Shown: positions 1 to 64,000 of the stretch, one piece after another | Layout: every line of letters begins with the position of its first letter | Numbering within the stretch: position 1 is the stretch's first letter | Assembly (NCBI GenBank): GCA_963662655.2 | Contig: CAXXTU010000002.1 | Coordinates: 1-64,000 of the forward strand | DNA length: 64,000 nt | Direction of reading: 5' to 3' | From: Candidatus Cloacimonadales bacterium | GTDB lineage: Bacteria > Cloacimonadota > Cloacimonadia > Cloacimonadales > JAIOQZ01 | Notes under the pieces: generated by a model | Databases searched by the model: none | Told to the model about the DNA's origin: nothing | The model's input: the letters and a program-made list of their open reading frames with translations, nothing else | Translations under genes and position numbers: made by a program

Positions 1-1
1 G

Positions 2-411
2 CAGACCGCGAAAGGCAACAACAAGTCGCACACGACCGTCCTCATCGAGACCGAGAACAAGGACGCTCGTATCCGACTCGAACCGCTCCGCCAGCAAGAT
101 CGCGACGGCGGCTTTATCACCCTCAAGAAAGACCTGCGCGAGGGCATTTTCGCATACCACAGAGTCCCCGCGAGGATCGTTTCGCAGCTCATCCCGGGGC
201 AGCTCGGGGGCGACAACCGCTCCGACATGCTGATGTTCCACCATTTCGTGATCAAGCCGCTCCAGCACCGGCTCGGGCAAGTGTTGAGCAGCGCGTTCAA
301 CGCCGAGTTTGACTGGAAGCTCACCCCGCCGACTTCGACTTCGGCGACCTGACTTCGATCTTCGAGAGCGAGGACGAGAAACTATTCAATTCCAATAGAT
401 TAGGAGGCTGA
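2..411 (+). pseudogene. Phage portal protein C-terminus (PBSX/XkdE-like), 5'-partial, apparent 1-nt frameshift at ~324-327
   Basis: Frame 2 reads ...FITLKKDLREGIFAYHRVPARIV...VIKPLQHRL..., with a portal-like HRVP motif, and stops at 352. Frame 1 from 328 continues ADFDFGDLTSIFESEDEKLF... in phage codon style to TGA 409-411, abutting the next ATG. Confidence 0.7.
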
Positions 412-2148
412 ATGCAAGAACGTAAAACCGTGCGCAAGGGCGAGTTGCGCAACGTCGAGGTGGAGCTCGTTTCGCTGCTGTTCGACGACATGAACCCCGC
501 CAACCAGAAGGGCTTCGTGGTGAAGTCCGCCACCGGCAAGAGCTACAAGGTGCGCGGCTCGTCCGTGAAGTTCAAAAGCGAGACCAAGGGGCGTCAGGGG
601 CGACTGTTCGTGACCCTCATGGAGCCGGACGTGAAGGACGCGCAGGGCGATTTCTACACCGCCGAGGAGATCCAGAAGGCCTGCGACCACTTCAGCAAGC
701 ACGGCATGGTCGGACGCAACGACATCAACCACAACAACCACCCGATCGACGACTTCTCGGTCGCCGAGAACTACATCCTGAAGACCGAGGATCGCACGCA
801 TTTCCCCGATACGAGAGTGGGAGCTTGGGTGCAGGTCTTGAAGTGCGACGACCTCGATTCCGCGCTGTGGAAGAAGGTCGAGAAGGGCGACTTCAACGGC
901 GTCTCGATCTACGGCCGCGCGGACGACTACAACAACACCAACGAGACCTTGAAGGCCATCCGCGACGAGATTGCGGGGCTGCGCGACCTGCAGAAGTCGC
1001 TGAAGGACGCCGACCGTGAAGCGGAACTCGAGTCCGCGATTGACGAGCTTGAGAGCAAGGTTTCGAGGCTGGAGAGCGGCATCGACGACGGCGGTCTGCG
1101 CGAAGCCGTGAAGTCCATCGAGAAGAGCCTCGACAGCCTCTCGACCACGATGAGCCGCGCCATTTCGAAGAGCATTCAGGGCGAGCCTGACACCGATGGC
1201 GGCGACCGCGAGGTGATCGTCAACGGCGAGAAGGTGCTTGTGAAGGCGTCGCACCGCGAGATCTACAAGGGTATCGCGGACGTCGACTCCGGCAAGGCGA
1301 TGAGCATCCTGACGCCCAACAACACGAGCCTGTTCATCGACGAGGTGATCGGTTCCAAGCCGGGCGACACACTGACCGACATCTCGGTCATCCCGCTGCT
1401 CAAGGACGAGAAAATCGACGTCGGCCTCATCGAAGACCTGATCTTCCACAACTCGCTCGACGGTACGCTCTCCGCGCAGGACGTAGCCACCGCCGACCTG
1501 TCCTGCCCCACCGGCATCCTGATGGCCGAGTTCACGTTGGGCCGCGACGTCGTCGAGTTCTACAAGGACAAGTACGGTGAGGACGCCTTCGGAGCCTACG
1601 TTGAGCAGCACATCGCGCGCAAGACCGAGAAGGCGATGAGGCTACTGCTGTTCCGGGGTGACAGGGCATCGGCGACGGCTAAGCTGAAAGCTCTCAACGG
1701 TCTCGTGAAGCTGGCGACCGATGGAGCCGACATCACGGCCATCAGTCCCACAACCTACGACGAGTGGACCGACCGCTTCGAGCAGGTTCTACTCGGCTTC
1801 ACCGACGAGATGCTGGAGGAGCAGGAGAGCTTCCGTATCTACGTGAGCCACAAGGATCTGATTCGCATCCGCACGGAGCTTGGCCAGCGCGAGACGAACA
1901 AGGGCGACAAGCTGCTCCTCGAGGGCGGCAAGGTCAGCTTCAGCGGCATCCCGGTCAAGGCGCGGCTCCTGCCCGACAACTACATCGTCTGCGGCCTGAC
2001 CAAGTTCATCATCATCGGCTATCGCACCGACGCCGAACTCAAGGTGGAGCACCACGGCGCGGACTGGAAGTACCACTGGTACATCCGCATCCGGCCCGGC
2101 ATCACCTACGTTCCGGGCTTCGTCAAATTCTACCAGCTCACCGACTAA
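412..2148 (+). CDS. XkdF-like prohead protease + coiled-coil scaffold + major capsid protein fusion
   Basis: N-terminus VSLL..PANQKGF, EPDVKDAQGD, W..V.KGDFNGVSIYG resembles XkdF-like protease. Central acidic coiled coil; C-terminal ~300 aa capsid-like. Follows the portal; RBS AGGAGG at 402-407. Confidence 0.85.
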   Translation: MQERKTVRKGELRNVEVELVSLLFDDMNPANQKGFVVKSATGKSYKVRGSSVKFKSETKGRQGRLFVTLMEPDVKDAQGDFYTAEEIQKACDHFSKHGMVGRNDINHNNHPIDDFSVAENYILKTEDRTHFPDTRVGAWVQVLKCDDLDSALWKKVEKGDFNGVSIYGRADDYNNTNETLKAIRDEIAGLRDLQKSLKDADREAELESAIDELESKVSRLESGIDDGGLREAVKSIEKSLDSLSTTMSRAISKSIQGEPDTDGGDREVIVNGEKVLVKASHREIYKGIADVDSGKAMSILTPNNTSLFIDEVIGSKPGDTLTDISVIPLLKDEKIDVGLIEDLIFHNSLDGTLSAQDVATADLSCPTGILMAEFTLGRDVVEFYKDKYGEDAFGAYVEQHIARKTEKAMRLLLFRGDRASATAKLKALNGLVKLATDGADITAISPTTYDEWTDRFEQVLLGFTDEMLEEQESFRIYVSHKDLIRIRTELGQRETNKGDKLLLEGGKVSFSGIPVKARLLPDNYIVCGLTKFIIIGYRTDAELKVEHHGADWKYHWYIRIRPGITYVPGFVKFYQLTD

Positions 2149-2156
2149 CCAAAATC

Positions 2157-2247
2157 AATGATGAATGAGGAATGAGCAATTAGAAATGAAGGCACAGACG
2201 CGACCAAACCGCCAGTTGTCATCATTCATAATTCCTAATTCATAATT
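2157..2247. repeat. Inverted arrays of AT-rich heptamer repeats (5 + 4 units)
   Basis: AATGATG AATGAGG AATGAGC AATTAGA AATGAAG (2157-2191) and CATCATT CATAATT CCTAATT CATAATT (2220-2247). Confidence 0.8.
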
Positions 2248-2268
2248 AACGACTGAAAGGAGTTACGT

Positions 2269-2469
2269 ATGTGGAAGTGGATACTCAAACAGGCGATCAA
2301 GGCTCTCGCAGAGCCGATTGTGGACGCCGTCATCAGCGCGCTCGAAGCCCTCGCGAAGCGTAGCGAGAACACCATCGACGACGCCTTCGTGGCGAAGTTC
2401 CGCGAGTTCAAGGAGGCCATCGTCGGCTTCATCCTCGCGCACTGCGACAACATCGTGAAAAGCGCGTAG
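2269..2469 (+). CDS. Small phage protein (66 aa), function unknown
   Basis: Strong RBS AAGGAG, phage codon usage, amphipathic helical sequence. Confidence 0.8.
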   Translation: MWKWILKQAIKALAEPIVDAVISALEALAKRSENTIDDAFVAKFREFKEAIVGFILAHCDNIVKSA

Positions 2470-2478
2470 GGAGCGGCC

Positions 2479-3024
2479 ATGCCCGTAGAAAAACCCACCC
2501 TACCCACCGGCATGAGCTCCGGTGACCTCGCGAACCTGCTCAACCAGATCGGCGGCGTGGACGTGTACAACGTCCACGTCGGGGTCGGCGAGCTGACGGA
2601 GAGCGAAATCTCCGCGATGTTCGCCGCACAGGATGCCATGCAGACCGAGCTGGATTCGAACTTCGAGGAACTCGGCGAACTGGCCGAGAAGCCGTTCAAG
2701 GTCGAATCCAAGACCGAGAAGCTCAAGACCCGGCACTACCAGATCGAGGGCAAGCGCACGAACGTGGTGACCGTCACCATCGTGGGCATCAACGAGGACA
2801 AGAAGAACTGGCTCGAAGAGCAGAGCGCAGGCATGGCGCAGATCACGCTCGTGGCTGTGTCCAAGGACAAGACGCAGGCGGTGCTCATCAACGGCTGCCG
2901 CTGGACGGTCGACTGGAGCGGTGAAGCTGACGGCCTGTACACGCAGGAAGTCACCACCGAGTTCACCGGCAAGACGAGCGGTCGTATCGGATTCTACAAC
3001 AAGATACCGGCCACGGTCGAATAG
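2479..3024 (+). CDS. Probable major tail (tube) protein
   Basis: 181 aa, beta-rich. Lies between the capsid and tail chaperone genes; RBS GGAG. Function inferred from synteny. Confidence 0.55.
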   Translation: MPVEKPTLPTGMSSGDLANLLNQIGGVDVYNVHVGVGELTESEISAMFAAQDAMQTELDSNFEELGELAEKPFKVESKTEKLKTRHYQIEGKRTNVVTVTIVGINEDKKNWLEEQSAGMAQITLVAVSKDKTQAVLINGCRWTVDWSGEADGLYTQEVTTEFTGKTSGRIGFYNKIPATVE

Positions 3025-3032
3025 GAGAGAAC

Positions 3033-3233
3033 ATGGACTGCAGATGCGATCCTGAAATTCGCAAGAAGATATCGGACGTGCACAAGGAGGTCTACGGCAA
3101 CGGCGATTCGAGCCGGTCAATGGTCACCCGTATTGCGCGACTGGAAACCAACATCAAGCTGCTCACCAGCCTGACCGTCAGCCAGTTCTTTCTGCTCGTC
3201 GGCGTCGCCGTGAAGACCTTTCTGGGGGCGTGA
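3033..3233 (+). CDS. Small membrane protein (coiled coil + C-terminal TM; holin/XhlA-like)
   Basis: YGNG..S..TRIARLE followed by hydrophobic LLTSLTVSQFFLLVGVAV; RBS AGGAG. Confidence 0.6.
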   Translation: MDCRCDPEIRKKISDVHKEVYGNGDSSRSMVTRIARLETNIKLLTSLTVSQFFLLVGVAVKTFLGA

Positions 3234-3556
3234 TGGACATCAGTTACGCGACCTTTCGCAAGGTGCTATCGACGCTTCTGAGGAACGAAAACCTGCGCGA
3301 CGGACTCACCGACCTGCTCGCCGGTAACGAGCTGGAACTGAGCGAGGTCAGCTTCCTGGACTTGCTCGAAGCCTCGAACGTCGACATCGACATCCTGCGC
3401 ATCCTCACCGGACGCGAGCCTGAGGACACTTCTCCCCAGCAGGCGGCGGAGGTGTTCACGGCTTTTTTCTCGGCTGTCAGAGGCAGTTGGCGCGCGTTTC
3501 AGCCCTTGCTCGACGCTTTGGGCTACACGGCGCAAGTGCAAGCGGGGACAGCATAG
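3230..3556 (+). CDS. Probable tail assembly chaperone (gpG-like) with -1 frameshift site
   Basis: 108-aa acidic helical protein downstream of the tail tube; in-frame T TTT TTC heptamer at 3463-3469. Confidence 0.6.
   Translation: MMDISYATFRKVLSTLLRNENLRDGLTDLLAGNELELSEVSFLDLLEASNVDIDILRILTGREPEDTSPQQAAEVFTAFFSAVRGSWRAFQPLLDALGYTAQVQAGTA
3463..3469 (+). other. Candidate programmed -1 ribosomal frameshift site (T TTT TTC)
   Basis: X XXY YYZ pattern in the reading frame of 3230..3556; the -1 frame is open from 3424 to 4434. Confidence 0.6.
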
Positions 3557-3672
3557 AACGTATCGAGATGGCCCTGCGCGGGGCGGGGTTCACACAGGCC
3601 GACTTCATCGAGCTGAGCCTGTCCGAACTCTACCTCCGCTACTGCCTCGCCATCGAAACAACAAGAAACACA

Positions 3673-4434
3673 ATGGATAGTCTCATCACATGGATCGGCG
3701 GCAAGAAGCTGCTGCGCAAGAAAATCGCCAGCCTCGTCCCTGACGACATCACCGGCTATGTGGAGCCGTTCGGCGGCGCGGGTTGGGTGCTCTTCCACCG
3801 CGACCGCTGGGCCCGTCTCGAGGTATACAACGACCTCGATTCGCGTCTCACAAACCTCTTTCTGCAGGTGAAGTTCCATCCCGATGCACTCGTGAAGGAG
3901 CTCGAGCTGATGCCAGCCTCCCGAGCATTGTTTGACGAACTGGTCGACCAGCCCGGTCTGACAGAGCTGCAACGCGCCGCGCGATTCCTCTACATCATCA
4001 CCCGTTCGTTCGGCGGCAAGGGCGAGCACTTCGGCAGGGCATCCACGTCCGGCCCCAGCAGCATGCAGCGCAAGCTGGAGCGCGTTCACGACCTCAGCAA
4101 GCGGCTCGACAAGGTGACCATCGAACACTTACCCTACGAAGAGCTGATCGCTTTCTACGACCGGCCCGGCGTCTTCTTCTACTGCGACCCGCCATACGTG
4201 CACGGCACCACCTACGCCAACGCGCGCCACTTCGATCACGAGCGGCTTCGGGACGTACTCAAAGGCGTGAAAGGCCGCTGGCTGCTTAGTTACGACGACT
4301 GCCCCGAAGTGCACGAGCTGTACGCCGGTCACACGATCATCCCGGTCAGCCGCGTAAAGGGCATCAACCGCATGCAGGGAGAGAGCATGTTCAAGGAGGT
4401 GATCATCGCAAACTATGAGGTGCCAAATGAATAG
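3673..4434 (+). CDS. DNA N6-adenine methyltransferase (Dam/D12 class, alpha-type motif order)
   Basis: WIGGK, VEPFGGAGWV (SAM-binding), YND, CDPPY, WLLSYDD, EVIIANY. The frame is open upstream without a stop into the chaperone -1 frame. Confidence 0.93.
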   Translation: MDSLITWIGGKKLLRKKIASLVPDDITGYVEPFGGAGWVLFHRDRWARLEVYNDLDSRLTNLFLQVKFHPDALVKELELMPASRALFDELVDQPGLTELQRAARFLYIITRSFGGKGEHFGRASTSGPSSMQRKLERVHDLSKRLDKVTIEHLPYEELIAFYDRPGVFFYCDPPYVHGTTYANARHFDHERLRDVLKGVKGRWLLSYDDCPEVHELYAGHTIIPVSRVKGINRMQGESMFKEVIIANYEVPNE

Positions 4435-4531
4435 CGTTATCGGCTGGGTGGGCGGCAAGCGGCTGTTGCGCAAGGATACTTCCGAGTGCGTTCCACAAGG
4501 ATTCAATCAAACTTCGAGTCTGAAACCTTGA
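4427..4531 (+). pseudogene. Truncated second Dam-family methyltransferase (N-terminal ~27 codons)
   Basis: MNSVIGWVGGKRLLRKDTSECVPQGF aligns without gaps to MDSLITWIGGKKLLRKKIASLVPDDI. The ATG overlaps the end of the previous gene (RBS GAGGTG); the gene breaks at the AT-rich insert. Confidence 0.85.
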
Positions 4532-4556
4532 ATGCAAAGCAATATTGTAATTATAC

Positions 4557-4585
4557 TTGACTTCGTGCAAGGACGGTATTAGACT
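4557..4585 (+). promoter_or_regulatory. sigma70-like promoter of the cargo gene
   Basis: TTGACT-17 bp-TAGACT. Confidence 0.55.
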
Positions 4586-4782
4586 ATCTTATAGGTAAGT
4601 GTGTTTGTTTCTAAAAATAACTGTGAGATGGATTGCGCCAAAAGAATCACCTCTGTAGATTGCCACAAAACGTTAAACCTAACAAAATGAGCATGAAGCT
4701 GGTATAACCCGAATTAATGCGACTAATTGATGTCCCGAAGCAATACTTGTGTAGGTTATCCTAAACTTAAAGGTCGATACCT

Positions 4783-6294
4783 ATGAAGGTCTTATTGATA
4801 TACCCATTTTGTCCAGACTCGTTCTGGAGTTTTCGTTACGCATTGCATTTCATTTTGAAAAAGGCAAGTGATCCCCCACTTGGTCTCTTAACTGTGGCAG
4901 CCATGCTTCCTAGGGATTGGCAGATCGAAGTGATCGACATGAATGTGTCTAAATTACAGAAGCAGGATATTCTTCGGGCCGATTTGGTCTTTGTAAGCGC
5001 AATGTCAATCCAGAGAAAATCAGTATTGAAAGTGATCGATCAATGCCATAATCTTGGACGAAAGGTTGTGGCAGGCGGACCGCTGTTCACATCACAGCCG
5101 GATGCATTCCCGATGGTCGATTATTTGCTTCTTGGCGAGGCGGAAGTCATTTTACCGGAATTTCTTGTCGATCTTTCCAGCGGGAATCCTAAGAAAATCT
5201 ATAGAGCCACAACATGGGCCGATATTACGACGACTCCGCTACCTCGTTGGGATTTGATCGATTTCAGAAAGTACGCTTCAATTGACATTCAGTATTCGAG
5301 GGGATGTCCGTTCCATTGCAGTTTTTGCGATATTTCCGTTTTATTCGGAAATGTGCCAAGAACGAAGACTCGCGAGCAAATTCTGGCTGAAATGACTTCA
5401 CTGTATTCCCATGGGTGGCGCGGTGCAGTTTTTTTGGTGGATGACAATTTTATTGGCAATATCAAGAAGTTGAAAAGTGATATTCTTCCTGGTATTATTT
5501 CCTGGATGCAGGAACATCGCTATCCATTTTCCCTCTATACCGAATGCTCGATCAATATGGCAGACGATGAACCATTGATGCAGATGATGGCGGCTGCCGG
5601 GTTTGACACGGTCTTCATAGGGATTGAAACGGTGGACGAAAACAGCCTCGTCGAATGTGGAAAGGTCGCCAATTGCCGGAGAGATATTATTGCTTCCGTG
5701 CGAAAGATCCAGACCTTCGGGTTTGAGGTCATGGGAGGATTTATCATCGGTTTCGACAATGATAAACCTACAGTATTCGATAAAATGTTTGAATTCATTC
5801 AGGATAGCGGTATCGTTACCGCCATGGTTGGCTTACTCAATGCTCCGGTCAACACCACCCTATATAAACGCATGGACGAGGAAGGAAGACTAATCGGAAA
5901 AATGACCGGCGATAACACTGATATATCGATGAATTTTATTCCAGCGATGAGAATAGAAACTCTTATCTCCGGTTACAAGCGTTTAATGAATAAATTATAC
6001 TCTCCAAAGGTCTTTTACGATAGAGTGAGAACCTTTCTATCAATCGATAAGCGAAAGCCCCTTCATGAATCGGTCCATTTCTACGAAGTCATCGCGTTGT
6101 TGAAAACATTTATAATTTTAGGTGTTATTGGCAAAGAACGGTCCCAGTACTGGAAGCTTCTCTTCTGGAGTATTTTTCGAAAACCACATTCGTTCCGTAA
6201 GGTTATCACTTATGCTATCTACGGTTACCATTTTCGTAAGATGATGCAACAGTATTCTCAAAATGGAACACCACCAACTACTGCCTCTTCTTGA
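4783..6294 (+). CDS. B12-binding radical SAM protein (DUF4070/HpnP-like family)
   Basis: PPLGLLTVAAMLP cobalamin-binding N-terminus, SRGCPFHCSFC (CxxxCxxC), VDDNFIG, VFIGIET, GGFIIGFDND. Confidence 0.92.
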   Translation: MKVLLIYPFCPDSFWSFRYALHFILKKASDPPLGLLTVAAMLPRDWQIEVIDMNVSKLQKQDILRADLVFVSAMSIQRKSVLKVIDQCHNLGRKVVAGGPLFTSQPDAFPMVDYLLLGEAEVILPEFLVDLSSGNPKKIYRATTWADITTTPLPRWDLIDFRKYASIDIQYSRGCPFHCSFCDISVLFGNVPRTKTREQILAEMTSLYSHGWRGAVFLVDDNFIGNIKKLKSDILPGIISWMQEHRYPFSLYTECSINMADDEPLMQMMAAAGFDTVFIGIETVDENSLVECGKVANCRRDIIASVRKIQTFGFEVMGGFIIGFDNDKPTVFDKMFEFIQDSGIVTAMVGLLNAPVNTTLYKRMDEEGRLIGKMTGDNTDISMNFIPAMRIETLISGYKRLMNKLYSPKVFYDRVRTFLSIDKRKPLHESVHFYEVIALLKTFIILGVIGKERSQYWKLLFWSIFRKPHSFRKVITYAIYGYHFRKMMQQYSQNGTPPTTASS

Positions 6295-6394
6295 ACTCTT
6301 TTTTATTACGAGAAACACAAAGTTATCAATAGTTAAATGCATTCTCCAAATCAGCCCCAAGAACCTCCTCTTCTGTATCAGCATCTTTGTGTAG

Positions 6395-7723
6395 ATGATA
6401 CGGCAGACTTCGAGTTCTCTCGGGGTCGAGTTCGAGTGCTTCCGCAACGACTGGATCGAGCAGAACATTCTGTCCGGTGAGCACGAGTACGACCGCTATA
6501 TTTCACACTACTTCGTGCGGCTCTACGAAGACTCCACGCTGGTGTTCCACGGCATCGTCGACACCTCTTTCGTGAGCCACGACGCCAAGACCGACGTGGT
6601 CTCGTTCACCTGCTACGACTACCTGCGGCTGTTCGCCAAGTTCGACGACCAGACCATGCTCTACGCCCTCCACAGCGGCTACTCCGCCGACTACTGCTTC
6701 CGTTATCTGGCGCAGGGCATTGAGGTCGCACTGGGTAATGAGATCACCATCCCCTGCTCGTGGTACGGCTACACGCCGCTTCAGATCGCGGTGACCGACC
6801 TGCCAATCCTGCAACTCGACTGGCTGCGCATGGTGCGGAAGTTTCGCCAGTGGAACGGCCAACTCGCCTGCTACTGCGGCTTTCGCTACGCTCCCATGTT
6901 CAGCGGCGACTACGTCCCCGAGTTCCGGCTGCTCTTCTACTGCGAACACGTCCACGAGGGCAACATCCAGTGCAAGGTCTATGCGCGCAAGTTCCGCTTC
7001 TACAACGCAATCTGCTGGATTGAGGACGACGCCGCCGAGATCGACGATAAGTCCGATGTTTACAGCACGACGCAGTACGACGAGATGCTCGCGTGGCGCG
7101 ATGAATTGTGCGCAGAGTACGTGCCGTTCGAGCCGTGGGCTTCCGCGCGAACGTTCCACCACAGCGGCAACACCTATAGTATAGGAATAGAGAACGCCGA
7201 CCTCGACGACGCCACTGCACCGGAGTACAAGTACGTAACTTACACCGGCAACGCCGTGCCTGCGAACCTCTATCCGAAGGGCTTCTACGAGGGCGAGAAC
7301 GAGACGCTGGAGAAGCTCAAAGCTCTAAAAGCCGCGCTACTGCTGCACAATCTGACTATCGTCTCGTTGCCCGGCGGCACGTTGAAGCTGGTCAACAAGG
7401 TCGACGCTTCGAACACGGTCACCACCATCGACTCGGCAGACATCATCGAGTTCAAGCGGAAGCGGCTTAACCGCTCCCGGCCCGACACCTCCGTCCTGGA
7501 CTGTCTCGTCGGCGACACGATCAACCTGAAGCAGCTCATCGCGGACTACTACGAGACCCTCTTCTGCCAGACGTGGAGCCTCGAAGTAACCGTCGACAAC
7601 CTCGCTAAATACGACCTGTCGCTGTTCGACAAGCTCTTGATCGAGGGCGTGCAATACCGCATCACCGAGCTGCAGCGCGACCCGAAAGCTGACGAGTACA
7701 AGATCAAGGCGTGGGAGGTCTGA
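6395..7723 (+). CDS. Phage tail (hub/baseplate-region) protein, probably 5'-truncated
   Basis: Phage codon usage resumes at ~6420; the ATG lies inside the insert with no clear RBS; couples to the next gene via TGATG. Confidence 0.65.
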   Translation: MIRQTSSSLGVEFECFRNDWIEQNILSGEHEYDRYISHYFVRLYEDSTLVFHGIVDTSFVSHDAKTDVVSFTCYDYLRLFAKFDDQTMLYALHSGYSADYCFRYLAQGIEVALGNEITIPCSWYGYTPLQIAVTDLPILQLDWLRMVRKFRQWNGQLACYCGFRYAPMFSGDYVPEFRLLFYCEHVHEGNIQCKVYARKFRFYNAICWIEDDAAEIDDKSDVYSTTQYDEMLAWRDELCAEYVPFEPWASARTFHHSGNTYSIGIENADLDDATAPEYKYVTYTGNAVPANLYPKGFYEGENETLEKLKALKAALLLHNLTIVSLPGGTLKLVNKVDASNTVTTIDSADIIEFKRKRLNRSRPDTSVLDCLVGDTINLKQLIADYYETLFCQTWSLEVTVDNLAKYDLSLFDKLLIEGVQYRITELQRDPKADEYKIKAWEV

Positions 7724-8172
7724 TGCTGTGCTACGACGGCTTCCGCATTATCTCCATCGCTGGCGGCGCGTACTCCGGCTTCGTGGTTGAAAGCGGCGTG
7801 ATCGACTACCAGCCGCAGCGCAAGTATCGTGTCGAGAAGCAGTGCGCCTTCGATCCGACCATCCTCATCCGGCGCGAGCCATACAACGAGGACACCATCG
7901 AGTGCGAGGCGTACCTGCCGGCGAACCAGTACGACGAGCTGTACGCCATCCTGAGCGGCGCAGACCAGCTTTACATCGAGTTCGACGCCGGTTCTGGTAC
8001 GCTGCAGTTTCCGGTGGTCATCGACAAGCTGCCCAAGCTCGAGGACGACGCACGGTCGCACCGAAGCCGCATCAAATTCACACTCACCAGCATCTACAAG
8101 CAGTTGTCGCTCATCGACTTCGATAGCGTGTTCGGTTACGGCAACGGCTGGGGCGACTGCTGGGGATTTTAG
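7723..8172 (+). CDS. Phage tail protein (distal-tail-like), hypothetical
   Basis: TGATG coupling, RBS GGAGG, phage codon usage, position in the tail module. Confidence 0.7.
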   Translation: MLCYDGFRIISIAGGAYSGFVVESGVIDYQPQRKYRVEKQCAFDPTILIRREPYNEDTIECEAYLPANQYDELYAILSGADQLYIEFDAGSGTLQFPVVIDKLPKLEDDARSHRSRIKFTLTSIYKQLSLIDFDSVFGYGNGWGDCWGF

Positions 8173-8180
8173 GAGGATGC

Positions 8181-9041
8181 ATGCCCGAAACCACCAACTT
8201 CAACCTCTACAAGCCGGTCGCCGGGGAATCCGGATGGGCCGCCGCGCTCAACGGCAACCTCGACACCATCGACGCGCTGTTGTACTCGCACCAGACCAGC
8301 ATCGACGGCCATACGGGAACCGGCGGCAACAAGCACAACGCAGAGCAAATCCGCACCTCGGACGGCTCGGATGTGCAGTCGGCATTGGCTGGCAAATCCA
8401 GCCTGCACCACTCGCATCAAGCAGAGGACATCATCCTACCCGACAACAACAATATCGGGCATCACATCGACGATATCAATGACGTGCTCGTCGTCCTGCA
8501 GAACGGCAAGGCGGACGTCACTCACGAGCACGCGGAATACGCCCTGCAAACCGCTCTGGACACGGTCGAGAACACGCTCGATCTGCTGCTGCCCGACCTC
8601 GAACCGGTCACGCTGGGTGTGGACGTAGTCAATCGCAGTGGCGGTATCCGTATCCTGTTCAATACGACGCCGACGGTGCATTTCTCGCAGGCAGAAATCC
8701 TCGTCGAGAAGGACGGCGTGGAGGTGCATCACGAGGCGGTTCTGAGCACATGCGTGTTCATCGCGGGGAGCGAACTGAGCGGCGTCGAGAACGGCGATGT
8801 GATCAACCTCTCCGTGACCCTCTACAGCGGCCTTAGCTCGAAGATCAAGAAGGTCGATCACACCTACGCGACAACCACTTCGCCGCTCGAGGAGCGCATC
8901 GAGACCATCGAGACGCAGCTAACGCTGGGCAACATCATCGACGCCTTCGCGCAGGACGAGGACGCGCTGCAAGCCCTCGCCAACGTGCTGCACTCGTCCA
9001 ACACCCTCGCGCAGAAGGTCTCGGAGCTGATGCAGACGTGA
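8181..9041 (+). CDS. Phage tail fibre/baseplate-associated protein
   Basis: N-terminus TTNFNLYKP...LNGNLDTIDALL is typical of fibre attachment regions; HxH repeats; RBS AGGAGG. Confidence 0.75.
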   Translation: MPETTNFNLYKPVAGESGWAAALNGNLDTIDALLYSHQTSIDGHTGTGGNKHNAEQIRTSDGSDVQSALAGKSSLHHSHQAEDIILPDNNNIGHHIDDINDVLVVLQNGKADVTHEHAEYALQTALDTVENTLDLLLPDLEPVTLGVDVVNRSGGIRILFNTTPTVHFSQAEILVEKDGVEVHHEAVLSTCVFIAGSELSGVENGDVINLSVTLYSGLSSKIKKVDHTYATTTSPLEERIETIETQLTLGNIIDAFAQDEDALQALANVLHSSNTLAQKVSELMQT

Positions 9042-9280
9042 GCACCATTCGCCAGAACACCGTCTGGGATTTGATCCACCGTAAGACCAAACCGACAGTC
9101 TCCACAGACCGCGATATCGCTTTCGTGAAGACCATCTATTCCACGGTGGACGAGAAGGAAGACCTCGGGATTCACGACGAGAATCTCGTTCTCACAGGCG
9201 CGGATTTTCCGCAGGACGCGAAGCCGGGGCAGGTGTTCATAAAGAACGGAAAACCCTACATATATAAGGAGAACGAATGA
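9038..9280 (+). CDS. Small phage tail-associated protein
   Basis: GTGA overlap with the upstream gene; C-terminal FPQDAKPGQVFIKNGKPYIY. Confidence 0.65.
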   Translation: MSTIRQNTVWDLIHRKTKPTVSTDRDIAFVKTIYSTVDEKEDLGIHDENLVLTGADFPQDAKPGQVFIKNGKPYIYKENE

Positions 9281-9435
9281 CGCAAACAGAACTCTATCAA
9301 ACCACCAAGCTGGAGCTGACCCACGAATACGAGCGGCTCCAGAGACTCATCCAGGAATCGCGCGAAAAGCTGCTCAAGACCGAGGGCGCGCTACTACTTC
9401 TCGGACGTCTTGAGCGTGAAACGAAGGGGGCGTAA
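9277..9435 (+). CDS. Small coiled-coil phage protein (52 aa; not in the ORF track)
   Basis: MTQTELYQTTKLELTHEYERLQRLIQESREKLLKTEGALLLLGRLERETKGA; RBS AAGGAG; ATGA and TAATG couplings on either side. Confidence 0.75.
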   Translation: MTQTELYQTTKLELTHEYERLQRLIQESREKLLKTEGALLLLGRLERETKGA

Positions 9436-9911
9436 TGGCAGGCACATGGCAGGAAATCCTCGACTCCGGGCAACTCGGTGTCGCCAACGGTATCGCCCAG
9501 CTCGACAAGTCGGGAAAGCTGATCACCGAGCAGATCCCGCAGATCGAGCCGGGCAACATCACAGGTACGCTCAGCGCAAGCCAGATCCCCGACCTCGACG
9601 CATCGAAGATCACCACCGGTACATTCATTGTGGATCGCGTACCAGACCTCGATGCAGCCAAAATCACGTCCGGAACCCTCGCCACCGACCGCATCCCGAT
9701 GCTCTCTCAGAGCAAGATATCCGGACTTACCACGGCCCTCGCGGCCAAAGTCGAGACACGCACCAAGATCAATGGTCACGCGCTGGAAGGCGACATCAAG
9801 CTCGAGACCACCGACATCATCGAGGAGGTTACTGAGCTGCCTGAAGAGGGCGTCATCGGTGAGGTCGTGGCATACGGCGGGAAGCTGTACGTGTGGAGTG
9901 GTGATAAGTAG
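9435..9911 (+). CDS. Short tail-fibre-like protein with (I/V)PDLDAxKITxGT repeats
   Basis: About four ~18-aa repeats of a phage fibre-shaft type; last gene before the terminator. Confidence 0.75.
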   Translation: MAGTWQEILDSGQLGVANGIAQLDKSGKLITEQIPQIEPGNITGTLSASQIPDLDASKITTGTFIVDRVPDLDAAKITSGTLATDRIPMLSQSKISGLTTALAAKVETRTKINGHALEGDIKLETTDIIEEVTELPEEGVIGEVVAYGGKLYVWSGDK

Positions 9912-9927
9912 GATTATCGAGCATCGC

Positions 9928-9961
9928 AGGCCTGAGTCGAGAGATTCAGGCCTTTCTATTT
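9928..9961 (+). terminator. Intrinsic terminator of the phage late operon
   Basis: AGGCCTGAGTC-GAGA-GATTCAGGCCT followed by TTCTATTT. Confidence 0.8.
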
Positions 9962-10031
9962 GCCATCATCTTGATACTCATATCTAACAACAGAGACCGC
10001 AATCATTAGGCTCCAAATCAGCCCGAAATCG

Positions 10032-10344
10032 ATGCCACGAATTTGGCAAGAGCTTGCCAAGAAAGTGAGAACATGACCGAAATGCAGGCTGAGAAAGGAT
10101 GTGAGACCGTTTTCTGTCCGATTCGTTCTCAGGATAATGGCGAGAATTTGCCATTATCTTGATACTTCCCCGCTAACCTCTCGTCGTCGTATAGAGATAC
10201 CCGCGAAACACGCTGATATCCGGTATCAAGCTCGTGGCAAGGCTTGCCAGCATCGTGATACAATTTGCCACGAAAAGTGATACTTTTTGCCAAAAAGGGT
10301 GAGACTGCACACACTTTTTGCCAAATCGCGTGTCACTTTATACA
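10032..10344. repeat. Transposon-type right end: nine copies of a bipartite motif plus terminal TGTATAAA (minus strand)
   Basis: TTGCCA-N6/7-TG(A/T)(T/G/C)A at 10054, 10148, 10244, 10265, 10287 and 10318. Inverted copies with TGGC(A/G)A at 10044, 10138 and 10235. The last site is followed by TTTATACA. Confidence 0.85.
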
Positions 10345-10452
10345 CACAAACAGAAATTTTATATGCAAAAATATTTCGATTTTGCTTGTTTTTTTCTTGC
10401 AAAAATATTATCTTCATAGAAACTTTGACGCTGTGAAATATGTGGAGGAAAA

Positions 10453-10701
10453 ATGGAAAGATTACGACAGAAGAAAGTGATTGTGTTCTCTACACCTACT
10501 TGTGCCTGGTGTATCAAACTCAAGAGCTACCTTCGATCCAAGAACGTGAGGTTTCAGGACGTGGATGTATCCAGAAATGCATCCGCCGCCCGAGACATGG
10601 TCCGCAAGACCGGACAGCAGGGTGTTCCGCAAACCTGGATCAATAATCAACCGGTAGTCGGATTCGATAAGGCAAAGATCGACCGGATGCTTGGAATATA
10701 A
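10453..10701 (+). CDS. Glutaredoxin-like protein (NrdH/YruB type)
   Basis: STPTCAWC, TGQQGVPQ, VVGFD. Confidence 0.92.
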   Translation: MERLRQKKVIVFSTPTCAWCIKLKSYLRSKNVRFQDVDVSRNASAARDMVRKTGQQGVPQTWINNQPVVGFDKAKIDRMLGI

Positions 10702-10714
10702 TCAGGGGAAAATA

Positions 10715-11176
10715 ATGAAGACGAAGATCGCGAATTTCTTGAAAATCTCTCAGGAACTCTATTTGCTTTTCAGCGATAACGATTCTCTGCAGAGGCACTG
10801 CATCAAGATCGGCAGGATGGAGTGTGGCCTGATACAGTACCTGTACAGGGTACGCAAGCCGGTTTGCATGAATGATCTTGCCGAGCAGCTTTGCGTTTCG
10901 CACAGCCGGATTACACGTATTGTGGATAATCTTGTAAAAAAAGGACTCGTGAAGCGTTATCCTTCCATGGAGGATCGCAGGAAATGGTTCACCGAGATTA
11001 CCGACGACGGGCTTGCAACAGCGAAGCGCGCAGAAGACGAGAACAACGATCTTCAGAAGCAGATCATCGAGTCGATACCCGATGACGAAGTGGATACAAT
11101 CGTGGAGAGCCTTCAGAAGTACATACAGGCTTTCAGGGCAACAATCGAAGCGAAAGAGGAGATGACCAATGGCTAA
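10715..11176 (+). CDS. MarR-family transcriptional regulator
   Basis: LAEQLCVSHSRITRIVDNLVKKGLVKR...DRR wHTH motif. Confidence 0.9.
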   Translation: MKTKIANFLKISQELYLLFSDNDSLQRHCIKIGRMECGLIQYLYRVRKPVCMNDLAEQLCVSHSRITRIVDNLVKKGLVKRYPSMEDRRKWFTEITDDGLATAKRAEDENNDLQKQIIESIPDDEVDTIVESLQKYIQAFRATIEAKEEMTNG

Positions 11177-11597
11177 TAAAACAGTCGTGGAATGGACGAA
11201 CGGCATGACTTTCCAGATCGATATGGAAGGCCACAAGTTCATGGTGGACGCTGATGTGAAGTACGGCGGACAAGACCTCGGGCCAAAGCCGAAGCCGCTG
11301 CTTCTTGCCGGTTTGGGCGGGTGCTCCGGGATGGACACGGTATCAATCCTGAACAAGATGAAAGTGGAAGATTTCAAATTCAAGATGGAAGTTTGGGGCG
11401 ACAGTGCGAAGGAACATCCCGCTGTTTACACCACGATCTATATCGACTACCTTTTCGAAGGCGAGGATATTCCGGAGGACAAGGTGAAAAAGGCGGTAGC
11501 GCTTTCGCAAGAACGTTACTGCGGCGTTTGGGCAATGCTGTCGAAGGCAGCGGAAATGAAGGCGAGAATTCTGATAAACGGAAAGGAGATATCATGA
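11169..11597 (+). CDS. OsmC/YhfA family protein
   Basis: GPKPKPLLLAGLGGCSGMD...SQERYCGV. Confidence 0.92.
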   Translation: MANKTVVEWTNGMTFQIDMEGHKFMVDADVKYGGQDLGPKPKPLLLAGLGGCSGMDTVSILNKMKVEDFKFKMEVWGDSAKEHPAVYTTIYIDYLFEGEDIPEDKVKKAVALSQERYCGVWAMLSKAAEMKARILINGKEIS

Positions 11598-12052
11598 AGA
11601 AAATACATCTGATTTCATTACTGGTGATTATGTTTGCCGTCAGCATGCTTTCGGCAGAAGAATATACGGATGATTCCGGGCTTGTATGGCAGACCGACCT
11701 GGACGATGCACTGGCGATCGCAAAAGAAAACGGGAAACCGATCCTGATTAATTTCACCGGATCAGATTGGTGCATCTGGTGTATCCGGTTGAGAGACGAG
11801 GTCTTTTCGAAAGATGCCTTCCAGGAGTATGCGAAGGAAAACCTGAACATGGTGTTTCTCGATTTCCCGCGCAGCAAGAAGCAAAGCGATGAGGTCAAGG
11901 CTGAGAATCGCAGAGTGATGAATCTTTACGGCGTTCAGGGATTCCCGACCATTATCCTGCTCGACAGCGAGGGGAAATTGATCGGGAAGACCGGTTACCG
12001 GGACGGTGGGCCGGAGCCTTATGTGAAGCATTTGCAAGAGTTTCTCAAGTGA
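11594..12052 (+). CDS. Exported thioredoxin-family protein
   Basis: Signal peptide; FTGSDWCIWC; GFPT. Confidence 0.9.
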   Translation: MKKIHLISLLVIMFAVSMLSAEEYTDDSGLVWQTDLDDALAIAKENGKPILINFTGSDWCIWCIRLRDEVFSKDAFQEYAKENLNMVFLDFPRSKKQSDEVKAENRRVMNLYGVQGFPTIILLDSEGKLIGKTGYRDGGPEPYVKHLQEFLK

Positions 12053-12277
12053 CAGGACGCTGTTGCAGACAATGAACGATTTTGGTTTCCGGCTGTGGCG
12101 GACGTCGCAGCCGGAAAGCTGTATATACGGGTATTGATTTACAGGAATCGGTGGTGTAAACGATTGAATTTGTTTGCGGAAGCGTCTGTTGCGCAAAATT
12201 GACGATTATTTCGTTTACAAAAAAAGTGGCTAGCGGATTCTTGAACCATATCATTGATGTAACAGGAGATAAATATT

Positions 12278-13726
12278 ATGGAACGGACTTGCGGAATCCT
12301 TCTGCATCCAACATCATTGCCGTCGCCGTTCGGAATCGGTGATTTCGGGCAAAGCGCGTATAGATTCGTCGATTTTCTTCTAGAGGCCGGTCAGCACTTG
12401 TGGCAGATATTGCCTCTGACATACCCCGGGTACGGCAATTCACCGTACAACGCGATCTCCGCGTTTGCTGGGAATCCGGCGTTGATAGACCCCATCCAGC
12501 TTATGCAAATGGGATTGCTCGATCGAAATGAAGTTCTTCAGATACCTTCGTTCGATCCGAATCGCGTGGATTTCGGGCCGGTTGTCGATTTCAAGAATTC
12601 CCTCCTGCGTAAGGCGTTCGAGCGTTTTCAGCAGAAGGGAGACAACGGCGAATGTCAGAAGTATCGCGATGATAACGAATACTGGCTCAAGGATTTCACG
12701 ATCTTCATTACGTTGAAGAACCACTTCAAGCATCTCCCCTGGAATCAGTGGGATGAGAAGTTCCATGATAATCGATCGGAAGAAACGGGTGAACTTTACA
12801 AGACAATGAAGGTTGAAAGCGATTTTCATGCTTTCGTGCAGTACATTTTCCACTTGCAGTGGACGAAACTGAAGCAATACGCGAACGATAAGGGGATAAG
12901 AATCGTTGGAGATCTACCGATTTACGTATCCTACGACAGCGCAGATGTATGGAGTCACAGGGACTTGTATCATCTGGACAGCCAGGGCAAGCCGGAAATC
13001 GTGGCGGGAGTTCCGCCGGATTATTTCTCGGAAACCGGTCAGCTATGGGGCAATCCAATCTATGATTGGGAGACCATGCGTCAGAACGATTACGCCTGGT
13101 GGAAGGCTCGCATGGGAGCTCTGCATGAGAAAGTCGATATGGTTCGCATCGACCACTTTATCGGTTTTGTGCGCTACTGGGCTGTTCCATACGGCGAAGC
13201 GACCGCTGTTAACGGCGATTGGCGGACTGGCCCCGGCAAGCAATTCTTCGAGTCGTTGATGAATACGTACCCCGGATATCCCATCATCGCTGAAGACCTC
13301 GGCGTTGTTACTGACGAGGTGATCGAGATTCGCAATCAGTTCGGTTTCCCGGGTATGCAAGTCTTGCAGTTCATGTTTGATGACATGAACTGGGATTTCG
13401 AGGAAAACACGATTGTTTACACCGGTACGCATGACAACGACACCACCCGTGGCTGGTTCGAAAAGCTGGAGACAGAGAATCTGCATCTATTCAAGAAGGT
13501 GTCCGATTACCTGGCTACCGATAACGAGCACATCGCGAGAGACTTGATTCAGTTTGCCTACCAGACGAACGGTAAATACGTGATTATCCCCTTGCAGGAT
13601 GTTATTAATCTGGATACCTCCGCAAGAATGAATGTTCCGGGAATCGCAGATGGAAACTGGGAATGGCGTTTTCGCGAAAACATGCTTAAATCGGAAGACG
13701 CGCAATGGCTTAAAAGCCTACAATAA
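12278..13726 (+). CDS. malQ: 4-alpha-glucanotransferase (GH77)
   Basis: GILLHPTSLP, WQILPL, GVPPDYFS.TGQLWGNP, RIDHF, YTGTHDNDT, RMNVPG. Confidence 0.97.
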   Translation: MERTCGILLHPTSLPSPFGIGDFGQSAYRFVDFLLEAGQHLWQILPLTYPGYGNSPYNAISAFAGNPALIDPIQLMQMGLLDRNEVLQIPSFDPNRVDFGPVVDFKNSLLRKAFERFQQKGDNGECQKYRDDNEYWLKDFTIFITLKNHFKHLPWNQWDEKFHDNRSEETGELYKTMKVESDFHAFVQYIFHLQWTKLKQYANDKGIRIVGDLPIYVSYDSADVWSHRDLYHLDSQGKPEIVAGVPPDYFSETGQLWGNPIYDWETMRQNDYAWWKARMGALHEKVDMVRIDHFIGFVRYWAVPYGEATAVNGDWRTGPGKQFFESLMNTYPGYPIIAEDLGVVTDEVIEIRNQFGFPGMQVLQFMFDDMNWDFEENTIVYTGTHDNDTTRGWFEKLETENLHLFKKVSDYLATDNEHIARDLIQFAYQTNGKYVIIPLQDVINLDTSARMNVPGIADGNWEWRFRENMLKSEDAQWLKSLQ

Positions 13727-13746
13727 AAGCGATAGATTCTTTATGG

Positions 13747-13775
13747 GACCGCAGGAAATCTGCGGTCTTTTTTTT
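13747..13775 (+). terminator. Intrinsic terminator after malQ
   Basis: GACCGCAG-GAAAT-CTGCGGTC-T8. Confidence 0.85.
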
Positions 13776-13790
13776 GTCCGGGAGGAATGA

Positions 13791-13903
13791 GCAGGTTTGT
13801 AGGATCGCATCGCGAAGACGTGGTGTTACACATCCTTTTATTGCGTTCGATAGGTTCAGGGTGTGTTATATCCACGTCGTAGCATGCGATCATGCAAAGA
13901 TGC
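13791..13903 (-). repeat. Hairpin repeat family 1, copy D
   Basis: Reverse complement reads GCATCTTTGCATGATC...GTGGATATAACACACCC...GGATGTGTAACACCAC...GATCCTACAAACCTGC. Confidence 0.8.
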
Positions 13904-13951
13904 CATTCCGTTCGACGAATACATGAGATTGAGCATTTCCTTACCGTTCTT

Positions 13952-14066
13952 GCATCTTCGCCCGATCCCTTCCTCCAGCGTGAATATAACACGCTCTTAC
14001 AAACTACCGGATATAAACAAAAGAGCGTGTAACACCACGCAGGAGGAAGGGATCGAACGAATCTGC
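13952..14066 (+). repeat. Hairpin repeat family 1, copy A
   Basis: GCATCTTCGCCCGATC...GTGAATATAACACGCTC...GAGCGTGTAACACCAC...GATCGAACGAATCTGC. Confidence 0.88.
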
Positions 14067-14175
14067 GGCGAACTCGTGCAATTTGATTTTTATTCAGTTC
14101 CTTGAAAATACAAGTATATGAAAATGCTTGACATCTCGAAAATGTGAGTGCTTTTTACCTGAAAAGGAGAATATT

Positions 14176-14634
14176 ATGGAGCGTTCATCGATAGATTATT
14201 TATGCTACTGTGGTCTTTATTGCCGGAGCTGTACATTGATAACTAAAACACCGCAGACAGCGTCGAAACTGCGCGATATCCTGAAAGCGGATGGCTGGGA
14301 AGGTTATGGTGAATATGTTTATGCAGGATTTGGCGTTTTCTGGGATATCTTGCAGAAGATGAGCAATCTTGCCGAGACATCGTCCTTGTGTCGCGGAGGC
14401 TGTGGCGATCCCGAGTGCAAAATCCGTGAGTGCGCTCAGGGGAAGGGAATTGACGTATGCGCGTTGTGCGAGCAGTATCCTTGCGAACTTGTGAGCGAAT
14501 TCGACAAGAAATACAAAGTGATTCGCAGGAATAACGATCGAATTCGGGAGATCGGCCTTGATGCGTGGTTTTCCGAGATGGACCAGAGAGCGGAGCAAGG
14601 CGAGGTGTTTCAGGATATGTTCGAGAGTCTTTAA
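14176..14634 (+). CDS. DUF3795-type Cys-rich protein
   Basis: YCGLYCRSC, CRGGCG..C.IR.C, CALC.QYPC; RBS AAGGAG. Confidence 0.85.
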   Translation: MERSSIDYLCYCGLYCRSCTLITKTPQTASKLRDILKADGWEGYGEYVYAGFGVFWDILQKMSNLAETSSLCRGGCGDPECKIRECAQGKGIDVCALCEQYPCELVSEFDKKYKVIRRNNDRIREIGLDAWFSEMDQRAEQGEVFQDMFESL

Positions 14635-14663
14635 CATGAAACGAATGAAGTGGATATGCAAAA

Positions 14664-16181
14664 ATGGGAAAATACGACAGTAAGCTGGATGAATTCGGGG
14701 AATTGCTTGAGCAGCTGATTCAGGATGAATCGCATCGCTCCACGATGGATGTGTTGGCCTTCCTGCATTGGATTCGGGATGAGAAGATAAACCTGAACCT
14801 TTATCCGTCGCTTGTCGAAAACCTGGTGAAAAGCTCGGATGTCATTGCGAAAAGCCTTGAGAATTCAACCCTGTTTGAAGAAGAATTCCAGTTCTTCTAT
14901 ATGCTAGCCAGAACATTGTTCGCCAGGCATGATTACGATAACATGCTGGAACTCGGGATAAAAGCGATCAACGTCTTCGAGAAAATGGATGAGGACGTAC
15001 AGGAAAAGCATCAGCTCAAGGCATCCAATACACATTACTATTGTGGTTTTGCTTGTTTCATTTACTCGAATTACAACCAAGCATCAGCGCACTATTATTC
15101 TGCGCTTAACATCTTCGATCAACTAGGTCGGGAGCAAAACCGGGCCAGACTACATAACGGCCTGGGCTTCGTATATCGGAACATGAAAGATTACCCCTCT
15201 GCGATGGAGCATTTCCAGAAGGCGTTCGAGTCTGCTCACAATACCGGAGAACGAGACAACGAAGTCATTTCTCTGAATGAAATCGGTAACATCTACATGC
15301 TCCAGAAGAATTACGCAAAATCGGCGGAATTCCATCAAAAAGCCTTGAATATTGCCGTGGAGAACAAATCGGAAGCCCTGAACGCGTTTGTGTATCACGA
15401 TATCGGCGTAATGTATTATGAGATGGATCAGCTCGAGAAATCGATCGAATACTTTATGAAGCACTTCAATCTCACGAAAGATACCCAGACCGTGCGCGAA
15501 AAGGCGATTACATCACTCAACCTGGGCGCTATTCAAACCAAGATGGAGAATTACAAGGAAGCAAAAAGCTACATAATAGAAGCTCTGGATTTCGCGATAG
15601 AGGCGAACGCGCTCTACGAGCAAGGGCTTGCACACGAACAGCTTGCCCTTATTTGCGATGAAATGAAGGATCACGAAGAAGCCTTCTCGCACATGTACGA
15701 CGCCTACCAGTTGCGCGAGAAGGTGTTCAACGACGAATCGGTGAGGCAGATCAGCAATCTGCAACTGAAATACGAATCGGAAGCCAAGAAACGCGAGGCG
15801 GAAATCTATCGGCTGAAAAACGTCGAACTCGTCGAGGCAAACGAGAAGCTTCGGGAATCCTACGAAAGACTCGAGAGCGCGCAAAACGAGATCATCCAGC
15901 TTGAAAAGCAAAAATCCGTCTGGGCGATGGCGGTGACGGCGAATCATGAGATCAACCAGCCATTGATGGTCATCCGCGGAAACATGGACCTCCTTCGGAT
16001 GAAGCTGGAGGCATTCGGTATCAAGGATTTGCCGCAACATTACCTCGATAATATCGAAAAATCGATAAGCAGAATCGGCGATATTCTGCAAAAGTTCAAG
16101 GAAAAATGTCCGGTTCGCTATACCGATTACAGCTCGAAAACGGAGATGGTCGTTTTTGATGAAGAAGGTAAGAATGATTGA
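14664..16181 (+). CDS. TPR-repeat protein with C-terminal HisKA (DHp) segment, no ATPase domain
   Basis: Multiple TPRs, coiled coil, AVTANHEINQPL H-box, stop ~70 aa later. Confidence 0.85.
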   Translation: MGKYDSKLDEFGELLEQLIQDESHRSTMDVLAFLHWIRDEKINLNLYPSLVENLVKSSDVIAKSLENSTLFEEEFQFFYMLARTLFARHDYDNMLELGIKAINVFEKMDEDVQEKHQLKASNTHYYCGFACFIYSNYNQASAHYYSALNIFDQLGREQNRARLHNGLGFVYRNMKDYPSAMEHFQKAFESAHNTGERDNEVISLNEIGNIYMLQKNYAKSAEFHQKALNIAVENKSEALNAFVYHDIGVMYYEMDQLEKSIEYFMKHFNLTKDTQTVREKAITSLNLGAIQTKMENYKEAKSYIIEALDFAIEANALYEQGLAHEQLALICDEMKDHEEAFSHMYDAYQLREKVFNDESVRQISNLQLKYESEAKKREAEIYRLKNVELVEANEKLRESYERLESAQNEIIQLEKQKSVWAMAVTANHEINQPLMVIRGNMDLLRMKLEAFGIKDLPQHYLDNIEKSISRIGDILQKFKEKCPVRYTDYSSKTEMVVFDEEGKND

Positions 16182-17646
16182 AAACGAAAGAAAACAGGCG
16201 ATAGAGGATCAACTCCGGGAAGTACCGGAGCAAGACCGGGTGGGATTCGCCTTTCGCGAGGCTCGCAATATCCTTCACGCCAATCCAGATAAGGCGAGAG
16301 ACTATGCCCTATATCTTCTGGAATACTCGGAGGACGAGAAGGTTCAATGTTCGAGCAAAATGTTGATGGTGGAGGCCCTGTTCGAACTCGGGTACTATGA
16401 AGAATCATACCAGGTATGTCTGGAATGCGCTAAACTCAATGAAATCCACGGTTATCCTGTGCCAAAAGGCAGCATCAATAACTGGCTGGGGCTGGCCCTT
16501 TGGCGTAAAGGAGAGTTGGAGAAAGCTCTTGAGTCGCTCTATTCGGCTTTACGTTTCTTCACGGAGGATGGGAGCAAGGAGCAGGTCGCCAATGTCGAGA
16601 ACAATATCGGTCTGATCTACTGGGAACTCAAGATGGTCGATGACGCGCTGCGTCATTACCAGGAGTCGTTGAATATCAAGACCGAGCTGAATGATGCCAT
16701 CGGTATCGCGACCCTGAACAACAATATTGCCGGTATCTATTACCAGAAGGGCGATTTCGCTACCGCTATCGAATTCATGGACCCAGTGATCCAGTATTTC
16801 ACGGAGGCCGGGAGATTTCGCGAACATATCCAGGTAAGCAATAACAAATCGATTCTATTGATCAGAATCGAAGAGTACGATCAGGCCGAAGACATCCTCA
16901 TGAAATCATACAACACCGCGATCGAAAGGAATTATCGATTCGAGCAGGTCATGTGCCTGACAACGCTGGGTGATCTTGCGTCCAGGCAAGGGAAGCACGA
17001 TAGGGCGGAAGAGTACTTCGCCAAAGCGATAGACATTGGTAAAGAGGTTGATTCCAGGGAACTGGTTAGAACCGCATTGAGTCACCAGGCAGGTTTTTAC
17101 GAGAAAATCGGCGAAGACCGGAAAGCGCTGCAAAGCTTCAAGGAAATGAGCCAGCTTAAGGACGAACTCTTCCACGAGCAGTTCGGCAGCAAAATCGCTG
17201 AACTAGAAACGCGCTTTGAGACGGAGAAAAAGGAGAAGGAGAAGGAAATCTACCGCCTGAAGAACCTGGAGCTCGCACAAAAAAACGCGGAGATTCAGCA
17301 GCAGAAAACCGAGATGGAGATCGCGATCGAGAGACTCAAAGACGCCCAGGAGGAGATTGTCGAACTGGAGAGGAAAGCATCCGCGATGGCGATGGCGGTG
17401 ACGGCAAACCATGAGATCAATCAGCCGTTGATGGTAATCCGCGGAAACCTCGACCTCTTCCGCATGAGCAATTCGTTCGACATGAGCGAAAAGCAGAAGC
17501 AGTATATGCTAAACATCGAGCAATCGATCGATCGGATCAGCAGGATTCTGAAGAAATTCAAGGACGAGTGCCCGACGGGATTCACCGAATACAGCGCATC
17601 GACCGAGATGGTTACTTTCGATGAAGGGGAGAAATCCTGTCATTGA
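16174..17646 (+). CDS. Second TPR-HisKA(DHp-only) paralog
   Basis: Same architecture; identical AMAVTANHEINQPLMVIRGN. Confidence 0.85.
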   Translation: MIENERKQAIEDQLREVPEQDRVGFAFREARNILHANPDKARDYALYLLEYSEDEKVQCSSKMLMVEALFELGYYEESYQVCLECAKLNEIHGYPVPKGSINNWLGLALWRKGELEKALESLYSALRFFTEDGSKEQVANVENNIGLIYWELKMVDDALRHYQESLNIKTELNDAIGIATLNNNIAGIYYQKGDFATAIEFMDPVIQYFTEAGRFREHIQVSNNKSILLIRIEEYDQAEDILMKSYNTAIERNYRFEQVMCLTTLGDLASRQGKHDRAEEYFAKAIDIGKEVDSRELVRTALSHQAGFYEKIGEDRKALQSFKEMSQLKDELFHEQFGSKIAELETRFETEKKEKEKEIYRLKNLELAQKNAEIQQQKTEMEIAIERLKDAQEEIVELERKASAMAMAVTANHEINQPLMVIRGNLDLFRMSNSFDMSEKQKQYMLNIEQSIDRISRILKKFKDECPTGFTEYSASTEMVTFDEGEKSCH

Positions 17647-18044
17647 CGCAAGTTCACTGCCTGGGTTCGCTGTATAACAAAAATTAATAATGCGGCTTTC
17701 TTGCGTTTAATTATTATTATTCTATTGGATTCATTCCTGAAGTTAATGGATGTTTGTCCATTGATAGGTTAGTCAGTGTGAACGCAAGAGAATGATCGAC
17801 ATCGGAAACGGAATCCGGGTCCAACCAAGAAAAACCTCCGAGAAACAGGATTAAGAAAACCACTCTTCGTGCATTTGATCCGTACAGTTGATGTGACGTT
17901 GTAAAGAAATCGCGATCGTCCTCTCATTTTACAAATCAAAGAGATGTGCTGGTTTTATGTGTGTCGCAGTGCAGGTAGCTACATCAACACGTCACAAAGA
18001 ACCGTAAATCAATAACCATTTCCTATAGCATGAACGGAGGATTT

Positions 18045-18935
18045 ATGTGTAATCATCAACATTTTATCATCGGAATGCTCATTCTTGTTATGATCATGGG
18101 AGCAATGGCTCTCGAAGCGAAGACCTGGAAAATCGGTGTGCTTGCCAAACGCGGTGTGAAGCAGACGATGAGTAAGTGGCTGCAAACATCACTCTATCTG
18201 AATGAGAATATCCCGGGAGAGGAATTCATCATAACGCCCTTATCCTTTGAGGATATCCGCACGGCGACCCGGGACGGCAGCGTTGATTTTGTTCTCACAA
18301 ATTCGTCATTCTATGTTGAGTTGAATGCGAAATACGGTGCCCAGGCGATTGCAACCATGGTCAATACCAGCCAGGGGAAGCAGCTCAAGGAATTCGGCGG
18401 CGTCATATTCACATACGCAGATAGCCCTATCAACACACTTGCCGATGTTAAGGGCAAGAGGTTCGCTGCCGTGAATCCTTCCTCGTTCGGTGGGTTTCAG
18501 ATGGGGGCGGCTCTCCTGAGAAAGAACGGCATCGATTACAACAAGGATTTCTCGCAGACGCTGTATTTGAAGACGCATGACGCCGTTGTTTTCAGCGTCA
18601 AGAATAAAGAGGCCGATGTCGGAACGGTCCGCACGGATACGCTGGAGCGGATGGAAACGGAAGGGAAGATTAAGATGTCGGACTTCAAGATATTGAATCC
18701 GATGAGCGATGATTTCCCATTCGCCAGAAGCACACGGCTTTTCCCTGAATGGCCAATGGCAAAGACAAAGAACACGCCCAATGAAATTGCCGATAAAGTG
18801 AAGAAGGCGTTGCTCGAAATGCCGGCGGATTCCGAGGCTGCGAAGTCCGCTAAAATTGCCGGATGGATCGCAGCCCTCGACTATGAACCGGTTCTGGAAT
18901 GCCTGAGATCCGTTGGGTTGGATCCGACGAAATAA
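18045..18935 (+). CDS. Phosphate/phosphonate-binding-type (PhnD-like) periplasmic protein, orphan
   Basis: Signal peptide; IGVLAKRG, DFVLTN, FGGVIF, SFGGF, DVGTVRTDTLERM, FPEWP; RBS GGAGG. Confidence 0.85.
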   Translation: MCNHQHFIIGMLILVMIMGAMALEAKTWKIGVLAKRGVKQTMSKWLQTSLYLNENIPGEEFIITPLSFEDIRTATRDGSVDFVLTNSSFYVELNAKYGAQAIATMVNTSQGKQLKEFGGVIFTYADSPINTLADVKGKRFAAVNPSSFGGFQMGAALLRKNGIDYNKDFSQTLYLKTHDAVVFSVKNKEADVGTVRTDTLERMETEGKIKMSDFKILNPMSDDFPFARSTRLFPEWPMAKTKNTPNEIADKVKKALLEMPADSEAAKSAKIAGWIAALDYEPVLECLRSVGLDPTK

Positions 18936-18955
18936 AACATGTGAACGAAAGATGG

Positions 18956-18998
18956 AAAAGCACGTGAGGATTTCTTCGCGTGCTTTTTTTATTTTTTT
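18956..18998 (+). terminator. Intrinsic terminator
   Basis: AAAAGCACGTGAGG...CTTCGCGTGCTTTT followed by a long T run. Confidence 0.8.
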
Positions 18999-19067
18999 AT
19001 TTCATGGCTAAATAAAAAAAACTTGTAATATTTTCTGAATTATGCATCCTTACAACAGGATAAACGT

Positions 19068-19934
19068 ATGAATCTATCACCGGAATTATCACAGGCGGTT
19101 GAAAGAATGCCGGCTTTTCCAAATTCGATTCAACAAATCATCCGGATTACTTCCGACATGAACGTTGAAGCGAGGGATGTCGTACAGATCATTCGACATG
19201 ATCCGGTACTGACAATGAAGATTCTCTCGCTGGTGAACTCGGCTTATTTCGGTTTGCCAAACCGCGTCACGTCGGTCCATCAGGCTTTCATGCTGCTTGG
19301 CTTGAATACGACGAGGAATTTGCTTCTGAGCATTTCGGCGATACGTTCCATACCGAATATCGACAATATCCCGTTTCTGACTCGACAAGAGTTTTTGCTG
19401 CACTCGCTTTCAACGGCCCTGGTTGCCAAAATCCTTGCGAAGCGAAACAACCTCCCCGCCAACCATTTGGAGGACTATTTTATTGCCGGATTGCTCCACG
19501 ATTTCGGGCGGATCGTCATGGCAATCTCCGATCCGGACAAGTACCGGAAGGTCGTGGAATACGCGGCTGAAACGCCCAGCTATATCTTACAAAGCGAGCA
19601 TGAGTTCTTCGGCTATTTCCATACGGAAGTAGGATTCGAGCTTGCCCGTCACTGGAACCTTTCCCACTTCATTCAACAGGCGATGCTTCGGCATCACGAT
19701 CCTGTCCAGGAGGAAGTGGAGGATTCCGGAATGCCGCCGAAGTTGCTCGAATGCGTCTATTGCGCCAATGTGCTGGCATCGAAGGGAAAATATGGTTTCA
19801 GCGGGGATGTCGGCCCGGCTTTCTTCATTGAAAAGTGCTTTGAAAACATGGGTGTGAACATCGACACGGAACCTATAATAATGGATGAAGTTGAAGAAGA
19901 ACTGGACAAAGCGAAAATTCTCCTTCAAATATGA
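19068..19934 (+). CDS. HDOD domain protein
   Basis: MPAFP, DPVLT.KIL.LVNSAYFG, AGLLHDFG, H..VG..LA..W. Confidence 0.93.
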   Translation: MNLSPELSQAVERMPAFPNSIQQIIRITSDMNVEARDVVQIIRHDPVLTMKILSLVNSAYFGLPNRVTSVHQAFMLLGLNTTRNLLLSISAIRSIPNIDNIPFLTRQEFLLHSLSTALVAKILAKRNNLPANHLEDYFIAGLLHDFGRIVMAISDPDKYRKVVEYAAETPSYILQSEHEFFGYFHTEVGFELARHWNLSHFIQQAMLRHHDPVQEEVEDSGMPPKLLECVYCANVLASKGKYGFSGDVGPAFFIEKCFENMGVNIDTEPIIMDEVEEELDKAKILLQI

Positions 19935-19940
19935 CATGAG

Positions 19941-20837
19941 GTGAAAATGCGAGTAAAATTTTGGGGCGTTCGCGGTACAATACCCACTCCGGGACCAACG
20001 ACTGTGAGGTATGGCGGCAAGACGCTTTGCATTGAGGTGGAAACCGACGACGGTCAATTGATCATTCTCGACGCAGGAACCGGAATCAGGGATCTGGGTA
20101 TCCATCTTGCAGGCAAATCGCCATTGAATTGCTCCGTTTTCATCTCGCATACGCACTGGGATCACATCCAGGGGATCCCGTTCTTCGTCCCTTTGTTCAT
20201 CGCGGGAAACAAGGTGGACATCTACGGAAGCTACGACCCGATCCACGGGAAATCGTTCCGGCAGATTCTCGATGTCCTGATGCAGTTCGAGTATTTCCCG
20301 GTGCGGTTCGACGAGCTGAAATCCGAACGCAATTTCCACGATCTCTCCATCAATCAGGCCATTCGCATCGGTGAAACGACGATTACCACGCACCACATGA
20401 ATCATCCGATCCTCGGCCTGGGCTACAAGATCGAGTCGAACGGGAAATCGCTCTTCTACTCTGGCGATTACGAGCCTCCGGCGAACATCTATTCTCCGGA
20501 CGAATCGGAGTTCATCGAGTATGAAGATTTCATACGGGAGCAGCGTCGGAATCTCGTGGATTTTCTGCAGGGAGTCGATGTGTTGATCATGGATTCGACG
20601 TACACGGAGGTGGAGTACGGTTCGCGAATCGGGTGGGGGCACGGGACGTTCTCGTCGTCGTATCAACTGGCGTGCGAGACCAATGCGAAGAAGGTTTATT
20701 TCTTCCATCACGATCCAGGCCGTACCGATGATCAGCTTGATGAGATTCTTCTGCAGCTGCGAGAGCGCAAGCACCATGAAAGCAAGAATAACCTGCAACT
20801 CGAAATGGCTCGCGAGGGAGTCGAGTTCCATATCTGA
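19941..20837 (+). CDS. MBL-fold metallohydrolase (RNase Z-like/phosphodiesterase type)
   Basis: FWGVRGTIPTPG, DAGTG, SHTHWDHIQG, GWGH, FHHDP. Confidence 0.9.
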   Translation: MKMRVKFWGVRGTIPTPGPTTVRYGGKTLCIEVETDDGQLIILDAGTGIRDLGIHLAGKSPLNCSVFISHTHWDHIQGIPFFVPLFIAGNKVDIYGSYDPIHGKSFRQILDVLMQFEYFPVRFDELKSERNFHDLSINQAIRIGETTITTHHMNHPILGLGYKIESNGKSLFYSGDYEPPANIYSPDESEFIEYEDFIREQRRNLVDFLQGVDVLIMDSTYTEVEYGSRIGWGHGTFSSSYQLACETNAKKVYFFHHDPGRTDDQLDEILLQLRERKHHESKNNLQLEMAREGVEFHI

Positions 20838-20907
20838 TCGATTCTTTTCTTGACGAAACCTCTGGATTTTAGCTTCATTACGTACAGTAAATTACCGGGA
20901 ATAGAGG

Positions 20908-22074
20908 ATGAGAAGAAAGCTTGCCAACAGTATAAATCGGCTCATGATCCGTATCTTCAACGACAAGGAAATACCGCGACATTTCCTGTGGATCATCGTT
21001 TCCATTATTCTGCTGGTTTTTTGCAGCGCGGTTCTGTTTCAGTTTCTGGAAAGGCTCGGCGAGTCCCCGGTCAATTCGCTACGGAGCTTTACCGACGCTG
21101 TTTGGTGGGCGATTGTAACCATTACAACGGTTGGATACGGGGATGTCGTGCCAACGACGTTTGCCGGCAGGATCGTGGGAATCATCCTGATTTTCGTCGG
21201 ATTTACTCTGTTTTCACTGTTAACCGGTTTAATTGCATCACTGATGGTGGAAGATAAATTAAAAGGAGCGCGAGGCGTGAAACCAGTCAAGGAACGCAGC
21301 CACATCGTCGTGTGCGGTTGGAACGAAACAGCCGCTGCGATGCTAACCGCTTTTTCCGAGCGGAACATCGACGATACGATTGTCCTGATCGGAAACTACA
21401 AGCCCGAGTTTTTCTCCGAGCTGGAAGTGAAGTACCCCAATCTGGTGCTGAAATATGTGCGAGGGGATTATTCACAGAAGGAGATTCTCGAGAGAGCGAA
21501 CATCGCGAAGGCTTGCCACGTGATCGTTATTGCAGACGAGAATCTACCGCGCCAGACGGCGGACGATCGCTCGGTGATCGCCGCGAACGCGATCCGCTTC
21601 TGTTCCCCTTCCGTGCCGCTCACCATCCAATTGCTCAATGCACAGAACAGGAACCACCTGGATTCCGCACGCGTGGACAACATCGTCTCGTTCGACGAGA
21701 TGGGCGGTTACATGCTTGCGAGCAACATCATCAGCAAGCATACGCTGAGCTTGTACAACAACCTGCTTCACCATCCCGAGAAGAAGTGCCAGGCTTTGCA
21801 GATTCCGCAGCAGTTTATCGGGAAGAAGTACCAGGAAGTAGTCATGCATTTCTATCAGGAGCGTGACGTCATCCTGATCGGGATTCTCAACGAGCGTCAG
21901 CAGCTCGAGATCGAGGACATCTTCTCCGCGGATACGTCGCCTATCGACGCGTTTATCAAGCAAGCGCTGGAGCAATCGCAGAGCAAGCTCCCCGACCAGC
22001 GTTTCACCATCCACATCAATCCGGAAAAATCTTATCTGATCCAGGAACGGGATCAGGCGCTGGTTATTGATTAG
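20908..22074 (+). CDS. Potassium channel with TrkA-N/RCK domain
   Basis: Selectivity filter TTVGYGD; HIVVCGW RCK motif. Confidence 0.93.
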   Translation: MRRKLANSINRLMIRIFNDKEIPRHFLWIIVSIILLVFCSAVLFQFLERLGESPVNSLRSFTDAVWWAIVTITTVGYGDVVPTTFAGRIVGIILIFVGFTLFSLLTGLIASLMVEDKLKGARGVKPVKERSHIVVCGWNETAAAMLTAFSERNIDDTIVLIGNYKPEFFSELEVKYPNLVLKYVRGDYSQKEILERANIAKACHVIVIADENLPRQTADDRSVIAANAIRFCSPSVPLTIQLLNAQNRNHLDSARVDNIVSFDEMGGYMLASNIISKHTLSLYNNLLHHPEKKCQALQIPQQFIGKKYQEVVMHFYQERDVILIGILNERQQLEIEDIFSADTSPIDAFIKQALEQSQSKLPDQRFTIHINPEKSYLIQERDQALVID

Positions 22075-22082
22075 GAGTCGAC

Positions 22083-22604
22083 ATGGAAGAACGGAAAGAT
22101 CAAATCGAAGTCGATCACAGCGCGCTGGGTGACTTGCAGACTTTCAAGGAGCTGAGCAAGAATCAGCTCGAGATGGTGGCGACGTATCTGGTTCCCGTAT
22201 TCTACAACAAGGGCGAGTACATCATTAAGGAGAACAGCAGCGGTGACTCGCTGTACATCCTGTACAAGGGAACCGTCTCCATTACACGTACCCTCACCAT
22301 GCAAATTCAGGGTTTGAACGCAGAAGAGAAGATGCTTGCGACGTTAACCGACACCGACAAGGCGTCCTTCGGCGAGAATGGTCTTGTGGGGGCCGGAAAG
22401 AGAACGGCAAACGTCATCGCAGCCACCGACTGCATCATGTACCGGCTTTCCAGCGAGTGTTTCAAGAGCATTGTCGAAAAGGATATCTCCGCAGGTTACC
22501 AGATCATGCACAACATCAGCAAATCGCTGGCGATACGCCTTGCGCGCACCGACGAGGATCTGGTCAAGCTCGCGACGGCTTTCTCCATCGCTCTCCGAAG
22601 ATAA
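22083..22604 (+). CDS. Cyclic-nucleotide-binding domain protein
   Basis: GEYIIKEN..GDSLYIL..G.V, SFGE, RTANV. Confidence 0.9.
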   Translation: MEERKDQIEVDHSALGDLQTFKELSKNQLEMVATYLVPVFYNKGEYIIKENSSGDSLYILYKGTVSITRTLTMQIQGLNAEEKMLATLTDTDKASFGENGLVGAGKRTANVIAATDCIMYRLSSECFKSIVEKDISAGYQIMHNISKSLAIRLARTDEDLVKLATAFSIALRR

Positions 22605-22643
22605 AAAAGCAATTGTCTCATTCAAGTTGAGCAACCACCGACC

Positions 22644-22827
22644 GCGCGGCGGGGCGGTGCCGTAAGCCCTTTCATCAAGCCAACATCCACGGAATCCGAA
22701 TTTCATCCGTCTTCCATTGCACGTTGCTTTGGTTTATTCAAGGGCTTACTGCAGTATTTTGAAATGTTTCATGGGAACATTTCAAAATCCTGTAAGTGCG
22801 CGGAGCGCACGCGCCGCCCCGCCGCGC
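22644..22827. repeat. Four-way-junction element (family 2), copy 1
   Basis: Closing stem 22644-22660/22811-22827, two internal stems, and hairpin GTGCGC-GGA-GCGCAC at 22796-22810. Confidence 0.8.
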
Positions 22828-22859
22828 TGGACTGCTGAGCAACGTCGAGTATTGTTGTA

Positions 22860-24293
22860 TTACGTAAAACTCTTCTTCTTCCAGGTCCCCTTCATGTATA
22901 TGTAAAACGCGATGATGCCCGAGAGAATATTGCTTACAACCATCGACCACCACAGGGATTCCCACGGGTATTGCGAGAAGGGTGCAGCAGCCATCTCGAG
23001 GAACTCGGTCAGGAAGCTGTCTTGGAAAAACGCGAAAGTGAGCAGGTAGCCGCTCATCATGTAGGTCATGGGGATGCGGAACATCCACAACCGCGTAACG
23101 CCGATGATCATGGTCGGCATGGTGTGGCCGGCGCCGTTGAACACACCGAAGAAGATCATCATGACGCTGAAGGTTATCGAAGAGAGCGATGTGATCCTGA
23201 ACATGCGCTTGCCGATGTCGATCACGGCAGGGTCGTTGATGAAGAATCGGGTGAGGTCCTTTCCGTAGAAGAACAGGGCTGCCGAGCCGATCAGCATGAT
23301 TCCCACCACAAGGTACATCGAAATCTTGATCCCTTCCACGGCTCTGTCTACCCGCTTGGCACCGAGATTTTGGCCGATGATCGTGGAAAGCGCGCTCGAT
23401 ATTCCCATAGCTGGCATCATGTAAAAGCTGACCATCCGGTTGTTGATAGCATTCGCGGAGATGATAACGGTGCCAAATGTGTTCACGAATCCTTGCAAGA
23501 CAACAAACCCAAGGCTGTTAACGCTGTTCGATATTGAGGCAGGAACCGCGATGCGTATGAGGTTCTTCAGCATGGCGAAATCGGGCTTGATATCGTTCCA
23601 GGAGGGGATGAGATCGGTGTTCTTCCGCATGATAAACCAGATTGCGAGAATTGCGCCAACGACGCGTGCGATCAGTGTGGCGTACGCTGCTCCCAGCGTC
23701 TCCATCCGCATGAAGCCTATACCGAAGATCATCAGTGGGTCAAGCACGACATTCAGGCTGACGGAAACAAGCTGAATCTTCATCGGCGTGATCGTATCTC
23801 CCATTCCCTGCACGATGGCCGAGTAGGAGATGACGATGAACATGAACGCCATTCCGATGAAGATGACGCGGTTGTAATCGATCGCAAGCTGCATGATTTC
23901 CGGCGGTGTCTTCAGGAATTCCAGAATCATCGGCATGGCGAGCTGACTGAACAGTATGAAAGCGGTGATGAAGAATACGAGCACAACGCAGAATTGCCCT
24001 GTGACCAGCTTCACCTTGTCGAGGTCTCCCGCGCCCTTGAACCGGGAAACCAGCGCCGTCCCCGCAATGACGAATCCGTGCCCGAACGACGAGATGAAGA
24101 ACACGAGCGGAAACGCGATCGCCGTTACGGATACGGCATCGACCGCCTTATCACCCAGCTTCCCCAGCCAGAATGCATCCGTTAGGTTATAGAAGACCTG
24201 CACGAAGTTCGAGAACATGATCGGCAGCGAGAGCCGGATCAGGTTCTTTAGCAAATTCCCCTGCGTCAGGTCGGTACGACTTGTGCCAGACAT
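22860..24293 (-). CDS. MATE family efflux transporter
   Basis: DLTQG.L..L..LSLP, YNLTD, QGMGDT.TPM, LNVVLDP; many TM helices. Confidence 0.95.
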   Translation of the reverse strand: MSGTSRTDLTQGNLLKNLIRLSLPIMFSNFVQVFYNLTDAFWLGKLGDKAVDAVSVTAIAFPLVFFISSFGHGFVIAGTALVSRFKGAGDLDKVKLVTGQFCVVLVFFITAFILFSQLAMPMILEFLKTPPEIMQLAIDYNRVIFIGMAFMFIVISYSAIVQGMGDTITPMKIQLVSVSLNVVLDPLMIFGIGFMRMETLGAAYATLIARVVGAILAIWFIMRKNTDLIPSWNDIKPDFAMLKNLIRIAVPASISNSVNSLGFVVLQGFVNTFGTVIISANAINNRMVSFYMMPAMGISSALSTIIGQNLGAKRVDRAVEGIKISMYLVVGIMLIGSAALFFYGKDLTRFFINDPAVIDIGKRMFRITSLSSITFSVMMIFFGVFNGAGHTMPTMIIGVTRLWMFRIPMTYMMSGYLLTFAFFQDSFLTEFLEMAAAPFSQYPWESLWWSMVVSNILSGIIAFYIYMKGTWKKKSFT

Positions 24294-24319
24294 TTACAAT
24301 AACTGTCGACTCCAGCGGA

Positions 24320-25159
24320 TCAGTATTGATACACCAGCTCGACGTCCACCGCCTGGAGCCCACGCTCGCTGTTTGCCAGCGTGAATTCGAAAATGTGATC
24401 ACGGGAGGGCAGTTCGTTGAAGTCCACCTGCGAATTGAGCTGCGAGTGATGCAGAAAAACGGATACGTAAGGCGACTCGTTCCGGCGGGAATCCATGATC
24501 CACAGACCGCCGCTGATATCCTTCATGAAACGCATGAATCCGAATCCCTTTTCGTGATGGTAGGAGTAGCACACGCCGCGTACTCGGCTGCCTACTTCCC
24601 CCCATACCAGTTTCTTCCCATCGCTGTCGAAATTCTCCAGCGGAAGCAGGTCCGGCACCAGGTACCCCGATGTAAAGGTGTCTGCCTCCGTGCGGAGATC
24701 GGTTGAAACATTCTGGAATGCCAGCACTTCTACGCGGCATCCACGACTCTGTAGCGCACGCACCACCTGGATGAAGTCGCCGTCGCCGGTCACCAGCATG
24801 ACGGAGTCGAGGCGATCCGATTGCATCAGCGTATCCACCGCCATGTCGAGGTCAGCGTTCGCCTTGGTGTGTACATTGCCCCAATCGTCATAATAGCGTC
24901 TTACTTTTTTAACAATAACCTTGTATCCGTAATCTCTAAGTACAGCGTGAAAATTCTTCGATTTTCTTCGATACTCAACGTTTTTTTTACCTTCTTCCTC
25001 GTCGTAGGCAATATAAGCGTTCAGGCGCATCGCTACACCCTCGTTACGACAGGAAAATTCTCTCAGCACGTCATAATGAATCCCGTAACCACCGTTCATG
25101 GCAACATTCGATGAATCTACATATACTCCAACTCTCAAGTTCCCTCTCTTATCCATCAC
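24320..25159 (-). CDS. NYN (LabA/DUF88) ribonuclease with C-terminal cold-shock-like OB domain
   Basis: YVDSSN, KANADLDMAVD, LVTGDGDF; KGFGF...VFLHHS. Confidence 0.88.
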   Translation of the reverse strand: MMDKRGNLRVGVYVDSSNVAMNGGYGIHYDVLREFSCRNEGVAMRLNAYIAYDEEEGKKNVEYRRKSKNFHAVLRDYGYKVIVKKVRRYYDDWGNVHTKANADLDMAVDTLMQSDRLDSVMLVTGDGDFIQVVRALQSRGCRVEVLAFQNVSTDLRTEADTFTSGYLVPDLLPLENFDSDGKKLVWGEVGSRVRGVCYSYHHEKGFGFMRFMKDISGGLWIMDSRRNESPYVSVFLHHSQLNSQVDFNELPSRDHIFEFTLANSERGLQAVDVELVYQY

Positions 25160-25180
25160 TTACCTCCAGCGAGGCGATTG

Positions 25181-26980
25181 TTAAGATCGCTCCGCACGCA
25201 AGACGGAGAGAAACGCCTCTTGCGGAACATTGACGGATCCGATTTCCTTCATGCGCTTCTTTCCTTCCTTTTGCTTCTCCAATAACTTCTTCTTACGCGT
25301 AATATCGCCACCATAGCACTTTGCCGTAACATTCTTTCGCATAGCCGATATGGTGCTGCGTGCAATGATTTTAGAGCCGATCGAAGCTTGCAATGCGATC
25401 TTGAAAAGGTGCTTGGGTATCTCTTCGGATAAGGTTTCGGTAATGCTCTTTCCCCACCCAAAGGCCTTCTCTTCGTGGCAAATGAAGCTCATGGCGTCAA
25501 CCTTCTCACTGTTGATCAGGATATCCACCTTGACGATCGGCGATCTTCGAAATTCGAGAAATGAGTAATCCAGCGACGCGTAGCCCCGGCTTACCGATTT
25601 CAGTTTGTCGTAAAAATCGAAAATGATCTCAATTAGAGGCATTTCATATTCCAGCATCATACGTTTATCGTCAATATACTGCAGATTTCTTTGGATTCCT
25701 CGACGTTCCTGGGTCAGTTTGAGAATGTTGCCGACGAAATCCGACGGCACGATAATCTCTGCAAGCATGAACGGTTCTTCGACATGGTCGATGAGCACCG
25801 GGTCCGGAAAATCTACAGGATTATGGATTTCCTTAACTTCTCCGTTGTTCTTGTGAATCAGGAAACGAACGCTCGGCGTCGTTGTGATAATCGGGCAGTT
25901 ATACTCGCGTAAAAGGCGTTCTTTCACGATCTCAAGGTGAAGCATCCCCAGAAATCCGCAGCGGAAGCCGTATCCCAGCGCCAGAGAACTCTCTTTCTCG
26001 TACACGAGCGAAGAATCGTTCAGTTTGAGCTTGGCCAGACTGTCCGTAAGATGCACGTATTCATCCTTATCGATGGGGAAGACGCCGCTATAGACCATCG
26101 GCTTGGGTTCCTGAAAGCCCGGAAGCGGCTTCACGTCGAGTTGCTTCGCGGATGCCACCGTATCGCCAACCTTCGCTTCCGATACATCCTTCATACCAGC
26201 GATGATGTACCCGACTTCACCCGAATCGAGCTTGTCGCGCGGGACAGGCTTGAGTCCCAGATAGCCGATTTCGTCGATCAGATACTCCATGCCGGTGGAA
26301 AGGAAGCGGATGGTGTCACCCCTCTTCAACTGGCCGTCGTACATGCGGATGAGCGTGATAACCCCGCGATAGACATCGTAGTAGCTATCGAAAATCAGCG
26401 CGCGCGTCGCTTCGTTGAGGTCGCCTTCGGGCGGTGGAATCTTGTCGATAATCCCGTCCAGAAGCTCAGTGACGCCAAGGCCAGTCTTTGCGCTGATCTT
26501 GAAAATGTCTTCCTCGTTCACGCCGATCGTATCCACGATCTCGTGAATGATCGAGTCCATGTCAATGCCCGGGATATCGATCTTGTTGATGACCGGAATG
26601 ACCTCGAGGTTGTTGTCCAGCGCCAGGTAAAGATTGCTCATGGTCTGCGCTTCGATACCCTGCGAAGCATCCACGAGAAGAACCGCACCCTCGCATGAGG
26701 CTAGACTTCTCGAAACCTCGTAGCTGAAATCGACATGCCCGGGGGTGTCGATCAGATTCAATATATATTTCTGCTTGTCTTTTTCGTGCTCCATGCGGAT
26801 CGCATGGGATTTGATCGTGATGCCACGTTCGCGCTCAAGTTCCATATCGTCCAGAAGTTGATCATAGTGGCCGCCTTTGTCCACGACGTGCGTCTCTTCC
26901 AGAAAACGATCCGCCAGCGTCGACTTCCCGTGGTCGATATGAGCGATGATACAAAAATTACGGATGTTGTCCCGCTTCAT
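25181..26980 (-). CDS. lepA: Elongation factor 4
   Basis: IRNFCIIAHIDHGKSTLADR, DTPGHVDF, KCYGGDITRKKKLLEKQK. Confidence 0.99.
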   Translation of the reverse strand: MKRDNIRNFCIIAHIDHGKSTLADRFLEETHVVDKGGHYDQLLDDMELERERGITIKSHAIRMEHEKDKQKYILNLIDTPGHVDFSYEVSRSLASCEGAVLLVDASQGIEAQTMSNLYLALDNNLEVIPVINKIDIPGIDMDSIIHEIVDTIGVNEEDIFKISAKTGLGVTELLDGIIDKIPPPEGDLNEATRALIFDSYYDVYRGVITLIRMYDGQLKRGDTIRFLSTGMEYLIDEIGYLGLKPVPRDKLDSGEVGYIIAGMKDVSEAKVGDTVASAKQLDVKPLPGFQEPKPMVYSGVFPIDKDEYVHLTDSLAKLKLNDSSLVYEKESSLALGYGFRCGFLGMLHLEIVKERLLREYNCPIITTTPSVRFLIHKNNGEVKEIHNPVDFPDPVLIDHVEEPFMLAEIIVPSDFVGNILKLTQERRGIQRNLQYIDDKRMMLEYEMPLIEIIFDFYDKLKSVSRGYASLDYSFLEFRRSPIVKVDILINSEKVDAMSFICHEEKAFGWGKSITETLSEEIPKHLFKIALQASIGSKIIARSTISAMRKNVTAKCYGGDITRKKKLLEKQKEGKKRMKEIGSVNVPQEAFLSVLRAERS

Positions 26981-27135
26981 AGAACCTCCAAAATCTTATT
27001 TTGGAGCGCTGGAGCTTATGTCAATGAAAATTGCGCGAATCTTCAGGGATCGTGCTTATACTTCGAGTGAACCAAGGGCAATGGCATGTGATTTGCAAAG
27101 GAATTTATCATTCACTCATGTACGGGAAATACATT

Positions 27136-28377
27136 ATGAAAAGAAACCTTAAATGCCTGATGTTGATCATGGCAATCCTTTCAGGAGTGGTGCAAATGAG
27201 TCTGTTACAAGCGCAAATCAGCGATGAGAAATCCTTCAAACCGGTTGGAACCTGCATCCTCGTGAGCGATCGAGAAGTGAGAATCCCCTTTGAAATGGTG
27301 GACAACAAACCCGTGATGGATGCCGAGATAAACGGCGTCAGCGTCCGCATGACCATCGACAACGGTCGTTTGTGGGATCAGATATGGATGTTCGGGAGCC
27401 CTGTCGTTGATTCGCTGGGCATTCTGCCGAAGGAATCTTGGAGCGTCGGTGGAGCCGGGAGCGGAGATTCCACGGAAGCGCTTCTGGCGGACGACGTGAC
27501 GATATCGTTTCCGGGTGTCGCGTTTCATGGGCAGGAGTGTATTATCTCGCCGCCTTCCGCGGGATTCACGCAGATGTTTCCCAAGATCGACGGCCAGGTG
27601 AGCAACACCTTGTTCAGTCATTTTCAGGTCGAATTCGATTTCGACGAGAGCGTGATCGTCCTGCATCCATTCGACACATTCAAACCGAAGGACAATACAA
27701 TTGCGCTGCCCTTAACACGCTGGGAAGATGGAGGGCACTCCGTTCCCATGAAGGCTGTTCTGGAGAATGGGAAAGAGCTCGATGGGATTGTGGATCTCGA
27801 TCTGGGCGGGATCAAAGTGCTGAAGCTTGTCACCGATGAAGCGAACGGGATTGTTCCGCCAGAGAAGAACATCGAAACGATTCTCGGATACGGTGCGCAG
27901 GGCCCGATAACCGGTTACTACGCGCGGATCAAGGAGATTCAACTGGGCTCATACACCTTCGATAACGAAGTGATCGCATTCGGTAAGCGTGACGAGATGC
28001 GCATCGAAGAGACGAGCTTGGGCGTGATCGGGTTGCCGCTGCTATCGCGGTTCAACATCGTGTTCGATTATCGTGAAAAGTATCTCTATCTTACGCCAAA
28101 CAAACAATTCAACAAAACGTACGAGTACGACATGACCGGCCTGAAGATAACCGGCGGATTTGTTGTCAAGGCCGTCGCAGAAGGCACTGCCGGACAGCAG
28201 GCCGGAGTTGAGGTCGGAGATCATATCCAGGATATTAATGGTATTCCAACGGAGGACATGGGCGTTTACGACTTCCTCGATCTTGCAAGCAGCAAAGAGG
28301 GCAGAGTCCTGGATCTGTTGATTAAGCGGGGAGAGGAGAATATTCGATTGTCCCTTACGCTGCAACGCAGAATATAG
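27136..28377 (+). CDS. Secreted retropepsin-like aspartyl protease + PDZ domain
   Basis: Signal peptide; two lobes with degenerate D-x-G motifs (IDNG, LDLGG), GVIGLPLL; C-terminal PDZ. Confidence 0.75.
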   Translation: MKRNLKCLMLIMAILSGVVQMSLLQAQISDEKSFKPVGTCILVSDREVRIPFEMVDNKPVMDAEINGVSVRMTIDNGRLWDQIWMFGSPVVDSLGILPKESWSVGGAGSGDSTEALLADDVTISFPGVAFHGQECIISPPSAGFTQMFPKIDGQVSNTLFSHFQVEFDFDESVIVLHPFDTFKPKDNTIALPLTRWEDGGHSVPMKAVLENGKELDGIVDLDLGGIKVLKLVTDEANGIVPPEKNIETILGYGAQGPITGYYARIKEIQLGSYTFDNEVIAFGKRDEMRIEETSLGVIGLPLLSRFNIVFDYREKYLYLTPNKQFNKTYEYDMTGLKITGGFVVKAVAEGTAGQQAGVEVGDHIQDINGIPTEDMGVYDFLDLASSKEGRVLDLLIKRGEENIRLSLTLQRRI

Positions 28378-28465
28378 TTGCTGTTCGATTCACTTGTCGT
28401 TGTGTACGTATATGAGACAGGCAGATATAGATCATTCCAGTTAACGAGCCTAAGAGGAGTTATCC

Positions 28466-30886
28466 ATGTTTTTCAAGGCGCTATCGACATATTTCCGGTA
28501 TATCAAGAATCACAAAGCGTTCACGTTTATCACCATCGGTGGTCTCGTGATCGGAATGGCAGCGTGTATGCTCATCTTGATGTATGTAGCCCATGAGAGG
28601 GACTACGATACATTTCACCGCAATTTCGACAACTTGTATCGTGTTCAATACAACATCTACAAAGACGGAGAATTACGCGTGGAGTGCGCGGCGGCGGTTC
28701 CTGCTGTCGGACCGGCGATGAGGGACAATTTCCCGGAGGTGCTGGAATTCGCGAGGGCTTTCCCGTGGTCGTGCGTTATCTCGGTGGGGGAGAAATCGAT
28801 ACGGCAGAGACGGGTACAGGTGGCGACACCCAGCTTTACGAAGATTCTCGATTTCCCGATCATCCACGGAGACGCAGACTCGGCCCTGGCCCAACCGTGG
28901 TCGATCGTGCTTTGCGAATCAATGGCGAAGCAGCTTTTCGGCAATGAGGATCCGGTGGGGAAATCACTCAAGATCGACGGTGAGATGGACTTCACGGTGA
29001 CAGGCGTGTGCAAGGATGTCCCCGATAATTCTCATATCAAATTCACTGCGATCATATCATTTTCGACATTGGTGGAGTGGGCCGGCGAACACGCCGAGGC
29101 CGCCTGGGGCTGGTACGACTTCAACACGTACGTTTTGCTGCAACCCGGAATCGATTATCGGGCGTTCAACAGCAAGTTCGATAAGTGGCTCCACGATACC
29201 GATGGCAATGTGGAGATTGCCGAGAGAACCAGAGACATGGCTTTTCTCTTGCAGCCGCTGGCGGACATTCACCTGCGATCCAGGCTGCTGCAGGAATCGG
29301 AGCCGGACGAGCAGGGTGACGGGCAGGCGATCAACCTGCTTTCGATCATTGCGGTGTTTGTCCTTGTGCTTGCGTGGATCAACCATATCAACCTTTCGAT
29401 AACGAGCGCGATGGGGAGGGCGAGAGAGGTCGGGCTCCGCAAGGTATGCGGGGCCCAAAGGCATCTGCTGATCCGGCAATTCACCTTCGAATCGCTTTTC
29501 ACGAACCTGCTCGCAATCGTCGTGTCGGTTCTGATTGTTACTGCGATTCTTCCCTGGTTCAGTAAATTCACGGCTACCCACTTGAGTCTGGCTTTGCTCC
29601 TGTCTTCGGGATACTGGTTGTGGCTGGTTGTCTTTTTTGTGGGAGGCGCAGTGCTTGCAAACCTCTACCCGGCTTTCGTGCAGTCGTCTTTCGATCCGGT
29701 AATTGTGCTCAAGGGGAATTTTGCCCGAACGAAATCCGGTTCGCGGATGAAGAAGGTGCTGGTGGTGTTTCAGTTCACCGTTTCGGCGGCCTTGATCGCG
29801 GGAACGATCATCGTGTTTCAGCAGATGAGATATCTGGAGAACAAGGATATTGGTGCGGACATCGATCATGTTATTGTGGTTCAGAAGCCGAGTGTGTTTT
29901 TGTCGGATTCTCTTGCTCTCAGCAGCTACAAAGCGCTCTCGGAAGAAGTGCCCCGGATTCCGCAGATCACCGGATTTTGTCTGGGAACGAACATTCCGGG
30001 GGACGAGATTTTCTTTGCGAATGGGTCGAGGAAAAGCGACCAGGAGAAGGAAGAGAGCAAGGTCATGTATCTAGTGGGGATCGATAGCGACTATGTGTCT
30101 TTCTTCAATATACCGGTAATCGCCGGAAGGGACATCGACATCGATACCTACGCGTCGGACGACTCGGCCGCGGTGATCAATCGGGCGGCATTGACGTTTT
30201 ACGATTTTAAAACACCGGAAGAAGCAATCGGAGAGGTTGTGTTGCTGGGCGGGAATCGTAAGACGATCGTGGGAGTGATCGAGAACTACAATCAGATGAG
30301 CCCCAAGCTGCCGGTGCAGCCGTTACTTTTTCCATACGTGACCGATATCGACATGTATCACGTATTTCGGGTTCACGATCGCGATACTGCCGGAGCGATT
30401 CGGATGATCGAAGGCTTGTGGAAGAAGCATTACCCCGGGAATCCATTCGAGTACTTTTTCCTGGATGAGTTCTTCAAGAGGCAGTACAAGAAGGATATTC
30501 AGTTCGGGCATGTTTTTGGCGTTTTTGCGGGATTGGCTATTATCATATCGATTCTGGGGCTCGTAGCGCTCACTGCTTTCAGCACGCTTCAGCGAAGAAA
30601 GGAGATCGCGATACGCAAGGTGCATGGGGCGCGTGTTCGCAGGCTTCTATTGCTGATGGTGCGCGATCAATTGCAGTGGGTCGTGCTGGCCAATATCCTC
30701 GCGGCCCCGTTAGCGTGGTATGGTATGGAGCAATGGTTGCGGAACTTCGAGTGGCGGATAACCATCAATCCGCTTGTGTTCGTTGTCGTGTTTTTGATTT
30801 CGATCGTCATTGCCGTACTCACGACGCTGTATTATACGATTCATACCGTGAACAGCAATCCAGCGGATTGTCTGCGATTCGAATAA
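28466..30886 (+). CDS. ABC transporter permease (duplicated MacB/FtsX type)
   Basis: R.REVGLRKVCGA, LVVFQF, RRKEIAIRKVHGA, NPA..LR.E. Confidence 0.93.
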   Translation: MFFKALSTYFRYIKNHKAFTFITIGGLVIGMAACMLILMYVAHERDYDTFHRNFDNLYRVQYNIYKDGELRVECAAAVPAVGPAMRDNFPEVLEFARAFPWSCVISVGEKSIRQRRVQVATPSFTKILDFPIIHGDADSALAQPWSIVLCESMAKQLFGNEDPVGKSLKIDGEMDFTVTGVCKDVPDNSHIKFTAIISFSTLVEWAGEHAEAAWGWYDFNTYVLLQPGIDYRAFNSKFDKWLHDTDGNVEIAERTRDMAFLLQPLADIHLRSRLLQESEPDEQGDGQAINLLSIIAVFVLVLAWINHINLSITSAMGRAREVGLRKVCGAQRHLLIRQFTFESLFTNLLAIVVSVLIVTAILPWFSKFTATHLSLALLLSSGYWLWLVVFFVGGAVLANLYPAFVQSSFDPVIVLKGNFARTKSGSRMKKVLVVFQFTVSAALIAGTIIVFQQMRYLENKDIGADIDHVIVVQKPSVFLSDSLALSSYKALSEEVPRIPQITGFCLGTNIPGDEIFFANGSRKSDQEKEESKVMYLVGIDSDYVSFFNIPVIAGRDIDIDTYASDDSAAVINRAALTFYDFKTPEEAIGEVVLLGGNRKTIVGVIENYNQMSPKLPVQPLLFPYVTDIDMYHVFRVHDRDTAGAIRMIEGLWKKHYPGNPFEYFFLDEFFKRQYKKDIQFGHVFGVFAGLAIIISILGLVALTAFSTLQRRKEIAIRKVHGARVRRLLLLMVRDQLQWVVLANILAAPLAWYGMEQWLRNFEWRITINPLVFVVVFLISIVIAVLTTLYYTIHTVNSNPADCLRFE

Positions 30887-30898
30887 TTCCGGCGCGTG

Positions 30899-31067
30899 GC
30901 ACCTTCGCCCGATCGCTCTTTACCAGGGGGATATACCACACCCGATTATCCACTCTCGTTATTTCGCTTCGCGAAAGACTTTCGTTCGAAGATTTCGTTT
31001 TCGTTCCACGAAAGCCGAAAATTGGGTGTGAAACACCCCGTGGTAAAGCGCGATCGAACGAATCTGC
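30899..31067 (+). repeat. Hairpin repeat family 1, copy B (enlarged loop)
   Basis: GCACCTTCGCCCGATC...GGATATACCACACCC...GGGTGTGAAACACC...GATCGAACGAATCTGC. Confidence 0.88.
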
Positions 31068-31098
31068 TCCCGCGGTAGACTTCCGGCGTTTATTCCAT

Positions 31099-31134
31099 AA
31101 GAAAGAGAAAGCCGGAGCGATTCCGCTCCGGCTT
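31099..31134 (-). terminator. Intrinsic terminator after gcvPB
   Basis: AAGCCGGAGCG/CGCTCCGGCTT stem with a U-rich tail on the minus strand. Confidence 0.75.
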
Positions 31135-31156
31135 CATATATGGCGATTTCAGATTA

Positions 31157-32647
31157 TTATTCTTCTTCTTTCAGGTTCACGAAATCCTGATATTTCACAT
31201 CCAGCAATTTCACTGCGCGAACGTCGTCCAGCCTGCGAACAGGTGTGTTGAAGGGTGCGTTCATGAGAAGCTCGGGTTGTTCTTTCGCTTCCGTCGCGAT
31301 CTCAATCATGGCATTGATGAAGTTGTCCAGGGTTTCTTTGCTCTCTGTTTCCGTGGGTTCGATCATCATGGCTTCATGAATGATGAGCGGGAAGTAAACG
31401 GTCGGGGCGTGGTATCCCTTGTCCAGGAGACGCTTGGCGATATCGAGCGTTTTGATTTGCATCTCGGGCTCGTTATAGAGCTTTTTCTGCCAGCTACCGT
31501 CCGCAACAAACTCATGCATGCAATGTTCGTCGTATTGAACGTGGAAATGCTTGTTGAGCTTGCGCATGATGTAATTCGCGTTGATGATGGCGTTTTCGGA
31601 TACGCTTCTCAAGCCGGCGGCTCCGAGCATCTTGATGTATATCCAGGCGCGTACGTTCTGGCTGAAGTTGCCGTAGTGCGAGTGGACTTTGCCGATGGAG
31701 GTTTCGCTGTGGGAGCAATCGAGGTAGAATTTACCCTCGGCGTCTTTGCGAACCATCGGCACGGGCAGGAATTTCACGAGGTCTTCGCGAACGCCGACCG
31801 GACCGGATCCCGGACCTCCACCGCCGTGCGGTGTGGAGAAAGTCTTGTGCAGGTTGAAGTGCATCACGTCGAATCCGATTTTCCCCGGCTGCACGATTCC
31901 CAGGAGGGCGTTAAGGTTCGCGCCGTCCATGTACATCAAGCCGTCCACGCTGTGTATGAGTTCGGCGATTTGTTTCACCTGATTCTCGAAGAGTCCCAGC
32001 GTGTTGGGATTGGTGAGCATGAACCCGGCGACGTCCTCCGATATCAGGGCCTTCAGTTCTTCGATATCGACTTTACCCTTCTCGTTCGATTTGAGCTCGA
32101 TAACCTCGAAGCCGGCCAGGGTGCAGCTTGCCGGATTTGTTCCGTGGGCGGAATCCGGGAGGATGATTTTACGTTTGTGGTGATTGCCTTTGGCCTTGTG
32201 ATAGGCGTGAATAACCTTCAGTCCCGTAAATTCGCCCTGCGCTCCGGCAACGGGCTGAAGCGTGACATCGGCCATTCCCGAAATCTCTGCGAGGTCGTTC
32301 TGGAGCTCGAACAGGATTTCCAGCGCGCCCTGAACGGTGCTCTGGGGCTGCAAGGGGTGAACGTCCATGAACCCGGCGTTTCGTACGAGTGTCTCGTTGA
32401 TTTTGGGATTGTATTTCATGGTGCAGGAGCCCAGTGGATAGAATCCCTTCTCGATGAAGTGATTCAGGTGGGATAGCTCGATGAAGTGACGCATCACGTC
32501 GAGTTCACTCACTTCCGGCAGGGGAAGCTCGTCCTTGCGGAGGAATTTCTGCGGAATGATGTTTTCGATTTTGCCCTGAACATCGTTCTTGGGAAGCGAG
32601 AAGCCAACGCGTCCCGCGGAGTGTTTTTCGAAGATTGTCTTAGCCAT
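31157..32647 (-). CDS. gcvPB: Glycine dehydrogenase subunit 2
   Basis: YPLGSCTMKYNP, SAHGTNPAS, HFNLHKTFSTPHGGGGPG. Confidence 0.98.
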   Translation of the reverse strand: MAKTIFEKHSAGRVGFSLPKNDVQGKIENIIPQKFLRKDELPLPEVSELDVMRHFIELSHLNHFIEKGFYPLGSCTMKYNPKINETLVRNAGFMDVHPLQPQSTVQGALEILFELQNDLAEISGMADVTLQPVAGAQGEFTGLKVIHAYHKAKGNHHKRKIILPDSAHGTNPASCTLAGFEVIELKSNEKGKVDIEELKALISEDVAGFMLTNPNTLGLFENQVKQIAELIHSVDGLMYMDGANLNALLGIVQPGKIGFDVMHFNLHKTFSTPHGGGGPGSGPVGVREDLVKFLPVPMVRKDAEGKFYLDCSHSETSIGKVHSHYGNFSQNVRAWIYIKMLGAAGLRSVSENAIINANYIMRKLNKHFHVQYDEHCMHEFVADGSWQKKLYNEPEMQIKTLDIAKRLLDKGYHAPTVYFPLIIHEAMMIEPTETESKETLDNFINAMIEIATEAKEQPELLMNAPFNTPVRRLDDVRAVKLLDVKYQDFVNLKEEE

Positions 32648-33984
32648 TATAAAACCTCCCCAAGCGCTTTGACGAACGCGTCAATGTCCGCTTTGGTTTT
32701 CTTCTCCGTTACGGCAATCAGGAGTCCGTTTTCCATGCCGGTTTCGGCAAGATCGACTCCCGCGAGGATATCCTTTTCAACAAGCTTATCGATGATCTGA
32801 GCCGCCGGGACAGGCGTCTTCACGGTGAATTCCTTGAAGAACGGCTGATCGAAAGCGACCTGAAATCCCTCCAGCTTGCCGATCTCGTCCGCGAGGTAGT
32901 GGGCCTTGATGGCAGATTGCTCTGCCACTTCCCGCAGACCGTTCTTGCCCATCAGGCACATGTATACGGTCGCGGCAAGGCAGGCCAGCGATTGATTGGA
33001 GCAAATGTTCGAGGTGGCTTTCTCGCGGCGGATGTGCTGCTCTCGCGTTTGAAGCGTAAGCGCATAGCCTCGTTTGCCGTCCAGATCGATCGTTCCGCCC
33101 ACGATGCGTCCGGGCATGGAGCGTTGAAGCTTGAAGCTTGAAGCGAAGAATCCGAAGAGCGGTCCACCGTAGTTGATTTTGTTACCAAGGGCCTGTCCTT
33201 CGCCCACCACGATATCCGCGTTGTATTCGCGGGGAGAATTCAGCACGTTGAGCGAGATGGGATCGACTGCCGCGATGAGGAGCGTCTTCTTCTGCGCATG
33301 CGCGATTCGATCGATCTCGAACATGTCCTCGATGCAGCCATAGTAGTTGGGCGTCTGAACCAGGACGCCGGCGGTGTCTTTGTCGACGAGCTTTTCCAGC
33401 TCGGCCATATCCGTGACACCGTCTTTTTGCGGCGCGATAACCAGATCGAGCCCGATGTCTTCGGTATAGGATTTGATTACGTTGTAAAATCTGGGGTGAA
33501 GCGTTCCCGCCAGGACGACCTTTTCCTTTCTGGTCGCGCGAGAGGCCATCAGGAGCGCTTCGGCAGCGGCGGTCGCGCCGTCGTACATTCCCGCGTTGGC
33601 GATTTCCATTCCGGTCAATTCACAGATGAGGGTTTGGAACTCGTAGATGAACTGAAGGGTCCCCTGACTGACCTCTGCCTGGTAAGGCGTATAGGCGGTG
33701 AGGAACTCCGGGCGGATGATAATGTGGTCAACCGCGGCAGGAATGAAGTGGTCGTACACACCGGCTCCCATGAATGAATTCATGCATTCGGAGTGGTGGT
33801 TTTTCGCTGCAATGCGGTTGATGCGTCTGGTGACCTCGAGCTCGGATAGAGGTTCGTCCAGCTTGAGCAGGCCTTTCAGGCGTAGTTCTTCGGGGATATT
33901 GGCAAGCAAATCCTCGAATTTCGCTACACCGATCGCATCCAGCATTTCTTTTCGCTCTTTGTCGGTATTGGAAATAAACGGCAT
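32647..33984 (-). CDS. gcvPA: Glycine dehydrogenase subunit 1
   Basis: TAYTPYQAEVSQG, REQHIRREKATSNICSNQ. Confidence 0.98.
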   Translation of the reverse strand: MPFISNTDKERKEMLDAIGVAKFEDLLANIPEELRLKGLLKLDEPLSELEVTRRINRIAAKNHHSECMNSFMGAGVYDHFIPAAVDHIIIRPEFLTAYTPYQAEVSQGTLQFIYEFQTLICELTGMEIANAGMYDGATAAAEALLMASRATRKEKVVLAGTLHPRFYNVIKSYTEDIGLDLVIAPQKDGVTDMAELEKLVDKDTAGVLVQTPNYYGCIEDMFEIDRIAHAQKKTLLIAAVDPISLNVLNSPREYNADIVVGEGQALGNKINYGGPLFGFFASSFKLQRSMPGRIVGGTIDLDGKRGYALTLQTREQHIRREKATSNICSNQSLACLAATVYMCLMGKNGLREVAEQSAIKAHYLADEIGKLEGFQVAFDQPFFKEFTVKTPVPAAQIIDKLVEKDILAGVDLAETGMENGLLIAVTEKKTKADIDAFVKALGEVL

Positions 33985-34011
33985 AATATCTCCTTTATCT
34001 ATACATATCGA

Positions 34012-34485
34012 TCAATCTTCTTGAAGTCCGTTGAGCTCGGACGGATCGAACCACGTCATCGCTCCATGGATACGCTCGATTTCGTCTTCCAGGAGCTGCT
34101 TGTGGTTGTCTTCCTCGGAGGCTAGATAGTTGAAGAGCTCTTTGATCTCATCGTTATCCGTCTGAGCCGCGAGTTCATCGTATTTGTCGTGAGCGGATTG
34201 CTCCATCGAAATGGCAAACTGAAGGACATCGTTGGCGTCTTTCAGATCGATTTCGCTATGGAAGGAGTACATCGCTTTGGGATCGATTTCCGGCTTCTCA
34301 TTCGGAAAAAGCTTCTCGAATTGCTCTATCAACTTCTGCTTGTGGATATTCTCCAGCTCGATGAGCTCTTTGAATATGCTGCCGACCTCTGCTTCGAAGA
34401 AGGCTTTATGAAGAAGCGAATACAGGTTTTTCGCCTTGATCTCGTTTTGGATGCCGAAGAGAAATGCTTCTTTGATTGTATCCAT
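34012..34485 (-). CDS. Ferritin-like (rubrerythrin-family) protein
   Basis: Duplicated E...Y...ExxH di-iron motifs. Confidence 0.88.
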   Translation of the reverse strand: MDTIKEAFLFGIQNEIKAKNLYSLLHKAFFEAEVGSIFKELIELENIHKQKLIEQFEKLFPNEKPEIDPKAMYSFHSEIDLKDANDVLQFAISMEQSAHDKYDELAAQTDNDEIKELFNYLASEEDNHKQLLEDEIERIHGAMTWFDPSELNGLQED

Positions 34486-34514
34486 GTTTACACTCCTTTC
34501 GATGGGTTCTGCAT

Positions 34515-35708
34515 TTATTGTATGCGTTCGAGATTCTTTTGGGCAATCTCGAAATCGGGTTGTAATTTCAAACTCTTTTCAAGCAGGGGACGAGCCTGAT
34601 CCGCACGGGCGCTGTCGATCATGATGGTCGCAAGGTTGTTCATCGCGCGGTAGTCCTCCGGAGTTTGCTCCAGGACAATCTTGTAGAAGCGTTCGGCCTT
34701 CTCCGGTTCTCCGCTTGTTTGCATGATCGTTGCGAGGGTATATCGCGCTTCGGTGAAATTTCCGTCGATCTCAACGGCGTTTTGCAGGTACTTGCGAGCC
34801 TTCTCGGCATTCTGATGGAAATAGTGGTACATCCCCATGTAGTACTGAAGGTCGGCGGAATCCGGGAAGAATTTCAGGAATTTATCGATGTACTCCCAGC
34901 ACTTGCCATCCGCCTGCTGCTGTAGATAGAGTGCGGCCTGGTTCATGATCTTCTGTTGATCGCGATAGATTTCCGCTTTGCCATACACGCGCGATTCGAG
35001 CTTCCACTGGTCGTTCTCGTCGAGGAAATGCAGCGTCATATCGATCTTGCCGTTGATCTCGTACTGGACGAGCGCTTCGCGTTTGTTATCGCTGAGCGCG
35101 GAGGAAATCAAGTCGAAACGGGTCATTCGCTTCATGTTGGAATCTTTCTGGATGCGCATGATGAAATTCTCAACAAGCTCTGGATCGTCGTTCGTCCATG
35201 CCTTGCGCAGGAAATTCGGGAGGGAATCCCAGTCCTGCTCCACGATGGTTCGGAGAAACCGGTTACCAATCGCTTCATGACTGACGGTCTTCGATTTCTC
35301 TTTCTTGAGCTGGATGTTGAGTAAATCCGCCAGGTATTCCACGGGAAGCTCGGCGATGATCTTGAGCTGTTCCACGAGGTCAGTCAGCTCCTTCTTCTCG
35401 TCCGCCTTCTCCGACATCTTGATCGGAACCTTGCCGCCAAAAATCTTCTGCGGCTCGAACACCCAGCGTTTCATGAGCTTTTTGAGCAGGTCCTGATACT
35501 CGCTGCGCGATTCGACCTTCACGCTGGAGGCGAAGATTTCATCGGGATTCTTCTTCGGGAAGTAGCGACACGCCTCGGGGCATTTCTCGTCGATGCGGAG
35601 TTCGTTGCAGCAATGCCAGCAAATTTCCTTTCCGATGCGGATACAGAATCGATGCCCGGGATGCGCCTTACATTTGTTGCAGCGATCGGATTTAAAGATT
35701 TTGAGCAT
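34515..35708 (-). CDS. TPR protein with N-terminal Cys-rich putative zinc finger
   Basis: CNKC..R.C...ICWHCC...CPEACRY; C-terminal TPRs. Confidence 0.8.
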   Translation of the reverse strand: MLKIFKSDRCNKCKAHPGHRFCIRIGKEICWHCCNELRIDEKCPEACRYFPKKNPDEIFASSVKVESRSEYQDLLKKLMKRWVFEPQKIFGGKVPIKMSEKADEKKELTDLVEQLKIIAELPVEYLADLLNIQLKKEKSKTVSHEAIGNRFLRTIVEQDWDSLPNFLRKAWTNDDPELVENFIMRIQKDSNMKRMTRFDLISSALSDNKREALVQYEINGKIDMTLHFLDENDQWKLESRVYGKAEIYRDQQKIMNQAALYLQQQADGKCWEYIDKFLKFFPDSADLQYYMGMYHYFHQNAEKARKYLQNAVEIDGNFTEARYTLATIMQTSGEPEKAERFYKIVLEQTPEDYRAMNNLATIMIDSARADQARPLLEKSLKLQPDFEIAQKNLERIQ

Positions 35709-35717
35709 TTTTCACCT

Positions 35718-36488
35718 TCAGGAAAGCTTGGGGGATGGCGGCATCTGCCGTTTGAACGCAGACCTTTTCACCAACCGGATCGTCTTCTCGATATCGTTCA
35801 TCTGGTACCCCGAGTCGGCAATTTCCTCGGCGGTCCACTCGAGTTCGATCAGGTGATAGAGGATTTTGTCCAGCGTAGCGTAGGTGATACCCAGCTCGCC
35901 TTCGTCCGTCTGGCCGTCCCAGAGATCGGCCGTGGGCTTCTTTTCGATAACGGACTTCGGAAGGCCGAGGCTCTTCGCCATTTCCCATACTTCGGTTTTA
36001 TAGATGTGGCCGATGGGCTCGAACGCGCATGCGCCGTCACCGTGCTGCGTAACGTAGCCGATGAGCAGCTCCGTCTTGTTGCCGGTTCCCACCACTAGTG
36101 CGTTGAGCTTGGCCGATTGGTCGTAGAGAACGCACATGCGTTCACGAGCCATACGGTTGCCTCGTCTCAAAGGGGGAGCATCCGGTTCGTATGTGTTGAA
36201 ATAGGCGTCCACCATGGGCGTAATCTCGATGACAAAGCTGTCGATTCCCAGTTGATCCGCCACTTCCTTCGCGTGGTTGTAGCTGTCGGGATGGCTTCCG
36301 CGATAGGGAAGCATGATTCCGGTAACGTTCTCTCTTCCCACAGCCATAACCGATAAAGCAGCTGCGAGCGATGAATCGATGCCGCCCGAGAGACCGATGA
36401 CAAGCTTGTCCATGCCGGCTTGCTTCAGTTGCTGCCGGATGAAATCAACGATATGTTCAACTTCTTGTTGGAGATCGATTTTCCTCAT
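35718..36488 (-). CDS. nadE: NH3-dependent NAD+ synthetase
   Basis: GLSGGIDSS, GNRMARERM, GTGNKTE, PTADLWDGQTDE. Confidence 0.97.
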   Translation of the reverse strand: MRKIDLQQEVEHIVDFIRQQLKQAGMDKLVIGLSGGIDSSLAAALSVMAVGRENVTGIMLPYRGSHPDSYNHAKEVADQLGIDSFVIEITPMVDAYFNTYEPDAPPLRRGNRMARERMCVLYDQSAKLNALVVGTGNKTELLIGYVTQHGDGACAFEPIGHIYKTEVWEMAKSLGLPKSVIEKKPTADLWDGQTDEGELGITYATLDKILYHLIELEWTAEEIADSGYQMNDIEKTIRLVKRSAFKRQMPPSPKLS

Positions 36489-36496
36489 AAATAACC

Positions 36497-37009
36497 TCAT
36501 TGATCGTATGGCGCACATATAATCTCAAGCACTTTCGCGTCAACAAAATCAGAGGCAAATCCTGGAATTAAAACCACGGCCGTATCCAGAAGGTTTTCCC
36601 GGCCTCCGACGCACAGAATTTTATCGCCGGATTGGACGATTTCGCAAATCAGAGCCATGCTGCCGATGCGCAGGCTCTCCTTGAGGGACTTGCTCATCAA
36701 TTCCAGACTCACCTTCACCAGCTCGTGCGGGAGGCGATGGATATCGAGCTCGGGAAGGTTCTTGACTCGCGCTTTTCGATACATCTCCGGTTTGATGATC
36801 AACATCCCCTTCTCGATCTGCTCATCGCAGAATTCGGTAGTGATATTGTCGGTGTATTTCTCGACCATGAAAAAGGGATTGAATCGCTGGAAAAGTTCGA
36901 TCGTCTCCGGTTTCTTAAGCGCAACGGCCACAGGAATGTCGGGGTCGCACTGATCGAGAATCTTCGCGACTTCACGGTCGCTATGCTCATTCGGATTGAT
37001 GATATACAT
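36497..37009 (-). CDS. Divergent pyruvate-kinase C-terminal (PK_C/MTH1675-like) domain protein
   Basis: C-terminus VGG...DTAVVLIP..ASDF....VLEIICAP resembles this family. Confidence 0.55.
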   Translation of the reverse strand: MYIINPNEHSDREVAKILDQCDPDIPVAVALKKPETIELFQRFNPFFMVEKYTDNITTEFCDEQIEKGMLIIKPEMYRKARVKNLPELDIHRLPHELVKVSLELMSKSLKESLRIGSMALICEIVQSGDKILCVGGRENLLDTAVVLIPGFASDFVDAKVLEIICAPYDQ

Positions 37010-37191
37010 ACTGCACCACCTTTACCTTTGAACCGTATCATTCACGGCCCATGATCATTTTCCCATTTAAATAACCCCGGTGTGGATGTTAAGAAAAAAA
37101 ACAGTTTTTTTCTTGCGGGTTTTCCTTGCGCATCCATAATTACAATAGAAATGTTGTCGCCGATGCGATATTCTATAATATTGGAGTCCTC

Positions 37192-38958
37192 ATGAAACAG
37201 ATCGTTACGGTTGTTATTGTGTTAATCGTTGCATTTCTTAGTGCTTCTGAAAGCGTTTATCTCACGGTGAAAAATCCGGATAACGCACTGGTGCGGAAAC
37301 TTGATATAGTCCATCGCGAGTATGCCCGTAACAATGGAAACGGGACCCTGCAATTTCTTGCGGATGTCGAAATGCTCGATTTTATTGAAAAAAACAACTA
37401 CGAGTACACCGTTCGCGGCACCCGGGAGGAACTTCAGCGCGAGCTCGAAGAATACCACAACTATTCGGAAGTACTAACCGAGCTTGAAGAGTATTCTTCC
37501 AGCTATGATGATATCGTTCAACTCAGTTCACTGGGCCCTTCTTATGGCAAAATATACTACGATAACGGCAACAATTCCTACTCCGCTCTTCAGCATGAGA
37601 TATGGCTCATGAAAGTCTCGGATAATCCGGATGTCGAAGAGGATGAGCCCAATGTTTTCATCGGTGGCGGTATTCACGGAAGAGAGGTTATCAGCGTCGA
37701 AGTAGCGATGTTTGTGCTCCAGCATATTCTCGAAAACTACGGCACGGACGACGCGATTACAGAGCTGGTGGACAACAACCAGATATGGTTCGTTCCGCTG
37801 ATGAATCCGGATGGACACCGACTTAGCGTTTATGAGCTCGACCTGTTTCACCGAAAGAACATGCGCGATAACAACGAAAACCAGTTGCCGAACTATTCTT
37901 CTATAGATGGAGTGGATCTCAATCGTAATTTTGGTTACGTGTGGGGAAACAACCATGCCTCCGACGCTTATAGCTCGGAGCTTTACCACGGCCCCGAAGC
38001 GTGGTCGGAGCCGGAAGTGTGCTACATTCGCGATTTGATTCGCGAGCGACGTTTCTGGGGGGCGATTACCTATCATTCGTCCGGCGAATATGTGATGTAC
38101 CCATTGGGATTTCTCGACGGGGTTTGCTCGTACGACCACGAAATCATGGGCGCTCTCTCCGACGCGATGGCCGAGAGTATTCCTCGCATTAATGCCATGG
38201 GCTACTACCAATCGATTCAGTGTGTTGATTACGGATACACCTGCCAGGGCACCATGGGCGATTGGGGATACTCGGAGCAGCGAATCTTCGGCTTCACGAT
38301 CGAGCTCGCGGACGAGAGTTTCCCGGAGGAGATCGATGAAATCTGCCAGGACAATCTTGAAGCGGCGCTGATGTTCATCGGTCGTGCTTCCCAATCGACG
38401 CTTTCCGGTGTTATCACCGATCCGGAAAGAAATCCCCTTGTTGCGGACGTGTACGTGGAGGAGATCGATGGCCAGGAGGGAATGACTCCGGTGGAGCCTT
38501 CACGCAGCAATGCAATGTTCGGGCGGTATATCCGTCCTCTATTGCCGGGAAGTTACACGGTCCGTTTCGAACACGAGAATTACAACCCGATCACGGTTGA
38601 AGATGTTGAAATTCACGAGGATAGCAATACATACCTGAATATAACAATGGGTGGAAGCGGTGTTGATAATGATATCGTCGCACCATCCCTTTCGATTGTC
38701 AATTACCCCAATCCGTTCAATCCGGAAACGATAATCGCCATGAGCCTGCCTTCTTCGACAAATATCGATGTGACGCTTTACGACGTCAAGGGCCGGAAGG
38801 TGAAAAAGCTTTTCTCCGGTCGAAGCGAGCAAAATCAGCTTCGGCTGACCTGGGATGGAACCGATGACCAGGGAAGTAAGGTATCCTCCGGAATCTACTT
38901 TGTGCAGGCCAGGACGGCATCTTGTCAGTTAACCCATAAACTCATGCTGGTGAAATGA
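37192..38958 (+). CDS. M14 zinc carboxypeptidase with C-terminal FlgD-Ig/T9SS-like sorting domain
   Basis: HGRE, NPDG, RKN, DLNRNF, TYHS, FTIEL; NYPNPFNP...WDG...SGIYF...KLMLVK. Confidence 0.93.
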   Translation: MKQIVTVVIVLIVAFLSASESVYLTVKNPDNALVRKLDIVHREYARNNGNGTLQFLADVEMLDFIEKNNYEYTVRGTREELQRELEEYHNYSEVLTELEEYSSSYDDIVQLSSLGPSYGKIYYDNGNNSYSALQHEIWLMKVSDNPDVEEDEPNVFIGGGIHGREVISVEVAMFVLQHILENYGTDDAITELVDNNQIWFVPLMNPDGHRLSVYELDLFHRKNMRDNNENQLPNYSSIDGVDLNRNFGYVWGNNHASDAYSSELYHGPEAWSEPEVCYIRDLIRERRFWGAITYHSSGEYVMYPLGFLDGVCSYDHEIMGALSDAMAESIPRINAMGYYQSIQCVDYGYTCQGTMGDWGYSEQRIFGFTIELADESFPEEIDEICQDNLEAALMFIGRASQSTLSGVITDPERNPLVADVYVEEIDGQEGMTPVEPSRSNAMFGRYIRPLLPGSYTVRFEHENYNPITVEDVEIHEDSNTYLNITMGGSGVDNDIVAPSLSIVNYPNPFNPETIIAMSLPSSTNIDVTLYDVKGRKVKKLFSGRSEQNQLRLTWDGTDDQGSKVSSGIYFVQARTASCQLTHKLMLVK

Positions 38959-40679
38959 TGAAGAAACTTGCGATTCTCCTTTTACTCCTTGCTGTGATGG
39001 TTTTCAACGTGTGCTGGGCGGTGGAACAAGAAACTACCCATGCACCAATTGTCGAGTTCTCCGTGACCAATGGCGATGCGGCGTTGATGAAATGGCTGAT
39101 GGACAATGAATACTTGAGTGATTTCCACCAGCAACCGCAATCCCTTCATTTTACCGGCGACGCTGCCGCCCGGGCGCATTTGGCCAGTCATGGATACACC
39201 TTTGAGGAATATACCGTCGATGTGGATCGGTATCTGAGCGGCTATCAGCCCTACGGCGTGATTGCCGACAGCATTTTCGCATTAGCCGCGATGTATCCCG
39301 ATATCACGCAGCTCATCGATTACGGTCCCACGACCTGCCATACCTATTACCTGAATGGAAACGTAGATTACGAGGATTTGCAATTCAACGTATATTGCCT
39401 GAAGCTCTCCGACAATCCTGACGCGGAAGAGGACGAACCTAACGTCTATTTCGCGGGGGGAATCCACGCGCGTGAGACCATCAGCGTGGAAGTGACCATG
39501 CATGTCCTGACGTGGCTCCTGGAAAATTACGGGATCGATAGCGACGCGACGAATTGGATCGACAACAACCAGATTTGGGTGATTCCGGTAATCAATCCCG
39601 ACGGCTACGAAGTGGCGGTGCAAGAGTGGCATGCGTACCACCGTAAGAACATGCGGGATAACGATGGCGACGGCGCTCCCGATTTCAGTACCACAGACGG
39701 CGTGGATTTGAATCGTAATTTCGGGTATGTGTGGGGTCCCAACGGCACTTCGAGCAATCCCTCCAACAGCTTGTACAACGGCCCCTTCGCGTGGTCTGAA
39801 ATTGAAACAGTTTACATGCGCGAGATGATCCAGGCGAGGAGATTCTGGGGCGGAATCACGTACCACTCTTACGGGGAGTGGGTAATCTATCCGCTTGGGC
39901 ATATAGATGGAGCTTGTTCGCTGGATCACGAGATTATGAATGAACTGGCGGTCGATATGGCTGCAACGATTCCTCAGATTGACGGAACGGGGCACTATAC
40001 GCCCGTGCAGGCTTCTGATTTCTCATACACCTGCCAGGGTACGATGGGTGACTGGTCATACTCTGAAGAGCGAGTATTCGGCTTCACGATCGAGCTCAAT
40101 CACTTCTCCTTTGGCGGGTATTATCCACCGCCGCCGTATATCGACCAAATCAAGGCGGACAATCTCGAAGCGGCGTTAATGTTTCTGGATCGAATCAATC
40201 GCCAGACGCTCGTCGGGCATATCACAGACGAAACCGGTGCGCCGGTCGAGGCGGAGGTGTGGGTAATGGGCATCGATGATCAACTGGGATTGTCGCCCGT
40301 CGAGCCTTACCAATGTGACGCGAATACAGGCCGATACGAGCGACCTCTTTTGCCCGGGACTTATCAGGTGACGTTCAAGGCTTTGGGATACTTCGATTGC
40401 GTTTTTGACAATGTAACCATCGATGTAAATAACAATACGGTTGTGAATCCTGTTCTTTACGGAGAAACGGTGCTCTCGTGCCTGATTTCAGCCGAAAACA
40501 ACCAGGTAGAGCTTTCCTGGAACGATCCGGACGGCTTCGATTACTCCGTGACTTCCTGCGAGACGCCTGATGGAGATTTCGAGGTGGATGAATCCGGGCA
40601 GTTTACCCGAGACAACGTCTGGACCGCGCCTCTGATCGAGCCCAGGAGATTCTACCGCGTTCACCGGGCTGCCCGATAG
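38955..40679 (+). CDS. M14 zinc carboxypeptidase paralog with RRFYRV-type C-terminus
   Basis: HARE, DLNRNF, TYHSYG, FTIEL; signal peptide. Confidence 0.92.
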   Translation: MMKKLAILLLLLAVMVFNVCWAVEQETTHAPIVEFSVTNGDAALMKWLMDNEYLSDFHQQPQSLHFTGDAAARAHLASHGYTFEEYTVDVDRYLSGYQPYGVIADSIFALAAMYPDITQLIDYGPTTCHTYYLNGNVDYEDLQFNVYCLKLSDNPDAEEDEPNVYFAGGIHARETISVEVTMHVLTWLLENYGIDSDATNWIDNNQIWVIPVINPDGYEVAVQEWHAYHRKNMRDNDGDGAPDFSTTDGVDLNRNFGYVWGPNGTSSNPSNSLYNGPFAWSEIETVYMREMIQARRFWGGITYHSYGEWVIYPLGHIDGACSLDHEIMNELAVDMAATIPQIDGTGHYTPVQASDFSYTCQGTMGDWSYSEERVFGFTIELNHFSFGGYYPPPPYIDQIKADNLEAALMFLDRINRQTLVGHITDETGAPVEAEVWVMGIDDQLGLSPVEPYQCDANTGRYERPLLPGTYQVTFKALGYFDCVFDNVTIDVNNNTVVNPVLYGETVLSCLISAENNQVELSWNDPDGFDYSVTSCETPDGDFEVDESGQFTRDNVWTAPLIEPRRFYRVHRAAR

Positions 40680-40736
40680 AGGATATCTTTACCCGCCTGA
40701 TCTGTTTTTTTGCGAAGAAAACACGGATTCCTCAAA

Positions 40737-40803
40737 GAGTCGAAGGGTCAATCGATGTCTAAACTTCGATACGATTCAGTTAACTGAATCACTCAGCATG
40801 ACA
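40737..40803. repeat. REP-like family 3 variant with internal 18-bp palindrome
   Basis: GAGTCGAAGG...CTTCGATAC-GATTCAGTTAACTGAATC-ACTCAGCATGACA. Confidence 0.6.
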
Positions 40804-40854
40804 TCGGAGGGTAACCTCTACTCACTCGATTTGCAACAGAGCCACATTCTTACA

Positions 40855-40892
40855 TAAAAGGAATCGCTCCCGATGAGGGGAATCGGGAGCGA
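40855..40892 (-). terminator. Probable terminator after the gingipain gene
   Basis: TCGCTCCCGAT/ATCGGGAGCGA 11-bp stem with a U-rich tail on the minus strand. Confidence 0.65.
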
Positions 40893-40943
40893 ATGGGTTT
40901 TCTTCACAGCTCATGAAGCCGGAAGAAGGAGGAGAATCAAAAT

Positions 40944-43900
40944 CTATTTCAACAACAGCATTTTTCTGTTGAAGTGATCGTCGCCAATCTCCAGCCGATA
41001 GAAGTAAACACCGCTACCGACGGTATTGCCGCTTTCGTTTATACCTTTCCACACCGCTTCGTGCATACCCGAATCAAGTTTCTCGTTGACCAGCGTTCTG
41101 ACGAGCTGTCCTCGGATGTTGTAAATCTTCAGCGTGACGTTCTGTGCTGCGGAAGCCGGGCTCACACTGTACCGGATTTTCGTTTCGGGATTGAAAGGAT
41201 TGGGGTAGTTCTGCCACAACTGGTTTGCCACCTCGGGGGCGTTACCGTTTCCATTCGAGGAGATGTAGAGAGTGTAGTCGCAGTATTCGGAAATTTCTTC
41301 GCCACGCACGCACGCGATGCTGTAAACAAACTGCGTTTCGGTCATTTCGGTCAGATCGTCCGTAAGGTGATTACTGGTGACATTCTCCGCGATGATTTCG
41401 CCGTCGCGCTTGATCGTGAAGCTTTCTACAACGACGTCCGGGCTCACCCAGTCAATCTGGGCGATGCCTTCCGCAAAGCTTCCCTGGATATCGGTTGGAG
41501 GTAACAGCGGCATCTCCGTCTCGATCCTCACGTTGTCGACGTACCAGCCTTCGCCGCTGGTGTTGCCGTCGCTGGCAAACACGAAGCGGACGATGGCTTC
41601 GTCTCCGGCAAAATCCGCGAGATCGAAATAGACCTGCGTCCAAGTTATATCGCCTGAGAAAAGAGGTGTTTCGGATGGAAGGTGGCTGCTGTCGCCCCGG
41701 GAAAGGAATGGATAGCCGCCTTCGGGTTCTATCTGATCCCAGGAATCTCCGCCGTCGGTGGAGATTTGGACAAAACCGCCGTCGTAGGCATATCCCGGAT
41801 AGTTGTTGCTGTCTTCCGCGCCCATCCGGTGCCAGAACGTGAGCCATGCGTCTTCAGGAACGGAGAACTGAGGCCCTTCAAGCGCTGTGTACAGGTCGTC
41901 GTTATAACCGCCTGTTCCGGATGAACCGCATTTCCAGCTATATTCACCGCCTACCGTGTAGTTATCCTCGGTGCTTCGGTGCCATTGGTCGTTGGTACCG
42001 GTTGCCTGCGTGTAGTGCTCCCAATCGTAGTACGTCGTTTCGAAGTTGTCCTGGAAAGGATCGATAGTCAGGTTCAGGATGCGGCCGATCCTGTAACCGC
42101 GCTCGCAACGCATGTTCATATAGAATACGATGTTCGTCGGCGCTACGATATCCGTTCCCAGGGTGATGTTGAAATTGCCGAGTCCCACCGATGAACCGGG
42201 ATCGATATCTGAGAAGCTCAGCACATCCGGTGTGATCGTGACATCGCTGTGATCGGTACAAAGCGTTACGCTGAGCGAATCGAGGATGAAATCGCCTTCG
42301 TTTATTAAATCCGTGTCGATCCGAATTAGATCGCCGGGATCCGGAATCCCGTTCCCGTTGCCGGAGAGCTCTTCGAACACTTCGTTTTGGATACCGAAAA
42401 TCGGAACCTGGATCGGGACGGAGAAATTGTATTGCCATTCGCTCGTTCCGGAAGTGAAGGTCACCGTAAACTCCGCCTGGGTTTCGGCAGGGATATCGAC
42501 CACGGTCGCGAGCGTGAAACTCATCTCGCTCGTAACGGTCTCATGAGCTGCAACAGCTCCGAATTCCACTTCGTCCTCACCCAGCCGGATATACTCGCAA
42601 TCCGTTGTAAGGACCGCGGTCAGGTTGTCCAGTCCCTGGTTTCCAACGTTGCTGGCCGGGATCGAAACTTCAACCGCTTCGTTCCAGCCCAGGAAGTTGT
42701 TGTTGTTATCGAGGAAGGCGATTTCGCCCGGCACAATAAAGGCTTCGTCCGGCGCGATCACGTCGATTTCGCTTGTGGCGTTGAGGATGTTGTGTCCCGA
42801 TACGGAGATGGTGATCGCCCCTGGAATATCAGGGATCGTCATCAATTCTATTTGCTCCGAAACACCGTTTTGCACGATGTATCTGGCAATCAATTCGTCA
42901 TTGAAGAACGCTGCGAGAAGGATTTCTTCCACATTGTTGTCACTGACTGTGACCGTCGCCTCGAAGCTCGAAGAGCCCAGAGGTATTATCTCCGGTGTAT
43001 CGATGGTGACTTCAGCGGGTTGGTCGGACCAGATATCCAGCGTTGGATCGCCAAGCAGCGTTGACTCGAAATAGGACCACAGCATGACGGTGTTTGCGCT
43101 CAGGTAAGGTACGGTATCGTCTTTACTGTCAGCTTGCGCTTTGGAGATAACCGTGATATTCTCGCCGTAAAGCGCATCGTAGAATTCGCGCTGGAGGTGC
43201 TGGGAAGCTCCGTTGGTCTGCTGGCTGTCTCCCCACCCGTAACGTGTGTTGCCAACATAGCATGCAGCGCCGTTTTGCAAGTTGTTCCACTGCTCCGAGA
43301 TGGCGTCTTCGTCCGAGTGGTATCCGTTGGTGTCACGGTTGTCGAAGGCATTGCAATAACAACCTTGCGTATAGATGATGTAGAAGTTGTGATTCGTACC
43401 GTTGTTGGTCATGCGTGTTAGTGTTACGTCGTCAGTCTCGAACTTCATATTATAATGCGTCGAGCAATGTCCGAGATGCCCAATGAGGTTCATGCCGCTG
43501 TTCATCAGGTTGAAGAGCTGTGTTGTCGACCAGGTTCCCTGCATGTCATACAGGCCGGTTACATCGATATGCTCGGGGATGCCGACGGTGGTATAGCCGT
43601 AGTTGGATGATCCATAGTGAACTTCTTCCAGGAAATCCATACCCCAGCAGGCCCATCCCAAATCCTCTCCGACGAGCGCGTTGTTGGTGAGATCGTCGAC
43701 GACAGGTTGGGTTTGATACATCAACTGCTTGTTAACGAAATTCTCCGCTTCCTGAATGTTGTCCACGCATGCGCGTCCGCCGTAAACCTCGGCGTAGAAG
43801 TCGATTTCGTTCCATTCTCCCCAGTTGTTGTCTCCGTCGGAGTTCCAGTCGCCGTCAAGGCAGAAGAAATACATATCCGAAGGGATGTCGTCGTCTTCGT

Positions 43901-44810
43901 AGTAGCCCGGGTCAACAAGGAATCCACGGTGCGGGATATCTTCGTCGTCTCCCGCGAGGAGCACGTACTCGATACCGCAATCGAGGTATTCCGCATTGAT
44001 GTAGTTGCGGATTTTCTCCTGATCGTCGTCACCCTGCATAGCGGCCAGCACGTCATCGACATCGACGATGGTGGTTCGAATGCCAAGGCTGTTCTTGTAT
44101 TCGACCAGCGGAGCGAACGTATCGAGCAATGAGCCGATCGTGATAATTAGGTAGTCGTACGCAACGCGGTCGCGATCTTGCGCCTGTTCCGTGTATGTAA
44201 ACGCGTTCTCGGGATTGATCACCATGCGGGAGAACGCGTCGAGCGTATGTGAATCTTTGCGGACATACGGAGCGTTCTTCTGCGCTTCCGCGTCAAAGGT
44301 TGTCTCGATCGTCAAATCCAGTTCACTATAGAACTCCAGCGCGTTCTCCTGCGGGAGGTAGCGTACGGGATACAGCAACATCGTGTATACTGTGTAACCG
44401 CGATAAACTCCGGTAACTTCGTTTCCGCCCATTTCTTCCGGGAATACGGGCATGGTCGATATATCGTTGCGCATGTTCGTAAACGCCGGCGTCATCGAGG
44501 CGAGCTTGCTGAGCGGGTACTGCTGCTGCACCGGATATACGGGCGCGTGCAGGGCGATGATCTGAGCCGTTCCGTCAATCGAGAAGTCACGAACCATTTC
44601 AGCTTGGGGGAGAAGAATTTTAACCGGGTACGCAGGCAGAAATGGATCGCCCGGGTTGCCGGTATTCGCGAGTTGCGGGACAGTGACTACGCTTTTCCCG
44701 TCTTTTATCTCGATATTGGGTTGATCGAAGTTAAAATGGTACTGAATGGTTTCGGCCGCAAGACAGCAACCAACGATCAGTAAAATAACGGAGATGAGCA
44801 TTCTTCTCAT
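40944..44810 (-). CDS. C25 (gingipain-family) cysteine peptidase with propeptide, Ig-like domains and FlgD/T9SS-like C-terminus
   Basis: YVLLAGD, PSDMYF..LDG.W, HLGH, QGC, LLGDP; QNYPNPFNPET...KMLLLK. Confidence 0.93.
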   Translation of the reverse strand: MRRMLISVILLIVGCCLAAETIQYHFNFDQPNIEIKDGKSVVTVPQLANTGNPGDPFLPAYPVKILLPQAEMVRDFSIDGTAQIIALHAPVYPVQQQYPLSKLASMTPAFTNMRNDISTMPVFPEEMGGNEVTGVYRGYTVYTMLLYPVRYLPQENALEFYSELDLTIETTFDAEAQKNAPYVRKDSHTLDAFSRMVINPENAFTYTEQAQDRDRVAYDYLIITIGSLLDTFAPLVEYKNSLGIRTTIVDVDDVLAAMQGDDDQEKIRNYINAEYLDCGIEYVLLAGDDEDIPHRGFLVDPGYYEDDDIPSDMYFFCLDGDWNSDGDNNWGEWNEIDFYAEVYGGRACVDNIQEAENFVNKQLMYQTQPVVDDLTNNALVGEDLGWACWGMDFLEEVHYGSSNYGYTTVGIPEHIDVTGLYDMQGTWSTTQLFNLMNSGMNLIGHLGHCSTHYNMKFETDDVTLTRMTNNGTNHNFYIIYTQGCYCNAFDNRDTNGYHSDEDAISEQWNNLQNGAACYVGNTRYGWGDSQQTNGASQHLQREFYDALYGENITVISKAQADSKDDTVPYLSANTVMLWSYFESTLLGDPTLDIWSDQPAEVTIDTPEIIPLGSSSFEATVTVSDNNVEEILLAAFFNDELIARYIVQNGVSEQIELMTIPDIPGAITISVSGHNILNATSEIDVIAPDEAFIVPGEIAFLDNNNNFLGWNEAVEVSIPASNVGNQGLDNLTAVLTTDCEYIRLGEDEVEFGAVAAHETVTSEMSFTLATVVDIPAETQAEFTVTFTSGTSEWQYNFSVPIQVPIFGIQNEVFEELSGNGNGIPDPGDLIRIDTDLINEGDFILDSLSVTLCTDHSDVTITPDVLSFSDIDPGSSVGLGNFNITLGTDIVAPTNIVFYMNMRCERGYRIGRILNLTIDPFQDNFETTYYDWEHYTQATGTNDQWHRSTEDNYTVGGEYSWKCGSSGTGGYNDDLYTALEGPQFSVPEDAWLTFWHRMGAEDSNNYPGYAYDGGFVQISTDGGDSWDQIEPEGGYPFLSRGDSSHLPSETPLFSGDITWTQVYFDLADFAGDEAIVRFVFASDGNTSGEGWYVDNVRIETEMPLLPPTDIQGSFAEGIAQIDWVSPDVVVESFTIKRDGEIIAENVTSNHLTDDLTEMTETQFVYSIACVRGEEISEYCDYTLYISSNGNGNAPEVANQLWQNYPNPFNPETKIRYSVSPASAAQNVTLKIYNIRGQLVRTLVNEKLDSGMHEAVWKGINESGNTVGSGVYFYRLEIGDDHFNRKMLLLK

Positions 44811-44994
44811 GGTGGACTCCTCATGTCGATTCTTCAGCAGTTAGAATCATGCAAGGAATGTTCCATTTCGTAACATTAATGAAAGGAATCACGCAATAAG
44901 ATTGATGAATGCTTGCAAGAATGCGTCCTGACTATCCGGCGTAATGCTGCATCCGCGGACACGCGGTTCGAAAATCCTCCGCCGGTGAAATCGA

Positions 44995-47802
44995 TCAGAA
45001 GTCGCGATAGGTCTCCATACGCTCGATGTATTGCCGGATGAACTGCCTGTCGTCCTCGGGGGTTTTGGCTGTTTCGAGCCACTCCTTCATCAGCTCGAAC
45101 GACCACCAATTCAGCTTGAGACCATCATAGAGGTATTTATCGACTTTATCGCTATCATAGGGAAGGTCTCTGAGTCTTCGGGATATCATTTCAAGGAACA
45201 AGGCCACGACAAGCTCCTGATCCTGATCCGTGCGCTCGGGCGCTAGCTTGGCCTGCTTCTCGGCTTCGGCGTAGTCTCCCATGATGATGAGCAGCTCGGA
45301 GTAGCTGAGCAGCGCTCCCATGAAATCGGGTTGGAGCTCGATGGCTCTACGGTAGGTTTCGGTAGCTTCTTCGTATTTCCCGGCGTCAACGAGGATCCCG
45401 GCTCTGGAGGAAAGTAAGTCACCATTCCCCTGGTCGAGCTCAATCGCTTTGTCGATCGCGGCGAGCGCTTCGTCGTACTTCTCGAGCTCCGAGAGGTACG
45501 AAGCCTTGAACTTGTAGAACCTTGGTTCTTCCGGTTCGAGCTCGATCGCCTTGTTGATCGTGTCCACAGCTTTCCGGTAGTTTTTCTTGAAGTAGTAGCA
45601 GTGCGCCAGCATGTCGTAAACAGCCGATTGAGCGCGGTCGAGCAGTCTAAGCGATTCCTGATATGCGTTGATTGCGTTGTCGTATTGATCCAGTGAAAAA
45701 TAAAGGTCGCCCTTCAGTTTGAGATAGAAGCCCTCATCCGCATCCAGCTCGATCGCCCTTTCAATGTCCGCCAGAGCGCTCTCTTTCTGGTCGACGAGCA
45801 TTTTTACGGCGGCGCGCTGACTAAAGGCGTATGGATTCTCCGGATCGAGCGCGATGTATTCATTGAAGTCCTTCAGCGCGAAACCGTACTCGCCGTTTCG
45901 GAAGTAACTGACGCCCCGTTGCAGCCAGGCTTCGGGGTAGTCGGTATCGTGGTTGATCAGCCAGCTCAAATCCTCAATGGATTTCTCGTATTCGCCGGCT
46001 TCCTGGTAATAGATGCCTCGAAGATACAAAACATAGCGGTTGTTCGGATTCCTCTCGATGTAGGCGTCGATATCCTCGATCGCTTCTGCGAGCTTGCCCT
46101 GCATGGCGTAACTCGTACTTCGCCAGTAGAGCAGTTCGATCTTGTCGGAACCAAGCTCGATAGCGCGCGAGAAATCGTTCTCCGCTGCGGGATACTGGTC
46201 AAGCCGCGTGTTGATCTTTCCGCGAATGATAAAGGGATCGACAAGATAGGGGCTCTCCTCGATGCAAAGGGTGAGTTCTTTCTTGGCCTCCTGAAGCGCT
46301 CCCGCCTGGAACAAGGCGAGTCCCTTATGGAAATGGGTGAGATTCTCGTACTTTGTCTGGAGCGAATCGACTTCGCTTTGCATCTCGGAAACGACTTCCT
46401 CGTTGAAGAGGTCGATCGCTTCCTGAACAAGGCTTTCCGGAATGGCAAAGGCGGTTGATTCGTAGTTCATCTCTTCGACCCCGAGCTTGCTCAGGCTATA
46501 GATGTACAGCAGGTAGAATTTGTTCTTCACCTCCTCATCCGCGCTACGCTCCATTCCTCTGCGGTACATGACAGCCGCATAGCCATGCGCATCGAGAAGA
46601 CTCATCATCTGGCCGGAGAGGTAGTAGTAATCGAGCTCGGACGCGAATTGATCCGGCTTCGGGAAGAGGTTGAGCCTGATTTTTGTCATCAGGTAGATGT
46701 CTTTCGCGCTGATGGCCGGGTAGCTGTCCATATAGAGAACGTCGCACTGCTTGTAAATCTTCTCTCTGAATAGCTCGGCGAATTCCTCTTCGCGTCCCTC
46801 GCGATAGTATTCAGGGTATTGCAACATCAGCATGTAGTAGTTGAGATTGGGCGATTTGGGATAGTTCGCGAGAACCGCTTCAAGCTTCTCTTGTGCTCCA
46901 TCCGCGTATCCCTCTTCGAGCTGGTTCGTGATGGGGTCGATATCGCTTTTCAACTGGCGCGACATGATGGCGTAGTAATCCATGGCATCCTGGATGATCA
47001 ACGAGAGCGGTGTGGCGAACGCGGCGTAATTGAGGAATGTCAGGTATACCGAGCTCGCTTTATCGTACTCGCCATGCTGGATGTGAAGTAGTACCCGATA
47101 ATACTGGAGAAGTGGGCGGTCTGTCGAGAACTCGGCGTCCGCCATCCAGAAGAGCTTCTCCCGCTCGGTGAGTTGCTCGGTCGTCAACGTGTCCGGTGCG
47201 CTTTCCACGAAATCCATGTAGGTTTTCAGCGCGGGTACTTTCTCGATAACGTCCTGCATCCCGTCGACGAACAGCGGCATCGCGACTTCGTCGCACCATT
47301 TCTTATAGGCGATGTTTTGCTCCTCCAGATTCATCAGGAAGAAGTTTCTTTTATTCATGTCCTCCAGCTTTTCGAGGAAATCCTGCGGGATTTTCCCTTC
47401 CCGGGGTTGATTGCGATTGAACACGAACAGGAGCTTGAAATCTTTATACTTGGGAACTGGGACTGCATTCATATCGAGGGTCGGTTTGTAACCGGTGATG
47501 GAGGGATTGGTCTTGGCGGTTATCTGATGCTTGCCGTCCTTGTTCAAGACCATGCTGATCCATACGTTGCGCGGGATCGAATCGGCGGGAAGATCGGCTT
47601 CCAGATGGACAAGCGTGGAATCGAGCCATGCTGTAAACGCTTTGCCATCGAAGTTGAGCGGAATGGTTCGTTGATCGGAGATGAAGAGGACTTCCTTCTC
47701 TTTCAGCGGCTTTGGTTCGCCGGATTTATCGAGAGCCGGTTTCTGGGCGGTTGCACAACCCATGATGGTTAAGGTCAGAAAAATCAGTATTATGTTTCGC
47801 AT
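44995..47802 (-). CDS. Large TPR-repeat lipoprotein
   Basis: Lipobox-like IMGC after a hydrophobic stretch; many C-terminal TPRs; RBS GGAGG. Confidence 0.85.
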   Translation of the reverse strand: MRNIILIFLTLTIMGCATAQKPALDKSGEPKPLKEKEVLFISDQRTIPLNFDGKAFTAWLDSTLVHLEADLPADSIPRNVWISMVLNKDGKHQITAKTNPSITGYKPTLDMNAVPVPKYKDFKLLFVFNRNQPREGKIPQDFLEKLEDMNKRNFFLMNLEEQNIAYKKWCDEVAMPLFVDGMQDVIEKVPALKTYMDFVESAPDTLTTEQLTEREKLFWMADAEFSTDRPLLQYYRVLLHIQHGEYDKASSVYLTFLNYAAFATPLSLIIQDAMDYYAIMSRQLKSDIDPITNQLEEGYADGAQEKLEAVLANYPKSPNLNYYMLMLQYPEYYREGREEEFAELFREKIYKQCDVLYMDSYPAISAKDIYLMTKIRLNLFPKPDQFASELDYYYLSGQMMSLLDAHGYAAVMYRRGMERSADEEVKNKFYLLYIYSLSKLGVEEMNYESTAFAIPESLVQEAIDLFNEEVVSEMQSEVDSLQTKYENLTHFHKGLALFQAGALQEAKKELTLCIEESPYLVDPFIIRGKINTRLDQYPAAENDFSRAIELGSDKIELLYWRSTSYAMQGKLAEAIEDIDAYIERNPNNRYVLYLRGIYYQEAGEYEKSIEDLSWLINHDTDYPEAWLQRGVSYFRNGEYGFALKDFNEYIALDPENPYAFSQRAAVKMLVDQKESALADIERAIELDADEGFYLKLKGDLYFSLDQYDNAINAYQESLRLLDRAQSAVYDMLAHCYYFKKNYRKAVDTINKAIELEPEEPRFYKFKASYLSELEKYDEALAAIDKAIELDQGNGDLLSSRAGILVDAGKYEEATETYRRAIELQPDFMGALLSYSELLIIMGDYAEAEKQAKLAPERTDQDQELVVALFLEMISRRLRDLPYDSDKVDKYLYDGLKLNWWSFELMKEWLETAKTPEDDRQFIRQYIERMETYRDF

Positions 47803-47959
47803 GAAGCCTCCGTTGACACAAGGAACAAATTCGACATCGTATGATGTCACTGTTTGAAGAACCCGTTTTTTGTCACGATATTACGCTGTTTTTCAATTGA
47901 TTTCTGTGATTTGCACATGCTTTCTCCCCAGAGGGACATCGACCGACGGGTGAACGGGT

Positions 47960-48307
47960 TTACCCGATGCCTTTTCTGAAGATGAAATAGACAGCTCCGA
48001 GAAGGCAAAGGCTCGCCCACAGATAGTCGAGCGTGAGTCGTTGTCGCATGTAAAACACACAGAACGCCGCGAACACCGTCATGGTGATTACTTCCTGGAT
48101 GATCTTGAGTTGTGGAAGCGAATAGCTCTGGAATCCGATGCGGTTCGCAGGGACTTGCAGGCAGTATTCGAAAAGGGCGATTCCCCAGCTAATCAGAATG
48201 ACGACGATCAGCGGCCGCGTGCTGAAGTCCTTCAGGTGACCGTACCAGGCGTACGTCATAAAGAGGTTGGAGCCAACCAGCAGAAGTAATGGGAGAAGCA
48301 GTTTCAT
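47960..48307 (-). CDS. DMT family (DUF486-type) small membrane protein
   Basis: SNLFMTYAWYGHLK, SWGIALFEY..QVPANRIG, LKIIQEVIT. Confidence 0.9.
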   Translation of the reverse strand: MKLLLPLLLLVGSNLFMTYAWYGHLKDFSTRPLIVVILISWGIALFEYCLQVPANRIGFQSYSLPQLKIIQEVITMTVFAAFCVFYMRQRLTLDYLWASLCLLGAVYFIFRKGIG

Positions 48308-48535
48308 CGATACCTCGATCAATATAAGAATTTCGCGAATGGTTTCCCGGCATCGCGTTCGGTGTCAAATGCTTTCTTGCTATCGAGTCGGAGGCGGGAA
48401 AATATAGCGGTAAAGGGGAAATCGAGATGGAGATTTTCCGTGGATGCAAAAGTTCATTGACAAAACTTTTGCGATCCGTAGATAGGAACCTTTTACCGGT
48501 TGTGGCTTTCTACGACCGAGGAACTGGAGGTTTTT

Positions 48536-48985
48536 ATGTTCCTTCATACCCTGAACGATCAGGAAAAGCAAGCCTACCTGCGAATCGCGCAATACGCGCT
48601 CAACATTGACTTCGACTTCTCCGTGTGCGAAGAAAACATGCTCAGAAACCAGTGCCACGAAATGGAGATTGCTTATGACGAGCTTGATCTGAGCGATTTC
48701 ATTCTCGAAGACCATCTGGCAATATTCGAAACCGAGCAATCGAAGCGGATCATGTTCATCGAAGTCGTTTCGCTCATGTTTATGGACAAGCATCTCGAGC
48801 CGCTCGAGAAAAAGCTGCTGGATCGAATCGACAAGTACTTCGGTTTCGAGGGCGAATTCATGAACAATGCGACCCAATACGCGCGACAATACATCGAAGC
48901 GTACTACCGCGGCAGGATGCTCGTGTTCAATAACGGCCACGACGAGTTGAGAGACCCGGGTGATCTGGAGAGCCTCGACTCGTAG
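48536..48985 (+). CDS. TerB-like hypothetical protein
   Basis: MFL..L...EK.A.L.A...D....E pattern repeated; RBS GGAGG. Confidence 0.6.
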   Translation: MFLHTLNDQEKQAYLRIAQYALNIDFDFSVCEENMLRNQCHEMEIAYDELDLSDFILEDHLAIFETEQSKRIMFIEVVSLMFMDKHLEPLEKKLLDRIDKYFGFEGEFMNNATQYARQYIEAYYRGRMLVFNNGHDELRDPGDLESLDS

Positions 48986-48991
48986 AGAGTG

Positions 48992-49540
48992 TTAGTTAAT
49001 CTCGGCTCCCGAGATGGTTCTGCCGTCTTTGTTGAAGACGATCTCCGAGGTTTTCCAGCGATTCATGGGGTAGATCCAGTTGTTGAGTTTTGTGGAAAAC
49101 GTCGAACGGTTCGGGGGATACCCCCACGACACCAGAACGGCTTCTTTGCTCATACCCTGGCAGATAACGCCCTTCACGATCGCGTCGACTTCCATTTCGG
49201 TGAAATCCGCCGTAAGCGCTTTGAAATCTTTGTCGGTGAACATCCGCGCTTTCAGGTCGTCGAGGGTGAAGTCTTCGCCCTGAACGCGACTCTGGATATA
49301 GACCTTGAATGATTTCTCGTATTCCGGTGTGTTGAACGCCAGATACATTCGCGTTTTGTTATCCGTCTTGATCTCGATCCGATCGACCAGCGTTCCGGCA
49401 GGCACCATCGTTCCGCGCTTGTAATTGCAGGAGAAAATGATGTCCGGTTTTTCGATCCAGATGTTGTAGGCGAGATACGTTTGAGCAAAACAGATACAGG
49501 TCACGGTCAACAGAACAATCGATAATATCACCTTGCGCAT
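48992..49540 (-). CDS. Exported hypothetical protein with SmpA/BamE-like C-terminal motif
   Basis: Signal peptide; GMSKEAVLVSWGYP...WIY. Confidence 0.65.
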   Translation of the reverse strand: MRKVILSIVLLTVTCICFAQTYLAYNIWIEKPDIIFSCNYKRGTMVPAGTLVDRIEIKTDNKTRMYLAFNTPEYEKSFKVYIQSRVQGEDFTLDDLKARMFTDKDFKALTADFTEMEVDAIVKGVICQGMSKEAVLVSWGYPPNRSTFSTKLNNWIYPMNRWKTSEIVFNKDGRTISGAEIN

Positions 49541-49675
49541 GGCAGCCTCCGCTTGGATTTTTTTCTCAATTCGTATTGATATCATAAAAATCTGTCAATC
49601 TGAATGAGTTGTCAAGTAAATCTCATGACTCTCTTTTCTTGACATGAAAGGGTATGAATAAATGATACGCATCAA

Positions 49676-52228
49676 ATGATAAAGACGGCGCAATCCAAGT
49701 TAGTACCTATATTGATCGTGGTCGCGATCCTGGTGATTGTCCTTCCGCAGCAGGCTCAGGAGAAGCTTGTGGGGGACATCGACAGCCTGCAAGCAGACAG
49801 CCTGCCGGCTGTTTCCGATTCATTGGATAGCCTTTATTTAACATCCGATAGCTTGTTTTCAGACAGCCTTTACACTTTTTCCGATAGTCTGGCTCTGGAT
49901 AGTCTTTATACCCTTGCGGACAGCATTGCCATTGAAGATTCGGTAGCCATCGATTCCATCTATTACAAAGCCGACAGCGTTTTCTACTATGTGCAGAAGG
50001 AACGGATCAAGCTTTCCGGCAACGCGTTCCTGCGGTACCAAGGCGCGACCATCAGCTCGGACACAATTAGCGTCGATATGAAGGAACAGCAAGCATCGTC
50101 CCAGGGGCAGGCACTGATGAAAGAGGGCGCGCACCAGTTGTTGGGCGAGGAAATCCATTTCGATATCGAGAATCAGACCGGCTTGATCGCGCAGGGCGCG
50201 ACGAAGTTCGACAAGGGTTATTACTACGGCAAGGAAGTGAGGAAGGTCGGGAAGGAAGTCTTCGATATCGATAGCGGCTACTTTACCACTTGTGATTCAG
50301 AAGAGCCGCATTACTACATCTTCTCGCGCGATATGCGAATGTATAAGGACGACAAGATCGTTGCCAAACCGGTTGTGTTTTACGTGAATCACTTCCCTGT
50401 GCTTGCCTTGCCGTTTGCAACGTTTACCATCAAGCGGGGGAGGCAGACCGGATTTCTGGTTGCGGAGCCTGGCTATAACAGCAGCGATGGAAAATATTTG
50501 AAGAATATCGCGTACTTCATCGCCTTCAGCGATTACGCGGATGTGACGGCTGCATTGGATTATATGGAAAAGACCGGTTGGGAAAGCCGGGTGAATGGGC
50601 GCTACAATAAGCAATACGATTTCCACGGCGATTATCTAACGCGATTGAAAAAGCGCAACGGAGGCTTGGGAAGCAGCGATACATACGAGTGGTTAATTGA
50701 ATCGAACCATCATCATGATCTCGGATATCAAACAACTTTCGACTCCGATCTTTATTTTATCAGCAACAAAAACATCCTGGATAATAGCGATGATATCAAT
50801 GAGCGTTTGAAGGAAAGCATCAAATCTTCGATGACCTATAAAACGCCGCTGTTTGATCGGACGCTTTCCGTGCATGGATCGTATTCCGAGGATCTCGTCA
50901 AGGATTTGAAGAAGCTCACATTGCCTTCCATCAGTTATTCACTACCATCCAAACCGGTGTATGAGCTTTTCCTGGATAGCAAGGACATCGAAGAGAAAGA
51001 GGATGACGACGACGAGGACAGTTGGTGGGAGCCGCTATCGTATTCGTATTCGTTCGATGGTGCACACACCGGGACGATAACCGAGAAGGATCCTGATCTG
51101 AGATACGTTTTATGGAAGAATCACAAGGATTCAACCGGTACCTATATCAGTGAGCACCATGCCGGTATTCACAATTCGGCGGGATTGAATTACTCCTGGA
51201 AGGCTTTCGGCTGGCTTAGCTTGAGTCAGTCTGTAAAGGGGAATGCGATCATTATCGATCGGGGCCGGAACAGCGACGAGCTTGCCGGCGGTTACGATTA
51301 CAGCACAACTTCCAAAGCGTCTTTTTCCATGTACGGCACCCGGCAGATGCCCGAGAAATACATCAGCGGTGTGCGCCATATCTTTACGCCATCGGTATCG
51401 TTTACATATAAGCCGGATTTCACAGAGAACGAGGATCTTTACAGCTTCGGAAGCGTGTATGTGAATTCCGGGGGGAAGAGCCGGACCATAAGCTATGCGC
51501 TGAACAACACATGGCAGATAAAGCTCCGAGGAAAAGACGATGAAAAAGAGAAAAAGCTGAATGACTTCGTGAGTACCTCCTCCAGGTTGACATACAATAT
51601 GGAGAAGGAAGGCAAGAAATTCAGCAACATAACACATTCCATCTCGTTCAAGCCGGCAAGCGCCGATCTGAGACTAATGAGCCTGAACTGGTACAACTCC
51701 GGTTCGGTGACGCAGGACGCTTACAATTTCGATGTGGACTACTGGAAGCTTTCCAGCAAGCTGACACTTTCCGGAGATGCGCCGTATACGGATTACTTTC
51801 CCGAACCACTGAACAGGTTCGAAACGAGTAAGTTTTTCGTCGAGGACTCGCTGACGACAGAGGACGATTCCCCCAGCAAGCTGGATACGATCGAGAAGAT
51901 TGAGGAGCTTGCCGATACGGAGAATTGGAAGATCACGGTGGATCATGATTACTCGAAGTACGTGACGTCGGACAGATATACAAGCAACCTCAGGATTACA
52001 TCATCATTCCGCGTAACCCAGAACTGGATCATCAGCTACGATAATCAAATCGATCTCAAGGAGAGCGAGTTCGTATCTCACAGCCTTCTTATCACAAGGA
52101 TGCTTCATTGCTGGAAGCTGACGTTCAAGTGGGAGAAGAGCGGAGACTATTGGGATTACCGGCTGACGCTCTTCGCCATCAAGCTGCCCGATGCGTTGAA
52201 GTTCCGTACTTCCGACAACAAGCATTAG
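49676..52228 (+). CDS. lptD: LPS assembly protein LptD (FCB type)
   Basis: N-terminal OstA-like jellyroll, FTTCD..EPHY, P.LALPF, long beta-barrel, LHCW. Confidence 0.88.
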   Translation: MIKTAQSKLVPILIVVAILVIVLPQQAQEKLVGDIDSLQADSLPAVSDSLDSLYLTSDSLFSDSLYTFSDSLALDSLYTLADSIAIEDSVAIDSIYYKADSVFYYVQKERIKLSGNAFLRYQGATISSDTISVDMKEQQASSQGQALMKEGAHQLLGEEIHFDIENQTGLIAQGATKFDKGYYYGKEVRKVGKEVFDIDSGYFTTCDSEEPHYYIFSRDMRMYKDDKIVAKPVVFYVNHFPVLALPFATFTIKRGRQTGFLVAEPGYNSSDGKYLKNIAYFIAFSDYADVTAALDYMEKTGWESRVNGRYNKQYDFHGDYLTRLKKRNGGLGSSDTYEWLIESNHHHDLGYQTTFDSDLYFISNKNILDNSDDINERLKESIKSSMTYKTPLFDRTLSVHGSYSEDLVKDLKKLTLPSISYSLPSKPVYELFLDSKDIEEKEDDDDEDSWWEPLSYSYSFDGAHTGTITEKDPDLRYVLWKNHKDSTGTYISEHHAGIHNSAGLNYSWKAFGWLSLSQSVKGNAIIIDRGRNSDELAGGYDYSTTSKASFSMYGTRQMPEKYISGVRHIFTPSVSFTYKPDFTENEDLYSFGSVYVNSGGKSRTISYALNNTWQIKLRGKDDEKEKKLNDFVSTSSRLTYNMEKEGKKFSNITHSISFKPASADLRLMSLNWYNSGSVTQDAYNFDVDYWKLSSKLTLSGDAPYTDYFPEPLNRFETSKFFVEDSLTTEDDSPSKLDTIEKIEELADTENWKITVDHDYSKYVTSDRYTSNLRITSSFRVTQNWIISYDNQIDLKESEFVSHSLLITRMLHCWKLTFKWEKSGDYWDYRLTLFAIKLPDALKFRTSDNKH

Positions 52229-52265
52229 AGAGAAGAGAGAGTGAGTACGAAGTGTTTGCTCTGGG

Positions 52266-52380
52266 GCACCTTCGCCCGATCCGCTTTTCAACGTGGATAT
52301 ACCACACCCTTACAAATTGGGTGAAGTAATGAGGTAAGGGTGTGAAACACCACGCCGAAAAGCGGATCGAACGAATCTGC
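52266..52380 (+). repeat. Hairpin repeat family 1, copy C
   Basis: GCACCTTCGCCCGATC...GTGGATATACCACACCCTTAC...GTAAGGGTGTGAAACACCAC...GATCGAACGAATCTGC. Confidence 0.88.
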
Positions 52381-52434
52381 CTCCGGCGAACGAGGTTGAA
52401 GACCGTGTAACTGCAAGAAGAGAGGGATATCGCA

Positions 52435-53013
52435 ATGAAGACCGTATTTCTCGATCGGGACGGAACCATCAACAAAGACGAAGTGGGCTATATCAAGCGT
52501 GCGGAGGACTTCCATCTGTTTCCCGCGAGCGCGAGCGCGATTGCCTTGCTGAATCAGGCTGGCTACCGTGTGATTGTCGTGACGAACCAGAGCGGGATTG
52601 CGCGTGAGTATTACACCTTTGAGCAGATTGACGCGGTACACGCGCGATTGCATGAGCTTCTCGCGAAGGAAGGGGCGCATGTCGACGACATCTTCATCTC
52701 TCCGTATCACCGCAAAGGAACGCTGCCGCCGTACAACGTGGATCACGAGGACCGCAAGCCGGGACTGGGGATGTTTCGCAAGGCGAGGGGGAAATACGAG
52801 ATTTCCGTGAGCGATTCGTGGATGATTGGCGATAAATACGCGGACGTGTTGTTTGGCCGGAAGGCCGGATTGCGAACGATTCTGGTGGAAACTGGCTACG
52901 GCCGCGAGGAGTTTATCGAGCGTCGCCATGAGTGGGATATCCAGCCCGACTATGTTGCAAAGGATTTACTGGCCGCGGTGAAGTTGATACTGTGGGCGGA
53001 AGGGAATCAATAG
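52435..53013 (+). CDS. gmhB: D-glycero-D-manno-heptose 1,7-bisphosphate phosphatase (HAD IIIA)
   Basis: FLDRDGTIN, VTNQSG, RKP..GM, MIGD..D. Confidence 0.88.
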   Translation: MKTVFLDRDGTINKDEVGYIKRAEDFHLFPASASAIALLNQAGYRVIVVTNQSGIAREYYTFEQIDAVHARLHELLAKEGAHVDDIFISPYHRKGTLPPYNVDHEDRKPGLGMFRKARGKYEISVSDSWMIGDKYADVLFGRKAGLRTILVETGYGREEFIERRHEWDIQPDYVAKDLLAAVKLILWAEGNQ

Positions 53014-53738
53014 AATTCAGAATCTTTCGCCAGGAGAATCCCGGTCAATTGACCTCCCGCCGAGATCGCTGCCGTTTCCGCGCGAACGATGTGATTACCG
53101 AGCGAGAAGGTCGTAATTCCTTGTTCCAGAATCCAATTCTTCTCATCCTCCGAGAAACCGCCTTCGGGACCTATAACCAGACAAATATTTTCCCTGCCGT
53201 CAACCAGCGTTAGCAGATTCGCTTTCTTTTCCCATTCCGATGCCAACAGAATCTTGTAGCCGGATGCTCGCACCGCATCCAGTTGCTGCCGAAAATCTTT
53301 AACGGGGTGAATCCTGGGGAGAAAGGCACCGTCACACTGTTTGATGGCGGTAATTACAACAGCTTCGAATTTCCCCGCCGCGTTGCCGGAATCCTTTCGC
53401 ACCGTGTAATCGCCGAGAAAGGGAAAGAAATCCTTGAATCCGAGCTCGGTGAGCTTCTCGACAATCATGTGGTCGTGCTTGTTGCGGAGCAGAGAGAACG
53501 CGATTGCGATTCGGGGTTCGCTCGCGACTTTTTCTTCCAGGGAGTCGATCACGAGCTCTGCTTTCTTCTTGCCGATGCTTTCGATGGTCGCTTCCGCGAG
53601 TACGCCGTTGCCGTTGGTCAGCAGAATACGCGTTCCAACGGGCTTGCGCATAACGTGAAACAGGTGATGGAGTTCATCACCTGTCAAAGTCGCTTTCTTT
53701 TGTCCGGGCGAGAGCTCGGGCAGATAATAGCATGGCAT
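53007..53738 (-). CDS. rsmE: 16S rRNA m3U1498 methyltransferase
   Basis: HH...VMR, EKLTELG, IGPEGGFS, LG..I.RAETA. Confidence 0.95.
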   Translation of the reverse strand: MPCYYLPELSPGQKKATLTGDELHHLFHVMRKPVGTRILLTNGNGVLAEATIESIGKKKAELVIDSLEEKVASEPRIAIAFSLLRNKHDHMIVEKLTELGFKDFFPFLGDYTVRKDSGNAAGKFEAVVITAIKQCDGAFLPRIHPVKDFRQQLDAVRASGYKILLASEWEKKANLLTLVDGRENICLVIGPEGGFSEDEKNWILEQGITTFSLGNHIVRAETAAISAGGQLTGILLAKDSEFY

Positions 53739-54892
53739 CAGACGAAGAATTCCTTGAGCTTGTTCAAGAACGATTTCCCCGGCTGGAGGCGTTTCTCGGA
53801 ATCGTACTGCGCGAGTTCTTCCAGAAGTCGCTTCTCCTCAGGATTGATCTTGGTTGGTGTGATCACGCGAACGCGAACGTAGAGATCGCCCTTGTAGCCG
53901 CTGTTGACCTCGGGAAGTCCCTGGCCGCGGATGCGGAAAATCTTGCCCGACTGCGTTCCGGCCGGAACCTTCATCTTGACCTTACCGGAGAGTGTTGGAA
54001 TCTGTAGGTCGGTTCCCAGCGCAGCTTGCGAGAAGCTGATGGGGAATTCGCAGATGAGGTTGTTGCCGTCACGTTCGAAAACATCGTCCTCTTTCTCCTG
54101 GATGATGACGATGATGTCGCCGCGCTGCCCGTTCCGCTTGCCGATGTTACCCTGTCCGCGCAGGCGTATGTATTGCCCCTCGGCAACGCCTGCCGGTATG
54201 TGAATGTTGATGGTTTTCGAGACAGAGACGCGCCCCTCGGTGTTACACTTCGGGCACGGATTCTCTATGATCTTGCCCTCGCCGTGGCAGCTCGGGCAAG
54301 CCGTCATGGTGGCAACCTGTCCAAAAATAGAGCGCTGTAAGCGACGTACCTGGCCGGTGCCGTGGCACTGCGAACAGGTCTTGGAATTGCCGTCCGTGGA
54401 GCCGCTTCCGTTGCAGGAATCGCACGGGTCCATCACGCTGATCTTGATTTTCTTATCGGTACCGTTGGCAATTTCTTTCAGCTTGAGCGACAACGTGAGT
54501 TGCAAATCTTCACCGCGGTTGGATTGCTGCCGGTGACCTCCGCTGCCGAATCCACCGCCGCCTCCGAAGAAGCTCTCGAAGATGCTGCTGAATCCGCTGA
54601 AGATATCGGAGAACTCGCCCTGATGCGAGAAGTCCTGCCAGGAGAATCCACCACCGCCAAACGCCCCTTCAAGGCCGGCGTGACCGTACTGATCATACTT
54701 CTGGCGCTTGTCGGTGTCGCTGAGAACCTCGTAGGCCTCCGCGGCTTCCTTGAATTTCTCTTCCGCTTCCGGGTTGTCCTTGTTCTTGTCGGGATGATAC
54801 ATCATCGCCAGCTTGCGATATGCCTTCTTGATTTCGGAAGCGTCGGCTGTCTTCTCTATTCCAAGCACTTCATAGTAATCACGTTTTGCCAT
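53738..54892 (-). CDS. dnaJ: Chaperone DnaJ
   Basis: J domain HPD, G/F region, CxxCxGxG repeats. Confidence 0.99.
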
Positions 54893-54917
54893 TGGGGTAC
54901 CTCGTATAATTTATAGA

Positions 54918-54960
54918 CCCGCAGACATCCTTCTCCGGGTGGGGAAAAGGATGTCGCGGG
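54918..54960. terminator. Hairpin between dnaK and dnaJ (attenuator/mRNA stabiliser)
   Basis: CCCGC-A-GACATCCTT...AAGGATGTC-GCGGG. Confidence 0.55.
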
Positions 54961-55004
54961 GTATCATTACGTTATCATATTCGATTTTGTCGTCCTTCGA
55001 TACA

Positions 55005-55157
55005 TCCTTCGACTCCGCTCAGGATGACACTAAAGCAGGCTCAGGATGACACTAAAGCAGGCTAAGGATGACACAAGGGTAGACCCAGGATGTCACTAAG
55101 CTTGGCTCAGGATGCCAAGCAGTATATGCTCCATTCCACTCTCTGTCATTCTGAGCG
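55005..55157. repeat. REP-like family 3 element with five 22-bp tandem units and an inverted partial copy
   Basis: TCCTTCGACTCCGCTCAGGATGACAC, units GCTCAGGATGACACTAAAGCAG at 55017, 55039, 55061, 55083 and 55105 (decaying), TGTCATTCTGAGCG at 55144. Confidence 0.88.
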
Positions 55158-55192
55158 AGACAAAGCACGACAGCTTAGGACATTCAGGTCAA

Positions 55193-57145
55193 CTATTCGT
55201 CGTCAACGACCTCGAAGTCTGCGTCAACCGGACCATCCTGCTTGGGCTGTTCCTGCTGCGCTTGCTGTTGCGCCTGCTGTTGGAAGTCCTCCGGGCCTGG
55301 CTGTCCGCCACCGGCTTGCGCCTGTTCCTGCTGCATCTTCTGATACATGATTTCGCCGATCTTCTGTGCCTTCTTGGCGAGCTCGTCGCGTGCGGCTTCG
55401 AAGTCTTCCTTGCTCTGGCCTTTTTCGAGCTTCTCTTTCGCGACTTTGAGCGCTTCTTCGATGTTCTTCACATCGTCTTCGGTAAGCTGATCCTTGTATT
55501 CTTCCATGCTCTTTTCAGTGCTGAAGATCAGGGTGTCCAGCTCGTTACGGGCCGAGATGCTCTCTTTGCGCTTCTTGTCCTCGTCCGCGTGCGCTTCGGC
55601 GTCCTTGACCATGCGATCGATTTCTTCCTCGCTGAGGGAGCCCGTTCGTTCGATTTTGATCGATTGCTCTTTGCCGGTGCCCTTGTCCTTTGCGGAGACA
55701 TGCATGATGCCGTTGGCGTCGATGTCGAACGCGACTTCGATCTGCGGCATTCCGCGCGGAGCCGGTGCGATTCCAACGAGGTCGAAACGCCCCAGCGTGC
55801 GGTTGTCTTGCGCCATGGAGCGTTCGCCCTGGAGCACGTGGATCGAAACCGCCGTCTGGTTGTCTGCCGCGGTCGAGAATACCTGGCTCTTCTTGGTGGG
55901 GATGGTGGTGTTGCGCTGGATGAGCGCTGTCATCACGCCACCGAGCGTCTCGATACCCAGCGAAAGAGGGGTGACATCGAGAAGCAGAATATTGTCCAGA
56001 TTCTCGTCGCCGGCGAGGATACCGCCCTGGATCGCTGCGCCAACCGCGACAACTTCGTCCGGGTTCACGCTGCGGTTCGGCTTCTTGTTGAAGAATTTTT
56101 CCACCGCTTCCTGGACAGCCGGGATGCGCGTGCTTCCACCCACCAGGATCACTTCGTCGATCTCGCCGATGTTGAGACTGGCGTCGTTGAGTGCGCTCTG
56201 GCACGGGCGGATCGAGCGTTCGATGAGGTCGGCGACCATGCGGTTGAACTGCGCACGGCTGAGGTTCAGGTTCAGGTGCTTCGGGCCGGACGCGTCCGCC
56301 GTGATGAACGGCAGGTTGATGTCGGTGCTTTCGGTTCCCGAGAGTTCGATCTTGGCTTTCTCGGCAGCTTCTTTGAGTCGCTGCATTGCCATGGGATCGC
56401 CGGCGAGGTTAACGCCCTCGGCCTTCTTGAATTCTTCCACGATCCAGTCGATGATCTTCTTGTCGAAGTCGTCGCCGCCCAGATGGGTGTCGCCGTTGGT
56501 GGAGAGAACTTCCACCACGCCTTCCGCGATGTCGAGGATGGAGATATCGAATGTACCTCCGCCGAGGTCGTAAACCGCGACCTTCTCCTCTTTCTTGCTC
56601 TCGAGCCCGTAGGCGAGCGCTGCCGCCGTGGGTTCGTTGATGATGCGCTTCACATCGAGTCCGGCAATGCGTCCGGCGTCTTTGGTCGCCTGGCGTTGCG
56701 CATCGTTGAAGTATGCGGGAACGGTTACGACCGCTTCCTTGATTTCCTGCCCGAGGTAGGATTCGGCAGTCTCTTTCATCTTCTGAAGCACGAACGCCGA
56801 GATTTCCTGCGGGGTATATTCCTTTTTGGTGTTTTCGACGTACACGGTCGCTTCGCCGCTCTTGCCGCTTCGTACCGGGTAGCCGACGATCTCGATTTCC
56901 GAGCCTACTTCATTGATCTTGCGTCCAACAAAGCGTTTAATGGATGCGACTGTGTTTTTCGAATTGGTGATTGCCTGACGTTTCGCCAGCTGTCCCACCA
57001 GCCGCTGTCCGTCTTTGGAGAATCCAACCACCGAGGGAGTTGTGCGGTTTCCTTCCGCGTTGGTGATGACGACGGGTTTTCCACCTTCCATCACCGCTAC
57101 GCACGAGTTGGTCGTGCCCAGATCAATACCTATGATCTTTCCCAT
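55193..57145 (-). CDS. dnaK: Chaperone DnaK
   Basis: [37 protein letters not shown]. Confidence 0.99.
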
Positions 57146-57159
57146 GATTCATTCCTCCT

Positions 57160-57798
57160 TTATTTCTCTTCTTGATTATCTTTGGTTGCGTCGGCAGGCA
57201 TCTCGCCGTTCGACACGATCACCTTGGCCGGTCGGATCACGCGGTTGTTCATGATGTAGCCGGTTTGAATGACCTGGCTCACCATGTCCGCGTCGTACTC
57301 GGACGGCAGGTGCGCGATGGCGTCGTGGTACATCGGGTCGAATTCTTTTCCCAATGCCTCGATGCGCTCCACGCCTTCCCTCTTCAGGGTCGAAAGCATC
57401 TGCTGGTGGATCAATTCCACGCCCTTCAGGAAGCTGTCGAACTGGTGTTCCTGCTTGCCAGCGTCCAGGGCTCGCTCGAAGTTGTCGATCACTTCGCAAA
57501 TCTCAAGCACGAGCTGCTGGGTGGCGTTCTTGATCCACTGCGCGCGCTCTTCCGTGTTTCTCCTGCGGAAGTTCTCGAACTCTGCCAGGGTGCGCACGTA
57601 TTTGTCCTTGAGCAGTTGATTCTCGCGCCGAAGCACGGTCAACTCGTCTTCCTGCACAGCCTCTTCCTGCTGCCCGGAATCCGCGTCGGTCTCGTGCGAG
57701 ACCGGGATGTCGTTATCTTCTACCGGTTGGGTGACCTTTTTTTCCGCAGCTTTTTTCGCTTCTTCCTGCGGATCATGTTTCTTTTTATTTCTTGTCAT
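57160..57798 (-). CDS. grpE: Nucleotide exchange factor GrpE
   Basis: R..AEFENFRRR, DNFERAL, FDP..H.A, GY....V.RPA.V. Confidence 0.98.
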   Translation of the reverse strand: MTRNKKKHDPQEEAKKAAEKKVTQPVEDNDIPVSHETDADSGQQEEAVQEDELTVLRRENQLLKDKYVRTLAEFENFRRRNTEERAQWIKNATQQLVLEICEVIDNFERALDAGKQEHQFDSFLKGVELIHQQMLSTLKREGVERIEALGKEFDPMYHDAIAHLPSEYDADMVSQVIQTGYIMNNRVIRPAKVIVSNGEMPADATKDNQEEK

Positions 57799-58843
57799 AT
57801 CTCGGTACCATCATACCTTTCTTAGTAGTTTTCGTTATTGCCTGCGCGATATCCCGGATGATCGGTATGTTGCGCTCGTAGTTCATGCGTATGGGTGCCA
57901 GCACGCCGATAAATCCCGGCACGTCGAAAATCTCGTACCGAGAGAACACCAGCGCGACATCGTTGTATGCCGGATGTCCCAAATCCTCGCCGATCAGCAC
58001 ATGGAAGTCGAACTTCGAATCCTGCCGCTCCATGACATCGATCAGGAAGTCCTGCTGCTGCATCAGGTTCAGGAAACGCAGGATGTTGTGCTTCTCGTTG
58101 AACTCCGGGTGCTCCAGGAACGTGATGTTGCTGTCGAAATGGATGAAATAGCTGCTGATCTCGATCATCACCTTGTGGAGCTCCCTAAGGAAGATCGAGA
58201 GCAGGTAGTTCTCCGTCCCTTCTTCGTTATCCAGATGCTCCAGGTAGTGATGCAGGATGTCGTATATTCGCTGCCCCATCAGCTCGTCGTTCGCGTAGCG
58301 AACCAGTACCCTGAGCTGTTGCTCCGTCAGATCGTAGTCCGTGTTGAGGATCACGGTCTTGTCCAGGCCCGAGCTCAAGCTCACCACGAAAAGCAGCTTC
58401 TGCTTGCCGATGCGGAACACCTCGAGTCGCTTGAGAAAACCGTAGGATATCTCCGGCTCCGCCACGAAGCTGAGTTGATCCGTCTCTTTCGCCAGCAGCC
58501 GCATGATATAGTGCAGCGTTTGGGGCGTATCCCGAAAATTCTTCACGATGAAATCGCGAACCAGGTGAGTCTTGTCATACTGCGAACGCGTCAGATCCCG
58601 CGAGATCATCTTCAAATACCGGCGGAAGCCTAGCGTCGTCGGGATTCTTCCTGCTGACGTGTGCGGCTGGAAGATGAGGTTACGTTTCTCAAGCTTGTGT
58701 AAATCAATGCGAACAGTGGCCGGACTTACATCGGGCACGTACTTCTTGCATAGCAAGCCCGATGAAACCGTCTCGTTTGTATGGATGAACTCCGATACGA
58801 GGGCTCGCAGCACGATTCCTTCGCGGATTTCATTCTTTTTCAT
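57785..58843 (-). CDS. hrcA: Heat-inducible repressor HrcA
   Basis: VSPATVR.DL..LE, QPHTSAGRIPT, GVLAP.RMNY; first gene of the dnaK operon. Confidence 0.95.
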   Translation of the reverse strand: MKKNEIREGIVLRALVSEFIHTNETVSSGLLCKKYVPDVSPATVRIDLHKLEKRNLIFQPHTSAGRIPTTLGFRRYLKMISRDLTRSQYDKTHLVRDFIVKNFRDTPQTLHYIMRLLAKETDQLSFVAEPEISYGFLKRLEVFRIGKQKLLFVVSLSSGLDKTVILNTDYDLTEQQLRVLVRYANDELMGQRIYDILHHYLEHLDNEEGTENYLLSIFLRELHKVMIEISSYFIHFDSNITFLEHPEFNEKHNILRFLNLMQQQDFLIDVMERQDSKFDFHVLIGEDLGHPAYNDVALVFSRYEIFDVPGFIGVLAPIRMNYERNIPIIRDIAQAITKTTKKGMMVPRYDKK

Positions 58844-58873
58844 ACGATTAGCTCCTGTATCTCTTGATTTTAT

Positions 58874-58900
58874 TTAGCAGCACATCGCTTCGACTGCTAA
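58874..58900 (-). promoter_or_regulatory. CIRCE element 1
   Basis: Minus strand TTAGCAGTC-N9-TGCTGCTAA vs consensus TTAGCACTC-N9-GAGTGCTAA. Confidence 0.85.
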
Positions 58901-58909
58901 TTCGACAAC

Positions 58910-58938
58910 AAGATAATATTGAGCCCTGAAATTGTCAA
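58910..58938 (-). promoter_or_regulatory. sigma70 promoter of the hrcA operon
   Basis: TTGACA-17 bp-TATCTT on the minus strand. Confidence 0.8.
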
Positions 58939-58958
58939 ACGAATTCTTTGAGTGCTAA
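58932..58958 (-). promoter_or_regulatory. CIRCE element 2, overlapping the -35 box
   Basis: Minus strand TTAGCACTC-N9-GTTTGACAA. Confidence 0.75.
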
Positions 58959-59011
58959 CTTTTCCTCCGGCGGGTCTCTCGTTAACCACTCGATCACTAC
59001 GTATAACTGCC

Positions 59012-59160
59012 CGAAATGCGCTCGCAATAAGGGTGGGTGGGAACCGACTCGCGATTGGCGAGGGATTTGCCTTTTGCGGCTTCTGCGTGTAGCAGAAACG
59101 AAAAGCAAATCCCATGACAATCGTCGAGGCGGGGACCTTTGAAAATACGAGCGCATTTCG
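59012..59160. ncRNA. Candidate structured RNA: long hairpin with central bubble (6S-like shape)
   Basis: 13-bp perfect closing stem CGAAATGCGCTCG/CGAGCGCATTTCG, ~20-nt unpaired bubble on each side, long interrupted apical stem. Confidence 0.4.
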
Positions 59161-59274
59161 TCAATGCACGATAATTGACATGTACACCAATGGGCTCAGT
59201 AAGATATCCTGCTTTGTTCTGAAAACAAGTATGATCGGGGTGTCAATCGGTTGTTTCCCAAATAGTTGTCCGCT

Positions 59275-59300
59275 GTGTCATCCTGAGCGGAGTCGAAGGA
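59275..59300. repeat. REP-like family 3 copy
   Basis: GTGTCATCCTGAGCGGAGTCGAAGGA, the exact reverse complement of 55005-55030. Confidence 0.88.
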
Positions 59301-59468
59301 CATAAAGGGGACAACGCCTTTCAGCAGGTAAAGAGTAAGCAGCATAAACAATAATGGGGTGTACAAATAACCCTTTCAAGCTTGACAGAGAAAGCCGATG
59401 AGATATTAAAGCTTAAAGGCTGTGATTCGTTACAGGATCGCACCCCACAAAGATTCAAGAGGTTTGTA

Positions 59469-59675
59469 ATGGATTGCGAAATGAAAGAAAGGAATGCGTC
59501 GAACTGCAATTGTACGTATCCGTGCTCGAAGAAAGGCAATTGCTGTGCTTGCATTTCCTATCATCGAAGCATGGGAGAACTCCCCGCCTGCTATTTCCCC
59601 GATAAATACGAAAAGACATACAATCGCTCGATTGAATACTTCGTTGAGTTGTTCAACGAAGGCAAAATACACTAA
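59469..59675 (+). CDS. Small Cys-rich protein (DUF6485-like)
   Basis: [20 protein letters not shown]...LPACYF. Confidence 0.8.
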
Positions 59676-59691
59676 TACTGGAAGAGATAGA

Positions 59692-60909
59692 ATGGAAAAT
59701 CAGAACGAAATATTCGCTTCCATCGAGGAAGCGCTCGAAGATATCAAAGCCGGAATGCTCCTCGTTGTCGTAGATGATCCGGACCGTGAGAATGAGGGAG
59801 ACCTCGTCTGCTCGGCCGAGTTGATAACGCCCGAGACCGTGAACTTCATGATCAGCAAGGGCAAGGGTTTGCTCTGCGCGCCAATGTCGGTTGAAGTGGC
59901 GCAGCGCCTCGATCTGAACATGATGACGGATAGGAACACGGAGAAGCATGGGACGAAATTCACGATCTCCGTGGATGCAAAAGAGGGGACTACGACCGGG
60001 ATCTCCGCCGGTGATCGCTACAGAACCGTGACGAGGCTGGCCGATCCGGATTCGAAGCCGGAAGATTTCGCTCGCCCGGGGCACATCTTTCCGCTTGTCG
60101 CGGAGCCGGGTGGCGTGTTGAAGCGCACGGGGCACACGGAAGCGGTCGTTGACCTGATGAAACTCGCAGGCTTGAAACCGGCAGGCGCGTTGGTCGAAAT
60201 CATCAAGGACGATGGTGAAATGGCTCGCCTGCCCGATCTGATTCCGTATGCGAAAGAGCATGGACTCAAGATCATCACCATACAGCATCTCATCGAGTAC
60301 CGGCGCAAGAAAGAGAAGCTCATTCGAAAGGCGTCCGAGGCGAAGCTTCCCACAATGTACGGCGACTTCAATATCATCACCTACGAGAGTACCGTTTCCG
60401 ACGAGTATCATCTCGCGCTTGTCAAAGGTGATGTGTCGGGCGAAGAAGATGTGCTGGTGCGCGTCCATTCGGAGTGCCTTACCGGCGACGCGCTGTTCTC
60501 CATGCGTTGCGATTGTGGAATGCAGCTCGAAAACGCCTTCCGCATGATCGAAAAAGAGGGTAAAGGCGTTATTCTGTACATGAAGCAGGAAGGCCGTGGA
60601 ATTGGTCTCCTGAACAAGATCAAGGCATATCATTTACAGGATCACGGTAAGGATACGGTGGAGGCCAACGTTGAACTGGGTTTCATGCCTGACCTTCGCG
60701 ATTACGGTATCGGGGCACAGATTCTTGTCGATCTCGGACTGCACACGATTCGCCTTTTAACCAACAATCCGAAAAAATTAATTGCCTTGGAAGGATACGG
60801 ACTTAAAATTAACAAGCGGGTTCCGATCGAAATTCCCCCGCATGAAGAGAATCTGAAGTATCTGAAAACCAAAAAGGAGAAGATGGGACACCTTCTCGAC
60901 AAAGTGTAA
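59692..60909 (+). CDS. ribBA: Bifunctional DHBP synthase / GTP cyclohydrolase II
   Basis: [46 protein letters not shown]. Confidence 0.98.
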
Positions 60910-60912
60910 GAG

Positions 60913-61506
60913 GTGATTGTGATTTTTTTTAAAGCGTTTATTCTCCTGATCATGAACGTGCTGGCCGGTTTTGTACTGGTTCAGCCGGTAAGGCTTTTCA
61001 TCTTCTTCCCGAAACGGCAACTCTTCTTCTTCGGGAAGCCAGTGCCTTTTACTCCGAGCTACATTCGCAGAAAGCGGGACTGGTTTTTCGAACGGGTGAA
61101 TTACTGGGTAACGTACTATCTCGAGAATGCCGCCAATAAAAAAGATCGATCTTCCCGGCTTTATGATTGGGAGAAACGCGTATACGACGAGACTTGGGAC
61201 AAGCTTGCGGGTGTCATGAACATGCGGTATGTTCCGGTTGCGGTCAAGACGAAGATACGAGAGATACTTGCGTTATTCGTGTTTGAGTTTGCCCGGCATT
61301 TTCTGCGCGGATTCGTCCCGTTCCTGGTCAAAAAATACAATCTGACCTCTTATATCGATCTGGTTGCGGCTAAAGCCGATGTCGATATGGTGCTCCACTA
61401 TTTCGATAAATACTTCCACCGCTATGTTACGTGGTTCATGGTGGGACTCGGTTTCATCATCGGCATGTTCAATTTCGTGATTTACCTGTTGCTACAACTG
61501 TTTTAG
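60913..61506 (+). CDS. Hypothetical membrane protein (DUF445-like layout)
   Basis: N- and C-terminal TM segments; LF.P......G...PFTP motif. Confidence 0.65.
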   Translation: MIVIFFKAFILLIMNVLAGFVLVQPVRLFIFFPKRQLFFFGKPVPFTPSYIRRKRDWFFERVNYWVTYYLENAANKKDRSSRLYDWEKRVYDETWDKLAGVMNMRYVPVAVKTKIREILALFVFEFARHFLRGFVPFLVKKYNLTSYIDLVAAKADVDMVLHYFDKYFHRYVTWFMVGLGFIIGMFNFVIYLLLQLF

Positions 61507-61647
61507 CTGTGCGGGTTCGCACATGAATGTCTCGATTACGTTCATGGAGAAATCGAAGATTGTCCGCAGGAAAAGCGTTTACGGCGTGTCTTGAATTGGT
61601 ATAAGAAATGCAAAAAAAAGAAGCGAAGAAAGGAGAACGCTGAATAT

Positions 61648-62898
61648 ATGAAGAAATTTTTTGTCGCCCTCATGCTCATAAGCGCAGTCGCTATAATGTT
61701 TGCGCAGGAATACACGCTTGACCAACTGATCGAGAACGGCCTCGAACAGGTTACCGCTATTCGTCAGCAGAAGCTGAGTCACAGCAACAGCAAATCGAAT
61801 CTTACTTCGAGCGCTTTGGATTTGTTGCTCCCCGACGCGTCGGTATCGGCGGGTAGAAGCAACACTCGCGGAGATTACAGCAATAACGCTGGTTTGAGTA
61901 TATCGAAGTCTCTTTCGATCAACGAACCGACTTATTTCAGTTTGAAAGAATCGATTATCTCCATGAAGAATGCCGATTATTCATGGGACGCGATCCGCAA
62001 GAGCGTCGCGTACGAGATTTTCTCTCGATACATCGATGTGCTCGAGGCGGAGAAGAATCTGGAGATTCTCAAGGAACAGCACAAGCTCCAGGAGAAGGTC
62101 TACGACCAGACGAACACGCTTTATCAGAGCAATCGTAAAACCATGCTCGATCTCAGGCAGAGCGAGATTGCGCTTCTGAATGCCCAGATATCCGTTCGTG
62201 ACGGTGAAAACCAGCTGCAGAAGAATCGCGAGAATCTTTTCGATTACCTCAATATGGATGACCATGGGTTTAAACTGTCCGATACGACGGTCGAGGTGAG
62301 CTCTCCCGAGGACATCGAATACGATGATCCTCTCGACGTGCGCATCATGAAGAACAACATCAGCATCATGAAAAGCAATCTTACGCACCAGTGGCTCAAT
62401 TTCTTCCCTGATGTTTCTGCATCGTGGAGTTATAGTTATTCATTCAGTCCGGACGACGAGACCTATAACGATATATCGGATTGGGACGAGTACGATGATT
62501 CGTATACAATTGGTTTAACGGCGTCTTACTCGCTTTACAAGCTGCTCGAACATGGATTTGTATACAAGAGAGCCAGAAACAACCTGACTTCCAGCCAGCT
62601 TGATCTGGAAGATACCATTGATGCCGATAAGCTCGAGCTCAAGCAATTGAAGCAGGACTGGCAAACGCTTAATGAGACATGGGAAATTTCGCAACGAGCC
62701 AATCAGCTTGCTCAGGAAAATTTGACAATGGCAGAAGAGAAGTTCCGGCTGGGGATGCTTAACTTACTAGATCTGGATAACGCTCGTATCGATTATTTCA
62801 ACGCGCAGCAAACCTTGAACACCAAGCACTATAACCTGCTCAAGAAACAGGAGGAGATCAATTTGCTCCTCTCCCGTGAAATCCTCGGGAAGTGGTAG
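61648..62898 (+). CDS. TolC-family outer membrane efflux protein
   Basis: Signal peptide; two helical/beta repeats; A.ENL.MA.EKFRLG....LDL..A. Confidence 0.88.
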   Translation: MKKFFVALMLISAVAIMFAQEYTLDQLIENGLEQVTAIRQQKLSHSNSKSNLTSSALDLLLPDASVSAGRSNTRGDYSNNAGLSISKSLSINEPTYFSLKESIISMKNADYSWDAIRKSVAYEIFSRYIDVLEAEKNLEILKEQHKLQEKVYDQTNTLYQSNRKTMLDLRQSEIALLNAQISVRDGENQLQKNRENLFDYLNMDDHGFKLSDTTVEVSSPEDIEYDDPLDVRIMKNNISIMKSNLTHQWLNFFPDVSASWSYSYSFSPDDETYNDISDWDEYDDSYTIGLTASYSLYKLLEHGFVYKRARNNLTSSQLDLEDTIDADKLELKQLKQDWQTLNETWEISQRANQLAQENLTMAEEKFRLGMLNLLDLDNARIDYFNAQQTLNTKHYNLLKKQEEINLLLSREILGKW

Positions 62899-62920
62899 TC
62901 GGATATTAGAACAACCTTTC

Positions 62921-62955
62921 GCCCCTGCTCGAAATGAGCGGGGGCTTTTTTTTTT
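62921..62955 (+). terminator. Intrinsic terminator
   Basis: GCCCCTGCTC-GAAAT-GAGCGGGGGC-T10. Confidence 0.88.
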
Positions 62956-62991
62956 CGGGATGCGTTCGCTTGATGTGAGTTTGTTGCTTCC

Positions 62992-63158
62992 CGCAGGGCG
63001 GGGGACGGCGTTGAAATCCAATCGCCCGGCACAAAACCCGCGATGCATCGCTTGCAGCATTTCCCCGCGCGACTTGTGCCGGGCTGGATATGGATTTCCT
63101 GGAACAACGGATGTTGTTCCGGTGCGCGGAGCGCACAACGCCGTCCCCCGCCCGTGCG
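62992..63158. repeat. Four-way-junction element (family 2), copy 2
   Basis: 17-bp perfect closing stem 62996-63012/63137-63153, two internal stems, GTGCGCGGAGCGCAC at 63122-63136. Confidence 0.8.
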
Positions 63159-63269
63159 TGCGTCGAGCAAATTCCAGACTGTTTTCTAGAAAAAATCAAT
63201 TTTTCTTGTACTCATTTCATATTGATATGCGTTCATAAAAAACATTTTCCCAGTGGACATGGGTCTCCT

Positions 63270-63310
63270 AAAAATGAAACCCATCCTGAAGCTTCAAGAT
63301 GGGTTCTTTT
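63270..63310. terminator. Probable bidirectional terminator
   Basis: AACCCATCCTGAAG/CTTCAAGATGGGTT stem with A- and T-rich flanks. Confidence 0.6.
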
Positions 63311-63326
63311 TATATCGTTGGGAAGA

Positions 63327-64000
63327 TTATTCGATGCTTTCCACAACCTTGGTGTAGAAAGTAAGGCCGCTGGCTGATCCGAAATAGCCGTAGCCGTTGT
63401 GGATGCCGCCGTATTCGAAGTTGCTGTCCGGTTTGTACTGGTAGTGATAGAAATTATCGTCCACGCTGTAAACGGATATCCGGTAGCGACCGAAGAACAC
63501 GAGGGTTCCCTGGTAGGATGAATTGAATACCCTGTATCCGCCTTCACCGTTTTCTTCAGGAAGGTACTCGCCGATAAAGCTGAGCAAGCGGGGATAGTGA
63601 TCCGCCGGATCGTCGTAATCCACTTCTTCTTCAAAGGTGTCTTCTCCGAATATCGGTTTTACCATGCGAACTTCGTCCCATTCCTCGAGGCAGTAGTACT
63701 TGAGGTACAGGAAAACCGGGTCGCCGTCGGTTGTGTTGATGATCATCGGATGCTCCTCGCCGGCGGTTTCCCACACGAGTTGGTAAGCGTCAACCGAGTC
63801 TTCGTACGCCGTGAAACAGGTGTCCATATCGATGGTCACGCCCTTTGGAATGGTTGTTGTGGCCCATACCGTGTCGATAACGGTCGAGTCCATCGCGCTC
63901 GGTACTCTCGCCTCGATACGATAGGTGTGCGTGGCCTGCGGTACGAGATTCTCGTTGTAGTAGCCGAAATGCAACGTTTCGAAGTCGATACCGAACTGAA
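63327..64000 (-). CDS. DUF4249-like outer-membrane/lipoprotein, 5'-partial
   Basis: Frame open to the window edge; A.TTIP, SVDDNFYHY, GIHNGYGYFGS. Confidence 0.7.
   Translation of the reverse strand, partial: QFGIDFETLHFGYYNENLVPQATHTYRIEARVPSAMDSTVIDTVWATTTIPKGVTIDMDTCFTAYEDSVDAYQLVWETAGEEHPMIINTTDGDPVFLYLKYYCLEEWDEVRMVKPIFGEDTFEEEVDYDDPADHYPRLLSFIGEYLPEENGEGGYRVFNSSYQGTLVFFGRYRISVYSVDDNFYHYQYKPDSNFEYGGIHNGYGYFGSASGLTFYTKVVESIE

Follow-up and report, generated by a model that had tools for sequence, protein, structure and literature searches.

A 64,000-nt stretch of DNA (here called the window), with which contig C2 of a 3.8-Mb Candidatus Cloacimonadales genome of two contigs (C1 and C2) begins, raises the question of whether a putative phage tail chaperone can be fused by a -1 ribosomal frameshift to a DNA adenine methyltransferase (MTase). 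A preliminary description of this DNA had proposed such a product, of about 400 aa, as a means of coupling genome methylation to tail assembly. As described below, the locus probably holds a lambda-type gpG/gpGT gene followed by a separate Dam-class MTase gene, and the apparent fusion reflects one base missing from this copy alone, likely through an error of assembly.

Contig C2 carries the phage late module five times, as copy A in the window and as copies B, C, D and E. Compared with copy A, copy B is 99% similar, copies C and D are about 88 to 91% similar, and copy E is distant. Mu-type transposase genes precede copies of the module, which accounts for the presence of several copies in one genome. 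Upstream of copy B are genes matching phrog_310, phrog_296 and phrog_4 (Mu-type transposase, B-type ATPase and repressor) together with a phrog_38 terminase, and upstream of copy C are phrog_310 (Mu-type transposase set) and, again, a phrog_38 terminase. Copy A probably straddles the assembly gap, with its early module on C1 and its late genes on C2. A GTA-like module devoid of a terminase was considered and rejected: PF03237 matched just one other locus, but phrog_38 terminases lie 8 to 10 kb upstream of copies B, C, D and E. Large cargo blocks, some of them restriction-modification-like, were seen between the terminase and the late genes. The copies of the late module and the early module on C1 are located as follows.

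C2, 1-10k (window, copy A), 3.29-3.32M, 2.73-2.76M, 0.475-0.51M and 0.345-0.366M: late-module copies.
C1:11.4-21k, at the start of C1: Mu-like early module without structural genes, matching the type of the window copy.

In the window, the end of a portal gene and a protease-capsid gene precede the 181-aa open reading frame with which the region of interest begins. This 181-aa frame matched no Pfam or PHROG family. The features of the region are the following.

2479..3024, + strand: likely major tail protein, 181 aa, named from position and size alone; conserved in all five C2 copies.
3230..3556, + strand: gpG-like predicted tail assembly chaperone (G), 108 aa, starting at GTG 3230 or ATG 3233; called from its open reading frame, position and frameshift signal.
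3448..3453, + strand: internal Shine-Dalgarno (SD)-like GGAGGT, 9 to 10 nt 5' of the heptamer; predicted stimulator of -1 frameshifting.
3463..3469, + strand: slippery heptamer T TTT TTC, within GCT TTT TTC (3461-3469) in the G frame.
3466..3680, + strand: T segment in the -1 frame; 71 codons in copy B, where the predicted gpGT has 150 aa and ends at the TAG equivalent to window 3678-3680.
3673..4434, + strand: D12-class (Dam/DpnM-like) N6-adenine DNA MTase, 253 aa, with a DPPY motif; encoded as a gene of its own in every homologous locus that was scored.
4427..4475, + strand: remaining 5' end of another D12 MTase gene, in tandem with the first; the protein has 258 to 291 aa in the other copies.

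The heptamer lies in the chaperone frame exactly where the preliminary description had placed it. Of the 1,110,891 codon positions in the long open reading frames of this genome, 184 have an in-frame T TTT TTN, giving a P of about 0.018 per 108-codon gene. The conservation of the heptamer had been proposed as a check, and for this purpose an alignment of 26 G-like proteins was searched against 232 genomes of the phylum, resulting in 54 places in 32 genomes. We scored 53 of these places plus the IMG/VR contig L001, leaving out a weak 33-residue match in genome G087; one of the resulting 54 loci is truncated before the site and another contains Ns, so that 52 were scorable. These loci are related, and the counts given here overstate their independence. 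Scans of metagenomes yielded no further locus, and a pattern scan of viral sequences yielded none beyond one viral contig.

A slippery heptamer was found at the same position in all 52 scorable loci, as TTTTTTC in 36, TTTTTTT in 12 and AAATTTT in 4, and the FF that the site encodes is invariant in the 26 aligned G-like proteins. An SD-like word is present 6 to 17 nt upstream of the heptamer in 39 of 46 loci. At this SD-like site the glutamate codons GAG and GAA are used 40:3, compared with 149:184 elsewhere in the same genes. The spacing of 9 to 10 nt in the window falls within the 9 to 14 nt given for SD stimulators of -1 frameshifting in PMC5009743. A conserved 3' RNA stimulator was also considered and discarded as unsupported, given a mean z score of -0.73 with only 6 of 46 loci below -2 and the lack of a consensus structure; this negative result counts against the frameshift reading.

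The -1 frame downstream of the heptamer is likewise conserved. Among 26 diverse loci picked by hand, a stop codon occurs within 65 codons 3' of the heptamer in frame 0 in 26 of 26 and in frame +1 in 25 of 26, and in none of them in frame -1. The T segment then stops after 66 to 91 codons in 51 of the 52 scorable loci, the window being the sole run-on. With the heptamer about 30 to 39 codons before the G stop, approximately 90 to 120 nt would be coded in two frames. A 60-nt insertion in copies C and D and in two relatives preserves the T frame. A crude T motif pattern matched 44 of the 52 loci, and on visual inspection the T segment differs from the others in just one locus, the weak hit L077. 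Together, the heptamer in 52 of 52 loci and the conserved T segment make a predicted -1 frameshift signal of the gpG/gpGT type well supported, in agreement with the earlier proposal.

By contrast with its frameshift signal, the G protein itself matched no family in Pfam or PHROGs. Its structure model is all helical, and searches of the fold and of the Atlas yielded no meaningful match (Atlas best, 0.82; Foldseek viral best, E of 0.39; VIA best, Z of 5.0), which show neither novelty nor a different fold. Since family, Atlas and fold matches are all lacking, the chaperone label is drawn from the position of the gene and its signal.

The gene that follows T was identified as an MTase in 30 of the 52 loci and as a tape measure gene in 15, and 7 were left uncalled. 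All 15 of these tape measure proteins match PHROG-confirmed ones; the tape measure gene is PHROG confirmed in copies D and E and in L001, and in D and L001 it lies 3' of the MTases. The loci with an MTase next come from 17 genomes and one viral contig. That the gene after T in the window encodes a Dam-type MTase was borne out at the level of domain and motif, since the predicted protein matches PF02086 at 86 bits (cutoff, 22) and contains DPPY. It is also similar to DpnM (E of 2e-15) and gives full-length matches to solved D12 members. Relatives occur in 395 phage records, with an identity to any phage record below 60% and about 40% at best. In copies A to D and in L001, tandem D12 MTases that are about 37 to 40% identical to each other were observed between T and the tape measure gene, and copy E has a single MTase, located upstream of G. 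These MTase genes were compared over window 3673-4475, L001:8445-9975 and L005:10948-11910.

As the preliminary description had stated, the -1 frame in the window has no stop until 4434, and the MTase ATG at 3673 has no evident SD. No GGAG, GAGG or AGGA precedes this ATG, and the -1 frame is already open ahead of the heptamer. The frame reads ...IEMALRGAGFTQADFIELSLSELYLRY-CLAIETTRNT-MDSLITWIGGK..., and a tandem slip would yield a 401-aa product. Comparison with the sister copies traces both the open junction and the missing SD to the absence, in copy A only, of one G after position 3664. Copies B, C and D and L001 all have this G, the T stop and AAGGA before the MTase ATG, and with the G present T ends in ...ETTRK(H/S)NG at a TAG that overlaps the MTase start (ATGGATAG). 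Copy B (C2:3312330-3316806) differs from window 1-4049 at just two places, each of them a run from which the window has lost a single base.

3664..3665, + strand: loss of one base (G), private to copy A, which removes the MTase SD and brings T in frame with the MTase.
320..326, + strand: second private one-base loss, in which a C run at the end of the portal gene goes from 5 to 4; an internal control for consensus error.

On the preferred reading, of a gpG/gpGT gene followed by a separate MTase gene, gpG of 108 aa would be the main translation product. Slippage by -1 on U UUU UUC in a minority of ribosomes, probably helped by the internal SD 9 to 10 nt upstream, would give a gpGT of about 150 aa that ends at the TAG with which the MTase start overlaps. 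Translation of the MTase, as a gene of the late operon, would use a separate AAGGA SD and the ATG at 3673, and the enzyme would probably methylate progeny DNA against restriction.

The missing G is, in our judgment, likely to be an assembly error. We compared the two alleles in the assembled contigs of public runs, in which rare variants are dropped. In run X1, pieces specific to copy A occur with 0 differences (4020-5100, 5101-5435 and 5429-7000), and the same run has the C at 323 with a depth of 14 of 14; the loss near 323 is thus probably a consensus error. In a zoomed check over position 3664, all of the depth in runs X1, X5 and X3 carries the G, and no G-less contig was seen in these three runs. 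Record 12 of X5 crosses the site, is of the A/B type and has 0 other letters and 1 gap (the added G). The window begins C2 within a repeat that it shares with copy B, and run-length errors that survive in repeats are described as a known trait of long-read assemblies (PMC8812927). The interior copies C and D have identical tracts of 2,632 and 3,389 nt without an indel.

Alternatively, the G could have been lost through a true mutation that is private to copy A as a dead prophage. The MTase ribosome-binding site (RBS) would then be gone, and read-through would by accident give a GT-MTase product of 401 aa for which no role had been selected. We consider this possible, though less likely. In its favor, contigs with 0 differences confirm that the tape measure gene and most of the second MTase are gone from copy A, so that selection on the tail operon would be relaxed, and other copies are decayed too. 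In addition, X1 has only a contig of the C/D type over 3653-3764, with no A/B-type piece listed, and X5 is thin on copy A-specific DNA (depth of 0 to 2), so that record 12 may represent copy B alone. In X2 and X4, moreover, the G accounts for part of the depth only (84.9 of 88.4 and 8.7 of 15, respectively). However, the only other difference between A and B in 4 kb is a one-base run loss of the same kind and is not found in the X1 contigs, and the site lies at the contig start inside a repeat where the zoomed check revealed no contig without the G.

A further possibility concerns the intact copies and is compatible with the preferred reading: translation of the separate MTase might be partly coupled to termination of gpGT, so that frameshifting limits late methylation. 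The arrangement of the genes invites this idea, as in each of the 30 loci the MTase start either overlaps the T stop or lies directly next to it (offset of -1 in 18, of -8 in 9 and other in 3). Against it, all 30 MTases have an SD word of their own, and most of the 15 canonical loci show a closely similar overlap or contact between the T stop and the tape measure gene, which points to ordinary gene packing; moreover, the MTase of copy E is upstream of G. The coupling is weakened by the SD of the MTase and by the similar overlaps of the tape measure gene, and we regard it as improbable. A more far-reaching version would have a Dam-class MTase that took the slot after gpT, its start overlapping the gpT stop (17 genomes, four families), with the frameshift setting the dose of late methylation by translational coupling and with the window allele as a real and recent read-through variant. 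Taken as a whole, this is distinctly improbable.

An independent start at 3568 had been offered as an alternative in the preliminary description. It is very unlikely that translation begins at ATG 3568 without any frameshift, with T either as a small gene in its own right or as an extension of the MTase at its N terminus. The methionine in 'LEM' is common in T, and the gene caller recorded a 288-aa T-MTase form for the contig of the window. This form is on record for one contig. It belongs to a cluster of 20 members, and among the 14 others that were listed, 12 have 253 aa and 2 are fragments. Conservation in the -1 frame begins at the heptamer, about 35 codons ahead of this methionine, and in L009 and L025 the frame opens exactly there. 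The methionine is also missing in several loci (for example, L010, L054 and L059), and distant loci exchange the heptamer for another valid one, A AAT TTT, yet keep T. Such a natural heptamer switch was observed in L059, L060 and L076 (genomes G206 and G207), distant homologs from another order, in which A AAT TTT has GGAGGAG upstream and the T segment is retained.

Finally, a selected gpGT-MTase fusion that tethers methylation to tail assembly, the model first put forward, has hardly any chance of being right: the frame is open in the window and the MTase directly follows T in 30 loci, which places a fusion one base away, but the fusion occurs in 1 of 52 scored loci with no second instance, the junction is open in none of the 30 other loci with an adjacent MTase, which come from 17 genomes plus a viral contig, and a 99%-identical sister copy lacks it. 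The homologs carry a T stop and an MTase RBS in 30 of 30 MTase-adjacent loci, including the three sister copies, and by this sequence comparison, which the preliminary description itself had named, the selected fusion is already refuted. The proposed coupling of methylation to tail assembly fares no better, because the sole fused copy has its tape measure gene deleted and hence has no tail to assemble; whether the missing base is an error or a mutation, such a fusion lacks its coupling target. In a search for MTase fusions of the T region against proteins of 173 to 552 aa, using cluster representatives, 3 candidates were returned and left unscored, and the form of the window was not among them; this search is weak and carries no weight here. 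Searches of the open-access literature by title or abstract start found no report of a chaperone-MTase fusion or of these prophages.

Copy A is truly decayed. A lost stop codon in a decaying prophage had been suggested as another explanation of the open frame, and this comes near to what is observed; the decay is confirmed, and the stop is not lost, as the TAG at 3678-3680 is present but shifted out of the T frame by the upstream one-base loss. The decay is seen in the following segment, defined by comparison with the intact copy D and by junctions in contigs of run X1.

4476..6422, + strand: foreign segment of 1.9 kb containing a B12-binding radical SAM gene (4783-6294).

This segment stands in place of about 4.0 kb of copy D, a region that holds most of the second MTase and the complete tape measure gene and reaches into the beginning of the following tail gene. 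Its left junction is crossed by one contig of X1 with 0 differences and its right junction by another. The radical SAM cassette was also found, at about 96% identity and sharing the left junction region, in runs X2 and X4 of another organism, indicating that the replacement is older than this genome. In three of the five copies the tape measure region is replaced or interrupted by cargo, namely by the radical SAM gene in A, by a 1,211-aa CARDB-domain protein on the opposite strand in B, and by a pair of secreted-looking proteins, of which one has a beta-helix match, in C.

The resident prophages also show a patchwork of identity. Copies A and B are identical up to 4049, apart from the two run losses, and then differ by 42 substitutions in 4050-4468, and between C and D the long identical tracts alternate with diverged blocks. 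This pattern suggests recombination or gene conversion. Other rearrangements were noted: the IMG/VR contig has a 662-aa portal-capsid frame from which the protease part is missing (L001:5035-7023), a decay product mimicking a fusion, and the capsid gene of copy D is split (L004:12059-13830), a decay product mimicking a split. A trio of another type, with small terminase, large terminase and portal (phrog_309, phrog_2 and phrog_533), is located at L026:9629-12681 (C2, about 1.7336-1.7367M); no capsid or tail frame was recognized by eye in the 20 kb inspected. An insertion sequence of 1.3 kb has about 8 near-identical copies on C2 and is found at the right ends of copy B (L002:16501-17776) and copy D (L004:1686-2980).

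Since the fusion depends on a single base of a single copy that lies at the edge of a contig, it is not worth pursuing, and the window illustrates that convincing fusions can arise from repeats located at contig ends. The modest but solid outcome is a predicted gpG/gpGT family of Mu-like prophages, which Pfam and PHROGs miss and which is present in 32 of the 232 phylum genomes searched. With its U-rich slip site, predicted internal SD stimulator, 30-to-39-codon overlap and heptamer switch, this family helps to annotate prophages of Cloacimonadota, and its loci can be used as a test set for frameshift predictors.

As for known systems, late DNA-modification genes are carried by Mu-like phages at the mom locus, including Mu mom and the adenine MTases Hin1523, Nma1821, Hia5 and B3 ORF48, as listed in PMC3299994. 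An adenine MTase among the late genes of a Mu-like prophage is common to those phages and to the prophages described here, and protection against restriction is plausible. Compared by location, the mom-type genes belong to the com-mom locus at the right end, whereas the MTase here directly follows T in the tail operon. The MTase shares its domain, the DPPY motif and full-length matches with other D12 enzymes (PF02086; DpnM, 2dpm; Escherichia coli Dam, 2g1p; phage Dam-like phrog_56) and differs from them in its identity of less than 60% to phage records and in its tandem arrangement within a tail operon.

The 'G-T' -1 frameshift is described as widely conserved in tail chaperones (PMC5009743), and the G-T frameshift chaperones treated in PMC10885494 serve as the comparison class. 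By position, heptamer and T frame, we file the locus with the lambda-type G-T frameshift chaperones. Like lambda gpG/gpGT, it would consist of a small open reading frame with an XXX YYY Z heptamer and a -1 T extension that ends before the next gene, and it is positioned alike, between the likely major tail gene (assigned by position) and the tape measure gene, directly upstream of the latter in 15 loci. Unlike in lambda, slippage would take place on T TTT TTY or A AAT TTT, the heptamer precedes the G stop by about 30 to 39 codons with about 90 to 120 nt dual coded, and sequence and fold show no detectable match to named chaperone families. As a further difference from lambda, 30 loci have one or two MTase genes that separate T from the tape measure gene.
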